Shown here: one piece after another, positions 1-64,000 of the stretch
How positions within the stretch are numbered: position 1 is the first letter of the stretch
How the letters are laid out: every line of letters begins with the position of its first letter
Assembly (NCBI GenBank): GCA_951406725.2
Contig: OX597816.1
Coordinates: 139,066,001-139,130,000, forward strand
Reading direction: 5' to 3'
Origin: Octopus vulgaris
Taxonomy: Eukaryota
Length of the DNA stretch: 64,000 nucleotides
Program-made: the position numbers and the translations under genes
The notes under the pieces: generated by a model
Told to the model about the DNA's origin: nothing
The model's database searches: none
What the model saw: the letters and a program-made list of their open reading frames with translations, nothing else

Positions 1-314
1 CGCACTCACTCACACTCTCTCTCTCTCTATCTGTCTCTCTCTGTCTCTCTCTCTCTCACACACACACACATATTGGTTGCTGTCTGCGTATGTATGTGTA
101 CAGGCATGCACATTCAATTCTCAACTTTTCTCAACAGTGATTAGTATGTTGTATTTTGAGTTACATAATAGATAAAAGCATAACTGTGTGTGTGTATGTG
201 TGATCATGTGAACATGCGTGCATGTGCGTGCGTTAATTTCTTTTGTTTTATAATATAATATTATATACAAATGTTATAAAATTATAAATGTGGATAACAA
301 CAGCGACAATGATA

Positions 315-580
<266 letters not shown>

Positions 581-674
581 TTATGATTTCATCGAATCAA
601 TTTTGCTAATACGAAGACTTTGAATATGACCTGCTATGGAAACAGATATGACCTGCTGTGGAAAATAGTAGTAA

Positions 675-718
<44 letters not shown>

Positions 719-2291
719 ATATCTAGCATTCGCAGCAAATGCAACTATGAAGTGTAAAGTTTCAGTGATGTGTTTAAAGAGAATTAATTTTATTTTCTTT
801 CTGCATTTCTGTTTGTGGTATTAAACGCAAGATAATTGTTAAGCGTTGTTTACATGCATTCGAACAAAACTAAACATCGCCTCACTGGAGAAACAATAAA
901 GACTGTTTCTATTAAACACTCTGTAAAAACCTTTTGATCGTCGCCCTGAATTGTCTGCAATTAAAAATCTCACTGTTGACAGAGAATATGCCAGGGGAAG
1001 CATCATTCTTTTGAATGGGTGGCATCCTAATAGTTTTGAGTGAGGCGCACACTTGAAATGGCACTACGTGAAGAATGTTCGCAAATTTCTCCAGCTGAAT
1101 TATCGGAAATGAACAAAGGTTGAATAGATAGAAAATAACTCTTGTCTTTGATTGTTTCACTTGAGTCTAAGTGATATTTTGACAAGTAAACAATAGGCAT
1201 CTATTATCTGAACGGATATAATAAGAACATAAAGAACACACATGATGTCTGAACGCTTTTACAATAACCTCGCAGATTTCAGGAGACGTGGTTGCTGTTG
1301 ATCCTTCCATGGTGATAACGTTCTACCAAATGGCGAATGTCGGATGAATACGGTTTTTGCTACGATGTTTACCATTCTTTAAATATTTTTTTTTTCCTTT
1401 CTATTAACGGAATAGATTTGTTGTACAGAATGACAAGCTAAACTAACCTATTTTCCATAGAAAATTTGAATGACACATCACTGCAGTAAGAACTACGAGT
1501 AATTATAAATACACTGATGCAAACTATCCTCTGCACCCTCTGCAGAATTTAAAATCAATAAGACTGGAATTATGGACTGAGAAACATATAACTTTGTCTA
1601 CAAACAACCACCGTGTATTTGAATAATAAATTTACTATATCTTTTATTGAGAAAGAAAATTTTGTGGTTGAGTGACATTTGAAAGAAGCTGTCAAAGTAA
1701 CAATGGCAATGGAACTTTTTGTTTTTGTTGTAATTTCTATAGATGTATACGACAATTTCAATAAATATTTTAAACATAAATGTATTTAGACATTGTAAAA
1801 ATGATGTAAAATAATGGCATGGGTATTATAAAGCTGATGTAAGCTCCTGAAGGTCTAAAAGCTGGTTTCGTCTCACAGTGGACTGATTTTTTTTTTCTCA
1901 TTTGCGCCACTACGAAGAGACGCACAACCATGATTGTCATAACATTACTACCTGTTTCTCGTCATATTTCTAACTGTCACCTCGCGATGTTTCGTGGGGA
2001 GCAGCTAGTGTCTATCTTTCTGCCCCCACCACACAGCACTACGGGTTCAACAATCTCCCTTTTTGAACCGAAGATTTCACATTTCTTCTCGGTTCGTGCA
2101 GCAACTTCTAGACGAGTGGGCTTCAGATTTGAGATCCCTAAACGATAAGACACAGGAACCAAAATGCTGGTGTTCTTTGCTACCTCCAATGTTTCTTCTG
2201 TACAAAACAGATATCAAGTAATTAATCTCTTTATTTAAAAAAAATCTGGCATATATAAACTGTTTCTTTTACAATATCAATACAGGTATAT

Positions 2292-2505
2292 GGCGGCGAG
2301 CTAGCAGAAACGTTGCCACGCCGGGCGAAATGCGTAGCGGTATTTCGCTCGTTTTTACGTTCTGAGTTCAAATTCTGCCGAGGTCGACTTTGCCTTTCAT
2401 CCTTTCGAGGTCGATAAATTAAGTACCAGTTGCGTACTGGAGTCGATCTAATCGATTGGCCCCCTCCCCAAATATTTCGGGCCTTGTGCTTCGAATAGAA
2501 AAAAT
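2292..2505 (+). mobile_element. SINE family A (tRNA-like head plus conserved gccgaggtcgactttgcctttcatcctttc...gtcgataaa..aagtaccag domain, Meta-domain-like)
   Basis: ggcggcgagct head, gttcaaattc B-box; homologous copies elsewhere in the window. Confidence 0.85.
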
Positions 2506-4482
2506 ATCAATGCAGATGTGTCTTAATAAGAGACCTCTTCTACTTTACTGGTATCTAAGTGCTGATGTCTTTCACATTACTTCTACGTATAATAAAATGC
2601 ATTGTACAATACACGTATCTAATAGCTGGCCTTTTCTACAAAAGAGAAATATAATACAATGATGCTTTGTAACAAACCTAAATGAAAATATAGTTGTTTA
2701 ATAACAATTGTGTGCCACAACGTAGCTACGACTCGATAATATTATCGTTTACCTTGTTATTTATCTCTAAGTAAATTTTGAATGAGCAGCCACATAATCA
2801 AATGTAATCCAGCCGTCTGTACTTCGGGCAGTATGTCCAAGACTATGTTATATTGAACATAACACGTTTAAATGGCAGGGTATATCTAGGAAGGAATTTG
2901 CTTGCTATTTCTAGTAGGTCGGGTGAAAAGATTTCACCTGGCAGTGAAGTGTAACCAATGGCTGTTTGAACACGTGTAGGTTTAGAATCATTCTTACGAA
3001 AATACGAGATTACAATAATTTCAATGTTATCATTAGTGAAAGCGAAACCAGTTGACAGCCACAATACTCTTTCATTTAAAATATATTAAAACTATGTAAA
3101 CTGTGTGCAATTTCCTTTATTATTATTATTTTACATGTTTCAGCCTTGAGGCTGTGGCTATGCTGATATTTTTGGCATTACAACTTACCACGTGGGGATA
3201 ATCAAAATTCTCTTCCTCCCTTTTCTTACTACACACACGCGCGCGCGCATACGCACACATACACACACACACATTCACACACACACATACACACTCACAC
3301 ACACATACATACACACACACACACTCACATACTCACACACACATGCACACACAAGTGTGAGTGGACAACCTAAAGAAAGAGGCTTTCAACGCAACAGTAG
3401 GAATTAAATATATTATTATTTAAAACAGTTTGATTCGGTTTCATTCGATTTAAATTTTCATAGGTTTCCGACAGAAACCTAGCTTATTCAGTCTCAGATA
3501 ATCTAATGGTTTGATTGAGGCACCAGGCCAGCGATTCTGAGAAAAAAAGGATCTGACGAATGGCATCTTATTCTACCGACCCATGAATGGTAGAAGGTAA
3601 ACCTGTCCCAAGCGAAATTGGAATGAAAGGGGTAAAAATGCTGAAGGAAATACCGCAAGACACCCTCATACGATGCCATAGCGATTCTGCCAACACACCG
3701 CAATTTTACTGCTTGTGTATTTGCGAATATATGTATATCTATATTACAATTCTGCTTGTTCGTTTTTTCCCATATTACGCTTTAGTTAGTTAGAAAGAGG
3801 GTGGGGTGGAATGAGTGAGAGGTGGAATGAAAATGAGAGAGAGGGAGGGAGATGATAAGGAGGGGTGAGAGGAAGAAGTAGTGAAGGCAGAAAAAAGTTG
3901 AGAAAGATGTATGCATACATATGTATGTGTGTGCATGTGTGTATATAAATATACATCGCTATAATAATACTCTATGGCCGAATGCAACGAACGTGAGAAA
4001 GAGAGAGAGAGAGAAGTGCTAATGACGTGAGGTGGTGGCGGGAGTAATAGTTGTTACGTTGTAAGGAATGTCATGGATTATCATTAAACATTCTCCTTTG
4101 AAACTAATAATGGATCTTACCTGTAACCTTATTATTTAGTTGATCATGGAACTGCGTAACGCATATCTATTTAACATTTCTTCCTTCCTTCATTTTTGAT
4201 AAACAGGGGTGCACTATTATCCTCGATTGGGGATGTTCCTTCATTTTTACATTTTTCTGACTTTTCCTTCTCTTATGGCGAATTTAGTCAGTTTATGGAA
4301 TCCTTCTTACTCAGTATGATGACCCACATACTTGACTGTTCTAGAAACAGATGTAAGAGACACTACATTTTTATATTCTCTATCAAAACTGAAGGTTTTC
4401 TTCGAGTGATGCCGAACGCATCGCTTCTTCATTATTTAAATTAATATATCAATCAATCATCAATCAATCAATCAATCAATCA

Positions 4483-4533
<51 letters not shown>

Positions 4534-4666
4534 AGTATATACATATATATCTTTCATTCTTTTGTTGTCTTGCCATTTCTATCAATACACACACACAGAC
4601 ACACACAAACAGACAGATACACACACACATATATAAATATATATACACACATATATACATATATAT

Positions 4667-4770
4667 AATTTGGCTTACAGCTGTTTCCAGTAGTGCTGTA
4701 ATGATTACTGGAAACAGCTGTGAGCCAGATTTGCTCTAATAAAGGAATTATATGTAATGACAATTATTTT
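4667..4770 (+). mobile_element. pLTR-like fragment with 26-bp inverted repeat carrying a hammerhead 3' half
   Basis: aatttggcttacagctgtttccagta / tactggaaacagctgtgagccagatt with a 13-nt spacer; GAAA-cagctg-TA on the left arm; related copy at 43480-43545 (-). Confidence 0.45.
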
Positions 4771-4971
4771 TGAAGCCCATCTCCGGATGTACAATATAGA
4801 ATTATTGTGAACCATAACTTGGGACCCTACCAAAAAATTACTTGGAATTCCTGACTAATCTAAGTAGTATTGTGTGCCAAGTAGAATTGTAGCCTGGTGT
4901 GCCAACAGAGAACTTATGGAGTATTCTACCCGTATGACAATCCCTAACTATTTGCTCTCTCTCACTCTTAG

Positions 4972-5007
<36 letters not shown>

Positions 5008-5082
5008 TATATATATATATATACACACATACACATACATACATATGTTTGTGCGTACGTGTTTGTGTGTAAGTATGTGTGT

Positions 5083-5300
5083 GGAGACGCGTGTCTTAGT
5101 GGTTAGGGTATTGCACTCATGATCGTAAGATTGTGGTTTCGATTCGCGGACCGGGTGACACGTGTTCTTCAGCAAAAAGTTTCATTTCACGTTCCTCCAG
5201 TCCATGGAGCTGAAAAAAAAAAAAAAATCTTGCGATAAAACGGCGCCTCGTCTAGGCTGATAAATATTAGTCACAGTATCCGGGAACACGACTTTTTGAT
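5083..5300 (+). mobile_element. SINE family B (tRNA head plus CORE-like domain)
   Basis: ggagacgcgtgtcttagtggttaggg A-box; gtgttcttcagcaaaa..catttcacgttcctccagtcca; matches the 62268 copy. Confidence 0.75.
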
Positions 5301-5677
5301 CCTATGCCTTGGGAAGAATATTTTACCCTTTTTGAATAATTCCTCTAGGTCTTGTCTGAAAGCAGTGCTCATCCTAAATATTTACATAATTTCGATGTTT
5401 CAATAATTTAATGAATGAGAGAGGAAAGGCTGCAGTGGGTTGAAGTTTGAGGATTCATAGTTGTGATGGGAGCAATACTAATACAAATAAAGGAAATTGT
5501 AAATTGAAGATGATGTCGGCCTGATCTTGGTGAGGACAATAATATTATTGCAGATAAAAACACAGCAATACTTTGTTTCATAACAGGAGCACATTGTGTA
5601 CGTATTATATTATATATGGAGAGAGAGAGGGAAAGCGGGAGAGAGAAAGAGAGAATAACATAGACGGACAGACAGAC

Positions 5678-5745
<68 letters not shown>

Positions 5746-6017
5746 GAGTAGCTGATCCTGAGAGTATAAGTCGGTGTATAAGTTGATGAAAATGCATGTT
5801 TGTATCAGTATATGTGTGTGTGTGTGTATGTGCGTGTACGTATATATGTCCATATGCACACACACGTTTTGATAGTTGATCCGGATTTTACGGTCTACAG
5901 TTCATACTTCGGTCAGGTTAATCCCACCCAAAATAGATTATGGAATTGCACAGAAAGGGAAAAGTTTTGCCCTTATCCAATGCTTTTTTTTTTCTTCAAT
6001 CCTCTTACGAATTTATT

Positions 6018-6528
6018 ATTACATGGAAAAATGCGAGCATGAAAAGTAATATTCTTAAGATCATAAACCTGGAAAAGTACAGGACAAGTTATTACACCTG
6101 TAAAAGTATAGGACAAACTATTATTTTTAGTAAAGAATAAGAAACGTTTTACTTACAATATTGCTGCAAAGTATGCCAGTTCTTCTAATTTATCACTCTT
6201 TACAGTTCGCATCGTTTAAATTTATTGTACAAAACTGTTCAGCTTATTTGTAAGTTTGCCTAATTAGTCCCTTTTTTCTGCATTTAACGTAGTAAATTAG
6301 CTAAATTCTACTTAAATAAGTATAGTGTTATTTGTAAACTATAATAATGTAAGTTTTAATATTCAAATCTTAATTCTAGCAGCAATATTTTAAGTAAAAA
6401 GTTTCTTATGCTTTACTAGAAGTAATAGTTTGTCCTATACTTTTAAAGGTGTAATAACTTGTCCTGTATTTTCCCAGGTTTATAATCTTAAGAATATTAC
6501 TTTTCATGCTCTCATTTTTCTATGTAAT
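6018..6528. mobile_element. MITE/foldback-like element with ~150-bp inverted arms
   Basis: 6018-6167 is the reverse complement of 6379-6528 with scattered mismatches; 211-bp AT-rich spacer; no ORF. Confidence 0.75.
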
Positions 6529-6977
6529 CCATGATTTTTCCGGGCATTGCTGTTATAAGATAATTAATAGTGTGTCAGTTAATAATTTAAGATTTTACCT
6601 TATAAAATACTGAATGATAATACTTCAATTTTTCCATGTAAGTGATGATAATATTTCAATTTTTTTCATATATAATTTAAATATATGCTGTGATTGAATT
6701 ATTTGATATTACCTATCCACACCAAATTAATGGTACTCTTCATCTGAAAATACTACCGTATATATCGACTCACAACTCTAGAAACAATAAGGCATACACT
6801 ATCTTACAAAATCTACCAATTTTCGCAAGGGATTCGAAAATAGACTATATTCTTAAAACACAATTTCATCAAATGCGATAAGCAACTCAAATCGCTGAAA
6901 AGACTAATGCGTGCATATGTGTGTGTGTGTGTGTGTTTGTGTAGATATAGATAGATAGATAGATATATAGATAGATG

Positions 6978-7037
<60 letters not shown>

Positions 7038-7384
7038 CATACATACATACATACATACATACATACATACATACATACATACATACATAAAGTTGCAAAC
7101 AGGTAAAAAAAATCCTTGAAAGGGGTGTTAAATATCCAATTCACTGGTACGTCAGTCGGATTCCATATAAATATTGGTATAATTCAATTATGAAAATAAA
7201 TTATATATAGGGATATTCAATTGACAATCGAATAATTTATTTATATTACAATATTACATTAAATAATATGAATATATAACATAATATAACATTATATAAC
7301 ATAAATAATTATAAAAACCATAAAAGGCCAACAAATTGTTTCGGCTTATATACATTTTTTCTGATATACATAATCACACTTCTA

Positions 7385-7420
<36 letters not shown>

Positions 7421-7497
7421 ACTTCAGGGTCATGGCTTTAGAAAAAGACGAAATTCCGTGCGAAAGGGCGGCTGGATTTATTAAATTTATATACATG

Positions 7498-7528
<31 letters not shown>

Positions 7529-7529
<1 letters not shown>

Positions 7530-7840
7530 GAGGCGCAATGGTCCAGTGGTTAGGGCAGTGGATTCGCTGTCGACGGATCGCGGTCTCGATTCCCAGACCG
7601 GGCGTTGTGTATGTTTATTGAGCGAAAACACCTAAAGCTCCACGAGGCTCCGGCAGGGGGGGGGGGGGCGGAATGACTCCTGTTGTACTCTTTCGCCCCA
7701 ACTTTCTCTCACTCTTTCTTCCTGTTTCTTGAGTAATGCTGCGATGGACTGGCGTCCCGTCTAGCTGGGGGGAACACATACGCCATTGAAACCGGGAAAC
7801 CGGGCCCATGAGCCTGGCTAGGCTTGAAAAGGACGCATAA
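7529..7840 (+). mobile_element. SINE family B variant
   Basis: tRNA-like head; 3' part gctgcgatggactggcgtcccgtc..gaaaccgggcccatgagcctggctaggctt shared with the 62268 copy. Confidence 0.8.
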
Positions 7841-7935
<95 letters not shown>

Positions 7936-8286
7936 CATACATACATACATACATACATACATACATACATACATACATACATACATACATACATACATAC
8001 ATACATACATGCATGCATGCATGCATACATGATCAGCTTCTACTGACAATTTGCATTTGTGTTTTACTACTTAAAGTCACAAACAAAAATACTAAACATA
8101 ATGAATCTGGAGCGAGAAGCAGTCCTATTTTGAATCATTATTCCTCTTTGTAGGAATTCTTCAAATGAACCAAATAATTTTGTTTTCTTTAAGAATCTGT
8201 TAATATGAAGTCATTGCACACAGACAAAAGAAATAATTTTTTGAAAAATTGCATCACAGTTCTATTGCAAATACATAATACATACG

Positions 8287-8344
<58 letters not shown>

Positions 8345-8480
8345 CATACATATGCACACGCAGACACACAGACACACACATATGTATATATATATATATA
8401 TATATAACACGTATATATATGTATATATATATACATATATATATACATGTGTGTATGTGTCTGTAATTGTGTGTATATAC

Positions 8481-8524
<44 letters not shown>

Positions 8525-8584
8525 GTGTGTGTGTGCGTGTGCATATATATGGATGTATGTATGTGTGTATATATGTATATATAT

Positions 8585-8647
<63 letters not shown>
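7841..8647. repeat. Compound (TA)n/(TACA)n/(CA)n microsatellite tracts, representative of dozens in the window
   Basis: Direct reading; source of the many IY/CV/MYVC ORFs. Confidence 0.9.
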
Positions 8648-8651
<4 letters not shown>

Positions 8652-8948
8652 TGATGAACACGTAATTTTTTAAGAGTATGTAAACAGTAATCAATAAAGT
8701 AATTAATTTTTTTTTGTCTAAACATATTCACTCTTTAAGAATGGAAGGGAGGTGTGGTAATTGGGTATGTGGCGGACGGGGAGACAAACTAATTTCATTT
8801 AACGATTTTTAAATATTTATTCATGTATGTATGTAAATGTTGTTTATTCTGTTCCTTGAAAAACATCAGATTAAATAATAGATTAAGTAGTCAGATTTTC
8901 GTTTCCTTTTTAATTATTTCCAATTCGTAAAGATATCTCAAATATATG

Positions 8949-8979
<31 letters not shown>

Positions 8980-8980
8980 A

Positions 8981-9104
<124 letters not shown>

Positions 9105-9112
9105 CATGCATG

Positions 9113-9199
<87 letters not shown>

Positions 9200-9299
9200 C
9201 ATGCCTTCCAGAAGTTTTGAGAATTTTCAGGTAAGACATTTAGTAATTTCAAACAGTGTCCTCCAAATTTAAAATTCTCCAGGACCCTTGGGGCACAAT

Positions 9300-9535
9300 T
9301 CTTCATCTTCTGCTTCTGCCAGGGAAACAGCTGAAATTACCAAGGAACAGGACCTGGGTTGTAGGGAGAGTGAGGAACAGTTTTAATGCCTAATCTCGTC
9401 AAGGAGTTGGTTACCAGGATGGAAGTTTGGTCGTTTGCATTGCTCTGGTGCAGGTGCTTTGGCCTCTTGCGACGAAATCTCCTCCCCAACTCCCTGAAAA
9501 CCTGCACAAAGTACTCTTTGTTAAGCATTCCTGTA
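9300..9535 (-). mobile_element. Mariner transposase remnant
   Basis: NKEYFVQVFRELGRRFRRKRPKHLHQSNA...LGIKTVPHSPYNPGPVP, a decayed HQDNA...HPPYSPDLAP. Confidence 0.75.
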
Positions 9536-9693
9536 AATTTGACAGTTTACAGAAAAAAAAAAACATACAACACAATATCCCATCCAAAAAATTTAAGTAT
9601 TTTAAAACATCAAAACATATTTACTAGGTTATGGCTTGAACATAACAGTTTACTCGAAGTAGCCACCACCTTCAGCTTCCACCCACCACAGCC

Positions 9694-9732
<39 letters not shown>

Positions 9733-10276
9733 TTAGATAGATAGATACATACATACATACATACCTACATACATACATACATATATATATAAACATTCAT
9801 ACATACAGACGTATATAAATTTGAAGGTGTGTGTTATATCCATCTCAAACTCTCTTTCTCTTTTATATTTTATTACTGTTTTTGTTTATTAGCCCCTCTA
9901 ACTGTGTATAGGAATCTTGATTACTGACTACAAATGAAAGTTACCCACAAATGCAAATTTTGCATCATTTGACTCTTTCTCTGAAGAATTTCTAGTAGCG
10001 AATATCTTACATATTTTTCTTACATGTACAACTGTGTAATTCCTGTTAGCAAATGAAACACGTGTAGCGGTGAATAAATAATACAAAAATGATTTTTCTA
10101 ATCTTATGTCTTGATATGTAATTACTGAATTTTCCAATATTTTTCAACTCTTATTATGCATGCCTCACACAATAAATAAGATCTACATGCAATTTCGGGA
10201 ACGTGCCTCATACGGATACCGCTTTGGCTTATGACCCTATCAACGTATTATATGTAGGCGTATAGAAAGAAGAAGA

Positions 10277-10531
10277 AGAGACCCCCTTCGGTCATGAATG
10301 ACCATGGGATTGCACCTAGAAAGTTACCCTCCTAGACACAAGTCCAGGCAAGGTTGTTTATGGAAGACCAGCAGTCACTCATGCATACCAGCCTCCCCTC
10401 TCCACGCCACCAGTGTTATCCAAGGGAAAGACAAAGGTCGATACAGCTTGGCACCGGTGACGTCGCAACTCATTTCTACAGCTGAGTGAACTGGAGCAAC
10501 GTAAGCTCGACGCTCTAACCACTGAGCCATA
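10277..10531 (-). mobile_element. SINE family D, internally deleted
   Basis: Reverse complement of the 34086 copy; head atggctcagtggttagagcgtcgagcttacg joined directly to ttgctccagttcac. Confidence 0.85.
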
Positions 10532-10532
10532 C

Positions 10533-10602
<70 letters not shown>

Positions 10603-10622
10603 AAGCTTGTGTGCAAGTACAC

Positions 10623-10658
<36 letters not shown>

Positions 10659-10991
10659 ACACAAACACACACACACACATACGCACACACACACACACGC
10701 ACACACACTCACACTCTCATACAAGAATAATATGACACGAAGCTGGAGGATATCAGGCCCTACTAGAAGACACAGCATTTGTTTCTGCGTCACACACCAG
10801 CATTAAGTTACTGCGTTTCTATTCATATAACATTATAGAAGCACTCTTTATACTTATTATATAGTTGAATTTCTTCAGCAACAACCGTATGTAGGAGCTT
10901 CATCGAGCAGAATTCGAGTAATTCCAGTTGAATTTTCTCGAATACTCATATCTTTCAACTAATCAAATTATCAGATCCCAGGGTGCTCAAG

Positions 10992-11038
<47 letters not shown>

Positions 11039-11049
11039 TATATAGAAGG

Positions 11050-11100
11050 AGCTTCTACAGGACTAGAACTGTTTCATTCAAGAGAAATCTTCAGGAAGCT
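11050..11100 (-). ncRNA. Minimal type I hammerhead ribozyme motif (Penelope pLTR-type)
   Basis: Minus strand reads agcttc-CTGAAGA-tttctcttgaat-GAAA-cag-ttctagtc-ctg-TA-gaagct: 6-bp stem I, intact core, short stem II with a U-U closing mismatch, stem III cag/ctg with a CTAG-containing loop, GUA cleavage triplet. Confidence 0.7.
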
Positions 11101-11146
11101 TCCTGAAGATTTCTCTTGAATGAAACAGTTCTAGTCCTGTAAAGCT
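11097..11146 (+). ncRNA. Hammerhead motif, inverted second copy (1-nt deletion in stem I)
   Basis: agcttc-CTGAAGA-tttctcttgaat-GAAA-cagttctagtcctg-TA-aagct. Confidence 0.6.
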
Positions 11147-11229
11147 CCTTCTATATAATAAATTAATTTTACTCTGCTATGTATTGAGTACCTTATTTAC
11201 TGTGGTTAACCCCGATTCAACCCGGGACC

Positions 11230-11296
<67 letters not shown>

Positions 11297-11332
11297 CTAA
11301 TGTATGTACGCATGTGTGTATATGTATATGGG

Positions 11333-11401
<69 letters not shown>

Positions 11402-11693
11402 GTTTACGTATTTGCTTTGCAAGACAAAATGGAATACACAAAACAAGAGGAGACACGTTGGATTGAGAGTCGCTGAGGAGGTCACAGAGCGTGTGACGAA
11501 AGAGCTTTGAAAAAAACTAAACTAATAACAATTGTAATAATAAAGCTGAAATCAAGAACAAATGGATATAGTGCGTATGTTTAAATGGAAAATCTACGAC
11601 CATCTATATGTATAACAATATGTACACACAGACATATACATACGTACATACATACATATATATATATGTGTGTGTGTGAGTATGTATATATAT

Positions 11694-11914
11694 ATTTCTT
11701 TACTACCCACAGGGGGCTACACACAGAGGGGACAAATAAGGACAGACAAACGGATTACGTCGACCCCAGTGCGTAACTGGTACTTAATTTATCGACCCCG
11801 AAAGGATGAAAGGCAAAGTCGACCTCGGCGAAATTTGAACTCAGAACGTAACGGCAGGCGAAATACAGCTACGCATTTCGCCCAGCGTGCTAACATTTCT
11901 GCCAGCTCGCCGCC
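11694..11914 (-). mobile_element. SINE family A
   Basis: Reverse complement of the family A head and domain; tail matches the 31513 copy. Confidence 0.85.
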
Positions 11915-12550
11915 TTAATGTATGTATATATACATTAGTATGTGTGTGTCTGCGTCTATATAAGTATATATATATATATGGGGGGGTGCGGTTGTATGTG
12001 TGTGTATGCAATGATACACACACACATGTGTGTGTGTTAGTATGACAGGCGATCTTACTAATTTGCTACTTGCTTACTCTTGTTCCATCTATTATTGTCT
12101 GATTACTTTTCACTTACTATCGTATCATTATATATTCTCTCTCTTTCGGTGTTTAATTTAGATGCTGTTATTTACATTTTTTTCTTCATCATGCTAATGT
12201 TAATATCCATTTTTTTTATTGCCTTTCTATTAAAATACGAGATTTTTCTTTGAAATTTTTTCCTTGTTTTCTATTCTTTTTAGGATTAACTTTCTGAAAT
12301 GAAAAAAAAAAAAATAATAAATTCATACAAAATGAAACGGAAAAAGGAAAATGAGAGATTGGAAAAAAAAAATGCACAGAAATCGAAAATCAGAACAAAG
12401 AACAATAAACTAAACAAAACAGTAAGTAATACGAAGCGGATTGGATTTAAAATAAAGAATTAGTGCCATTTCCAATAAAATCCAGTTTGCAAATTGAAAA
12501 TGTGCACTGTAACACATTAAATGGCTTTTTTTTCTGATGTTTGTTATGTT

Positions 12551-12619
<69 letters not shown>

Positions 12620-12667
12620 ATATACACATACATAATACATATATGGATACATATATATCTATATCTA

Positions 12668-12714
<47 letters not shown>

Positions 12715-12820
12715 ATATATATATATATATAAATACATGTATGTATATATACATATATATATATGGGTAGGTATATGCATCTGAATATGTATACACGCAC
12801 ACGCACAGAAACACAAACAC

Positions 12821-12885
<65 letters not shown>

Positions 12886-14411
12886 TGTGCATATGACTCC
12901 TATTGTTTCTTCTCCTTTGTAATAAATATAGAAATATTTTTCTGCCAAAAAATCTGATCTACATGGCAGCGAAGTCGTTACATAGGCGCGCTCTGAGTTA
13001 TAAATTACATTGGACACTTACATACAATTCTTGCAGAAGTGACCTGTCAATGATTGGAAGACTTAGATGTTGCAATGAAAAAAAGAATGAAAATAAAATA
13101 AATAAATGAATGAAATATAAAAATACAAAAATAAGACCGTAGGAACGTTATTTTAAATTTTTTTTGTATTTTGTATTTGTTATTATGGTCACAAAGGTTG
13201 GTACGTTCATCAGTAAGTATCGGTTTCCATAAAGACAAGGCTGTGTCCACAACGTCGTTAGAATATGGAACGGATGAAAATTTTATCTTTCTGAGTTTTT
13301 TTGTTTTTTATTTTCCTCTTATGTTTTTATTATGTATTTTATTTATTTCTGTTCTAAATAGAAGTTGACACTTGTGATGGCAGCAAAATGATTGTCTGTC
13401 TCTATCTGTGTCAAGTTTCTAGTAAGTTTGATGGTGCATTAGTATATACATATATATATATTATATACACGTGTGTGTGCGTGTGTTGTGAGTGTATGTC
13501 TACACACATGATTGCTGTATATGTGTGCGTGTTCATATATATATATGTATGTGTGTGTATATACATTATGCATATAATATATATATGTATATATACCTGC
13601 AAATACCCATATGCTTATTGATTCATATATATTTATATATAGATATGCATGTATATATATATATATATATATATATAGTGAGAGAGATAGAGATAGAAAG
13701 ATAGATAGATAGATACATACATACATACATACATACATACATACATTCATATATATGTACATATATACATACGTATGTGTAGATACTGATGCTATTTCGT
13801 TTCATTTCAAAAGGTAAGTGATAGAAGGAAAACAATGATAGGGTGACCTTTACATTATGTGGATTTCAGAATTGTCTTCAAGTAATTGATTCATATCAAC
13901 TTCCATAAAATTCGCATATCAGATTCTCACATGGAATAAGTTGTAATTTTTTACACTAAGAATTTCTTTTGCTTTCTCGCCAAAGCTTTTAACATGCCAA
14001 ACCGTATATCTGCGCTTTATTCTCAACCGTTTAATCATTGAATATACACCACAATCCGGTATATGGCGTCGCATGCCGAGATTTTTGCTGTCTTTGTTAC
14101 TATAGAGTATTAAAGAAAGAAAGTGCGATAACATTAAAAATTTCAGGACACACTCCTAAAGGATGCTATTGATTTCAATCTGGTCCCCGGTAAAAATGGT
14201 CGATAAGGAAATCCATATCTGTTCCGAATACTTCCAAAAGACTGAATCCTACAAAGAGCAGCCAAGAAACATGCATTGGAGTTTAATCGGGAGCCGCGTT
14301 AAGTCTACAAGACTTTGTCTAACGATTAAAATAATGAAAATTAAGATAAGGAGTGAATGATAAGTGACCGCAAGTGTTCGTAAAGTTCGATTATATTATT
14401 ACCAATGTGAG

Positions 14412-14605
14412 GACGGCGAGCGGACACATGTCCTGCACTATTTCTTCCGATTCATTACACTCTGAGTTCAAATGATGTTAAGATCAACTTTGCCTTTCGT
14501 CTTTCAAGGTCTGGAAAATAAGGTACATGTCAAGTACTAGGGGTAATGTCATTGGATAATCTTCTCTCCTTACAACTGCTGACCTTGTGACTCAAATTAA
14601 AAACA
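14412..14605 (+). mobile_element. SINE family A, degenerate
   Basis: tctgagttcaaat...caactttgcctttcgtctttc. Confidence 0.6.
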
Positions 14606-15439
14606 TTATGCAATATTAATACATGGGTGGAGGCCGGAGTTTAGATTTCATTTATGCCTCATTACAAGAAATGTCAAGATTGCATTGCATTTAGCTTGTG
14701 AACTCCCGTAACTTCACACTTGCTGTTGCTATGTTCATATATCTTCACACAACTAAATGGTTTCAGAAATGTGGATGAATTCCCTATTTAACGTTAGTAT
14801 GCCACCGTTAATAAGACCACCATCCAGGTTTTGGATAGTGGCTGGAAGGCTTATCTTAAAATCTTATTTGTTCCCGATGGAGTAATTAAACAAATGAGAT
14901 GGCCCACTGGATCGAATGTTGCATCCAGTTTTCTATAGGAGGAAATGGGTGTGAGACACAACACCAGCACAGTCATATGTAATTCCATGTCTTTCACATA
15001 TATCTTTTCTTGAATATCCTCCAATATTCTTGAATATTTTTCTTATCATTGAAGGGAATTAATGCCCTATTTAACATGACTACAGTGATAAGTGTTGCAG
15101 GTTCAAATACTCTGCCTCACTACCTAGATGTGCTTACTGCTTTGACCATAGATCAACAACAGTTGATGAAAAGTTTATCTACTTTGAAAAGATAAAAGCC
15201 ATTTCAGCTCCGGCAACATTTCAACTCAGAATGTATAATCAAAATAGTAAAAAGTATTTTTCTTGACGCTTCACCGATTTTAGCTGTTCATTCTTCTGCT
15301 ACCAGGACTAATAATAACAAAACCAATAATAGTATCAACAGAGACATCAATAACATTTTCAATATAATTCATAAATTGAAGACGAACTCTGATATACCTT
15401 GACCTTATATTAACATAATTTGCATTTATCTTATATTTG

Positions 15440-15725
15440 ATATCATTTAATATCTTTTAAATATAAGTCTAATATCATTGAAATGTATTTCTGTATATTG
15501 GCAAAATATCGTCCCAGAATTCCTTCAATATAGAGCCATTTACTCTCGAATAGCCTTCACGTAACGTCCTCTCAGTATCATTTAAACATCGTTCAAATGT
15601 CCAAATTACGTCCTAATATCGTTCAGATATCGTTTAAGTGTCGTTCCAGTGAGGTCGAATTACCGTCTAAATATCGTCCTCATACCAAACCAGTATCGCT
15701 TTAATATCATCCAAGTAGCGTCTAG
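15440..15725. repeat. Degenerate ~11-bp minisatellite (consensus near aatatcgttca)
   Basis: Units agtatcattta, aacatcgttca, aatatcgttca, gatatcgttta, agtgtcgttcc, aatatcgtcct, agtatcgcttt, aatatcatcca. Confidence 0.6.
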
Positions 15726-15986
15726 CGTACAGTACAATATATTATATTGTCCAAGTATTATTGTATATATGACGTTATTTATGAGTAATATACATATATT
15801 TCCCACGTCATAATTCTGTAAACATGGCGAGTTCTTCCTCTTCCTGTTTAATTTTCTTCCTCTCCTTTCCCCTCCTTCTTTAAACTTTTCTCTCCTCCTC
15901 TCTCTCAAACTTTTTTATCTTCACTCAAAATATATTACTTTCAAACCGGAGCGAAAAGGTATTTTAAAAGAAATCTTTTCAATAAA

Positions 15987-16006
15987 CTTCTATTAATATC
16001 TCCAGG
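15987..16006 (+). other. Candidate 3' splice acceptor upstream of the MARCH exon
   Basis: cttctattaatatctccAG|G with AG at 16004-16005, 22 nt before the ATG. Confidence 0.5.
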
Positions 16007-16027
16007 TTGATCCTTTCAACAGTGAGT

Positions 16028-17278
16028 ATGAATCATCAAGGAAATGTCACGTTACAATTACAACGTGAATATTCAAGGGATGAAAGTAGATCAAATATTA
16101 CTGCTTTGAACACAGTAGAAAATTTCATCGATCAAGACGTCGGGAGCGAAGTGCGAAGTTTTCCCACATTACCACCAGAAATGATATTTTCTCCTCACAC
16201 CTCAAGAAGAGACACAATACAAGATGTAATAACTACAGTAAATGAATCACCAGAAGTTTTGTCAGATGGTAAAGAGCAACTTATTATTAACGTAGAACCA
16301 ACGTCACCTGCAATGACTGACAGTCAGGATGTTATTACCGCATCTTCTTTGACGAAAGACACTAACACTTCAGAAATAGATATAAAAAGCAACTTTGTTG
16401 TAAAATACCATCCGCACTTAGAAGATGTAGAAAAGCTTTCAGGTACTGCACCTAATATCAAAGATAAATCAATTTCAGTTGTTCAACTTGGTAAGGGAGA
16501 AGAGCTATCTGAGAATGTCCATACAGATTTTCAATCTGTAAAAACGGGACATTGTGACAACATATCTCTCAGTACATCTTCTGATGGTGATCGATCTAAA
16601 GATGACACACCATGTTGCCGGATCTGTCACGGTAGTAGCAGCGCAGGACAACTTTTATCTCCATGCTATTGTAAGGGAACGCAAGGTCAAGTGCACATAA
16701 AATGCCTAGAACACTGGCTAAGTTGCACTGGAAGAACAAAATGTGAATTATGCGGATACCAATTTGAGTTCACAGAACAATCTAAATCTTTCTCAGAATT
16801 CATCTTATGTCCTGGAAACCGATATGTAAAGAACTTGCTTTTCTGTGACATTTTATGTTTTATTTTAGTAACACCCCTAACTTTAGCAAGTGTAAGCCTT
16901 GTTATCGCAACTGCTGCTCTGTTAGATTGGAAGGCCTCAATGGAAGTCATAGGACTTATACTATTTGCAGTTTTTGTAATATTTCTCTATATGTTTTGGC
17001 TTATAACAGCTTTGCGTTTTCAGAGGAACATGTGGAGGCACTGGAAATTTCGTAACCGAGTCGTTCGTATCAAATTCGAAAAGTGCAAAACCTCAAATTC
17101 TTCGCGAAGTTCTCCTTGGAGAAATCTCCGTAATCTAGAGAGACATAGAAATGATGCCGAGGATACAGTTCGAAGCACTTTTCAAAGTAATCAACGTCCT
17201 GATTCCTCAAATGTTCAGATATGGTGCTCTACTAATAGTCAGATTTTGGTGATTCCGCGAGAACCTTTGGAAAGTTAA
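16028..17278 (+). CDS. MARCHF2/3: MARCH2/3-like membrane-associated RING-CH E3 ubiquitin ligase (416 aa from first ATG), coding sequence in a single exon
   Basis: Long non-repetitive ORF. C4HC3 RING-CH motif CRICH...SPCYCKGTQGQVHIKCLEHWLSCTGRTKCELC (~16613-16753), then two hydrophobic helices (LFCDILCFILVTPLTLASVSLVI; VIGLILFAVFVIFLYMFWLI) and W..W...N..VRI, as in MARCH2/3. The supplied ORF starts at TTG 16007; first ATG is 16028, with an in-frame TAA at 15983. Confidence 0.9.
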   Translation: MNHQGNVTLQLQREYSRDESRSNITALNTVENFIDQDVGSEVRSFPTLPPEMIFSPHTSRRDTIQDVITTVNESPEVLSDGKEQLIINVEPTSPAMTDSQDVITASSLTKDTNTSEIDIKSNFVVKYHPHLEDVEKLSGTAPNIKDKSISVVQLGKGEELSENVHTDFQSVKTGHCDNISLSTSSDGDRSKDDTPCCRICHGSSSAGQLLSPCYCKGTQGQVHIKCLEHWLSCTGRTKCELCGYQFEFTEQSKSFSEFILCPGNRYVKNLLFCDILCFILVTPLTLASVSLVIATAALLDWKASMEVIGLILFAVFVIFLYMFWLITALRFQRNMWRHWKFRNRVVRIKFEKCKTSNSSRSSPWRNLRNLERHRNDAEDTVRSTFQSNQRPDSSNVQIWCSTNSQILVIPREPLES

Positions 17279-18349
17279 ATTCAAAATTCCAGACTGTTAA
17301 TGCTATGTTATATTTTCAGAACAACCTGAGAAGGTAAATAAACTACTGAAAATAATAGAGATGATAAAAATTTGCAAGTGTCTGATAATTAGAATGTGTT
17401 AAATAGACAGTAGTTGGGTCATTCCTAAACATGATTTCCTAACTGTGTCAACAACATCCTTCAAATTTACAAGAAAGCACCACATGTTGATATTTTCATT
17501 TGACGTATACATAATTAAGACTACATAAATATTAACTATGATGTCAAACTACGCGCCTTTACATTACATTTGCTTTCGTCTTATTATTTTTCACTACATT
17601 ATTTTGAATTCAAATGTATCTTTATATCTGGATCTTCTGGAAGTGCCTAGTGATACTTTCTCTTTTTTTCATCTCTTCCTGACATCTGTCGCTTTTCTCT
17701 TTTCACTACTCCCTCACTATTTAGAAAATCCATGAGCATCTAAAGTTTGATAAAATTTCGTATACATTACATAACCATATAAAAGCTAATACGCTCATTA
17801 TCTATCTAAATGGAATATTTTGAATTTTTTTAACATTTCAGTATTTCACACAAACTGAAATAGCTGTTCACTGCTTGAAATACCTATATTCCTTTCACTA
17901 TTACTTATAACTGGTCTCTTCTGTTTCCAACACGTCACTATATCTTCAAACACTAAATTCCCCAAGTATTTTGTATAATTATCTCCGCCCTAACGGGCAT
18001 TATTATGATGGACTTTCTTCCTTATCAACGATTTCGCAATTAAACTAGATATTGTTTAAAGTAACTCCAGCTAATGACTCCTCATAATGAAGTTGTTCTT
18101 CAACAACTACTAAAATATGATAAACGGTACTTTTTTATAAAATGAAAGATATATAAGATATATAAGGTCACTATTACTTGTAAGGTAAGGTTATAGTGGA
18201 TTGAAGTGATCCCAATACCGTTTGTTATATTGGTACCGGAGGAATTCAAGACCAAGACTGCTTCGTGATTGGCAGATATTAAAAGAATGAAAGTAAATCG
18301 TAGAATCAACTGTTGCACGTATTCTGTTGAATTACTGTTGCAGTGATAG

Positions 18350-18355
18350 AATAAA
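18350..18355 (+). other. Candidate polyadenylation signal for the MARCH transcript
   Basis: AATAAA (overlapping pair, aataaataaa) ~1.07 kb after the stop, within the microsatellite-free downstream region. Confidence 0.3.
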
Positions 18356-19587
18356 TAAAAGTTTATTGAAATCTTGGTGGCATAGACACTGGAAGACCAA
18401 CACCATTCTAATGAAACATTTCATATTTTCTTGGCGTCAACTTTGATATTTCGGTCAGTGACTGATTAAAAGCCTGATTGTATTATCTATTTTTGCAAAG
18501 AGTTAAAAAGCAATAATCCGATATAGGCTACGTAATTTCTCAGTAAATTACTATTTTGAATTGCAGCAGAATGAGAGGTTTCATGGAATACATTCAATAT
18601 TATTCATACTGATATTAAAGAGTTGTAGAATAATTAAGAATAATACCAGTTCAATATGTTTCCTTGTCATCTGCCACATTCTAAACTAGTGTTTCTGTTT
18701 TAAAACAGCATTAGAATATATATTTTTATTTTATCAGTAAGAAAGGATAATCTTATGTTTTCTGAATTATCCATGTATTATATTTAATAAAATATTCACA
18801 AAAAATATTGAATTCTTTTTTTTTTTCAGTTCAAAGATAAAGGGATTATATAATGCAGATTAAAAGCAGGGAATGCAGAAAATATATAAAATATAGAAAG
18901 ATATATGAACACAATTATTATTACTAATTGAACTTCAAAAATAAAATATGAAAAAGTCTTTTTCTGTGGTTGGTGAGCTATAAAATTCAACATACAAAAA
19001 AGATGCATGCAGTTACTTAGAAACACACACATTGAAAGAAAAAGAGAATTTAGTCGATAAAAAAAAAACTGCAGATATATCAAGTTTCTCAAACACGTGA
19101 AAATGTGGCTAAGAGTTGAGATTCGATGTGGCGTAAGAAGTTACGATCAATATTTAAAAAAAATATGCAAAAGCAGGGAAATGGTAGAATATATGTAGTA
19201 TATGTTCATAATCTGATTCTATATGCAATCTCAGTCAGATGAGGCAATGATTTATAACGATCAACAAGCAAAAGGTCAAGTTGTGTACTTGTAAGAACTG
19301 TGTTGTTCTGAGTGATAGATTACGACAACGTTTAAAAGCGTAACTTACAGGAATTCTCTAAAGGCTATCAAGCAATCTGCTTATAACTCTTAAAATGATA
19401 TAAACCAACCTTAATATCTTACACGTTTTCCTTCGTAAATTGAAAGTGTTAGGTCCTCATATTAAGAGTTCTGTGTTAATGGTAGAAAGGGGAGTATTTA
19501 ATGTATACCCAGCGGAAATTACAATCACCTTTTAAATGAAGAAAATGTGTGAAAGTCCCTGTCAGTACATATCTTGAAATAATGAAA

Positions 19588-19622
<35 letters not shown>

Positions 19623-19717
19623 GCCCTATATACATGCACACATACATATACATACATGCTTACATACATACACAACACACGCACACACACACACAAATAT
19701 ATATATGCTTATATACA

Positions 19718-19748
<31 letters not shown>

Positions 19749-21688
19749 CATGCATGCATGCATGCATGCATACATACATACATACATACATACATACATA
19801 CATACATACATACATACATACATGCATGCATGCATACATACATACATACATACATACATACATACATACATACATACATACATACATACATACATACATA
19901 CAAGTGTGTATATATAATAGTATATATAATAGTATGTATATAAACACTCACTCTTCTCTATCAAACTTTAAGCAATGTTTTGAAAATCATTTTGTTATAC
20001 ACTGAGTATACATAAAAGCATAAAATCTTCAAATTAATGCGGGGAAAATCGTATTCTTAGCTTTCTTAGTCTTGTGAGCAACCTATCAGATTATTTTCCC
20101 CACCGAATAATGTTATTATTCTTCCATTCGTATTTCGCAGCCTTCCAAAGTTGATCAGAGTTTGCAGTTTATTTTTACGAGATGGTGTGTGCATGCAACT
20201 CTGAGTGTATTTCAACAATTGTAAAGCATGTTTGATGGAGGATCTTGCAGTATCCCTTTTTCCACACGAATAAAAAAGATCACTTTCCAGCAAGCAAAAA
20301 TTATATCGTGGGGAAAAAAAGATTAAAAAAAACAGGTAATTTTTTTAACCTGGCAGTGATATTACCCATAGTGGGAAGTTGGAAAAAATGGTCTGAGAAA
20401 AACTTACTGAAATTTTTGTTCTGGAAGATTCAAGTACAGATTTGATTTCCATAGAGAATACATCTGGGTAAGCCGGTGATATTGATGCCCTTAAGTTCCG
20501 CTTGAATTGTATAACATCGATGCAGGAGCTATATATGCAAGGAGAAAACTTGTAATTTCAAGAAAGAGCCGTTAGTAGATTTCGTGATAGTCTTTGGAAA
20601 TTACTGTATCTTAAGTGTTGCGTAAATTTGTGCTTAATAAATGCTTGTGTTTTAAAAAAAGTAAAATAAAAAAAATACACGGATTATAAACGGACAGTAA
20701 GAACGTTTAAATGGTACTGCATGTGAGTGGGTCGCATGCAGCCATTTCATCTTCATTGATTTCATTGTACGTATTGCTATTTTTCATTTATTTTATGTTT
20801 TTGACCCCGCTGTGCTGTCCTGTCTGTCTTTGTACTGTCCCCTCTGTGTTAGGGGATCTTGTAACTGTAATAAAGATCATTATAATTTATAATTTCCTAA
20901 CAGGAGACGTGCATATACATCCATATTCCCCTTGAAGACGGAACTGCTAACTGTTATTATCTTTTACTCCGGTTCTCTTTAATTTTTCAATCATAGATCT
21001 ACTCACCATTATTATCTTTCATTAAGGATGCTCTTTAAATCTTCGATGGACTGGTAACTTACAAATACCATTTATTAAGAATATTCCTTAAATCTTTCTC
21101 TCGGAAGATGGTTTAGTTGGCTTACATGAATGTCTTTGGTGAAAGACATATGCTCCAGGTACTCAGATACAGGTACTCGAAACAATTGTAAGAGATTTTA
21201 CACACTATTTCTTAATCCCTTATTTATTCTAGCCAATCTTTAATTAGGTTTACATTATAAATTACATACCATAAAGTGATACCACGTTTTACTTGTTCAT
21301 TTACCTTTTCTAATATACGCATAATTTATCTATGTTTATATCTATCAACCTATCTATCTACCTGTCTACCTATCTATCTACCTAACTACCTATCTACCTA
21401 TCTATCTACCTAACTATCTACCTACCTATCTACCTACCTATCTACCTATCTATCTACCTATCTACCTATCTACCTATCCATCTACCTATCTATCTACCTA
21501 CCTACCTACCTATCTATCTCTATCTCTATATCTATCTCTATATCTATCTTTATATCTATCTTTATATATATCTCTATCTCTGTCTCTCTATATCTATCTC
21601 TATATCTATGCATGTCTCTCTCTATATCTATCTCTATCTATATACACGCACACATACATATGTATCTACGTACTTATGCATGTATGTA

Positions 21689-21883
21689 TACTCTTTTACT
21701 CTTTTACTTGTTTCAGTCATTTGATTGCGGCCATGCTGGAGCACCGCCTTTAGTCGAGCAAATCGCCCCCGGGACTTATTTTTTGTAATCCCAGTACTTA
21801 TTCTATCGGTCTCTTGCCGAACCGCAAAGTGACGGGGACGTAAACACACCAGCACAAACACAGGGACAAACACAGATACACAA

Positions 21884-21936
<53 letters not shown>

Positions 21937-22103
21937 CATATATACGACAGGCTTCTTTCAGTTTCCGTCTACCAAATCCACTCACAAGGCTTTGGTCGGC
22001 CCGAGGCTATAGCAGAAAACACTTGCCCAAGATGCCACGCAGTGGGACTGAACCCGGAACCATGTGGTTGGTTAGCAAGCTACTTACCACACAGCCACTC
22101 CTG
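21689..22103 (-). mobile_element. SINE family C (full length, internal (TA)n)
   Basis: Minus strand: gctgtgtggtaag..gggttcagtcccactgcg..ttgggcaagtg..gacggaaactgaaagaagcc-(TA)n-..gactgaaacaagtaaaagagtaaaagag tail. Confidence 0.9.
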
Positions 22104-22907
22104 TATGTATGTATTATGTATGTATGTATGTATGTATGTATGTATGTATGTATGTATGTATGTATGTATGTATGTATGTATGTATGTATGTGTTTGTGCG
22201 TATGTTTCTGTATGTATATATTTCATACATGTAAGTATGAAATATGTTTATTTATGAAGTATACAGGTATATACCATGTGTTGTTTTCTCCATACATTTA
22301 CGTAGGGAAGCTATTTATTTCACAATAAAATAAGTGGCTTGACAATTTGTTGACAGAAATTACGAGATCAAAGAACAGCTGACTAAATCATCTTCTAGGC
22401 AGAATTAAATTGGTTGTGAAATCTATCATTTCTCATTTTTACTACCAAATTTACCGCCTGGATGTTCCTATCCTATTCCTTCTCCCATCCTTTCATATCC
22501 AGCATTAGGCATATCTTGAGACCTGAAACTGATTTCTTCATTTGATGGCGACTAAACATTTAAGTATGTTCACTATACTATTAATAGGTAACAGTTATGA
22601 ATTAAACGTAACCGAATAAACGTGTAGTTATACTTCAGAAGTGATCTGTTGTTGCTGGTTCAGCTTGTAAGTCATATGGATATCAAGAAAATTCTAGCTA
22701 TTGATGGAGTAATAAAATTGTCATCAGTTATTGCAGAAGCAGTAGGTATGAAAGTAGTTTTATAGTGTGATCATATGAATTTCCCCTTGAAGTATAAATA
22801 TACCAAAGTAGTCCTAGTTCACTTAGTTGACATGTCACAAACTACAGAGAATTAACATTAGCTCTGACGACTCCCGAAATAGTGGACGTCTCACGCATAG
22901 AGAAAGT

Positions 22908-22942
<35 letters not shown>

Positions 22943-22968
22943 ACGTATATATATATATATATATATAT

Positions 22969-23160
22969 ACGACAGGCATCTTTCAGTTTCTGTTTAACAA
23001 ACCCACTCACAAGACTTTGGTCACCCGAGGCTCTAGCAGAAGGTACCTACCCAAGTTCCTCGGAGTAGGACTGAAACCGGAGCCGTGGGTTGGAAAGCAA
23101 ACTTTTTACTGCAAAGCCACACCTGCGCCTAGCCACGCCTGTGCCTAGTCACGCCTGCGA
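22969..23160 (-). mobile_element. SINE family C 5' half with triplicated head end
   Basis: gccacacctgcgcctag / ccacgcctgtgcctag / tcacgcctgcg at ~23116-23159. Confidence 0.7.
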
Positions 23161-23399
23161 GAATATCATGCAATATATTTATAATCTACCCCGTCATAAT
23201 AATCTATCTATGAAATAAAGTGAAAAAATAATTCTGTTTTCCTTCATACGATGTCTAACTTCAGTGAAATGGCACTCCACAGAGTCGTTCATACGAGAAA
23301 TCACAAAATTTAGTTCTTGGTGACGCTATGTTTACAAGGGTAAGAAGTATATTTGTGGACACTTAATTATCAGTATATTTTTTAATCTCTTGAAGCGAT

Positions 23400-24230
23400 T
23401 TAAAAGGTTTTATTTCTTCTTTCAGATTCTCATGGCAGATAAAATGCTAACACAAGAAATGAAAAGGCATGCAATCATTGTTGACCTGCAAAACACACAG
23501 ATTTTGAAAATGCTAATTTTCTAAATGTTGCTAGATCTTTTGCACACAAAGTTGAGACGGAATTGGAAGCCTCTGGCAGGAATATTTCAATTTTACGAAA
23601 GAGAAAAAGAATATAAATATTCGGAGACCCAAAGGACAGCACAATATGTAACGCGTTCAAAGCATTATCGATGATGACTCCCAAAATCAAATTGTATGCA
23701 CTGAAGAGAGGCATATTCATATCTACAAAGACACAGGAAAACTGTTTGATTCGTGTCAAGCGGTTACTTAACAAGGTCAAAAAGTTTCACGAACATGGCA
23801 GTTCCGGTTCTTCTTTCAAGAACTTCGATGAAGACCAAAATTCTAACAGGAGAAATGACAGACAGTTATTTGCAGACCATTCTGTTGTTCTCAGAGTGAT
23901 GCAAAGTCAGTTTCCGGCAGCTGTAACAGTTATAGGAGTGGAGAAAAAAGATCATGTTGTGCCACCTCATTTTTTCACATGGTCTTAGAATTAATGCTAC
24001 TGGTCACGTTAAGGTGACGAAGAAAGTGGAAGGTCTTATGTATTTTAACAAAAGTCAACACCTTCTCATAAAGCCCATGAGAATGGCTGCTGCATAGTGT
24101 GAATTTAGCCTTGCGAAGAGACAATAGGTTCTCTAGGGGTTGCAGAGATTCTATACCTAGCGCACATACGTGGGCCATAATTTAAATTCATTAATAGGGC
24201 ATAATTTGTTTATTACAAGCTGACACAGTA
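23400..24230 (+). mobile_element. Decayed Tc1/mariner DD37D (maT-like) transposon, copy 1
   Basis: MADKMLTQEMKRHAII...KNFDEDQNSNRRNDRQL...QFPAAVTVIGV...HVVPPHFF; homologous to 58428-59110. Confidence 0.75.
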
Positions 24231-24384
24231 TATGCAAACAGAGTTGGCAATTACGATCTCCAGGAGAATAACGAGTTCCCAATCAAGAAAGCATAACATG
24301 ATGTTCAGGAAGTCACTTCTTTGGTGTCATGTTCTCTAGATGAAGAGGTACAGGACGGTAGAGTTTTCCTAGTCCTTAAACAGC

Positions 24385-24485
24385 AAAGTTCGCATAAACT
24401 CTTTAATATCCATAAGATAAAGGTTAGCTATTCATGCTTAGATAATATCGTTTCCATTAATCCAGGCTATAACAGTAACAAATAT
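24385..24485 (+). mobile_element. Penelope-like element ORF remnant (RT to GIY-YIG linker)
   Basis: SHKLFNIHKIKVSYSCLDNIVSINPGYN resembles the PLE linker motif HKIFN.N.IKVSYSCM.N..SII..HN. Confidence 0.6.
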
Positions 24486-25009
24486 GTTCTTACTTCTAAT
24501 GAAACTATTTATAGATCACCAAATTGGCTTTCCATGCAGTTAGTAACAAGAGCTAGTTGTTAACTGTTAATGTCACTACCAGTATACTCTTTCTCTTTCT
24601 TCTGCTACAGTCGCTTTCAATATCCTTATGGAGGAGAAACCCTCTGAAGACACGCTTTCTCCCTGGAAACCATCAGAAAGATCATTCGAATTTCACTAAC
24701 AAATATTTTGTTATTTTCAAAGGAAGCAAATATCATTTCCGCAGAAAGTGTTCCTCTTGCTGCAATAGAAACGTACATGGTGTCCTTGTAGATAAATCTA
24801 AGAAAAAGAAGGTCTTAGATTCGCTTCTCTGTCAGACAAAACAGACCAACGGTAAATAGAAATGTCAGTAGATATTTCACAGCAAATGATTAATGAGATA
24901 CGTGTGTATTGTCGGCATGTAGGGAAGGATGTCATTAAAGAAGTTATCGGTGAATTCAGCTTTTGATGCAATGAGAAAGCAGATGATATTTTTGAAATAA
25001 CAGATCACT

Positions 25010-26450
25010 TTTTAAAAACCTAGTTTAAAATAGGAAAAGACGCTGCACAAATGACGGGAGATATCACTGTTAGGACCAATGTCAAACATCTTTAGTTCTA
25101 TTGCTATTTCAAACCAATGCCACTTTATGAAATTCTCATACATCGCATGGTCCACCAGATTGCTTTTGTCACGCTGGTTAGTTATCCCGTACATTATCGC
25201 TGATAGTAAAATGTTTTGTTCTTAGCAGCTGGTGACTGATGTCCTTGGTCTCTGACACATAAATATTCTTCTTAGTTAAGTCATGTCTTTGTATAACTGA
25301 AGAGCATACTATCCACTTAGATGTGCAATTATAAACTGTATGTATGCGATACTCTGTAGGTTGGCGGAACCAAACAATGTGTCCACTCACAATGCTGTAA
25401 TTGAAATTTGTCTGCACTTAGCGGTAGTGTACATTCTAGCATAGTGTTTGACATACGAGAAGCTATTGATATTCCACTTCAGCACTTTTTTTATATTTGT
25501 CCAAGATGAATAGGAGAAATAGTGCGGTTAGGAAACAGTACTCTCAGCTGTTGTATTTGTGCTGTTGCTTGAAAATGGTCTCTCAGGTAGAGAGAGGAAC
25601 TGCTTGGGTCGAAATTTGCTGTTGCAACACTGTTACTCAAATTGTACATTCTTTAGAACTTTTTTTAGTTGTGTAGATGACTTGTGGGCGTGTCCGCGTA
25701 TGACGAGTTACGACGAGTAAGGCACTATTTTGTGTTTCTTTTATGTAGCTTATTATGGTTTAATTGCGAAACATTAGAGTCCCACGTACGAATGACATAG
25801 GCTGTGATATATCTAATGTGTTGTTTGCATGCTTTTATTTATTTCTGTTGGACAAATGAATGCGGTAGCTGTGATTACTTAAAGTATTTCGGGATATCGC
25901 TTTACTTTAATTTACTTCAGTATATTATGGATATTGTGTAGAGGTGTGTATAATTCAAAATATTTTTAATGTTTGTGTACGATTTCTGTTTTCGAGTGAG
26001 AATATTTTATTACACGTTTTCTAGTATTTCTAGTAAGTAGGAAGACAATAAGTAGATTTGGTAAGTGCCTCTTTATGTATGTTGTGGATAAAGGTCTTTA
26101 AACGATTTAAAATAGTCTTGATATTGTTGTGGAAAGTGTAATTTGTAGAAGGATGGAAATGCGACGTCATCTGCGTACAATGTTTTCTATATGTTTTCTA
26201 GCGACTTGGCAGGATTCCTGAACTTGACTTGTGGATTTGATATAAAATTCTTACAGATCGCTGAACCTGCTATTCGAGCACTTTTGTCATTTCTTTCAAC
26301 ATGGCTTTGGGAATTGATATTCTCAGTATTGTTGGAGATTAAATCAAAACATAGATTTAATCCCAAGACATCTGAAGATAATCGTTTGCAATTGCTAAAG
26401 TTTCTTCTTACTTGTTGCTTAGAAAAAGACAAGTTCAGCGAACTCACAAC
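25010..26450 (-). mobile_element. Highly decayed Penelope-like element (GIY-YIG C-terminus and N-terminal remnant)
   Basis: Minus-strand peptides KNIYVSETK and SNLVDHAMYENFIKW...EIAIELK...PNSD resemble the GIY-YIG tail; NFSNCKRLSSDVLGLNL resembles the PLE N-terminal region; RT core not recognisable. Confidence 0.4.
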
Positions 26451-27096
26451 CTAAGACTGACATATTCAATAAATTGATCACCGAGTATCCTAAGAAGCTG
26501 GAATGGGAACGTAAAGGATATTTCTCAAGTCTTTCACTAACAATTATAACTTGAGAACCCATCGGAGAACTCAAAAGGGTTCAGACGAACCAAAATGTTT
26601 TGGGTACTTGATCTATGGGAGCTCTGGTTCAAATCCTAATAGAGAATGAAAAAAGTGAGAATCCTACATACGTAAATCTGGGAAACTTTTCGAACGATAG
26701 ATTATCAACACACAAAAAACGATAGAAATTTGGAACAATGCGAAGTAGCAAGAAATATAGTGCTACATGGGTAATGCAGTTATAATGTGGGGAAGGAGCT
26801 GATAAAAATTGGTCATGAAATGTTTTATGGTGTAGTCCAATGCATAGTCTAAGAATCAGTATCCATAGAGTCTGAGACTTCTTCAATTTAAATTCTTTTC
26901 GTTTTCGAATTAATCATATATATCATAAGTTTCGTCAACGAGAATAAGATTAATGTATTCTATTCATGTTGTAAATATGTTGGAAGTTTCACTGAACATG
27001 AGCATTCTAGAAACCTATTCAACAACATTGTCTCTGCTACTACTTGCAACTTCATGAACACAGAGATTTGCCTTCATGACGTTAATTACAGTAGCG

Positions 27097-27250
27097 GTTA
27101 CAAATTTTGGCACACGGCCAGCAACTTCAGAGCATGGCAGGCTAAGTCGATTACATCGATCCCAGTGCTCAACTGGTACATATTTTATCGACCTCGAAAG
27201 AATGAAAGGCAAAGTCGACCATAGCAGAATTTGAACTCAGAACGTAAAGA
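27097..27250 (-). mobile_element. SINE family A, 5' truncated
   Basis: ctggtac..tttatcgacctcgaaagaatgaaaggcaaagtcgacc..atttgaactcagaacgtaa. Confidence 0.8.
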
Positions 27251-27828
27251 AACAGTTCGTTGATTGGAGCAGTAAATTCTAAAGCAAATCGAACATTATC
27301 ATTTTCGCTTTATTTTTAAGCCTACCCATACGCTAAAAGTTGTTTTTCTTGCACTGTTTCTTACAGAAACCCAATCATTAGAGCGTATCCCGGTTTCGGA
27401 GATGTATCATCGAGGTCATCTACTGCCACAAGTAATTTCAGGTGAATAGACTGGAACGAAAAGAAATGAAATACTTTGTTCAAGGAAGTACCGCATACTC
27501 TGTCAAGCAATTGAATACATAATTGCATGGTCCTGATTCCAACATTCTACGGACAAGACATACTCTTCTATATCTGTATATGCACAAATAAGTTCTCTTT
27601 AATATATTGCTCTAAATCAATAAACCTTATCCTTATCTCACAAACTATCATTTATGTATACAAGAACTATTATATAATATCCTTTTGTAGTTCCTCGCCA
27701 AACAACCAGCCCTGTGTTCTTATTATATACATATATTTCATGTTGCGTTTTTCATAATCGACAGAATATCGGCAACGAAAAACACAGTGAAGATTTGGGA
27801 ACTTTCAGCTTCCAACAAATCTCCTTTT

Positions 27829-27881
<53 letters not shown>

Positions 27882-28378
27882 ACATATATATATATTATAT
27901 GTATATGCATATGCGTGAATGTGTGTGTTAATATGAGTGAGTGTGCGAGTGTGCGTGTGTATTAGTGATTATTTATTGTGTGGCAAAAATTGGCAAACTG
28001 TCCGTATTTTGTTGACAGTTGTCCGCGAAGAAATGATTAGTAGTTGACACTAAATCAAGCAGGAAGATCTGATTAAAAGGGACAGCTGCTGACTTCTATC
28101 TTACCTGACAATACTACAACTGAATACTTTCGCAACTGTCATGATTTATTAGACACAGCGCGCACTCATACACGTACAAATACAAATACACGCAAAACAG
28201 CCGCGCAAACAACGCACATATCACTCACAGACACACGCTCAAAAGGAATCACAAATACGCGCATGAAAGAAAAACCCCGCAGGCTCAGACATACACAATC
28301 GGCCCCTTGCAACACACATACAGGAATATACGCACAGACAACCACAATCACTCAAACACACTCGCAGGCAAATATATT

Positions 28379-28432
<54 letters not shown>

Positions 28433-28518
28433 AGTACCAAGATCATACACACACGCTCTCATATATATCATGCATATGAACACGTGTGTATACATACATA
28501 CATACATACATACATACA

Positions 28519-28571
<53 letters not shown>

Positions 28572-28586
28572 ATACATACACACATA

Positions 28587-28688
<102 letters not shown>

Positions 28689-28908
28689 TATATATATATA
28701 TATTTACATATATCTATATTCATATGTACACACTCACGCACGCACACATGTTCGTGCATGTGTCAGTGTATGTGTGTATAAGTTATGAGGTAGATTACAT
28801 ACATAATGTAACTTGAAGTGGTTTTATTAACTAAAATTATCCTAGCGATTTGAACACAAAACCTTCCTCTAGGGTATTTATACATACAAATATATGTATG
28901 TATAAATA

Positions 28909-30126
28909 CGAAGGACTGTCGTAAAGTTCATAGGCTCACCTGATCGAGACACCCTCATGGAATGTGACCAAATGTGGTTTATTTTCAATGTGGTTCTGCT
29001 TGCTGTCCATACACTTCTTCCATCAGTGTCGTAGTGCTTGTATCCCATTGGTGAAGCAGTATTCATCCTGTTAGTCCAAAAAATCATCAGTAGCAGACAT
29101 GACATCATCATCACTGTGACAATGGTTTTCGGTGAATTGTTTTTCGTGTCTGGAAACATCATAGTTAGACGGAGCCAAATCAGTAGAATAGTGAGGCAAA
29201 TCAACCAGTTCAAAGTCACAGTCACGCACAGGTGCCATTGAAAGCAAGGATTTTTTTGTCCTGGAGCATTGTCCTCATGAAACAAGATTCCTTTCGTCAG
29301 TTTTCCTGGGCGTTTGGTCTTGATTGCCTTTCGTAACTGCCTCAGCAAGTTGATATGGTACTTTCCCTTGATGGTGTGGCCCGTTTGAAGTTAGTCAATA
29401 AACAAAAAGCCATCACCTTCCCTACAAATGAAACGATATTGGTCTTCTTCGGTTATTTCTATTGTATAGATTGTTTCTTTATTTCTTGCTCAAATTGATG
29501 AACCCTACACTTATCCTAGCTTAGGAAGCGTTCAAGGAAACCTGCAGAATTCGCCGGAAACAGTGTCAGATTTTCCTGTGATGTGATCAATTTAGATCGG
29601 GAGTCAGACGACATAGTACTCACCGAGCTGAAACCTTCGTCGTTTCAAGCTCACCGTGCAGAATATTGCCAGCTCTCTCAAGGTATATGCTTAATAGCAT
29701 TGGATATTTGATTCATAGTCAATCACATCTCATACATCAACATGTAGTGAACACGATCAATGTTTCTTTTGCGGGTGGCAGGGTGTCCAGACCGTGGATC
29801 ATATTCATGACTCTGCCTTCCTCTCCTAAACTCAGTTGTTCACTTTTGCACTGTTGATAAAGCTGGAGCGTATCCTCTAATATAGTAAGAATGTAAGCCT
29901 CAATGTCGTTGGGGACTAAAACCTTTTTCTGCAGGTATTTGATAACAGCACAGTACCAAACTTTGTCCATTTTCATGAGAAGTCGCTACTAGTTACATTT
30001 GAAGTGTTCTTTGAAGAGCCAAATGTCAGTAACCAGGAAATATACAAAGCATTTATTAAGAATAGTTGAAATTTATGCATGTAAGATTTGACAGCTTATT
30101 CATAGTCAGCCTGTGAACTTTTGCAG

Positions 30127-30128
<2 letters not shown>
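28909..30128 (-). mobile_element. Near full-length defective mariner (irritans/Hsmar2-like)
   Basis: N-terminus MDKVWYCAVIKYLQKK; LRKAIKTKRPGKLTKGILFHEDNAP; TIR remnants aaagttcataggctcac (~28923-28939) and gtcagcctgtgaacttt (~30105-30121); TA at 28907-28908; many frameshifts. Confidence 0.85.
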
Positions 30129-30180
<52 letters not shown>

Positions 30181-30227
30181 GGCGAGAGAGACAGAATACT
30201 ATGGAACACATCTCACCAAAAGCCTAT

Positions 30228-30462
30228 GTGTTGTACTCTGGAGGAAGATACTTTATTTCATGTTGCTTCAGTTCAATCCGCTGTAGAAATGAGTTGCGAA
30301 CGTCACAGGCGCCAAGCTGTATCGACTTTTGGTTTTTCCCTTGGATAACATCGTTAACATGGAGAGGAGAGGCTGGTCTGCATGGGTGACTGTTGATCGT
30401 ACATAACCAACCTCACCCGGACTTGAGCCTCAGAGAGGGACTTTCTAGATGCAATCCCATGT
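30228..30462 (+). mobile_element. SINE family D, headless
   Basis: actttatttcatgttgcttcagttca..ccaagctgtatcg..ctttctagatgcaatcccatg. Confidence 0.75.
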
Positions 30463-30820
30463 GGGTTTTTATCCTTTTCCGTAATATGTGTGTGAGTGTG
30501 TGTGTGCGTGCGAGTAAAGATACATATATGCATGTATGTATGTATGTCTCACTGAATCGACGACAAGACTACTAGATGTTTCATACCCGGCAGGTCACAT
30601 TGCACTTCATCACATTATTGTAGCTTTTGAATGACCTGCTCCCCGCCCGCTGCCTAAGCGTGCCAGCTGTCGTTTAAACATGGCTAGTGAGGAGGTGCTT
30701 CGAAGTTACTATCATAATATTCCTTGAAAAATAAATTATACACTACTAAAAAGTATAGAGTATCCCTTCTGCTTTTATACATGCGATGAAAGTAGAAAAT
30801 AGAAAATAGAAAATAAAATA

Positions 30821-31373
30821 TTGGGTTGTCCGGAAAGTTCATGCCGATTTCGACTTATTTTACAACATGGTTGAGTCCATAAAATAAGATTTGACTACAC
30901 CTCCATTTAGAGCACAGTTTAAGCTATCTTTTCGTGGAAGAAGGTTTATGTTCCTATAACCTGTGTTAATTCTGCAACCCTTTAAAATGGAAGATAAGAA
31001 AGTTCATTTTTTGGCACTTGATGCTTTGGAAACCAGACAAAAATTGCTGCAGCTCGGCTGGGATGTGTTACCCGCCCCCCTCCATATACACCAGATATTG
31101 CTCCTTCGGATTTCCACTTATTCAGGTCTCTGCAGAATAGTCTTAATGGTAATAATTTCAATTCCTTCGATGACGTAAAAAGATACCTTGATGGATTCTG
31201 TGCCATGAAACCACCTCAATTCTGGGAAGAGGGTATTTTCAAGTTAAAGGAAAGATGGAGACGCATTGTGTAACAAAATGGTTCATATTTGGTTGATTAA
31301 AAATGTAAGGGCAAGTATTTATTGACCCATTTCTTTCATTTAAAAATCGGCACGAACTTTCCGGACAACCCAA
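30821..31373 (+). mobile_element. Internally deleted mariner (553 bp) with intact TIRs and TA target duplication
   Basis: TA|ttgggttgtccggaaagttcatgccgattt ... aaatcggcacgaactttccggacaacccaa|TA; MEDKKVHF fused to the C-terminus TRQKLLQLGWDVLP..PDIAPSDFHLFRSLQNSL...WEEGIFKLKERW. Confidence 0.92.
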
Positions 31374-31512
31374 TAAAATATAAAAACATTACTTGAACAA
31401 ATACTAGGAGGAAATGAATGGGAGGTTAATGATAAATACCGAAAGCTTGATTAACTTGAGATAATGGTAATTTTGTTGCAGTATGGTGATATCCGTATGC
31501 AGAACGTAGTAT

Positions 31513-31711
31513 GGCGAAATGCTTAGCAGTATTTCGTCTGCCCCTACGTTCTGAGTTCAAATTCCGCCGTGGTCGACTTTTCCTTTCATCCTTTCGGGGT
31601 CGATAAATTAAGTACCAGTTACGCACTGGGGTCGATATAATCGAATTAATCCGTTTGTCTGTCCTTGTTTGTCCTCTCTGTGTTTAGCCCCTTGTGGGTA
31701 GTAAAGAAATA
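31513..31711 (+). mobile_element. SINE family A with 17-bp target-site duplication
   Basis: agtatggtgatatccgt at 31480-31496 and 31712-31728. Confidence 0.9.
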
Positions 31712-32505
31712 AGTATGGTGATATCCGTTTAACTCTACAGGATGTTCAACTAAATCTTGGTTTACACATATTTATGATCAACTTATGTTACTCAATTTAT
31801 TTTTTACACTTTATTTATTTTCTTTTTATTGCATTTTTACTGATTTTCTATTTATCTATATATCATTGCTCCTTTTTTTTTTTTTTTACTAAGCTCCATA
31901 TACGATCATTCTAGGACCTGTAATAGGTACTTCTGCTCAATGCATCTATTGTCTGCTATTATATAATGAAAAATTTGCTAATTTATAGCAGCGTCTGGTG
32001 TTTGATTTACCATCAAATGCACTAAAATGTTGTCTGCTCATTATGTTACAATACAATTATATTTGGAGATGTGCATATATTTGTGTGTGTGTGTGTGTTA
32101 TTGTTTGTGTGTGATGGATAATATAGCATCGCTTTTGTAACTTACGCAGATTACAATACAATTTGTCAGCAAATAGCTTAAACATCTATTCTCTCATTTC
32201 TCTCCTCCAGTCAGTTTTTCTATTCATGCACTCCACTATTGCGCTCCCTGGATTTTGAAAACGACGATGAGGTTATATTCCAGCTATTTTTCTCGATACC
32301 CATGCTCTCGGTGTGGAGCTTACAGTAACCCATGATTGACTTTTTTGAGGGTATTAAAATATAAATATGTTGAAATATAAATATATTTAATGAACTCATT
32401 GTTTTAAAGCACACACACAGATATAAAATGTGTGTGTGTGTGAGTGTTTGCATGCTTATGCGCGTAAATTTATAACGTGACGAATTTGGAATTTCTTGCT
32501 CAGTA

Positions 32506-32563
32506 ACTCTTACTGAGGAAGGTTGAGGCCCTTGGGCCAACACCCAAACCATGGTATATGAGT
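32506..32563 (+). ncRNA. Degenerate type I hammerhead motif (G12 to C)
   Basis: actctta-CTGAGGA-a-ggttgaggccc-tt-gggccaacacc-cAAA-ccatgg-TA-tatgagt: stem II hairpin, palindromic stem III CCATGG, stem I with one mismatch. Confidence 0.55.
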
Positions 32564-32957
32564 ATCTGAACAGCATAATTTTTATATGGTATGCTTTTTA
32601 ATTCTTTGCCCGTTTCCTTGCATACTTTTATTTTCTATTATTTTGGTGCCATCTGGCGGTTGAATTGAGACCTTAGCTCCCATTTCTAGATAAGTTGATG
32701 CTTACTGTTTCCTTAAGGCTTGGTGCTAATCTTATATTTTATAGCTTATAATGCCATTAGACCTGTGAACTGCCCATGTTACTGCTGTTAATATATATTT
32801 TTTTTAATTCATCTAGTTTCAGATCTTTTAAAAAAGATCCACGACCACCCAGGGACGTGGATCCTTTAATTATCAATTAATAATATTTGCCATAGATGGT
32901 ATTAACAGTAGGAACATCTTATTTCGAATGTAAACATTCGAATGTTTTTTGTTTATG

Positions 32958-33033
<76 letters not shown>

Positions 33034-33091
33034 CGTGCACGCGCGCGTATATTTGTATGTATCTATGTGTGTGTATATATATATATATATC

Positions 33092-33455
33092 AACAAGTCC
33101 TTATACCTCTTTTTTGGTTTATGTGGAGGTCGTTCTACTTTAGCTAACTCTCCATAAAAGAGTTGTTTTGGCATCCTTGAATCCTTCATCCTGACCAGAT
33201 GACCACTCCATCTGAGCCTTTGCTTTAACACAAGAGCTTCTATACTTTCACACCGAGAGCCTTCCAATATTTCAAGATCACTGATTTGGTCCTTCCACTT
33301 AATGCCATAGATCCGTCTGAGACACATCTGATGGAAACGTTCCAGTTGTTTAAGGTGGTATCGATATGTGACCCACGTCTCGCAGGCATACAGAAGAGAA
33401 GGGAGCACACATGACTTGTACACCTTTATCTTTGTCTCTCTGCATATGTCTCGCC

Positions 33456-33458
<3 letters not shown>
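33092..33458 (-). mobile_element. RTE-clade LINE fragment (post-RT C-terminal region)
   Basis: Open ~120-aa stretch TKIKVYKSCVLPSLLYACETW...LERFHQMCLRRI..IKWKD...RLRWSGHLVRM.DSRMPKQLFYGEL...KPKKRYKD; (TA)n on both sides. Confidence 0.9.
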
Positions 33459-33511
<53 letters not shown>

Positions 33512-33513
<2 letters not shown>

Positions 33514-33749
33514 TATGGTGCTGCTAAGAAGCAAAATAGAACTCAAAATAGAACTTTCGTTCAACAAATCGAGCCCAGGACTTATTCTTTTTAAGCCTAG
33601 TACTTATTCTATCGGTCTCTTTTGCCGAGCTGCTAAGTTACAGCGACATAAGCACACCAATATCGGTTATCAATCGATGGTGTTGGTGGTGGAGGGCAAA
33701 TACAGACACACAAGCAAACACACGCACACACAGACAGACACACACACAC

Positions 33750-33780
<31 letters not shown>

Positions 33781-33833
33781 GACACAGACAGACACACACA
33801 CACACAGACACAGACAGACACACACACACACAC

Positions 33834-33906
<73 letters not shown>

Positions 33907-34015
33907 TACCAAATTACTCACTCCGTCTACCAAATCCACTCACAAGGCTTTTGTCGGCCCGAGGCTGCAGTAGAAGATAATTGCCCAGGATGTCACGCAG
34001 TGGGACTGAACCCAG

Positions 34016-34018
<3 letters not shown>
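33512..34018 (-). mobile_element. SINE family C with expanded internal (CA/CAGA)n and (TA)n
   Basis: Both halves match the 21689 copy. Confidence 0.8.
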
Positions 34019-34075
<57 letters not shown>

Positions 34076-34085
34076 AAGACTGTGA

Positions 34086-34362
34086 AGGTGCATGGCTCAG
34101 TGGTTAGAGCGTCGAGCTTACGATTGCGAGGTTGTGAGTGTTCTTGAGCAAGACACTTTATTTCACGTTCCTCCAGTTCACTCAACTGTAGAAACGAGTT
34201 GCGACGTTTCAGGTGCTAAGCTGTATCGGCCTTTCCCATGGATAAAACTGGTGGCGTGGAGAGGGGAGGCCGGTATGCATAAACAACCTTACTCGGACTT
34301 GTGCCTCGGAGGGTAACTTTCTAGGTGCAATCCCATGGTCAGTCATGACTGAAGGGGGTCTC
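34086..34362 (+). mobile_element. SINE family D
   Basis: tRNA head, CORE-like domain, tail ctaggtgcaatcccatggtcagtcatgactgaagggggtctc. Confidence 0.85.
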
Positions 34363-35909
34363 AACATATAAAGACTGCAATGTTTGGTATATTTTTCACA
34401 TATTTCATGAAAACACGGCTTGGATTTTAAGCTCTTCAAATAATTATACATGTAGGAGGTTAGAGTATGTGTGTCTATATGCACACAGATATATACAGCT
34501 AGCTTTGTGAAAGCTAGATTGGACAGTTTCCTTTACATAGTTTTGGTTGAACAGAAACTATGATAGATGATACTTCCTCAAGCTGCCTGGTCTCACACAC
34601 CCCTTACTAGTGCCATCGAACCTGGTTGGCTCTGATTGCATAGCGAGTTTTATAAATTTGAAGTAAAATTTACATCTCTATGTTCGCATATGTCGTCGCG
34701 TACCAACAAACAAAAATAAGCTTGTAAGAAAAAAAGATCATGCAAAAATAAAATACTAATTAACAATCTTATAAATTGAGATGAACCAAAGGAATAACAA
34801 ATTAGAGAACGTTATAAAGATATATAAACACTGAAATATGTAGAGAAATTTTTCTTTTACGTTTTTAAATAGAAAAAATATGTCATGTTGATTAATTAAT
34901 CTCCGAAGTAAAAACAGATATCAAATTTTAAGTTATTCGTGTATTACCTGAACACACGTGTACGCATTCCTACCGCTATTTTTTTTCTTTCCTTCTTCAC
35001 GAATGTTAATCGCAATTTTTTTTTCTTCCAAATTGAGTATTTTCATGTTTTCACAACGAGTTCATGGAAGAGTTTCAGTTTTGACAGCTTACTAGATAAA
35101 TAAATACACAGAAAATGGTATGTGTTGTTGACAAATACAATCTCCAGAGATCTATCTTGTTTTTTGCTTTACTTTTTTCTTTTTAACTTTTTAATTTTGT
35201 TTCTGATATTGATAGTTCGGGTACAAAATAGAGATTGAAGACATAAAAAATACCCAAATGGATAATTCTTGACGTATGAATTATCATGAGTTTATTCAAT
35301 ACCATTTGAATTATCATTATCTGTCCTCCGCTCTCTTCTCTCTCCTCTCTCTTTCTCTCTCCCCCTCTCTCTCTCTTTCTCTCGTCCGTCTCTATGTGTG
35401 TTAGTGTGTGTGTGTGTGTATTCATATATATATATGTATATATATAAATATATATATATGCATATATATATATATATATGTATGTATATGAATATATATA
35501 TATGAGTGTGCGTATATATATATATATTTGTATGTATCTATATATGAATATATACATGTGTGTGTGTGTGTGCATATAGAAATGTATATATGTATATATG
35601 AATACACACACATATACATACATATTAACATAGATGCAAACACGTGGATATGCTCACACATGCCAAGTGCATATAGATATAAATATACTTGCATTCAAAT
35701 AGGTTGCATAATCTTTAAACGTATTTACTTATTACGCTATGAATATCATGAATTCACTTACTCCAAATTGTAGTAATTAGTGAACTAAGTCAATAATGAT
35801 ATTTATGTTTTCCGACGTCGGTACTGTTGTTTTCTCTGCCTAATTTCTGCATAAACTAAGAAATAAGAAACAATGCAATTTGTTACGTGTGCAAGTTTTT
35901 ATCATTTTA

Positions 35910-36556
35910 CTAGCACTATGACCCGGCGTTGCCTGGTCTAGTGCTAGTGCTTGTTATTCGTTACCGGGTCGCAGTAAAAATTTCTCACTAAATCAAGAGC
36001 TAAGTTTCTTATCATGTTTCAGTCCGGGCCAGTTTTGTTGGGTATAAGCTAATTGGAACTTTTTATGAGAGTAATTAATATCCATTGGACTTCGGTTTTC
36101 ACATCTGGAGGCAGAAGAAAGCGAACTTGAATTTGGCCGCAAAATAGCATGATTTTCGAAATACACATAACTCTCGTTTGTTGAGTTTTGGCTTCACACC
36201 CAACCCAGTTCTGCACAATCAATGTCGCGACGGGAACGTATGGGTTGGCAGAGGCGTCCAATCAAAAAACTTCTGACAGTCTAATGGTGTATCTAGCTGT
36301 ACGAACGCACCGCGTACAAATGTCTATGTTTTAGCGATTTAGAATGGATACGCCCATAACTTAAGGGGTCGGTTTATCGATTTTTTAATGGCCTTCTGGG
36401 GTGACTGGGGAAATGAAAAGATCTTCACGAGCACACTCACACAGTTTTGAAAGCTCATAGAAAATGCGAGCCTTTTACGTGAAAGACTGTGGATTTGTAT
36501 TAAGGACACACAGACGCACAGATACACAGATATTTTGCCGTTTATAGATATAGAGA
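35910..36556 (-). mobile_element. Non-autonomous Helitron (~647 bp)
   Basis: Minus strand begins A|TCtctatatctataaa and ends ccaggcaacgccggg...tagtgCTAG|T: 5' TC, 3' GC hairpin plus CTAG, A|T target, no TSD. Confidence 0.75.
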
Positions 36557-36849
36557 TAAATTAGCAGATTCGTTAGCACATCCACTAAAATCACTTAACA
36601 GCGTTTCCTACTATGTGGCACGTTCTGGGCTCAAATTGCCTCAAAGTCGTTCGTATTTTCCGGGTTCGAATTCGATAAAATAAAACACCTTCAATCTGCT
36701 AGGTTATAGGGTGATGCAAAATTTCTATGTGATGACGCAATTCTTACAATATATTGCATTATCTTTCAGGAGAGTATAAATATGCGAGACGGCGGTATCT
36801 GCCTTTAGGCTGCTATCAAGTTTCATATTGTTCAGTTGTGCTTTCCAAT

Positions 36850-38290
36850 ATGCCTAGACGTGAAAACTTGAGTCAAGACCAAATATCGAAAAGGTTATTG
36901 AAATTAGATGAAGAATGGGAAGGACATAGCAGAGATTCCTTCTATGGCTCTGAAGATGTAGTGTGAAAGTGATTGTGTGCTGGACAGTTTAGGTCTGCTT
37001 GCCACCCAATTATGAATGAGCAATATGTTTCTAGAGACAGACAAGAAGTTTGGCATTCTAATCCCCTTACTCAAGCAGCAGTAAGAACTTCATCTTGCAA
37101 TATTTTGCGCCAATAATGTGGACAATTTCGTCTTGCTAAAAGGTCTTGCGATAGCATTGAAAAATGTTTTACTATCTTTATGTGCCAGAATTTTCTTGAA
37201 GTAATTCGTAAATGGGCAAATATTGCAGGCCAGGTTGTTTACAAATATAAATGGAACGAAATTGATCACTCTGAACGAAAGAAATTTATTGGACTCATTA
37301 TTTTTATAGGTGTTTATAAATCTAAACAGGCAAATGTCACACAGTTATGGAGTCAAGAAGATGGCCACCCGGTATTCAACACATTTATGAGCCGGAGATT
37401 TCAATAGACTTTACAAGTATTGCGCTTTGATGATCAATCATAGTGCAAGAATAAAGAGAAGTGATGATAAATTGGAGCCCATAAAAGAAATATTTGAAAT
37501 GTGGATTCAGAATTTGCAAGATGGATATGTTCCAAGTTCATGCATGACAGTTGATGAACAATTAGTTTCATTCAGAGGCGTTGCCCATTTCGGGTATATA
37601 TTCCTTCAAAACCTAGGAAATATGGAATTAAAATTTGGGCAACATGTGACACTGAAACATCTTATGACTGGAACATTAAAGTCTACTCTGGAAAAGACCC
37701 AGTAAAAGGGAGAGAGACAAATCAAGGTTCGAGAGTTGTTGAAGATCTAGTAAAAGAACTTGAAAATACTGGTTGCAATATAACTTCTGATAATTTTTTA
37801 CTAGGATTGGCTCGAAAGTCGCTTAGCAAAAAAACAACTTTAGTTGGAACAATTAGAAAGAACAGATTTCAACTTCCAAATGTTTTCACAACCAAACAAA
37901 GAAGACGATATTTAGCCTCATTTGAGATTCCTCAGCCAAAGCAAAACGGAAGATGTTCTTTGTGTGGCCCCCAAAAAGACAGGAAAACTCGTACTACATG
38001 TAAGAATTGTAATACCTATGTTTGCCAAGAACATACCAATATTGTCTGCATTTACTGCCATGAAAAGCTGTAATTCTGTATTTTTATAATTTTAAAATTT
38101 ATAATATATTCTGTAAGCTGTATTTTTTTTTAATTAAAATTTGTGAGAAACAGTAATTCTTCATTCACCTGATAGCATATATTATGTAGCTAAGAAACAG
38201 TGGTAGTTTGAATAAAATTTAATTAAAAGAAAAATATTGGGTTCATTGGACTCAGTTGGTAATTAGTGACATACATTTCTTCTGGGTTAA
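36850..38290 (+). mobile_element. Defective piggyBac transposon
   Basis: DKLEPIKEIFE...MTVDEQLVSFRG.CPFRVYIPSKPRKYGIKIW...ITSDNFF...LVGTIRKNR; C-terminal Cys-rich CSLC...CKNCNTYVCQEH..C..C; 3' end GGG|TTAA at 38284-38290; stops, frameshifts and an internal deletion before the Cys-rich domain. Confidence 0.9.
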
Positions 38291-38628
38291 TGCATCTTGT
38301 AACATATAATTCAGAAATGCAGAAATATTCTCAGACACTGACCAATCCTGGGATCATACAATAAGTAAAAGTAACGGAGGTGTGGTTTAAGGTTCGCCTT
38401 TAACATAAAATCCACTTTTCCTCCCTATCATAGCAGATGTACAGACAGAATTATCTCTTCCTTTAATCGTTACCAAAAGTTTATTCCATATCACTGATCT
38501 CAAACAAATTTTACTGAAGTTTCTTCATGCTTTTCCACTTTATGGCCTACTTCCTATTCTTCGATCTATCTATCAATCTATCTATCTATATGTCTGTCTG
38601 TCTGTATGCATGTAAGTATGTATGTATG

Positions 38629-38662
<34 letters not shown>

Positions 38663-38810
38663 TGTATGTATGTATGTATGTATGTATGTATGTATGTATG
38701 TATGTCTGCCTACCTGACTGTCTATCTGCCTATCTGTCCGTCCGTCCATCCAGCCATTCACCCGTCCATCCATCTTTTTATCTATCTATCTAGCTAGCTA
38801 GCTAGCTATC

Positions 38811-39770
38811 TGTTGTGGAAGGATTCCGACCACTCCCATATGACTAAAAGTGGACTAACACATTGCTATAAAATAAAGAATTGTCAGTAGTTTGGTAAGC
38901 AGTTCACTGTAAGCCGTTGGAAGAGAGCGTTTAACCTCGTGTAACAGTAGTGCGTTGTGTGAATATTTTCTTTCTCCAGCTTCAGTAAATTATTTATCCA
39001 ACACTAGGACATAAAAGTGGCGACGAGTTGTTTGAAGGTTGCGTTAGACGTTTAGAATTTTTTTGTTCGAAACCGAAGAAAAATCATTTGACTTTGAGGA
39101 CTTATGAAGTTGCAATAGCGACAGCAGCAACAACAGCAACTACAACAACAACAACAGCAACTAAACCAGCAACAACAACAAAACCAACAGTTGCTGGAAT
39201 TAATGTTGAAGAAATCTGAAAATACTTTAGGTTCGTGCTCGCCAGACAGTGTAGCAAACTCAATTGAAGAATTCAGTTATAATTTAGAAGAACAGATTAC
39301 CTTCTCTGTATATTTTCGAAGATGCGAAGAAATCTTCAAACAGAGAAAAGTACGTCTACTTTTAAGAAAGTTATCCCCTTCCGAAAAATATTGTAATTCT
39401 ATTTTGCCGAAGAAACCAGGTAAGATTTGATTCGATGAAACAATTTCTTACCAAAAATTTTCAGTGAAAAAATTCCCTGTTCAATACTCGCTGGCAATGT
39501 TTAAATTTGGTCAAAAAAGACGATGAAGATTTCTGAGGTTGTTAATAGAGAATGTGAAAAGTTCAAATTAAATTAATTAACCCAGGACATGTTCAAATGT
39601 CTGCTTTCTTTCAAGGGTTAACTGCAAGCAATATGCATATATATTTTCCCGGATATTAACAAAATTAGAACAGGACCAAAAATTAACTCTACAGGCAGTA
39701 GAGGAAGAAAGCCAGAGGATTATAAATCTAAGACATGACGCAGATAAAATTGAAGGAAAAGATTGACGGA
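38811..39770 (+). mobile_element. Gypsy (Mag-like) LTR retrotransposon remnant: 5' LTR, PBS and decayed gag
   Basis: TGT...ACA LTR ~38811-39011 containing AATAAA; PBS TGGCGACGAG at 39018-39027 (complementary to a tRNA-Ser 3' end); gag-like SIEEFSYN.E.QITFSVYFRR.EEIF...KVRLLLRKL...FNTRWQCLNL...RILTKLEQDQKLTL. Confidence 0.8.
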
Positions 39771-39954
39771 TATGAAAAGAGAAAATGTCAAGACCGAACC
39801 CATGTTATATTAATATATTGAAGGGAAGGTATGAGTAGAGGGGATGACGGTGGAGATGGTGGTGGTGGGATGGTGCAATGTAGCAGCAATGACGTTGATT
39901 AACCAAGAATATATATTATAGAAATTTTTGAGCGATAATTAGGGCGATACATAT

Positions 39955-40142
39955 CTTTTTATCTCTTCTGTTTTTACTTATCTCATTCATTGAACTGCAG
40001 TCATGCTGGAGCAACGCCTTGAGAAATTCTTGGTCTAACGGTTAAGTTACGAGAACATGAACACACCAACACCGGCTGTCAAGAGGTGGTGGGGACAAAT
40101 GCAGACACAGAGAAACTCACTCTTTCACACACACACGCACAC

Positions 40143-40183
<41 letters not shown>

Positions 40184-40445
40184 CATACGACGAGCTACCT
40201 TCAGTTTCTTCCACGAAATCCACTAACAAGGCTTTGATCGGACCGAGGCTATAGTAAAAGACACTTACCCAAGGTGTCATGCACTGGGGGTGAACTAGGA
40301 ACCACGTAGTTAGGAAGCAAACTTCTCAGAGCATAACCCCACCTCCACTTCTACTTGCTAAGAAGTTTGCTTCCCAACATGACAACCACATGACGGTTCA
40401 CCCCCCAATGCATGACACATTATGTCATGCAAGTGTCTTCTATTA
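39955..40445. mobile_element. SINE family C (-) 39955-40330 head-to-head with a partial (+) head 40357-40445
   Basis: gaagcaaacttct ... agaagtttgcttc inverted; both match the family C head. Confidence 0.7.
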
Positions 40446-40892
40446 TATATATATATATGTGTGTGCGTGTGTGTGTTGTGTGTGTGTATACGTATGTATG
40501 TTTGTGTGTGTATATATATGTATATATATGTATGTATATATACTAAAATGATAGTAAAACATAATATAACATATAGATACATTATACAATAATATAACAT
40601 ATACATACATTATACAATATATTATTATATTATATTGCCTATAGGTATTTGAGTATCTATCATATGTGTGAATATAGGCACTTACTTTATGTACTTATTT
40701 TTTCACACCATTTCACATACATACATACATACAAACATACATACATACATACATAAATACATACATACATACATACATACATACATACATACATACATAC
40801 ATACATACATACATACATACGTACATACATACATTTATTATGAATTAGTTAAAAGAGTAAACGCTGCACGTATACAACCACTTCCAAGCGCG

Positions 40893-40940
40893 ACTGCTTG
40901 ATGAATCCCCAAAGCAGGGAAACAGGTGTCTTTGTGCAGT
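40893..40940 (+). ncRNA. Degenerate hammerhead-like motif
   Basis: actgc-tTGATGA-atccccaaagcagg-GAAA-caggtg-TC-tttgt-gcagt, in a ~210-nt insert between (TACA)n and (TATG)n. Confidence 0.35.
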
Positions 40941-41734
40941 GTTTAACATTTTAAGTAAATTATGTAATTCGTTCCGTTAGCAGTCCTTCATTTTCATATT
41001 TTATGGCCTGTCTTGTCCATTAAGCAAGCTATATAAGTGAGCGTTGTGTTAGTATGTATGTATGTATGTATGTATGTATGTATGTATGTATGTATGTATG
41101 TATGTATGTATGTATGTATGTATGTATGTATGTATGTATGTGTAAATGGTTATTGAAGTATGCATGACAAAATTTCAGTTTGCCTTTATATTATACGTAG
41201 ATATTTGTCTCCATGAAGATTTATTTGCGTAAATTAGTGGCATTTATATATGTATATGTATATACTTTTGATAATTGTATATGTGTTTGTTCAAGCCTGT
41301 ATGTGTATGCGAAGTCTAGTTCATATATGTATGTATCTATATCTATCTATCTATCTATCTGTCTGTCTGCCTGTCTGTTTGTCTGTCTATGTATCTATGT
41401 ATCTATCTACTTACATACCTACCTACCTACCTGCCTACATATATATCTATCTATCTATCTATCATTCTATCTAACTATCTATCATTCTAATCCTTTTATC
41501 TACGTCTCCGACTCACGCACACACGCGCACACGCAAACACACACTCTCTCTCTCTCACACACACACACATGTATAAATATATATACATATACATACAGAT
41601 AGATATACGCACACATTCTTATACATAGATACATACATATATAGAGAGAGAAAGATTGATTAATAGAATTGATACGAATACACACTCCAGTATATGTCTC
41701 TTTCTCTCTCCCCCCTGTCCCTTCCTCTCTGTTA

Positions 41735-42175
<441 letters not shown>

Positions 42176-42625
42176 GAACATGTTCGGAAATGTTTGTGTG
42201 GTTTCATGTTTATGCGTAAACCGCGTTTATGAATCAGTCTGTACTGAGGCTCAGTATGTGAAATATGTATGCAAATGACTTTCAGCCAGTCTTTATCTCA
42301 CGTCTGCCAAGACCACTCTACATCACTACATCATCAAGATCATCTCCCAATATCACTACATTGGCCCAATGAACTACAATATTTTGCCTGCTTCCTATTA
42401 GTCTGACAGTTATAAACATTATATATTTCACTGTCAAATCTAGCCGGCCAATACCTAATACTATAGACTGTAGATTACTACCGATATACATTAACACTTG
42501 CTGCACCCGGGTATGTTACGCCATAAATTATCTGTGATATATTGCTCATATTTGTATGAAGTGTATATTGCTATAAGCTGTAGTAGGAATATAACGCATA
42601 TACATACATGTGTACGTGTATGTAC

Positions 42626-42676
<51 letters not shown>

Positions 42677-42829
42677 AACACACACACACATACATATATA
42701 TGTATGTATGTATATAGATAGATGTGCGTGTATGCTCAAATCTGTATGAAGTGGTATAAGGTGTAGGAGGAATATAGCGCATATGCGTACATGTGTGTAT
42801 ATGTACACACACACACTTATAGATATATA

Positions 42830-42878
<49 letters not shown>

Positions 42879-42937
42879 TGTATGTATATGTATATAGATA
42901 GATAGATGTGTTTGTGTGCGTGTGCGTTTGGGAATGT

Positions 42938-42961
42938 TTATATATATATATATATATATAT

Positions 42962-43007
<46 letters not shown>

Positions 43008-43021
43008 TGATAGATAGATAT

Positions 43022-43062
<41 letters not shown>

Positions 43063-43063
43063 C

Positions 43064-43143
<80 letters not shown>
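42938..43143. repeat. (TA)n plus (GATA)n microsatellite
   Basis: Direct reading. Confidence 0.9.
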
Positions 43144-43189
43144 CGATAGAAAGATGTGTGTATGTGTGTGCGCACGCATATGCATATAA

Positions 43190-43325
43190 GCGCGGAGATG
43201 GCTGTTTGCTCAGAAGGTTACTTTTCAACTACATGGTTCCAGGTTCAATCCCACTGCTTAGGCACGCTTGGGCACGCTTGGGCAAGTCTCTTCTACTATA
43301 TAGCCCCGAGTGGAGGGAAATGTCG
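43190..43325 (+). mobile_element. SINE family C head, degenerate
   Basis: acatggttccaggttcaatcccactgc..ttgggcaagtctcttctactata. Confidence 0.65.
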
Positions 43326-43387
43326 TATACATATATATATATTTATATATATATATATACATACATATTCATACGCACATACATACA

Positions 43388-43423
<36 letters not shown>

Positions 43424-43479
43424 TATATACACATATATCTGTGTGTGTGTATACATGCATGCATATATAAGACAAAGTA

Positions 43480-43545
43480 TAAATAATGGTTATTATATAT
43501 TTTTCTTTTATTAGTGCAAATTTGGCTTACAACTGTTTCAAGTAG
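43480..43545 (-). mobile_element. Second copy of the pLTR-like fragment seen at 4706-4770
   Basis: Reverse complement tacttgaaacagttgtaagccaaatttgcactaataaaag aligns to tactggaaacagctgtgagccagatttgctctaataaagg. Confidence 0.5.
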
Positions 43546-43568
43546 TGATTTTAGGTACGTTACACACA

Positions 43569-43623
<55 letters not shown>

Positions 43624-43624
43624 A

Positions 43625-45965
43625 CATGTCTAATTGAGATTACCGGAAAACAGCGGAAATAATCAACACACGATCTTTTAAGCAGATTCACAGCAAACTA
43701 AAACACGTCGAGGTTTCCTTCAACCTGATTCAGGGTAATTTTGAAAAACATCGTTGATCAAGCACAACAACAACAATACCCAGAAAACCATGAACAGCAA
43801 CAAGCAAAACTACAACGACAACGACAGATCTTTGTTGACACTGTCACGAATATATGTGCTAAACACACTCCTCCAAGACCTGTGAAGAAAACTAAGTGCA
43901 GAATTCCTCAAAACAGAAAAACGATTATCAGAAAAACAAAAAGGACAAACAAAAAAGTTAAACTAAAATACTGCCAGCAGCCACAAATAAATTCGACGGC
44001 AATCACCCTGCTCGAATCAAAAAAATATAACTTCCAACAATATATGAATACCATCATCAATAACCAAAGAACAGCTGAGGAGAAACGGGTCGTTGAGATA
44101 ATCAAACTCAACCCTAAAGTGTTCTCTTTCGCAAAAAAACACAAGATCACTGTTTCCACTGATGGCCCTCTAATTGATGAAAATGGCATTCTCCAAGATA
44201 ATGACCAAACCATGAATGAGATACTGCAGAAACAGTGCTGCTCTGTTTTTAGCAATCCTGATATGGCCGATCTGGACTGTATCACCGATGTTAATCCTCA
44301 ACACACTACATCAGACATAACGTTTGTCGACCCTGATATCTTAGCGGCAATAAACGAAAATTAAGCACAATTCAGGATTAGGCCCTGATAGGTTCCCTGC
44401 TTGTGTCCTGAAGGTACGTCGACACCAACTTGCGTCTCCTGTTGCTAATCAGTGGAGGAACTTACTGGATGATGGTTATATTTCTGAAAACATTTTGTCC
44501 CAGTCTGTTGTCCCAGTTTTCAGAAAGTGAAACAAGTCCCTTGCAGTGAACTATCGGGCCGATCTCGCTCACCTCTCATGTCATCAAGGTATTTGGGAGA
44601 GTGATGAAATCACGGATAACCCTCTTTCTTGAAAGCAACGGACTGCTGACCCCCAACCAACATGGATTCCGTAGTGGAAAGAACTGCCTAACGCAGCTCC
44701 TGCATCACCTTTATGACATCTTGAAGGCTTTGAGAGAGGGTTCGAATGCTGATGTCATCTACCTTGATTTCAGCAAGGCCTTTGACAGGGTTGATCATAA
44801 GATCCTCTTGAAAAAGCTATCCAGCCTTGGTATCTCTGGAAAGTTGCTACAATGGGTCAACTGTTTCCTGACAGGCAGAACCCAACACGTTGTAGTCGAA
44901 AGAGTAAAATCAAGCCCAGCCAAAGTCAGTAGTGGTGTTCCTTAAGGCACTGTATTAGGCCTACTTCTTTTCATCATCTACGTCACTGACATTACAGACA
45001 TCATCAAGCATAGTAATATAAGAATCTTTGCAGATGACTCCAAGATACAGTAGGTCATCAATGAAGTGGGTGACTGGGCATGCCTTCAGTCATATCTACC
45101 AGCTGTCATTCAAGAGGCAGAAAAGGAAAATATGCTGCTGGACGAGGAAAAGTTTGAGTTAATCTACTTCGGAAAAGATGAAACCCTGAAACTTCCATAC
45201 TCCTTTCTCTCGGGTGAAACTCTCATGGCATCCAACAACATCAGAGACTTGGGAGTAATAGTGGACAACAACATAAGCTGGGCTGCTCATGTAAACAGCA
45301 AAGTTGACATAGCCCGCAGAATGTGTTCCTGGATTCTAGGAACTTTCCAGTCGAGAGATATCCACACCATTATCCTTCCCTTCTTCACTTTAGTCCGACC
45401 CCACCTTGAATAGTGTTGTCCATTGTGGTCTCCCCACGCAAAACAAATTATCATGAAAAGTGAAGCACCTCAAAGGTCAATTAAAAAAATGATAGATGGT
45501 ATGACAGGCCTTGAATATTGGGGGTCGACTAGAAAAGCTCTAGCTTTATTCTTTCCAACTCCGACGTGGGTGCTACATCATCAGCATTACCCAAATGATG
45601 TTGGCATCGCCTTTAATATACACCCAAGACTTCAACCCCGTGCTATTCGCCCCCGACAAAAATCATACGCGCATCACATAACAACAATACGGCACAATTA
45701 TTTCACCTCAAATGGTCCCACTCTCTTTAACACTACACCAAAACACATTAAAGCAGAGACAGACGCCATAAAATTCAAGAAGTCTTTGGATAAATTCCTC
45801 CAAAAATTCCCAGGTAAACCTTCTACACCCGAATATGTCTCCGTAACCAATAACTCTCTACTTGAGTTGGGTATGTTGTCCAAGTCCTGATTTAAATGGC
45901 TTTGCCAGATGGTGCTATTAAGTTAGACATGGTCCGGGCCAATACTGGCCGAAACCTATCAAAGT
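43625..45965 (+). mobile_element. 5'-truncated CR1-like LINE with decayed reverse transcriptase
   Basis: QHGFRSGKNCLTQLL...IYLDFSKAFDRVDH...SGVP*GTVLG.LLF...FADDSKI...IRDLGV...LVRPHLE; multiple stops and frameshifts. Confidence 0.9.
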
Positions 45966-46109
45966 ATACATATACATACATGCGCATCGCATCTTTGATG
46001 TTCTGCTTCATGAATCGTGGAATTATTTCAAGGGTTTGCATGTCTGATCGTGAAAAATTCCTAACAAACAGGAGGAGTTTGCGTGGAAGTTCTTTGTGTG
46101 TGTGTGTGC

Positions 46110-46181
<72 letters not shown>

Positions 46182-46217
46182 GTATATACATACATATATA
46201 TATATATACATATGTAT

Positions 46218-46282
<65 letters not shown>

Positions 46283-46314
46283 CATACATACATACATACA
46301 GAGATATATATATA

Positions 46315-46446
46315 CGCTTCCAAACCACATGGTTCCGGGTTCAGTCCAACTGCGTGGCTCCATGGGGAAGTGTCTTCTACCGTAGCCTCGGGCCGACTAG
46401 AGCATTGCGAGTGGATTTCGTAGACGGAAACTGAATGAAGCCCGTC

Positions 46447-46488
<42 letters not shown>

Positions 46489-46612
46489 ATATCAAGCGAG
46501 CTAAGGCGATATCCAACCATGGCTATAAAGAAGACACTTACTCGAGATAACACGCTGTTAGACTGAACCTGAAAATTCGTGGGTCAGATTCGTACTCGTT
46601 GATCACACAGCC
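46315..46612. mobile_element. SINE family C 5' half (+) 46315-46450 followed by a degenerate (-) 5' half 46520-46612
   Basis: Family C head motifs in both orientations around a (TA)n tract. Confidence 0.7.
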
Positions 46613-46800
46613 CTGAAAATTTGGTCATAATTTTTAACAGGTGGATTGTCCGATTGAAAATCCCCTCCAGTATGTATGGGAAACCAGCCGAAATGTAGAT
46701 TTACTCAAATAATTACTGGCAAAAAGTGAAAGTAGGCATTGTGTGTATCACACTTTTTGACTGACAAAATATTTTGGGGAGAAAACTCAACATATAAAGA

Positions 46801-47207
46801 GTATCTTTTTGCCTTTTCTTTGTTTCAGTCATTAGACTGCGGCCATCCTGAGGCACCACCTTCAAAAATTTTAGTCGAACGAGTCGGCAGTAGTATTAAT
46901 TTGTTAAAAGCCTGGCACTTATATTGGCGGAGCCTTTTGCCGGACCGCCAGGTTATGAGGAACTTAACACACCCTCACCGGCTGTCAGGTGGTGGTGGTG
47001 GTGGTGGTGGTGGTGGTGGTGGTGGTGATGGGGATAAACACGGACAAAAAGACATATGCACGACAGGATTCTTTTAATTTCCGTCCACTCACGAGGGCTG
47101 AGTCCACTGGCCTGAGTCCATCGCAGAAAACATTTACCCAAGGTGCCGCAAAGTGGGACTGAACCCGAAACCATATGGCTGGAAAGCAAACTTCTTACCA
47201 CACAGCG
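46801..47207 (-). mobile_element. SINE family C with internal (GGT)n expansion
   Basis: Matches the 21689 copy; (GGT)n at ~46988-47026; lacks (TA)n. Confidence 0.8.
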
Positions 47208-47509
47208 TCATCTGAGCCTCTAGAAAACTTTGCGATAGTAGCGGTAGGATGTATATTAATTTTAATGCATGTATTCTCTTGTACTCATTTACTTGTCTCA
47301 GTTATTGGAGAGCGGTCAAGCTGGGATACTGCTTATATAAGTTTAATCGAACAAACAGATCCCAGTTTCTCTTTTTATATCTGTTACTCTTTCTATCCGT
47401 TTTGCCGAATTGCTAATTCAGGCAATCTGGAAGTGATTGTATGTTTTGAACACTTTATTATGGAATTGAAATCCGGAAAATCTGAACAATGTAATAAGCA
47501 AAATTAAGT

Positions 47510-47720
47510 AGTGAACTGGCAGAATCGTTAGCACACCAGACAAAATGTTTAGCGGCATTTCATCCGTCTTTACGTTCTGAGTTCAAATTCAGGCGCAGTC
47601 GAATTTACCTTTCATCCTTTCGTGGTCAATAAAATAAGTACCAGTACAGCACTGAAGTCGGAGTAATCAACTTACTCACCCCCGGAAATTGCTGGCCTTG
47701 TGCCAAAACTTGAAACCAAT
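47510..47720 (+). mobile_element. SINE family A
   Basis: ctggcagaatcgttagc..tacgttctgagttcaaatt..cctttcatcctttc..aataagtaccag. Confidence 0.8.
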
Positions 47721-49708
47721 ATATTAAACAACATTCAATACAAGCGAAATGAGAAAATTTCATTGGTCAACTGGTACTGAAATTTAAACTAAATAAAAAC
47801 ATTTTTATGAACTTTGCATCAATTTAATCTTTATTTATTGCAGTAGTTTGAACTTTAATGACATTTTAAACTGCACAGTATATTTTTATTAACGCGAAAA
47901 CATTTCTCAGTTTGACACTTTTGTCTTATACATGCACTTAACAAATCCTTGCCTTGTTTCTGCAGTTTGTCGTGTTGAAGCTAACCTGAATGAGATTTGT
48001 TTATGCACCAAGATGTCAATAAAAGTTTTCTTGCTCACAGAAAAATGTGATTTGCTACATATAATAATGCCGTTTCAAAAGACCACTTACGTCATACCCA
48101 ACGCACAGAAATCACCATGATGGGCCAAAGTATAGTGATCTCTTCAACATGTTACTCAAAACAACGCGCTGTACGATACAAAGTAGAATATAAATTATAA
48201 GGAAAATATATTAGACTAACTATTGACACGCAATGCCTATGATCAAACACTTACCAAAGAAAATGCAAGGGAAAAACAATAATAACATGTAGTAAAACTT
48301 TTATGCAATTTTCGTTTCTGATGCCTCTCATGCAATATGTCGGCCGAACGATTTAGAATAAAGCATGTCCAATTTACGATTTGGACATGCTTTATTCTGT
48401 CCACATTTGAGTCTACTTCTGTATACCTGCTAGTCTTGTTTAGCCCCAAAGGCCGATAAACAAGCTAACAATCTAGTACCATCCCTCTCATTTTCTATAT
48501 TTCGCTTTCGCTCTGGTAGAAATTGTCAATGCACAGGCATGCAAAGGAATGGAATTCACCGAATTAAAATGTTCAGGACACGTTGTGTATTATAACAGTG
48601 TCTAGAAAACTCCAGTAGTAGTAGTAGAGGGCATATAATATATATGTGTGTGTGTACGTGTGTGTGTGTGTCTATGTGTGTGTGTTTCTGTATATATGTA
48701 TATATATATATAATAATAATATAAATAATATATATGTATATATACATACGTATACGTATATACATATGCATATGTGGGCACAAGACGTCACACAACGTAA
48801 ACAACAAAAAATACGAAGTACGAGGACATGAAATATGAACTTTTTGCGAGCAACGAAAGAAACAAACGGAAAACAAGACAAACACAAAGAACGACCCTTC
48901 ATCAGTTGTCGGCTGTTTTTCTAATCCGTATTTCGAGCATTTCACGACAAGATACGCCTTCGATACGCTACCCGAAAGCAAATTAAATAAAATTTGGGAT
49001 TTTGCTAAGCAGTGTTTCTGAATGAGCAGAATAAGGTAAGTTGAAATATGTTTGTCACATATTTCGACTGCTAAAGGACAAATACATTGCAGTTACCGTG
49101 GAGAAAAATCTCTCTTATGGCAAAAGTGTGTAAAAATGCCCGGTCCGTTCAGTGTTGCCATCTGTTAGAAAACTCAGACATCGATGTTTCAAACTTCTTG
49201 GCTATTTTCGATGAGATGTACGTAAGAGAGGCAGCTCCAAACGGACTTATAAAGCTATAGCATTATGTATAATTCAGACAGTACGTTGACTGATTTGCCC
49301 TAGTAGATCGCCCGATCGAAAGAAAATAATTTGCCTAATTCTGCTCATACATAGACACTGCTTAGCGCTAATAATTCGTTATATTTTTTTACCCTCGTGT
49401 CCACCTTTTCCACGCTTGTCTTTGGAATCTCATGCAGCGTCAATAACCGTGTGCGTCTTGGAAGTACTCCGTGTTGGTAGAGCATGCCCTGAATTTTCCT
49501 GGAATCTCTGATCTTTGAATCCTCCTCAAACACTTATCTGCTTGTTTGTCAGTAGTAGAGGTAACATTGCTTCTGTCCTGGAGCGAATTATCAAACCTGT
49601 TTCCAAGGCATGTGATCGGATTTACGTCTAATGGTGGATAACGTGATATATATATATATGCCCCAGCATGGCCGCGGCCTTCGGGCTAAAGCATTTTAAA
49701 GGATTTAA

Positions 49709-49766
<58 letters not shown>

Positions 49767-49863
49767 GCAGAAACAAGGAAAATGCCACTTATATTTGAAC
49801 ACTATTCAAATATTCTTTTAAAAAAACTTTTCTTTTAATTTTTCTAAATTTAATTCATTGTTA

Positions 49864-49899
49864 CAGTTGAAAAGGTCTCAATGACTGAAACCGGTACTA
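49864..49899 (+). ncRNA. Degenerate minimal hammerhead motif in a (TA)n-flanked insert (49765-49955)
   Basis: ag-tTGAAaA-ggtc-tcaat-gact-GAAA-ccgg-TA-ct: palindromic stem III ACCGGT, two core substitutions. Confidence 0.4.
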
Positions 49900-49951
49900 A
49901 AATGTTCTTTATAAAATTATTTTAGCATTTTCTATCCTGACTTGTTTTTTC

Positions 49952-50004
<53 letters not shown>

Positions 50005-50181
50005 AAGGTAAGATCGAAGGATCAAGCTGTAGGAAGATAGTAAGCTTCAAGTAGTCCGTATAAGGTATAAAAAACAACTTTTAGGAAGAATAGTAGTTTA
50101 TAGGCATTTTCAATCGAATATCCTGTGAGTCAGCATATTAACTTGACGACAATGCGAACTTCTTTTGATTAAGGCATAATT

Positions 50182-50267
50182 GGCCCGATGAGTAGCTAGC
50201 AGGTTAACTCTCATTGGGATAATTACTACTTCCGAGAGGTTTTGCTAGCCTTGAAACATATGTAGCC
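50182..50267 (+). ncRNA. Hammerhead motif with extended stem II (U4 to C)
   Basis: ggc-CcGATGA-[gctagca..ctctc..gagag..tgctagc]-GAAA-catatg-TA-gcc: palindromic stem III CATATG. Confidence 0.5.
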
Positions 50268-50339
50268 TGGATTTTATCAACTCCTTTCCCTAATTTTGGT
50301 TATATATATATCACGATATCGACCATGCTACCGGATGTA

Positions 50340-50522
50340 ATTGCATATCGCTGGTCACAATGCATCATTTTAACTTTAGACTGATACTTCCCCGTTGGTT
50401 AGACGAACAGGCCAATATACTCCCTGATCGGAACGCTTGTCCCTCTAAGTGTTAACCATTTACAGCTGAGTGGACTGGAGCAATGTGAAATGAAGTATTT
50501 TTGCCCAGGGACACAGCGCGCA
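50340..50522 (-). mobile_element. CORE-like SINE fragment
   Basis: catttacagctgagtggactggagcaatgtgaaatgaagt is the reverse complement of the CORE-like domain. Confidence 0.65.
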
Positions 50523-50819
50523 GCCAGTATACCGGACAGAACATCATAAAGTCAGAAATATGGTTTAAGTTCACTCGGATGTGGGCTGCAATAGGTTTAA
50601 ACATTCCAATTTCTATTTTGAGATAGAACCACTCAGAAATTGAGAAGCCAGTTCTCAATTTCTCGATCTGCTAGAAATAGTAGCCAAGTAATCTTTGAAG
50701 CACACCAGCAAATCTACTATTTAAAAGTAAAACAAAATGTCTAGATATACCCCTTTAGGTCAGGAGCTGATTTTGTGATTGATCTTGAGCAAAACAATAG
50801 AGTCATTGAGAGGTTTTTG

Positions 50820-50883
<64 letters not shown>

Positions 50884-51666
50884 CAGCAGCAGCAGCAGCA
50901 GATACGGCGTTGTTAGTCATGTTAGTAGTCGTGGTGTTATTACTCTGACATTAGGAATAGTGGAGGTGACGCAAACTTATGAAGACATTACTATTCCATC
51001 AGAGTATCGGGGAGTTGTTACGTCGCGTGGCAGAATCACAATTAAACTAAGATAAACGGAGGCGGGAGGCAGCGTTGCAGCCTGTTGACTTTGTTGTTGT
51101 TTTTTTATATCATATTAGAGAGTAGTTTATTTTTTATACACACGCTTTGACTTTTCTCAGTCAATCTCTTTTTCTTTCACCTTCTCTCTCTCTCTCTTTC
51201 TCTGTATTTATCTGCCTATCTGCCTGACTGTCTGTCTGTTTATCTCTCTCTCTCTCTCTGTTGCTGGGTCTGTCTTTGTGTCGTGTTCTTTCTCTACTTT
51301 CTGCCATACGGTTAAAATTTTTTTTGCTGTGTACTTACATCTTATAACATAAGTGTACACGAAATACATACATACATATATATGTGTGTGTGTGTGTGTA
51401 TGTGTGTGTGTATGCGTATACATATATACATATATATATATATACATATATGCATACATACATGTACATGTATATACATATGTATACATTCACACACACA
51501 TACACACACATATATTCACACAGAAATTCACTTTCACTTCACTTATATATATACATATATATATATGGGCGCATACATGTACATGTAGAAATATATAATT
51601 GCTTATGTACAAAAAATACGGAGATATATACATCCATACATAATATATATATATACGTTTATGTAT

Positions 51667-51758
<92 letters not shown>

Positions 51759-52204
51759 TGTGATGTGCTATACGCAATCAATTTGCCTACGAAAAGATCC
51801 CACATTCAATTGCTGACTACATTTCACTTAGTAATTTTAGCTAAGCTCCATTTTGTTTTTGTGCGAAAAATGTCCTGAAGAATCAGTGTCCAATATTTTT
51901 AGCACCAGGGGCAAATATGGCAGTGATAAGTCTTAAGTAATAGCTGGCATTTTCGCCGATCGATGCAAGATTAATGCTATAATTCAGCCTAGCAATAAAG
52001 GCTACATTTTACACCTGTCATCTCTCTTTTCTATCAAATATTATCAAACGTCAAGTGCTTTTGTATTACTGTGTCTCTTCCACACTTTCTCTCTTTGTAT
52101 GTATACGTGGGCGTGTACGTGTATATTCATACATACATACATACAAACATATATATACATATATACATGCATACATACGTACATGTATGTATGCTTTTAT
52201 TCAT

Positions 52205-52275
<71 letters not shown>

Positions 52276-54499
52276 TACATATATATATATTTGTATTTAT
52301 ATGTATATATATGTGTGTGTATATACGTATACATGTATATTTATATATGTATTTATATTGATATATGTGTGTGCGTTTAAATGATTGTACGTATTATATC
52401 ACATATAAATATATGTATATATATTATATATATGTATATATATATATATTATATATATATGTATATATACATATATATTTATATATATACACATACATAT
52501 ATATATATACATACACATACATACACACATACATAAATACACATGCATACACATGCATACATACATACACACACTCACATACATACATACATCTCACTCT
52601 CTCAGTCTTTCAGGCTTTTCGCTCTATATTTTTTTATTATTTTGTTTATTATTATTGGTAGATTTCTCGGTATAGCATTTGATTTCTATCATTCTTTAAT
52701 CCTTTCCTATTTTTTCTTTCTTTTTGCTTTCTCTCCTTTCATTCTCCCTTTCTGTTATTCTTTTCTGCTTATTTCTTATCTCTCTTCAGCGCGTTCTGAG
52801 ACTCTTTCGCTTAATTCCACAAGTCTCTATTCTAAATTCTTTCTCGTTCTCTTGTTCGTTCAGTTCTCTTATTTCTTCCCAAGGATCGTTCCCTTAATTC
52901 TTTCATGGTAATTCTTTCATGGTAACGTGTCTGTCTCTCTGCCTGTCTTACTCTGTCTCTTTCTCTCTCTTTCTTTCTCACCCGCCTCCCAATTTTATTC
53001 CATTACTTGTCTTTCATTTTTCTGTCATCCCTTTTCTGTCTCTCCTTTTCTTTCTTCTTATTCCTTCACTCATTTTCTTTGAAAAAGCTTTTCTCATGTT
53101 CCATGTCTCTACTTTATCTTAAGTTTGTCTGTTTATCACTTGTGTATTTCGCCTTCCGTTCTGTATTCCCGACTCTCATTCGCTATGTTCGTCCCTCATA
53201 GAGAGTTGGGTTTTTTCGCTTTGCTTCATTTCTCTGTTACATTGAATTGGAAACCACAATGGTTAACGCTAATATTTCACGGAAGTGGTGGTTTGCCTAG
53301 TTTAATTATGCTTTCTATTGAATAACAACTCGCGGTTTCTCTTAGGTGAGAAGCGTGTTATGCATTTTGTAGAAAAGTTTCTTTTCTGCTCTTCATATGT
53401 TTTCACATTGTACTAAGGGCTTCTCAATAATTCTTGAGGAACCTGATATGTATTTTCTTTGAACTGCATCTCTTCGCGTGTTAAGGTCAAATTTTTTAAA
53501 TATTTGTTTTCAGATTTTTATCACGGTTCCTAAGTTTCGGATACTAATCAACGATATTATGTTTTTGTTCGCTTCTTTATTCTAGTACTTGAATATTTCA
53601 TATTTCAAGTTTATAAAATGAGCTAGTTTTTTTTTCCATTTTCTTTATTTCCTGGTGGCAGTTTGGTATTCCACGTCGATTACAATGCCTAACGTTCTTC
53701 TTCGTATTGAAAATTCTTGCTCTTGTTGCACCTTAGAGCGTTTTTCCCACACAGCGAAAACAGAAAAGACGAATTGAATACTCCATTGCTACTGACACCA
53801 TCGCTGTATCAACAACTGCAATGCGCAGCAACAGGAGCAATGTACAACAGTAGCACTAGGAAGAAATGGGGACTGCAATAGCAGCATCTCGAACAACATC
53901 ATCAATAGCAAGGATAACGAGAACAATGACAACGCATGCAACAAACAACATCAGCAGAAACCCTGAGAACAGTAACAGCAGTGGCACCAACATCAGTATC
54001 AAATTCGCCAGCAGTAGCAAATCAGGAAGTGACAACTACTGAACTGTTTCTGAACACATTGTTCCCCCGCCTATTGCTCAAAAGCAAATATGCACACAGA
54101 AGGAAGCATACATCTGACCTGTGTCGGAGTTTTTCAGCGAATAATGAAAAGAGGTTATGGAAGATGGAGGCAAGAAAAGCAGAAAAAAAAAAACACTGAA
54201 AAATCGGAAAGGAAAGAAACAAAATATAAAAAAGCACTATCTCACACATCAACCTCAAACAACGCTAGATCTACAGAAACACTCACGCCACCACTACCAC
54301 CACCTTCATTAAAAGCAGCTAAGTGGAAACAGACAAAGAACATAACAACAAACATACGACAGGAATCCAGCGGTGAAACATACAAATCCAAGAACAATCA
54401 GAACAAAAACTATACCAATTAAATACACAACAACAAAGTGCACCCGCACCCAACTTTGTGCTAGACAAAATAAAGACCTGCTATTTTGCACAGCGATGT

Positions 54500-56330
54500 G
54501 GAGATATAGACTGAGAGGGAGGCTTTCAACACAAGCAAAGTGAAAGACCTGGAGAATCTGAATTTGTTTAGGCTACTAAAATATATAGATATAGGGAAAT
54601 GAGAGTGTCTCCCATATGACTTTGAGAATAACAGTGACAGTGACTCGAACAGACAAATTTAGAGTTTCCCAAAGGAACACCATTTTGAAAGGCCTGAGTC
54701 TCGAGATACCGTTGATCTTGTTGCACCCAGATGGTAACTTGGTGGTCATGGACACGAACGGTAGCGAAGGGGATGCCGTCAAACTAGAAGCCGTGTACGT
54801 CCTGACTGGGGCTGGGCAACCAAATTTCTTCAGGTTTGTGAAGGTTTTCTCGGAACATCAACGCTCTTTAGTATCAGTAGGCGATTGAAACGCCATCTTG
54901 GATGCAGGTTTGAATTGTGTGAGGCAAGCTGTTAGGAGGGTGCTGCAAAAGCCTCGCAAACTTACTTAGATGTTTCCAACTGTCTGACAGATACCGATTA
55001 GATTTCCTGAATGCGCCAATGTGGATATATGGAAATAGCATTGGGTCATCCAGATCGTATCTAGACAGATAATTTTGTTGATAGTATATCATATGGTGTC
55101 CACAATTCAAATTTTCGGCTAAATACACCACAAACTTATGATTTTTACGGTTGATCTAGATAAGCTGCATAGATGGGATGATGGCAGCTGATGAAATACG
55201 GCAGATATAGCTGGCTGCACAAGAGAGAGGTCGCTGGGGTTCCCGTACGAAATTTACCGTTATATGCAAGACATGTTTGGTGGCCTCTGACGGCAGAACG
55301 GGAAGATTCCCAGTTCTACGAAGCTAGTTGTAATGGTACTGCTGAAAAATGATCCGAACAAGGGGGTATGATATAGACTTTCAGAACTGTAAGTCCGCTA
55401 AATACAATGATGAAGATTTTGGTCAGTCTGTTAGTTGAGAGGAAGTTGGTTTTTATCGTTTATACTTTCATAGGTTAGGCACGTCATCCAAGACAGATCT
55501 TTCCACAACAACCTTTGTCTCATGGTATACATCATAGAAAGTGGTGGGGAGAGTAAGGAACCTGGCATGGGTTCTTTATTCCTTCTTACTCTTCACTATA
55601 GATGGGTTAAAGGCTTTCGACAGAGTTGACCATCAATACTTGATATCAGTTCCCATGGTGATTGCTTTCATTCCAGTCTTTAGAGTTTGATTGCAGAAGC
55701 ATACAGCAACATCTGCTTGATGGTCAGTTCAAATGTCCATATATTGGAACAGTTTAGAACTTGTCAGACCGAACGCGTTCGGTCTGACAAGTTTACCCCC
55801 TCTCGCTCCTTCTGCACGTGCTGGCTGTCGAATAACTACTGCAAAAGTTAGAAGTTTCGTGCAAAAGTTAGAAGTGAACTAGGATGTGAGAGAGCTGTGT
55901 CAGCGTAGGTGGACGACATCATCGTAAAACTGTTGGAGGCCAAACTCATCGAGATAATTGTCACTACTCTGAGGAAATATGAACCGGTGACAGGAGCTAA
56001 AATTAACCAGAAACTCTATGTACCCTGCAAACTGGAATCTGGAGAGGTAGGACTATGCCACCGAGGAGCGTTGTAGGGGGTTAGAAACCGTTCTATATGT
56101 ACTCGAGTATTGCTCTCTTTGGGAGAACTATCGAAAAGCTGTTATTCCGTGTGGGAGGGATTGGGTTAACGGGCGACTCCTTTGTGAAAATCACGCCACC
56201 TCCTTCTTTTAGTCTGAAAGTTTGGGCAGTTTGTTTCGGATTGGAGGCTATGGCAAAAGAGAATGTGTGGTAGACTATACGATAAATGATTGAAGACAGA
56301 CACTTTCTCTTCGGTCAAGCACTCATGGAC
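54500..56330 (+). mobile_element. Decayed L1/Tx1-clade LINE (APE endonuclease plus RT remnants)
   Basis: HPDGNLVVMD...LEAVYVLTG...LVSVGD*NAILD (APE); SYLDR; KAFDRVDHQYL; RSV*Q..PLS.LL.VLA.E; SA*VDDI; YE.VTGAKIN. Confidence 0.75.
55758..55793. repeat. Perfect 36-bp palindrome inside the Tx1-like LINE
   Basis: aacttgtcagaccgaacg|cgttcggtctgacaagtt. Confidence 0.95.
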
Positions 56331-56919
56331 GTTTTTTTTTGTTTTTTCAGTTCCATTTGAAAATAATATCATTATCATTATTGAGAGAGAGAGAGCAGTG
56401 CATACCATCAAAGTAACACTAGGATAGAAATATACAAATATATCCTTCATAACAATCCGTCTGATAAAGGTACACCAGGTACATGCATCGCAACCATATG
56501 TACGCGACCTGGTGATCTTATATCAAGATAATCAGCGCATGACCTTGCAGGTGGGATCAAGTTAGAAATTTCTTCATGTCGAGTAGCTCATCCTACTCAA
56601 AAGGTCCTTGAATTAGGGTTGTTTAAGAATGATGGACAAAACGCCCATGTCTCCAGAGGTGAATTATTCAAAGCCCAAAGAACTCCTCTCAACACATGGT
56701 TATGATGCTCCCCGACTACTGCTCATGATCAGAGACGCACTAATTGTCAGCTACCAAGGGACGCGTTCAACTGGTTATGGTCAGGTAACAGACAAGCAAA
56801 TCTGTGTTATTGAGTAAAATATTTGCTGCAGCCAAGACAAAACATGTACATGTTAACATTTCCAATCAGTTAAAATCAGAAGCCATAAGAGCTGCATCCT
56901 GGTACTGCATCCGGGCATT

Positions 56920-57600
56920 TAGAATCGTTAGCATACCGACCAAAATGCTTAGCGGCATTTCGTCCCTCTTTTACGTTCTGAGTTCAAATTCTGCCGAGGC
57001 CAACTTTTCATCCTTTCAAGGAGGATAAAATTAGTTGGGTACTGGGGTCGTTATAATCGGCTGACAGCCTTCCTTAAAATTGCTGGCCTCGTGCCAAAAT
57101 TTGAAACTATTATTATTATTAGTTTCTGAAAGAAACTAATAATAATAACAGTTCTGAAAGATCCATTTTGTATGAGTAATTACAACCTGAGTTCATTGCA
57201 TCTGATTTTAAGGCGGTGTGTTGAGGGAATCATTAGCGTAGTATTTCTTCCGATTCATTATCTTCCGAGTTCAAATCCCACCCAAGTCAACTTTGCCATT
57301 CATCTTTCGGGGTTGATGAAATAATTACCAATTTAGCACTGGGGCCCATGTAATCAAATAGACCTTCCACCAAACTCTCTGACCGCGTGCCTATAGTAGC
57401 TGTAAGACTGCGAGATGACTTGAATCATGTTAGCACGATTTCAGGGTTTACGTTCTGAGTTTAAATTCCGCGAAGCCGATTTTGCCTTTCGTCCTTTCGG
57501 GGGTCGATAAAATAAGTACCAGATGAGCACTGGGGCCCACGAAATTGATTAATCTTCCTCTCAAAAATTAGAGGCCTTGTGCTTATAGTAAAAATGATTT
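56920..57600 (+). mobile_element. Three consecutive same-orientation SINE family A copies
   Basis: Family A domain recurs at ~56920-57110, ~57212-57400 and ~57405-57600. Confidence 0.75.
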
Positions 57601-57700
57601 TTATTGATTGGTTTTGGTCTTTAGTATCATAATCATCATCGTTATGAGTTTTACTGAATCAATATCTCTACTACTACAACAACAACAACAACAACAACAG

Positions 57701-57764
<64 letters not shown>

Positions 57765-58151
57765 GTATTTCACTTTCAATTTAAAGTAGTCAATACTCTT
57801 GTGTTTCTCTGAAATTTTTGGTAATACTTTATCATAATATACATGCTGTCAAAATCAATAAATTTAACCAGAAATAGTGGCGGTGGGGGGGAAATGTCAT
57901 TACCCACTTCCTGTGGACATAACACCACTAGCACCATCATCATCAGCAGTAGCATGTACCGTCATCACCAGCAGCAGCACCACCACAACAAATCTCCTTC
58001 CACATCATCTTATATCCTCTCAGCTATTAGTTGAGTAATTTCTCAATATTTTAAATCATTAAGAAAGACATTGGAACCTGAATAAAATAAAACAAGATCA
58101 GAGAGGAAAAAAAAACATATAAAAATGAAACGTTATACATACATACATACA

Positions 58152-58185
<34 letters not shown>

Positions 58186-58319
58186 CATACATACATACAT
58201 GCATGCGTACATACATGTATATATACATACGTACATACAGTTATATATATGTGTGTGTGTGTATATGTGTGTATACACACACACATAGACACGCGCGCGC
58301 ACACACACGTACACACACA

Positions 58320-59110
58320 TACAGGCTACGTAAGATATTTGAAGACATATCTTTTTTAGGTCATTGCTGCATTTTTTTGCTAACTCTGTATAATCGTGTT
58401 TCTTGTTTTTTTTTTCAGAAAATAATAATGGCAGATCCTCAGATTACTCAAGAAATGAAGAGGCATGCTGTTATTGTGGTTATAAATACTGAGCATCATT
58501 GCGATTTAGAAATATCTTGATTTTTAAAAGTTGCCAAATTTGTCGTCTACAAAGTTTGTAAGGTGCTAGAGACTGAAGATTGAAACATATCACCAGTATC
58601 AAAGCATAAAAAGCATTCTAAATGCTCTAAAATCATCAGAACAGCTGAATTTATCCAGCATGTTCAACAGACCATTGATTACAATCCCAGAAAATCCATG
58701 CGGTCAATTGCAAAATATCTCCATGTGTCAGAAGGAACAGTCAAAAATGTCGTCCACGAAGACATCAGATTTAAGTCTTATATGATGAGGAAAAGTCAAT
58801 TTGTCAGAAAAAGTAATAAAAAATCGTTGTATCAGATCTAAAAAGCTCTTTAACAAACTCAAAATTCAGCAGAAGATTTAATTTGTATTTTTTTTTGTTT
58901 TTTGTTTTTTCCAAACGAAAAAAACTTCGACCAAGATCAGAAAGTTAACAGAAGAAATGACAGATGGTTATGTGCAGACCCTTTTGAAGTTCCAAGTGTT
59001 ATGCATACAAAATTTCCTGTAACTGTCATGGTTTTAGGGGTTGTCAGCAATGAAGAACATGTGATGTCTCCTTACATCATTCCACAAGGCCTTAGAGTTA
59101 ACCCTGCCGC
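58320..59110 (+). mobile_element. Decayed Tc1/mariner DD37D (maT-like) transposon, copy 2, 3' truncated
   Basis: MADPQITQEMKRHAVIV...NPRKSMRSIAKYLHVSEGTVKNVVHEDI...NEKNFDQDQKVNRRNDRWLC...HTKFPVTVMVLGVVSNE. Confidence 0.85.
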
Positions 59111-60706
59111 CAAAATTGCCGAAGAGTTGAATCCAAAAATTACAAATCAATAAGCTAAATTTCTTCCTGTTAAGTGCTATAATCCTTTTAAGCGCTATAA
59201 GCTTCCACATCTATTTTCAACGCTCTTAACTTCGAGCCAGTGAGGAGGACCCCTATATAGCTGCTGGATCGGTTTGAAACATCAGTAAAACGTCTCTTAG
59301 ATCGTTTAATACTGACTTAGAAAAAGACACAATGAATAAAATAGTCCTTAGTACACAAAATAGTGTGCTCATGACAAGATCGCACATTGATGTACAGGAT
59401 CTGGGTTGATTCAGTGGCGTTTGAAATGGGGTGTTAAATATCAACAATGGGTCAATAATGAAACAGCTGCATGGTCATTGTCTCAGCTAAAGATAAAAGA
59501 ATTTTACTCATATGCCCGCTACATCTTAAAAAAGAAAGAGATCATTAGATATTGGATGCACTCTACCGAAGGAAATAGCGGGTCGGTTTGACAACCAGGA
59601 CTGACTCATGGCATGTCAACATCAATAGTTCTCATAACTGCAATAAACACTCCTAACTTTTATCAATCTTTTGCAACTGCAGTAATCTCAGCCATAATTG
59701 ACTTATTTCCTTCGTGGCTTTTAATTAAGTACTGCAAAATCATTTCCATTTTTCAAATACTATGATGATCCAATGATGAAACATCAACATGGTCACTGGA
59801 TCCACCAAGAACAAAAGGGAAATTTCACTACCCTCATTGCTATTTATTTAAAAGGGATCGTTAGATCATGTATTCTTTAATGCATTGTGCCTATGAAAAT
59901 ACCGAGATGATCTCAGATGCAATATATCTAACAATCAGGACTGGTTTAAGGCTAATCGACATCATCAATTTTCTTAACTACAATAAACTCTCCTAACATT
60001 TACAAATCCTTCAAGTAATCTCTTTCAACCATAACACCTATTAGTCGTAGCTTCTTATTATGTACTGTGAAATTGTTTCCTTCTGTCAAACACTAAAACT
60101 GAGCTGTTGTTTGTAAACCAACCCCCACGAACTCTCGGCTGCTTACCATCTATCCGATTCACTTGAATATCTGAGTTTCTACATTAATCTAACTATTCCT
60201 ATATTCAGAGATGAAACCTGAGAAACGGTTTATACAGATGAAAACATCCGGAGACGAAGATGACAAACAGAAGTTCCTTGTTTTCAAGTGAGCAATCATA
60301 GGTGAAGAGAAATCCGTCACTACATCCTGAAGAAACCTGGTTCTCGTTTCACAAAAGTAAACCAGATACATTATTCATAAGTATGTAGTGTGGTACATAG
60401 TTTAGGCTTCTGCTGCAGATGTCCCAGGAGGGAATATTCATAGGTTTCTGAGACTTAAGGCTGTAAAATGTATAATAAGTTAAAAAGATTAAAATTGATT
60501 GAACTGATATTTCGCTTTGTGTGTTTGTGCTTATATGCAAGTATATACTTGCGTAGGTGTTTGCATTTGTTTACATGGTTGTATGAGTGCCCTCACCACA
60601 GAATCTTGAAGTAATGACTTTTCCATATTCCTCGTCTTATCACCACTGTTATTGTTACATTCCCAGCAATTCTTAGGATGTCATTCATCAAACAGCTGCG
60701 ATATAC

Positions 60707-60783
<77 letters not shown>

Positions 60784-62113
60784 TATATATATACATACAT
60801 ACATATATATGTGTGTATATCTATGCATACACACGCACACATGTACATACACACACAGACATGCATATATGCATACATACCAGTGTCAATGTGCCACCTG
60901 CCGATATCTTATTCCTTGGAAGCTATGAGCTGATTACTGCAAGCTAGCGAGACATTGAAACATATTCCAGTGTTCTCTTGGTCAACAATGGTTAGTTGTG
61001 CTTCTTACTGAAGCTGAAGGCAACTATAATAATAGCCAAGGAAAGAAGAATAATGGTTGGTATTAGCAAACACAAATACATTTAGTAAAGCAAGTCAACA
61101 TTGGAACCTCTATGAAGTAACTAAATCTGCGAGAAATAGCAGCTGTGTCACCTTCAAATTCTATACTAGCAACTGAAAATAATGAAAGACACATTAGATG
61201 ATGTAAACTAAGATACACTATAGTAAAGGAGAATTGATCATAGCTGGAACGCCTTTAATCATAGCAATTTGTATAAGCATGCTCCTCTTACCGCACATTA
61301 ATTTTATTAATTCTAGAAATGATACCCAACATGCGGCTCGAAACCAGACATAGTCGAGGAGGGAACTGAGCATACCAGCGTTCACAGTACATAACTGATA
61401 TACATTTCAAAGATATCGAGAAAACGAAATGCAAAACCGACCGCGGTGGCAAGATATTAATCATAATAGCGTAACCGATGAGTCTATTGAGAGTTTAATA
61501 TTGTAGACAATGACTAATCACGGAGCCATTAATGACGCGCGAATTTGTGCGAGTCAATGACACTCGCTCTAAAGACCTTTCCTCTTAGAAGTTAATTACA
61601 TGCTATTATATACCATTCATAAGGAAATGTAATTCTATTCTGTATATATATATCTAAGAAAGTACAAAAGCCGAAATGTTTTGGTTGCTACACCAGAACA
61701 AGACAACCCACCCAAACAGAGATGTTTGAAAAACCTATCACCAGCAACTCATTATTTTTGGCTGAAGCGCAGTTTAGACAATTGTTCGTAACAAATTGGT
61801 ATCATGTGTCGCACATCAAAAGGAACACGTTGCCATAAAGTGTTTATGTAATCCACAGGAGGTAGATAGAAAACAGCGGGGAGTTTCTTTCTGACAATCA
61901 TTATAAATTGTTCCACAGATTCTCTGTTGTTCAACTTACACAGATGCTTTACTGTATACGAAGCTGATTTATCATTTACGTTTTTCTTAAGCACACACAT
62001 ACACTCATACATAATTGGAGACGACTAAAACATACATACTCATGATAAAACACACACACATGCACAAGCATTCACATTTATACATGCAACGATAATATAG
62101 AGGTATGTATATG

Positions 62114-62157
<44 letters not shown>

Positions 62158-62227
62158 CATATGTATGGATATGTATGTGTGTGTATGTATGCATATATAT
62201 ATATGTATGTATATATATATATATATG

Positions 62228-62267
<40 letters not shown>

Positions 62268-62268
<1 letters not shown>

Positions 62269-62513
62269 GAGGCGCGTGGCTTAGTGATTAGGGTGTCAGT
62301 ATCATGATCGTAAGATTTTGGTTTCGACACCTGGACCGGGCGATGCGTTGTGTTCTTGAGCAAAACACTTCATTTCACGTTGCTCCAGTCCACTCAGTTG
62401 GCAAAAATGAGTAACGCTGCGATGGACTGACGTCTCGTCCAGCTGGGGAACACATACGCCATAGAAACTGGGAAACATGGCCCACGAGACTGGCTAGGCT
62501 TTAAAAGGGTGCA
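62268..62513 (+). mobile_element. SINE family B
   Basis: ggaggcgcgtggcttagtg..ttgagcaaaacacttcatttcacgttgctccagtccactcag..ctgcgatggactga. Confidence 0.85.
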
Positions 62514-62519
62514 TATATA

Positions 62520-62729
62520 TAGATCGTTAGCCACTACACACATTTTTTCTCTCCTTGTTTCTCTCTTTTTTCTCTCCTTGTTTCTCTCCTTTTTCTGTGT
62601 CCCTTTCTGTAGAAGAGCGTAAGACCCGAAACGTAAAAGTATTTTCCTATTCCTGAGCGTTATACTAATACATCTGTTTGTTTTGTACACCACCTGCCTT
62701 CGTCTTTTGTTGTTTTTTTCGTAAATTCT

Positions 62730-62735
<6 letters not shown>
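62520..62735 (+). mobile_element. Probable Penelope pLTR-like short element with hammerhead-like core at 62603-62639
   Basis: cttt-CTGtaGAagagcgtaagaccc-GAAA-cg-TA-aaag; element ends in (TA)n. Confidence 0.35.
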
Positions 62736-62766
<31 letters not shown>

Positions 62767-62980
62767 CATACATGTGTATATATATGTATATGTATATATA
62801 TATACGTTTAAATGTATATAAACAGAAGATACAAATATTACAGGCACCCCCACACACACACACTAAATAAACATAGACGCACATAGAGATATAAGCATGC
62901 GCAAATGAAGACATACAATAGAAATACAAAATGGCTGACGGTTAGTAAGGAGAGACACCAATAAGTGAGAAGAAAACAAA

Positions 62981-63025
62981 GGACCACTGATGCGGTCACA
63001 GGAGTGTGACGAAAGAACTCTGGCC
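62981..63025 (+). ncRNA. Hammerhead motif (A9 to C)
   Basis: ggacca-CTGATGc-g-gtcaca-ggag-tgtgac-GAAA-gaac-TC-tggcc: perfect 6-bp stem II, stem I cca/tgg. Confidence 0.55.
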
Positions 63026-63133
63026 GAAATAAGATTAAGATTAATGTAATAAATAAATATCACTGAAGCAAAATAACACCAAATATATAGTGCGTGTGTT
63101 TTTATTGGCTTAACTGGCAATATGACCATTCCG

Positions 63134-63191
<58 letters not shown>

Positions 63192-63619
63192 CATACATGT
63201 CTACATATATACGTACATTCATACAAACATACATGCATACATACATATATACATACATACACTGTGTGTATGCATGTGTATGCGTGTGTGCGTGCTCGCC
63301 GCGCGCGCGTGCGTGTGTGCGTGCGTGAGTGAGTGAAAAAGAGAGAGACAGGGTGCCAGAATCAATAAAATACGTACCAGAGTGGAATATGTGCTGAAGT
63401 CGATACTATCTACTAAAGAGCCTGCAAAGACAATATCTTACATCCGCACAACAATGATTGAGACCAGCCATAGAAGAAATTATTAAAGAATATGTACGCA
63501 CCCTACTCACAGCACACTGTTAATCCACTTGCGTAGGTGAGCTGTCAGTGTGTATGCAATATATGATAATAGAGAAAACATGTGGTTTAAGTGTATCTCT
63601 TTTCTAACATATGATAATC

Positions 63620-63678
<59 letters not shown>

Positions 63679-63780
63679 AGTTCAATTATTAACAGATTGC
63701 GAGTGGAAAAGTTAAGTATGCAAAAGTCGGCTTTGTTACTTAAGTATATTTATACATACAAACAACTTTATACAGATTGG

Positions 63781-63950
63781 CGCACGAGTGGGCTGTGTGA
63801 TAAGTCGCTTGCTTACCAACCACATGGTTTCGGGTTCAGTCCCACTGTGTGGTACCTTGGGCAAGTGTCTTCTACTATTGCCTCGGGCCGACCAAAGCCT
63901 TGTGAGTGGATTTGGTAGACGGAAACTAAAAGAAGTCCGCCGTATATCTA
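63781..63950 (+). mobile_element. SINE family C 5' half
   Basis: ggctgtgtgataag..ccacatggtttcgggttcagtcccactg..gatttggtagacggaaact. Confidence 0.85.
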
Positions 63951-64000
63951 TATATATAAACAAATTATATATATATATATATACTTATTCTATTGGTCAC

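What the first reader, a model, noticed from the sequence alone, without database searches (positions are those of the whole stretch)
11034..11231. Zero-spacer ~129-bp palindrome that encodes a hammerhead ribozyme core on both strands
Seen: 11034-11162 is a near-perfect palindrome (one indel) centred on AAGCTT, and the element sits between (TA)n tracts. Each arm reads stem I-CUGAAGA-stem II-GAAA-stem III-GUA-stem I; the minus-strand copy has a perfect 6-bp stem I. Known: Penelope-like element pseudo-LTRs carry minimal type I hammerheads with self-complementary stem III loops that act as dimers, and PLE insertions often have inverted pLTR ends. Inference: fold-back priming at the self-complementary AGCT of stem I produced a two-way cassette. 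A read-through transcript could either self-cleave or fold into a ~64-bp hairpin, a potential ADAR or siRNA substrate, so two RNA fates would compete.
Basis: partly seen in the sequence, partly recalled or inferred. Interest (0 to 1): 0.72.

Follow-up and report, generated by a model that had tools for sequence, protein, structure and literature searches.

The report
Twin-copied Penelope palindrome with ribozyme scar
This mirror-image DNA is one of 706 same-centred stubs of a Penelope-type jumping gene, each likely made by joining two short DNA copies of the start of the element's RNA head to head; the layout is known, but its single mismatch lies at a recurrent lesion beside the predicted ribozyme cut site, which may record that cut.

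Summary
The palindrome and both hammerhead cores are real. It is a stub of a young Penelope-like retrotransposon with Hydra-clade motifs: 4,028 tail-motif hits, 706 identical centres and an intact 713-aa parent ORF in this genome. The palindrome is built anew at each insertion. The best model is that both cut DNA strands prime on the RNA at two internal sites. Both cDNAs run to a probable capped start 29 nt behind a TATA box and anneal through AGCT. Fold-back is disfavoured: the parent has no hairpin there, either arm can be the longer, and both can carry an extra G. In read-through RNA the hairpin beats the ribozyme by about 70 kcal/mol, so the two fates should not compete. The architecture is published, and this scan has reported twin priming on other DNA (419 notes hold the search words). 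What I found in no paper searched: the window's one indel belongs to a hot spot of G losses at ribozyme positions 1.1 and 1.4 (500 arms), almost only in short arms and rarely mirrored. Its cause is open. No cleavage or start site was measured.

The parts
10992..11033 (.). Left (TA)n target tract
   Evidence: sister copies also lie in (TA)n
11033..11100 (-). Inverted arm: from the inferred RNA start (AGCT) to priming site A, the pLTR end; 68 of 68 nt identical to the parent
   Evidence: L152:889-956; outer ends cluster at +61 to +72 in 60 of 63 copies
11050..11100 (-). Intact minimal type I hammerhead motif: core CUGAAGA 11094-11088, 6-bp stem I, predicted cut after 11056
   Evidence: cleavage untested
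11097..11100 (.). AGCT shared by both arms: the junction microhomology and inferred transcription start (+0)
   Evidence: TATAAAT-like box 29 nt upstream in all parent haplotypes
11097..11146 (+). Hammerhead motif with G1.1 missing: CUGAAGA 11103-11109, stem II 11110-11121, GAAA 11122-11125, GUA 11139-11141
11141..11142 (+). The single indel: loss of the first G after the predicted cut site, one of 290 arms with this loss
11163..11232 (+). Tail, on one arm only, ending at priming site B; in the parent it runs on into the 5' UTR and ORF
11233..11289 (.). Right (TA)n target tract; a target-site duplication cannot be read inside (TA)n

Best explanation
The element is a promoterless head-to-head stub of a Penelope-like retrotransposon inserted in (TA)n, likely built from two separate short cDNAs that were each primed from one cut DNA strand, ran to the probably capped 5' end of the element's RNA and annealed through their self-complementary AGCT ends. 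Shown: parentage, copy number, arm end points and arm-to-arm concordance. Inferred steps: (1) a TATA promoter in the pLTR starts RNA at the A of AGCUUC, the first base of hammerhead stem I. (2) The endonuclease cuts both strands of (TA)n and RT starts at two internal, TA-like RNA sites, about +65 (A) and +130 (B). (3) On the 5' pLTR copy both cDNAs run off after 65 and 135 nt, often adding a C opposite the cap. (4) End joining fuses them, most often by the 4-nt AGCT overlap, which gives the zero-spacer palindrome. The hammerheads are passengers here and would be sequestered in a hairpin in any read-through RNA.
For: Parent: the arms are 100% and 98.6% identical to the 5' end of a copy with a 713-aa RT-endonuclease ORF. 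Made anew: 63 of 99 consecutive tail hits on C1 have an inverted arm with varied centres, and subfamily variants agree between arms (position +10: 46 of 46; +60: 57 of 58). Fixed end: 39 of 126 arm ends fall exactly at AGCT, 54 at +1 to +10, and 3 at -1 to -10. The TATA-to-AGCT spacing is constant while 14 of 30 upstream positions vary among 5 haplotypes. Extra G: genome-wide the base before AGCTTCCTGAWGATTTC is G 971, A 1854, Y 3170; 30 of 30 sampled G cases are non-parental, on A arms and B arms alike; where the base is not shared with parent or partner it is G in 12 of 14; some junctions carry it on both arms (L064, L125, L194/195). Independence: the A arm reaches 3 nt or more further 5' in 16 of 63 and the B arm in 19 of 63; lesions near the cut site differ between arms in 22 of 50 pairs and are never mirrored there. 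A+B rule: 19 of 20 long divergent pairs have one arm of each end type. Precedent: purified Poseidon protein cuts and extends both strands from two internal RNA sites that bound the tail (PMC11167929).
Against: No start site, cap or cleavage was measured. Several extra-G cases end in CAGG-like templated inserts, so 12 of 14 overstates the clean signal. Asymmetric centres could partly be later deletions from perfect palindromes. Concordance between arms is also expected from fold-back or from subfamilies active at different times. The tail motif used for sampling excludes one subfamily, and the sample is the first 69 Mb of C1 only (99 of 100 listed hits). The Poseidon precedent is another clade, and there the start site was not homologous to the target.
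Confidence: 0.75

Rival explanations
1. Fold-back: one cDNA snaps back at its 3' end and is copied to site A.
For: Arms nearly always share subfamily and length class: both short in 57 of 63, mixed in 3. Three head-to-head arrays carry the same locus-specific unit on both arms. Nine of 30 junctions at +45 join AGCT-ending arms through stem I complementarity and could be true snap-backs.
Against: The parent offers no stem at AGCT, so the centre needs a 1-bp prime on an untemplated T. The A arm holds sequence absent from the B arm in 16 of 63 (L117 by over 100 nt). B-arm lesions are not copied: of 52 lesion arms with a readable partner, 45 partners are intact, 5 carry another lesion and 2 (one locus) match. 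L194/195 has an extra G on both arms with one base between.
Confidence: 0.12
2. A non-autonomous palindromic element that multiplies as a unit, with hairpin or two-way ribozyme function.
For: 706 identical centres; 40 of 40 best-scored copies have the inverted arm.
Against: The unbiased sample shows many centres, of which about 9 of 99 are the perfect one. The perfect centre recurs in several subfamilies with mirrored variants. Short copies lack the TATA box and the ORF-start region.
Confidence: 0.07
3. Assembly or sequencing fold-back artefact.
For: No read or contig bridges this locus's own flanks.
Against: The arms have different, biologically fixed outer ends; junctions are diverse; raw reads give depth across the centre and short-read contigs of two other runs show head-to-head joints.
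Confidence: 0.02

Closest known systems
EN+ Penelope-like insertions with an inverted 5'-truncated pLTR and a one-sided tail (PMC3846280, passages read; PMC8557442, passages and section 11 read)
   Same: Head-to-head arms, palindrome at the junction, tail at one end, TATA and initiator-like signals in the pLTR.
   Different: Here the whole insertion is 200 nt, the tail is about 65 nt rather than 30-40, and the centre is fixed at the ribozyme's first base. PMC3846280 explains such palindromes by self-priming on an antisense template, which these copies do not favour.
Hydra clade of C-terminal EN+ PLEs (PMC8557442, section 11)
   Same: DKT, RWR/RWK, CxCX5C linker, CxxC and CxH around the conserved E and N, (TA)n target, hammerhead in the pLTR.
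   Different: Hydra elements are described as generally under 3 kb. This family carries 2-3 kb of microsatellite-like 3' sequence (unit about 4.3 kb in L168). No tree against named references was built.
Minimal type I hammerheads of metazoan PLEs (PMC4209133, parts 1-2 of 4 read)
   Same: Core, cut triplet, palindromic loop 3; opposite-strand pairs of such motifs were already noted in Schistosoma.
   Different: Stem II is 3 bp with U-U in place of the conserved G10.1-C11.1; stem III has 4 bp.
Poseidon_Ac in vitro mechanism (PMC11167929, parts 1-2 of 4 read)
   Same: Both strands extended; two internal start sites downstream of the hammerhead bound the tail.
   Different: That study did not treat joining of the two cDNAs in the parts read, and found no reads starting or ending at the cut site. 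Both sites here are TA-like.
Metazoan non-LTR retrozymes (PMC7229834, passages; bioRxiv 10.64898/2026.07.22.740005, part 1 of 5)
   Same: Three arrays of 271, 277 and 333 nt hammerhead units derive from this family.
   Different: The window element is not a tandem; the arrays are head-to-head with A and B ends.

Membership tests
EN+ Penelope-like element (pLTR fragment) | Arms match the pLTR of an element with one RT + C-terminal GIY-YIG ORF | tested here: met
   The ORF itself has no Pfam RT or GIY-YIG hit; homologs of 39-42% identity hit RVT_1 (E 9e-6, below the curated cut-off) and GIY-YIG (E 1e-5).
EN+ Penelope-like element (pLTR fragment) | Tail at one end, equal to the sequence behind the 5' pLTR | tested here: met
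EN+ Penelope-like element (pLTR fragment) | Partial-tandem and inverted arrangements | tested here: met
   (L168)
EN+ Penelope-like element (pLTR fragment) | Target-site duplication | tested here: inconclusive
   Both ends lie in (TA)n
Hydra clade | DKT, RWK, CxCX5C linker, CxxC and CxH motifs, (TA)n target | tested here: met
   the parent has RWR where most aligned homologs have RWK
Hydra clade | Phylogenetic placement with named Hydra families | not tested
   No named reference proteins were fetched
Minimal type I hammerhead | Core CUGANGA, GAAA, UH with stems I-III | tested here: met
   Among 5 haplotypes, variation in +0 to +51 is confined to N7, loop 2 and loop 3. Plus arm lacks G1.1.
Minimal type I hammerhead | G10.1-C11.1 pair | tested here: not met
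   U-U at this place in all haplotypes
Minimal type I hammerhead | Palindromic loop 3 that allows a dimer | tested here: met
   CUAG (ACUAGU in one subfamily); cofold pairs the loops between two arms
Minimal type I hammerhead | Match to an Rfam hammerhead model | tested here: not met
   No hammerhead family among 105 matches at E <= 5
Minimal type I hammerhead | Self-cleavage at GUA | not testable with these tools
   Indirect only
Non-LTR retrozyme | Head-to-tail units, each with a hammerhead | tested here: not met
   The window element is head-to-head; three sister loci do meet it

The most novel reading that the evidence does not exclude
The G1.1 and G1.4 losses, with the arms that begin exactly at +45, are scars of reverse transcriptase crossing a ribozyme-cut RNA still held by stem I. 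The genome then stores about 500 records of in-vivo cleavage by a minimal PLE hammerhead. Short arms come from linear capped RNA; unscarred long arms and arrays come from uncut or cleanly rejoined circular RNA, which would give the ribozyme its role in making full-length copies.
Probability: 0.3. Interest if true: 0.72.

Novelty: new member of a known kind. Interest (0 to 1): 0.45.

Why it matters
How PLEs make their inverted ends, which strand is the template, and whether their weak hammerheads cut in cells are open in the papers read (PMC3846280, PMC4209133, PMC11167929). This young, high-copy family gives testable answers: a named start base, two priming sites, a 4-nt junction and a lesion hot spot at the cut site. 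As a locus it is ordinary, one of hundreds. As a class the stubs may add many 65-bp hairpins to nuclear RNA, which was not shown.

Tried and rejected
Rfam: no hammerhead match. Tandem tail hits at 5-8 kb spacing on C1 were segmental repeats or separate stubs, not full elements. Pfam and PDB sequence searches of the parent ORF gave nothing useful. Linkage test for a crossover at the cut site versus the start site: 167 of 295 arms typed, too few recombinants to tell. Splicing as the source of array units: the unit junctions show no splice donor in the parent (read). Quasi-palindrome switch with loop 3 as the cause of the +48 loss: rejected, since the subfamily that lacks it is hit as often (3 of 23 against 18 of 122 short arms; 21 of 60 selected). 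Expression: no RNA holder on record; contigs of guessed-RNA runs cover the pLTR and ORF but cannot show start, strand or level. Sequence look-up of earlier findings: none. Literature: searches listed no paper on twin cDNA joining, cap-G or cut-site scars in PLEs; most hits were seen as listings only, subscription journals are not covered, and supplements were searched only for PMC8557442, so supplements of the other papers may bear on this.

Full report
Observation. The palindrome is as described: perfect 43-bp arms at 11056-11141, extending to 11034-11162 with one indel, z = -21 against shuffles, between (TA)n tracts. Both arms carry a hammerhead core. The minus copy has a 6-bp stem I; the plus copy lacks G1.1, the first base after the predicted cut. 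Stem II is weak (3 bp, U10.1-U11.1) and Rfam finds no hammerhead.

Family. The right arm finds 817 candidates in the 2.8-Gb genome; all 40 scored copies also have the inverted arm. A 24-nt tail motif has 4,028 exact hits and the 16-nt centre 706, against about 0.6 by chance. One copy showed how the tail continues in the parent. That led to 106 hits and to a copy with an intact 713-aa ORF whose ATG lies 183 nt behind AGCT. The window arms match its 5' end at 68 of 68 nt and 98.6% over 141 columns. Homologs hit RVT_1 weakly and GIY-YIG. The ORF has the DKT, RWR, CxCX5C, CxxC and CxH motifs and the (TA)n target given for the Hydra clade (PMC8557442 section 11). No tree was built. The host looks like a cephalopod to me from recalled repeat resemblance; this was not tested.

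The palindrome is made at each insertion. I took 99 of the first 100 tail hits on C1 (one was the partner arm of another). An inverted arm lay within 420 nt in 63; the script missed a few partial ones. Twenty ran on at least 110 nt into upstream parent sequence. Centres vary, and about 9 are the perfect AGCT overlap. Subfamily variants agree between arms: 46 of 46 at +10 and 57 of 58 at +60. The motif excludes one subfamily, which other samples cover.

The centre is probably the RNA's 5' end. Counting the A of AGCT as 0, 39 of 126 arm ends fall at 0, 54 at +1 to +10 and 3 at -1 to -10. A TATAAAT-like box lies 29 nt upstream in all five haplotypes compared, although 14 of 30 upstream positions vary. 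The parent has T or C before AGCT, yet 971 sites have G there, none of 30 sampled being parental. Where neither parent nor partner supplies the base it is G in 12 of 14. An untemplated G at a 5' junction is the known trace of copying an m7G cap (established knowledge of LINE insertions; no call). Several of the 12 end in templated CAGG-like inserts; clean cases are L174, L177, L196 and L194/195.

Two cDNAs, not a fold-back. Outer ends fall at two sites: A (+61 to +72 in 60 of 63 inverted arms) and B, the tail end. Of 20 long divergent pairs picked, 19 have one of each; they mirror from 100 bp to 3.4 kb per arm. This fits a purified Poseidon protein that cuts and extends both strands from two internal sites (PMC11167929). 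The A arm reaches further 5' in 16 of 63 and the B arm in 19. Extra G occurs on both arm types, at times in one junction. Two cDNAs ending ...GGAAGCT-3' anneal over AGCT and give exactly CAGGAAGCTTCCTG, while a single cDNA has no stem to fold on. Against this: later deletions can mimic asymmetry, and arms nearly always share subfamily and length class (57 both short, 3 both long, 3 mixed). I read that as one RNA copied twice, or RNAs from one source. Three head-to-head arrays (271, 277, 333 nt units) have the same locus-specific unit on both arms; two end at A and B, and one ends in a short arm of another subfamily. Rolling-circle copying or repeated template jumps could make them.

RNA fate at this locus. 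The stub has no TATA box. A read-through transcript from either side makes the antisense arm first, and the hairpin is 71-74 kcal/mol better than any fold that keeps the ribozyme. Cleavage is therefore unlikely here. Editing is untested; one guessed-RNA run shows A>G at 11133 in 27.7 of 503 depth, a weak hint.

The one indel is a hot spot. In 197 arms not selected on this region, indels map to +45 (G1.1) 10 times and +48 (G1.4) 19 times, and at most once elsewhere in +30 to +52. Control segments show 4 of 143 and 3 of 136 length variants. Lesions occur in 22 of 148 short arms and 1 of 49 promoter-bearing arms (p = 0.018). Genome-wide, 290 arms lack G1.1 (about 60 of the first 100 listed lack G1.4 too) and 210 lack G1.4 only. 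Of 60 sampled, 57 lack the TATA box, and 45 of 52 readable partners are intact. Non-homologous joins or inserts exactly at +45 are 10 of 30, against 2 of 30 at +40 (my manual classes; p = 0.02). Short-read contigs of two other runs lack the G in about 6-8% of depth, which argues weakly against an assembly error; all 8 raw reads had the G. A loop-3 quasi-palindrome cause is rejected. RT crossing a ribozyme nick explains +45 and the short-arm bias but not obviously +48. RT slipping in a folded stem I, or repair near a short palindrome, remain open.

Comparison and verdict. Inverted pLTRs with palindromic junctions (PMC3846280, PMC8557442) and opposite-strand minimal hammerheads (PMC4209133) are published, so this is a new member of a known kind. 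I had set down the twin-cDNA reading before consulting earlier notes. The scan has reached it on other DNA: 419 notes in at least 46 genomes hold the search words, and most of the 8 shown give this reading; these are not independent support. No note held all my words for cut-site scars, though two report junctions at cut sites in other families. My paper searches listed nothing on cap-G or such scars in PLEs, within the library's limits. Interest 0.45.

Noticed in passing
L270, L263, L275, L168 (G000:C1 and C8): The element carries 2-3 kb of (TG/TA)n-rich 3' sequence, 92-96% identical between unrelated loci of one subfamily. It may seed much of the genome's microsatellite-like DNA, including its own (TA)n targets.
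   Followed up: partly
L155/L156 (C8:91.47-91.48 Mb), L157/L170 (C5:37.48 Mb), L158 (C2:64.63 Mb): Head-to-head retrozyme-like arrays of 271, 333 and 277 nt units (promoter, hammerhead, tail, ORF start), up to about 30 units, in (TA)n.
   Followed up: partly
window 15986-17278 (+): 430-aa open frame with a RINGv domain (PF12906, E 1.8e-10), MARCH-like, 5 kb downstream; whether the palindrome lies in its 5' intron is unknown.
   Followed up: partly
window 55758-55793: A second zero-spacer palindrome with 18-bp arms, unrelated to this family.
   Followed up: no
window 48355-48398: Inverted repeat with 18-bp arms and an 8-nt spacer.
   Followed up: no
window 11700-11920: A SINE-like repeat that also recurs beside several fetched loci (recognised by eye and from recall).
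   Followed up: no
window 28878-29390, 32953-33603, 37558-38073, 43729-45890: Open frames that look like mariner, RTE, piggyBac and CR1-type transposon fragments (labels recalled, not tested).
   Followed up: no
L067/L068 (G000:C1:29.042-29.048 Mb): A two-ORF element (685 and 1149 aa) whose second ORF starts like an AP endonuclease of a LINE (recalled).
   Followed up: no
L058, L196, L292: Foreign genomic or ORF pieces are captured between or next to the arms, as in polymerase-theta-type end joining.
   Followed up: no
L387-L389 (G000:C1:151.33 Mb): A 60-nt unit holding the G1.4 loss is repeated three times inside one insertion.
   Followed up: no
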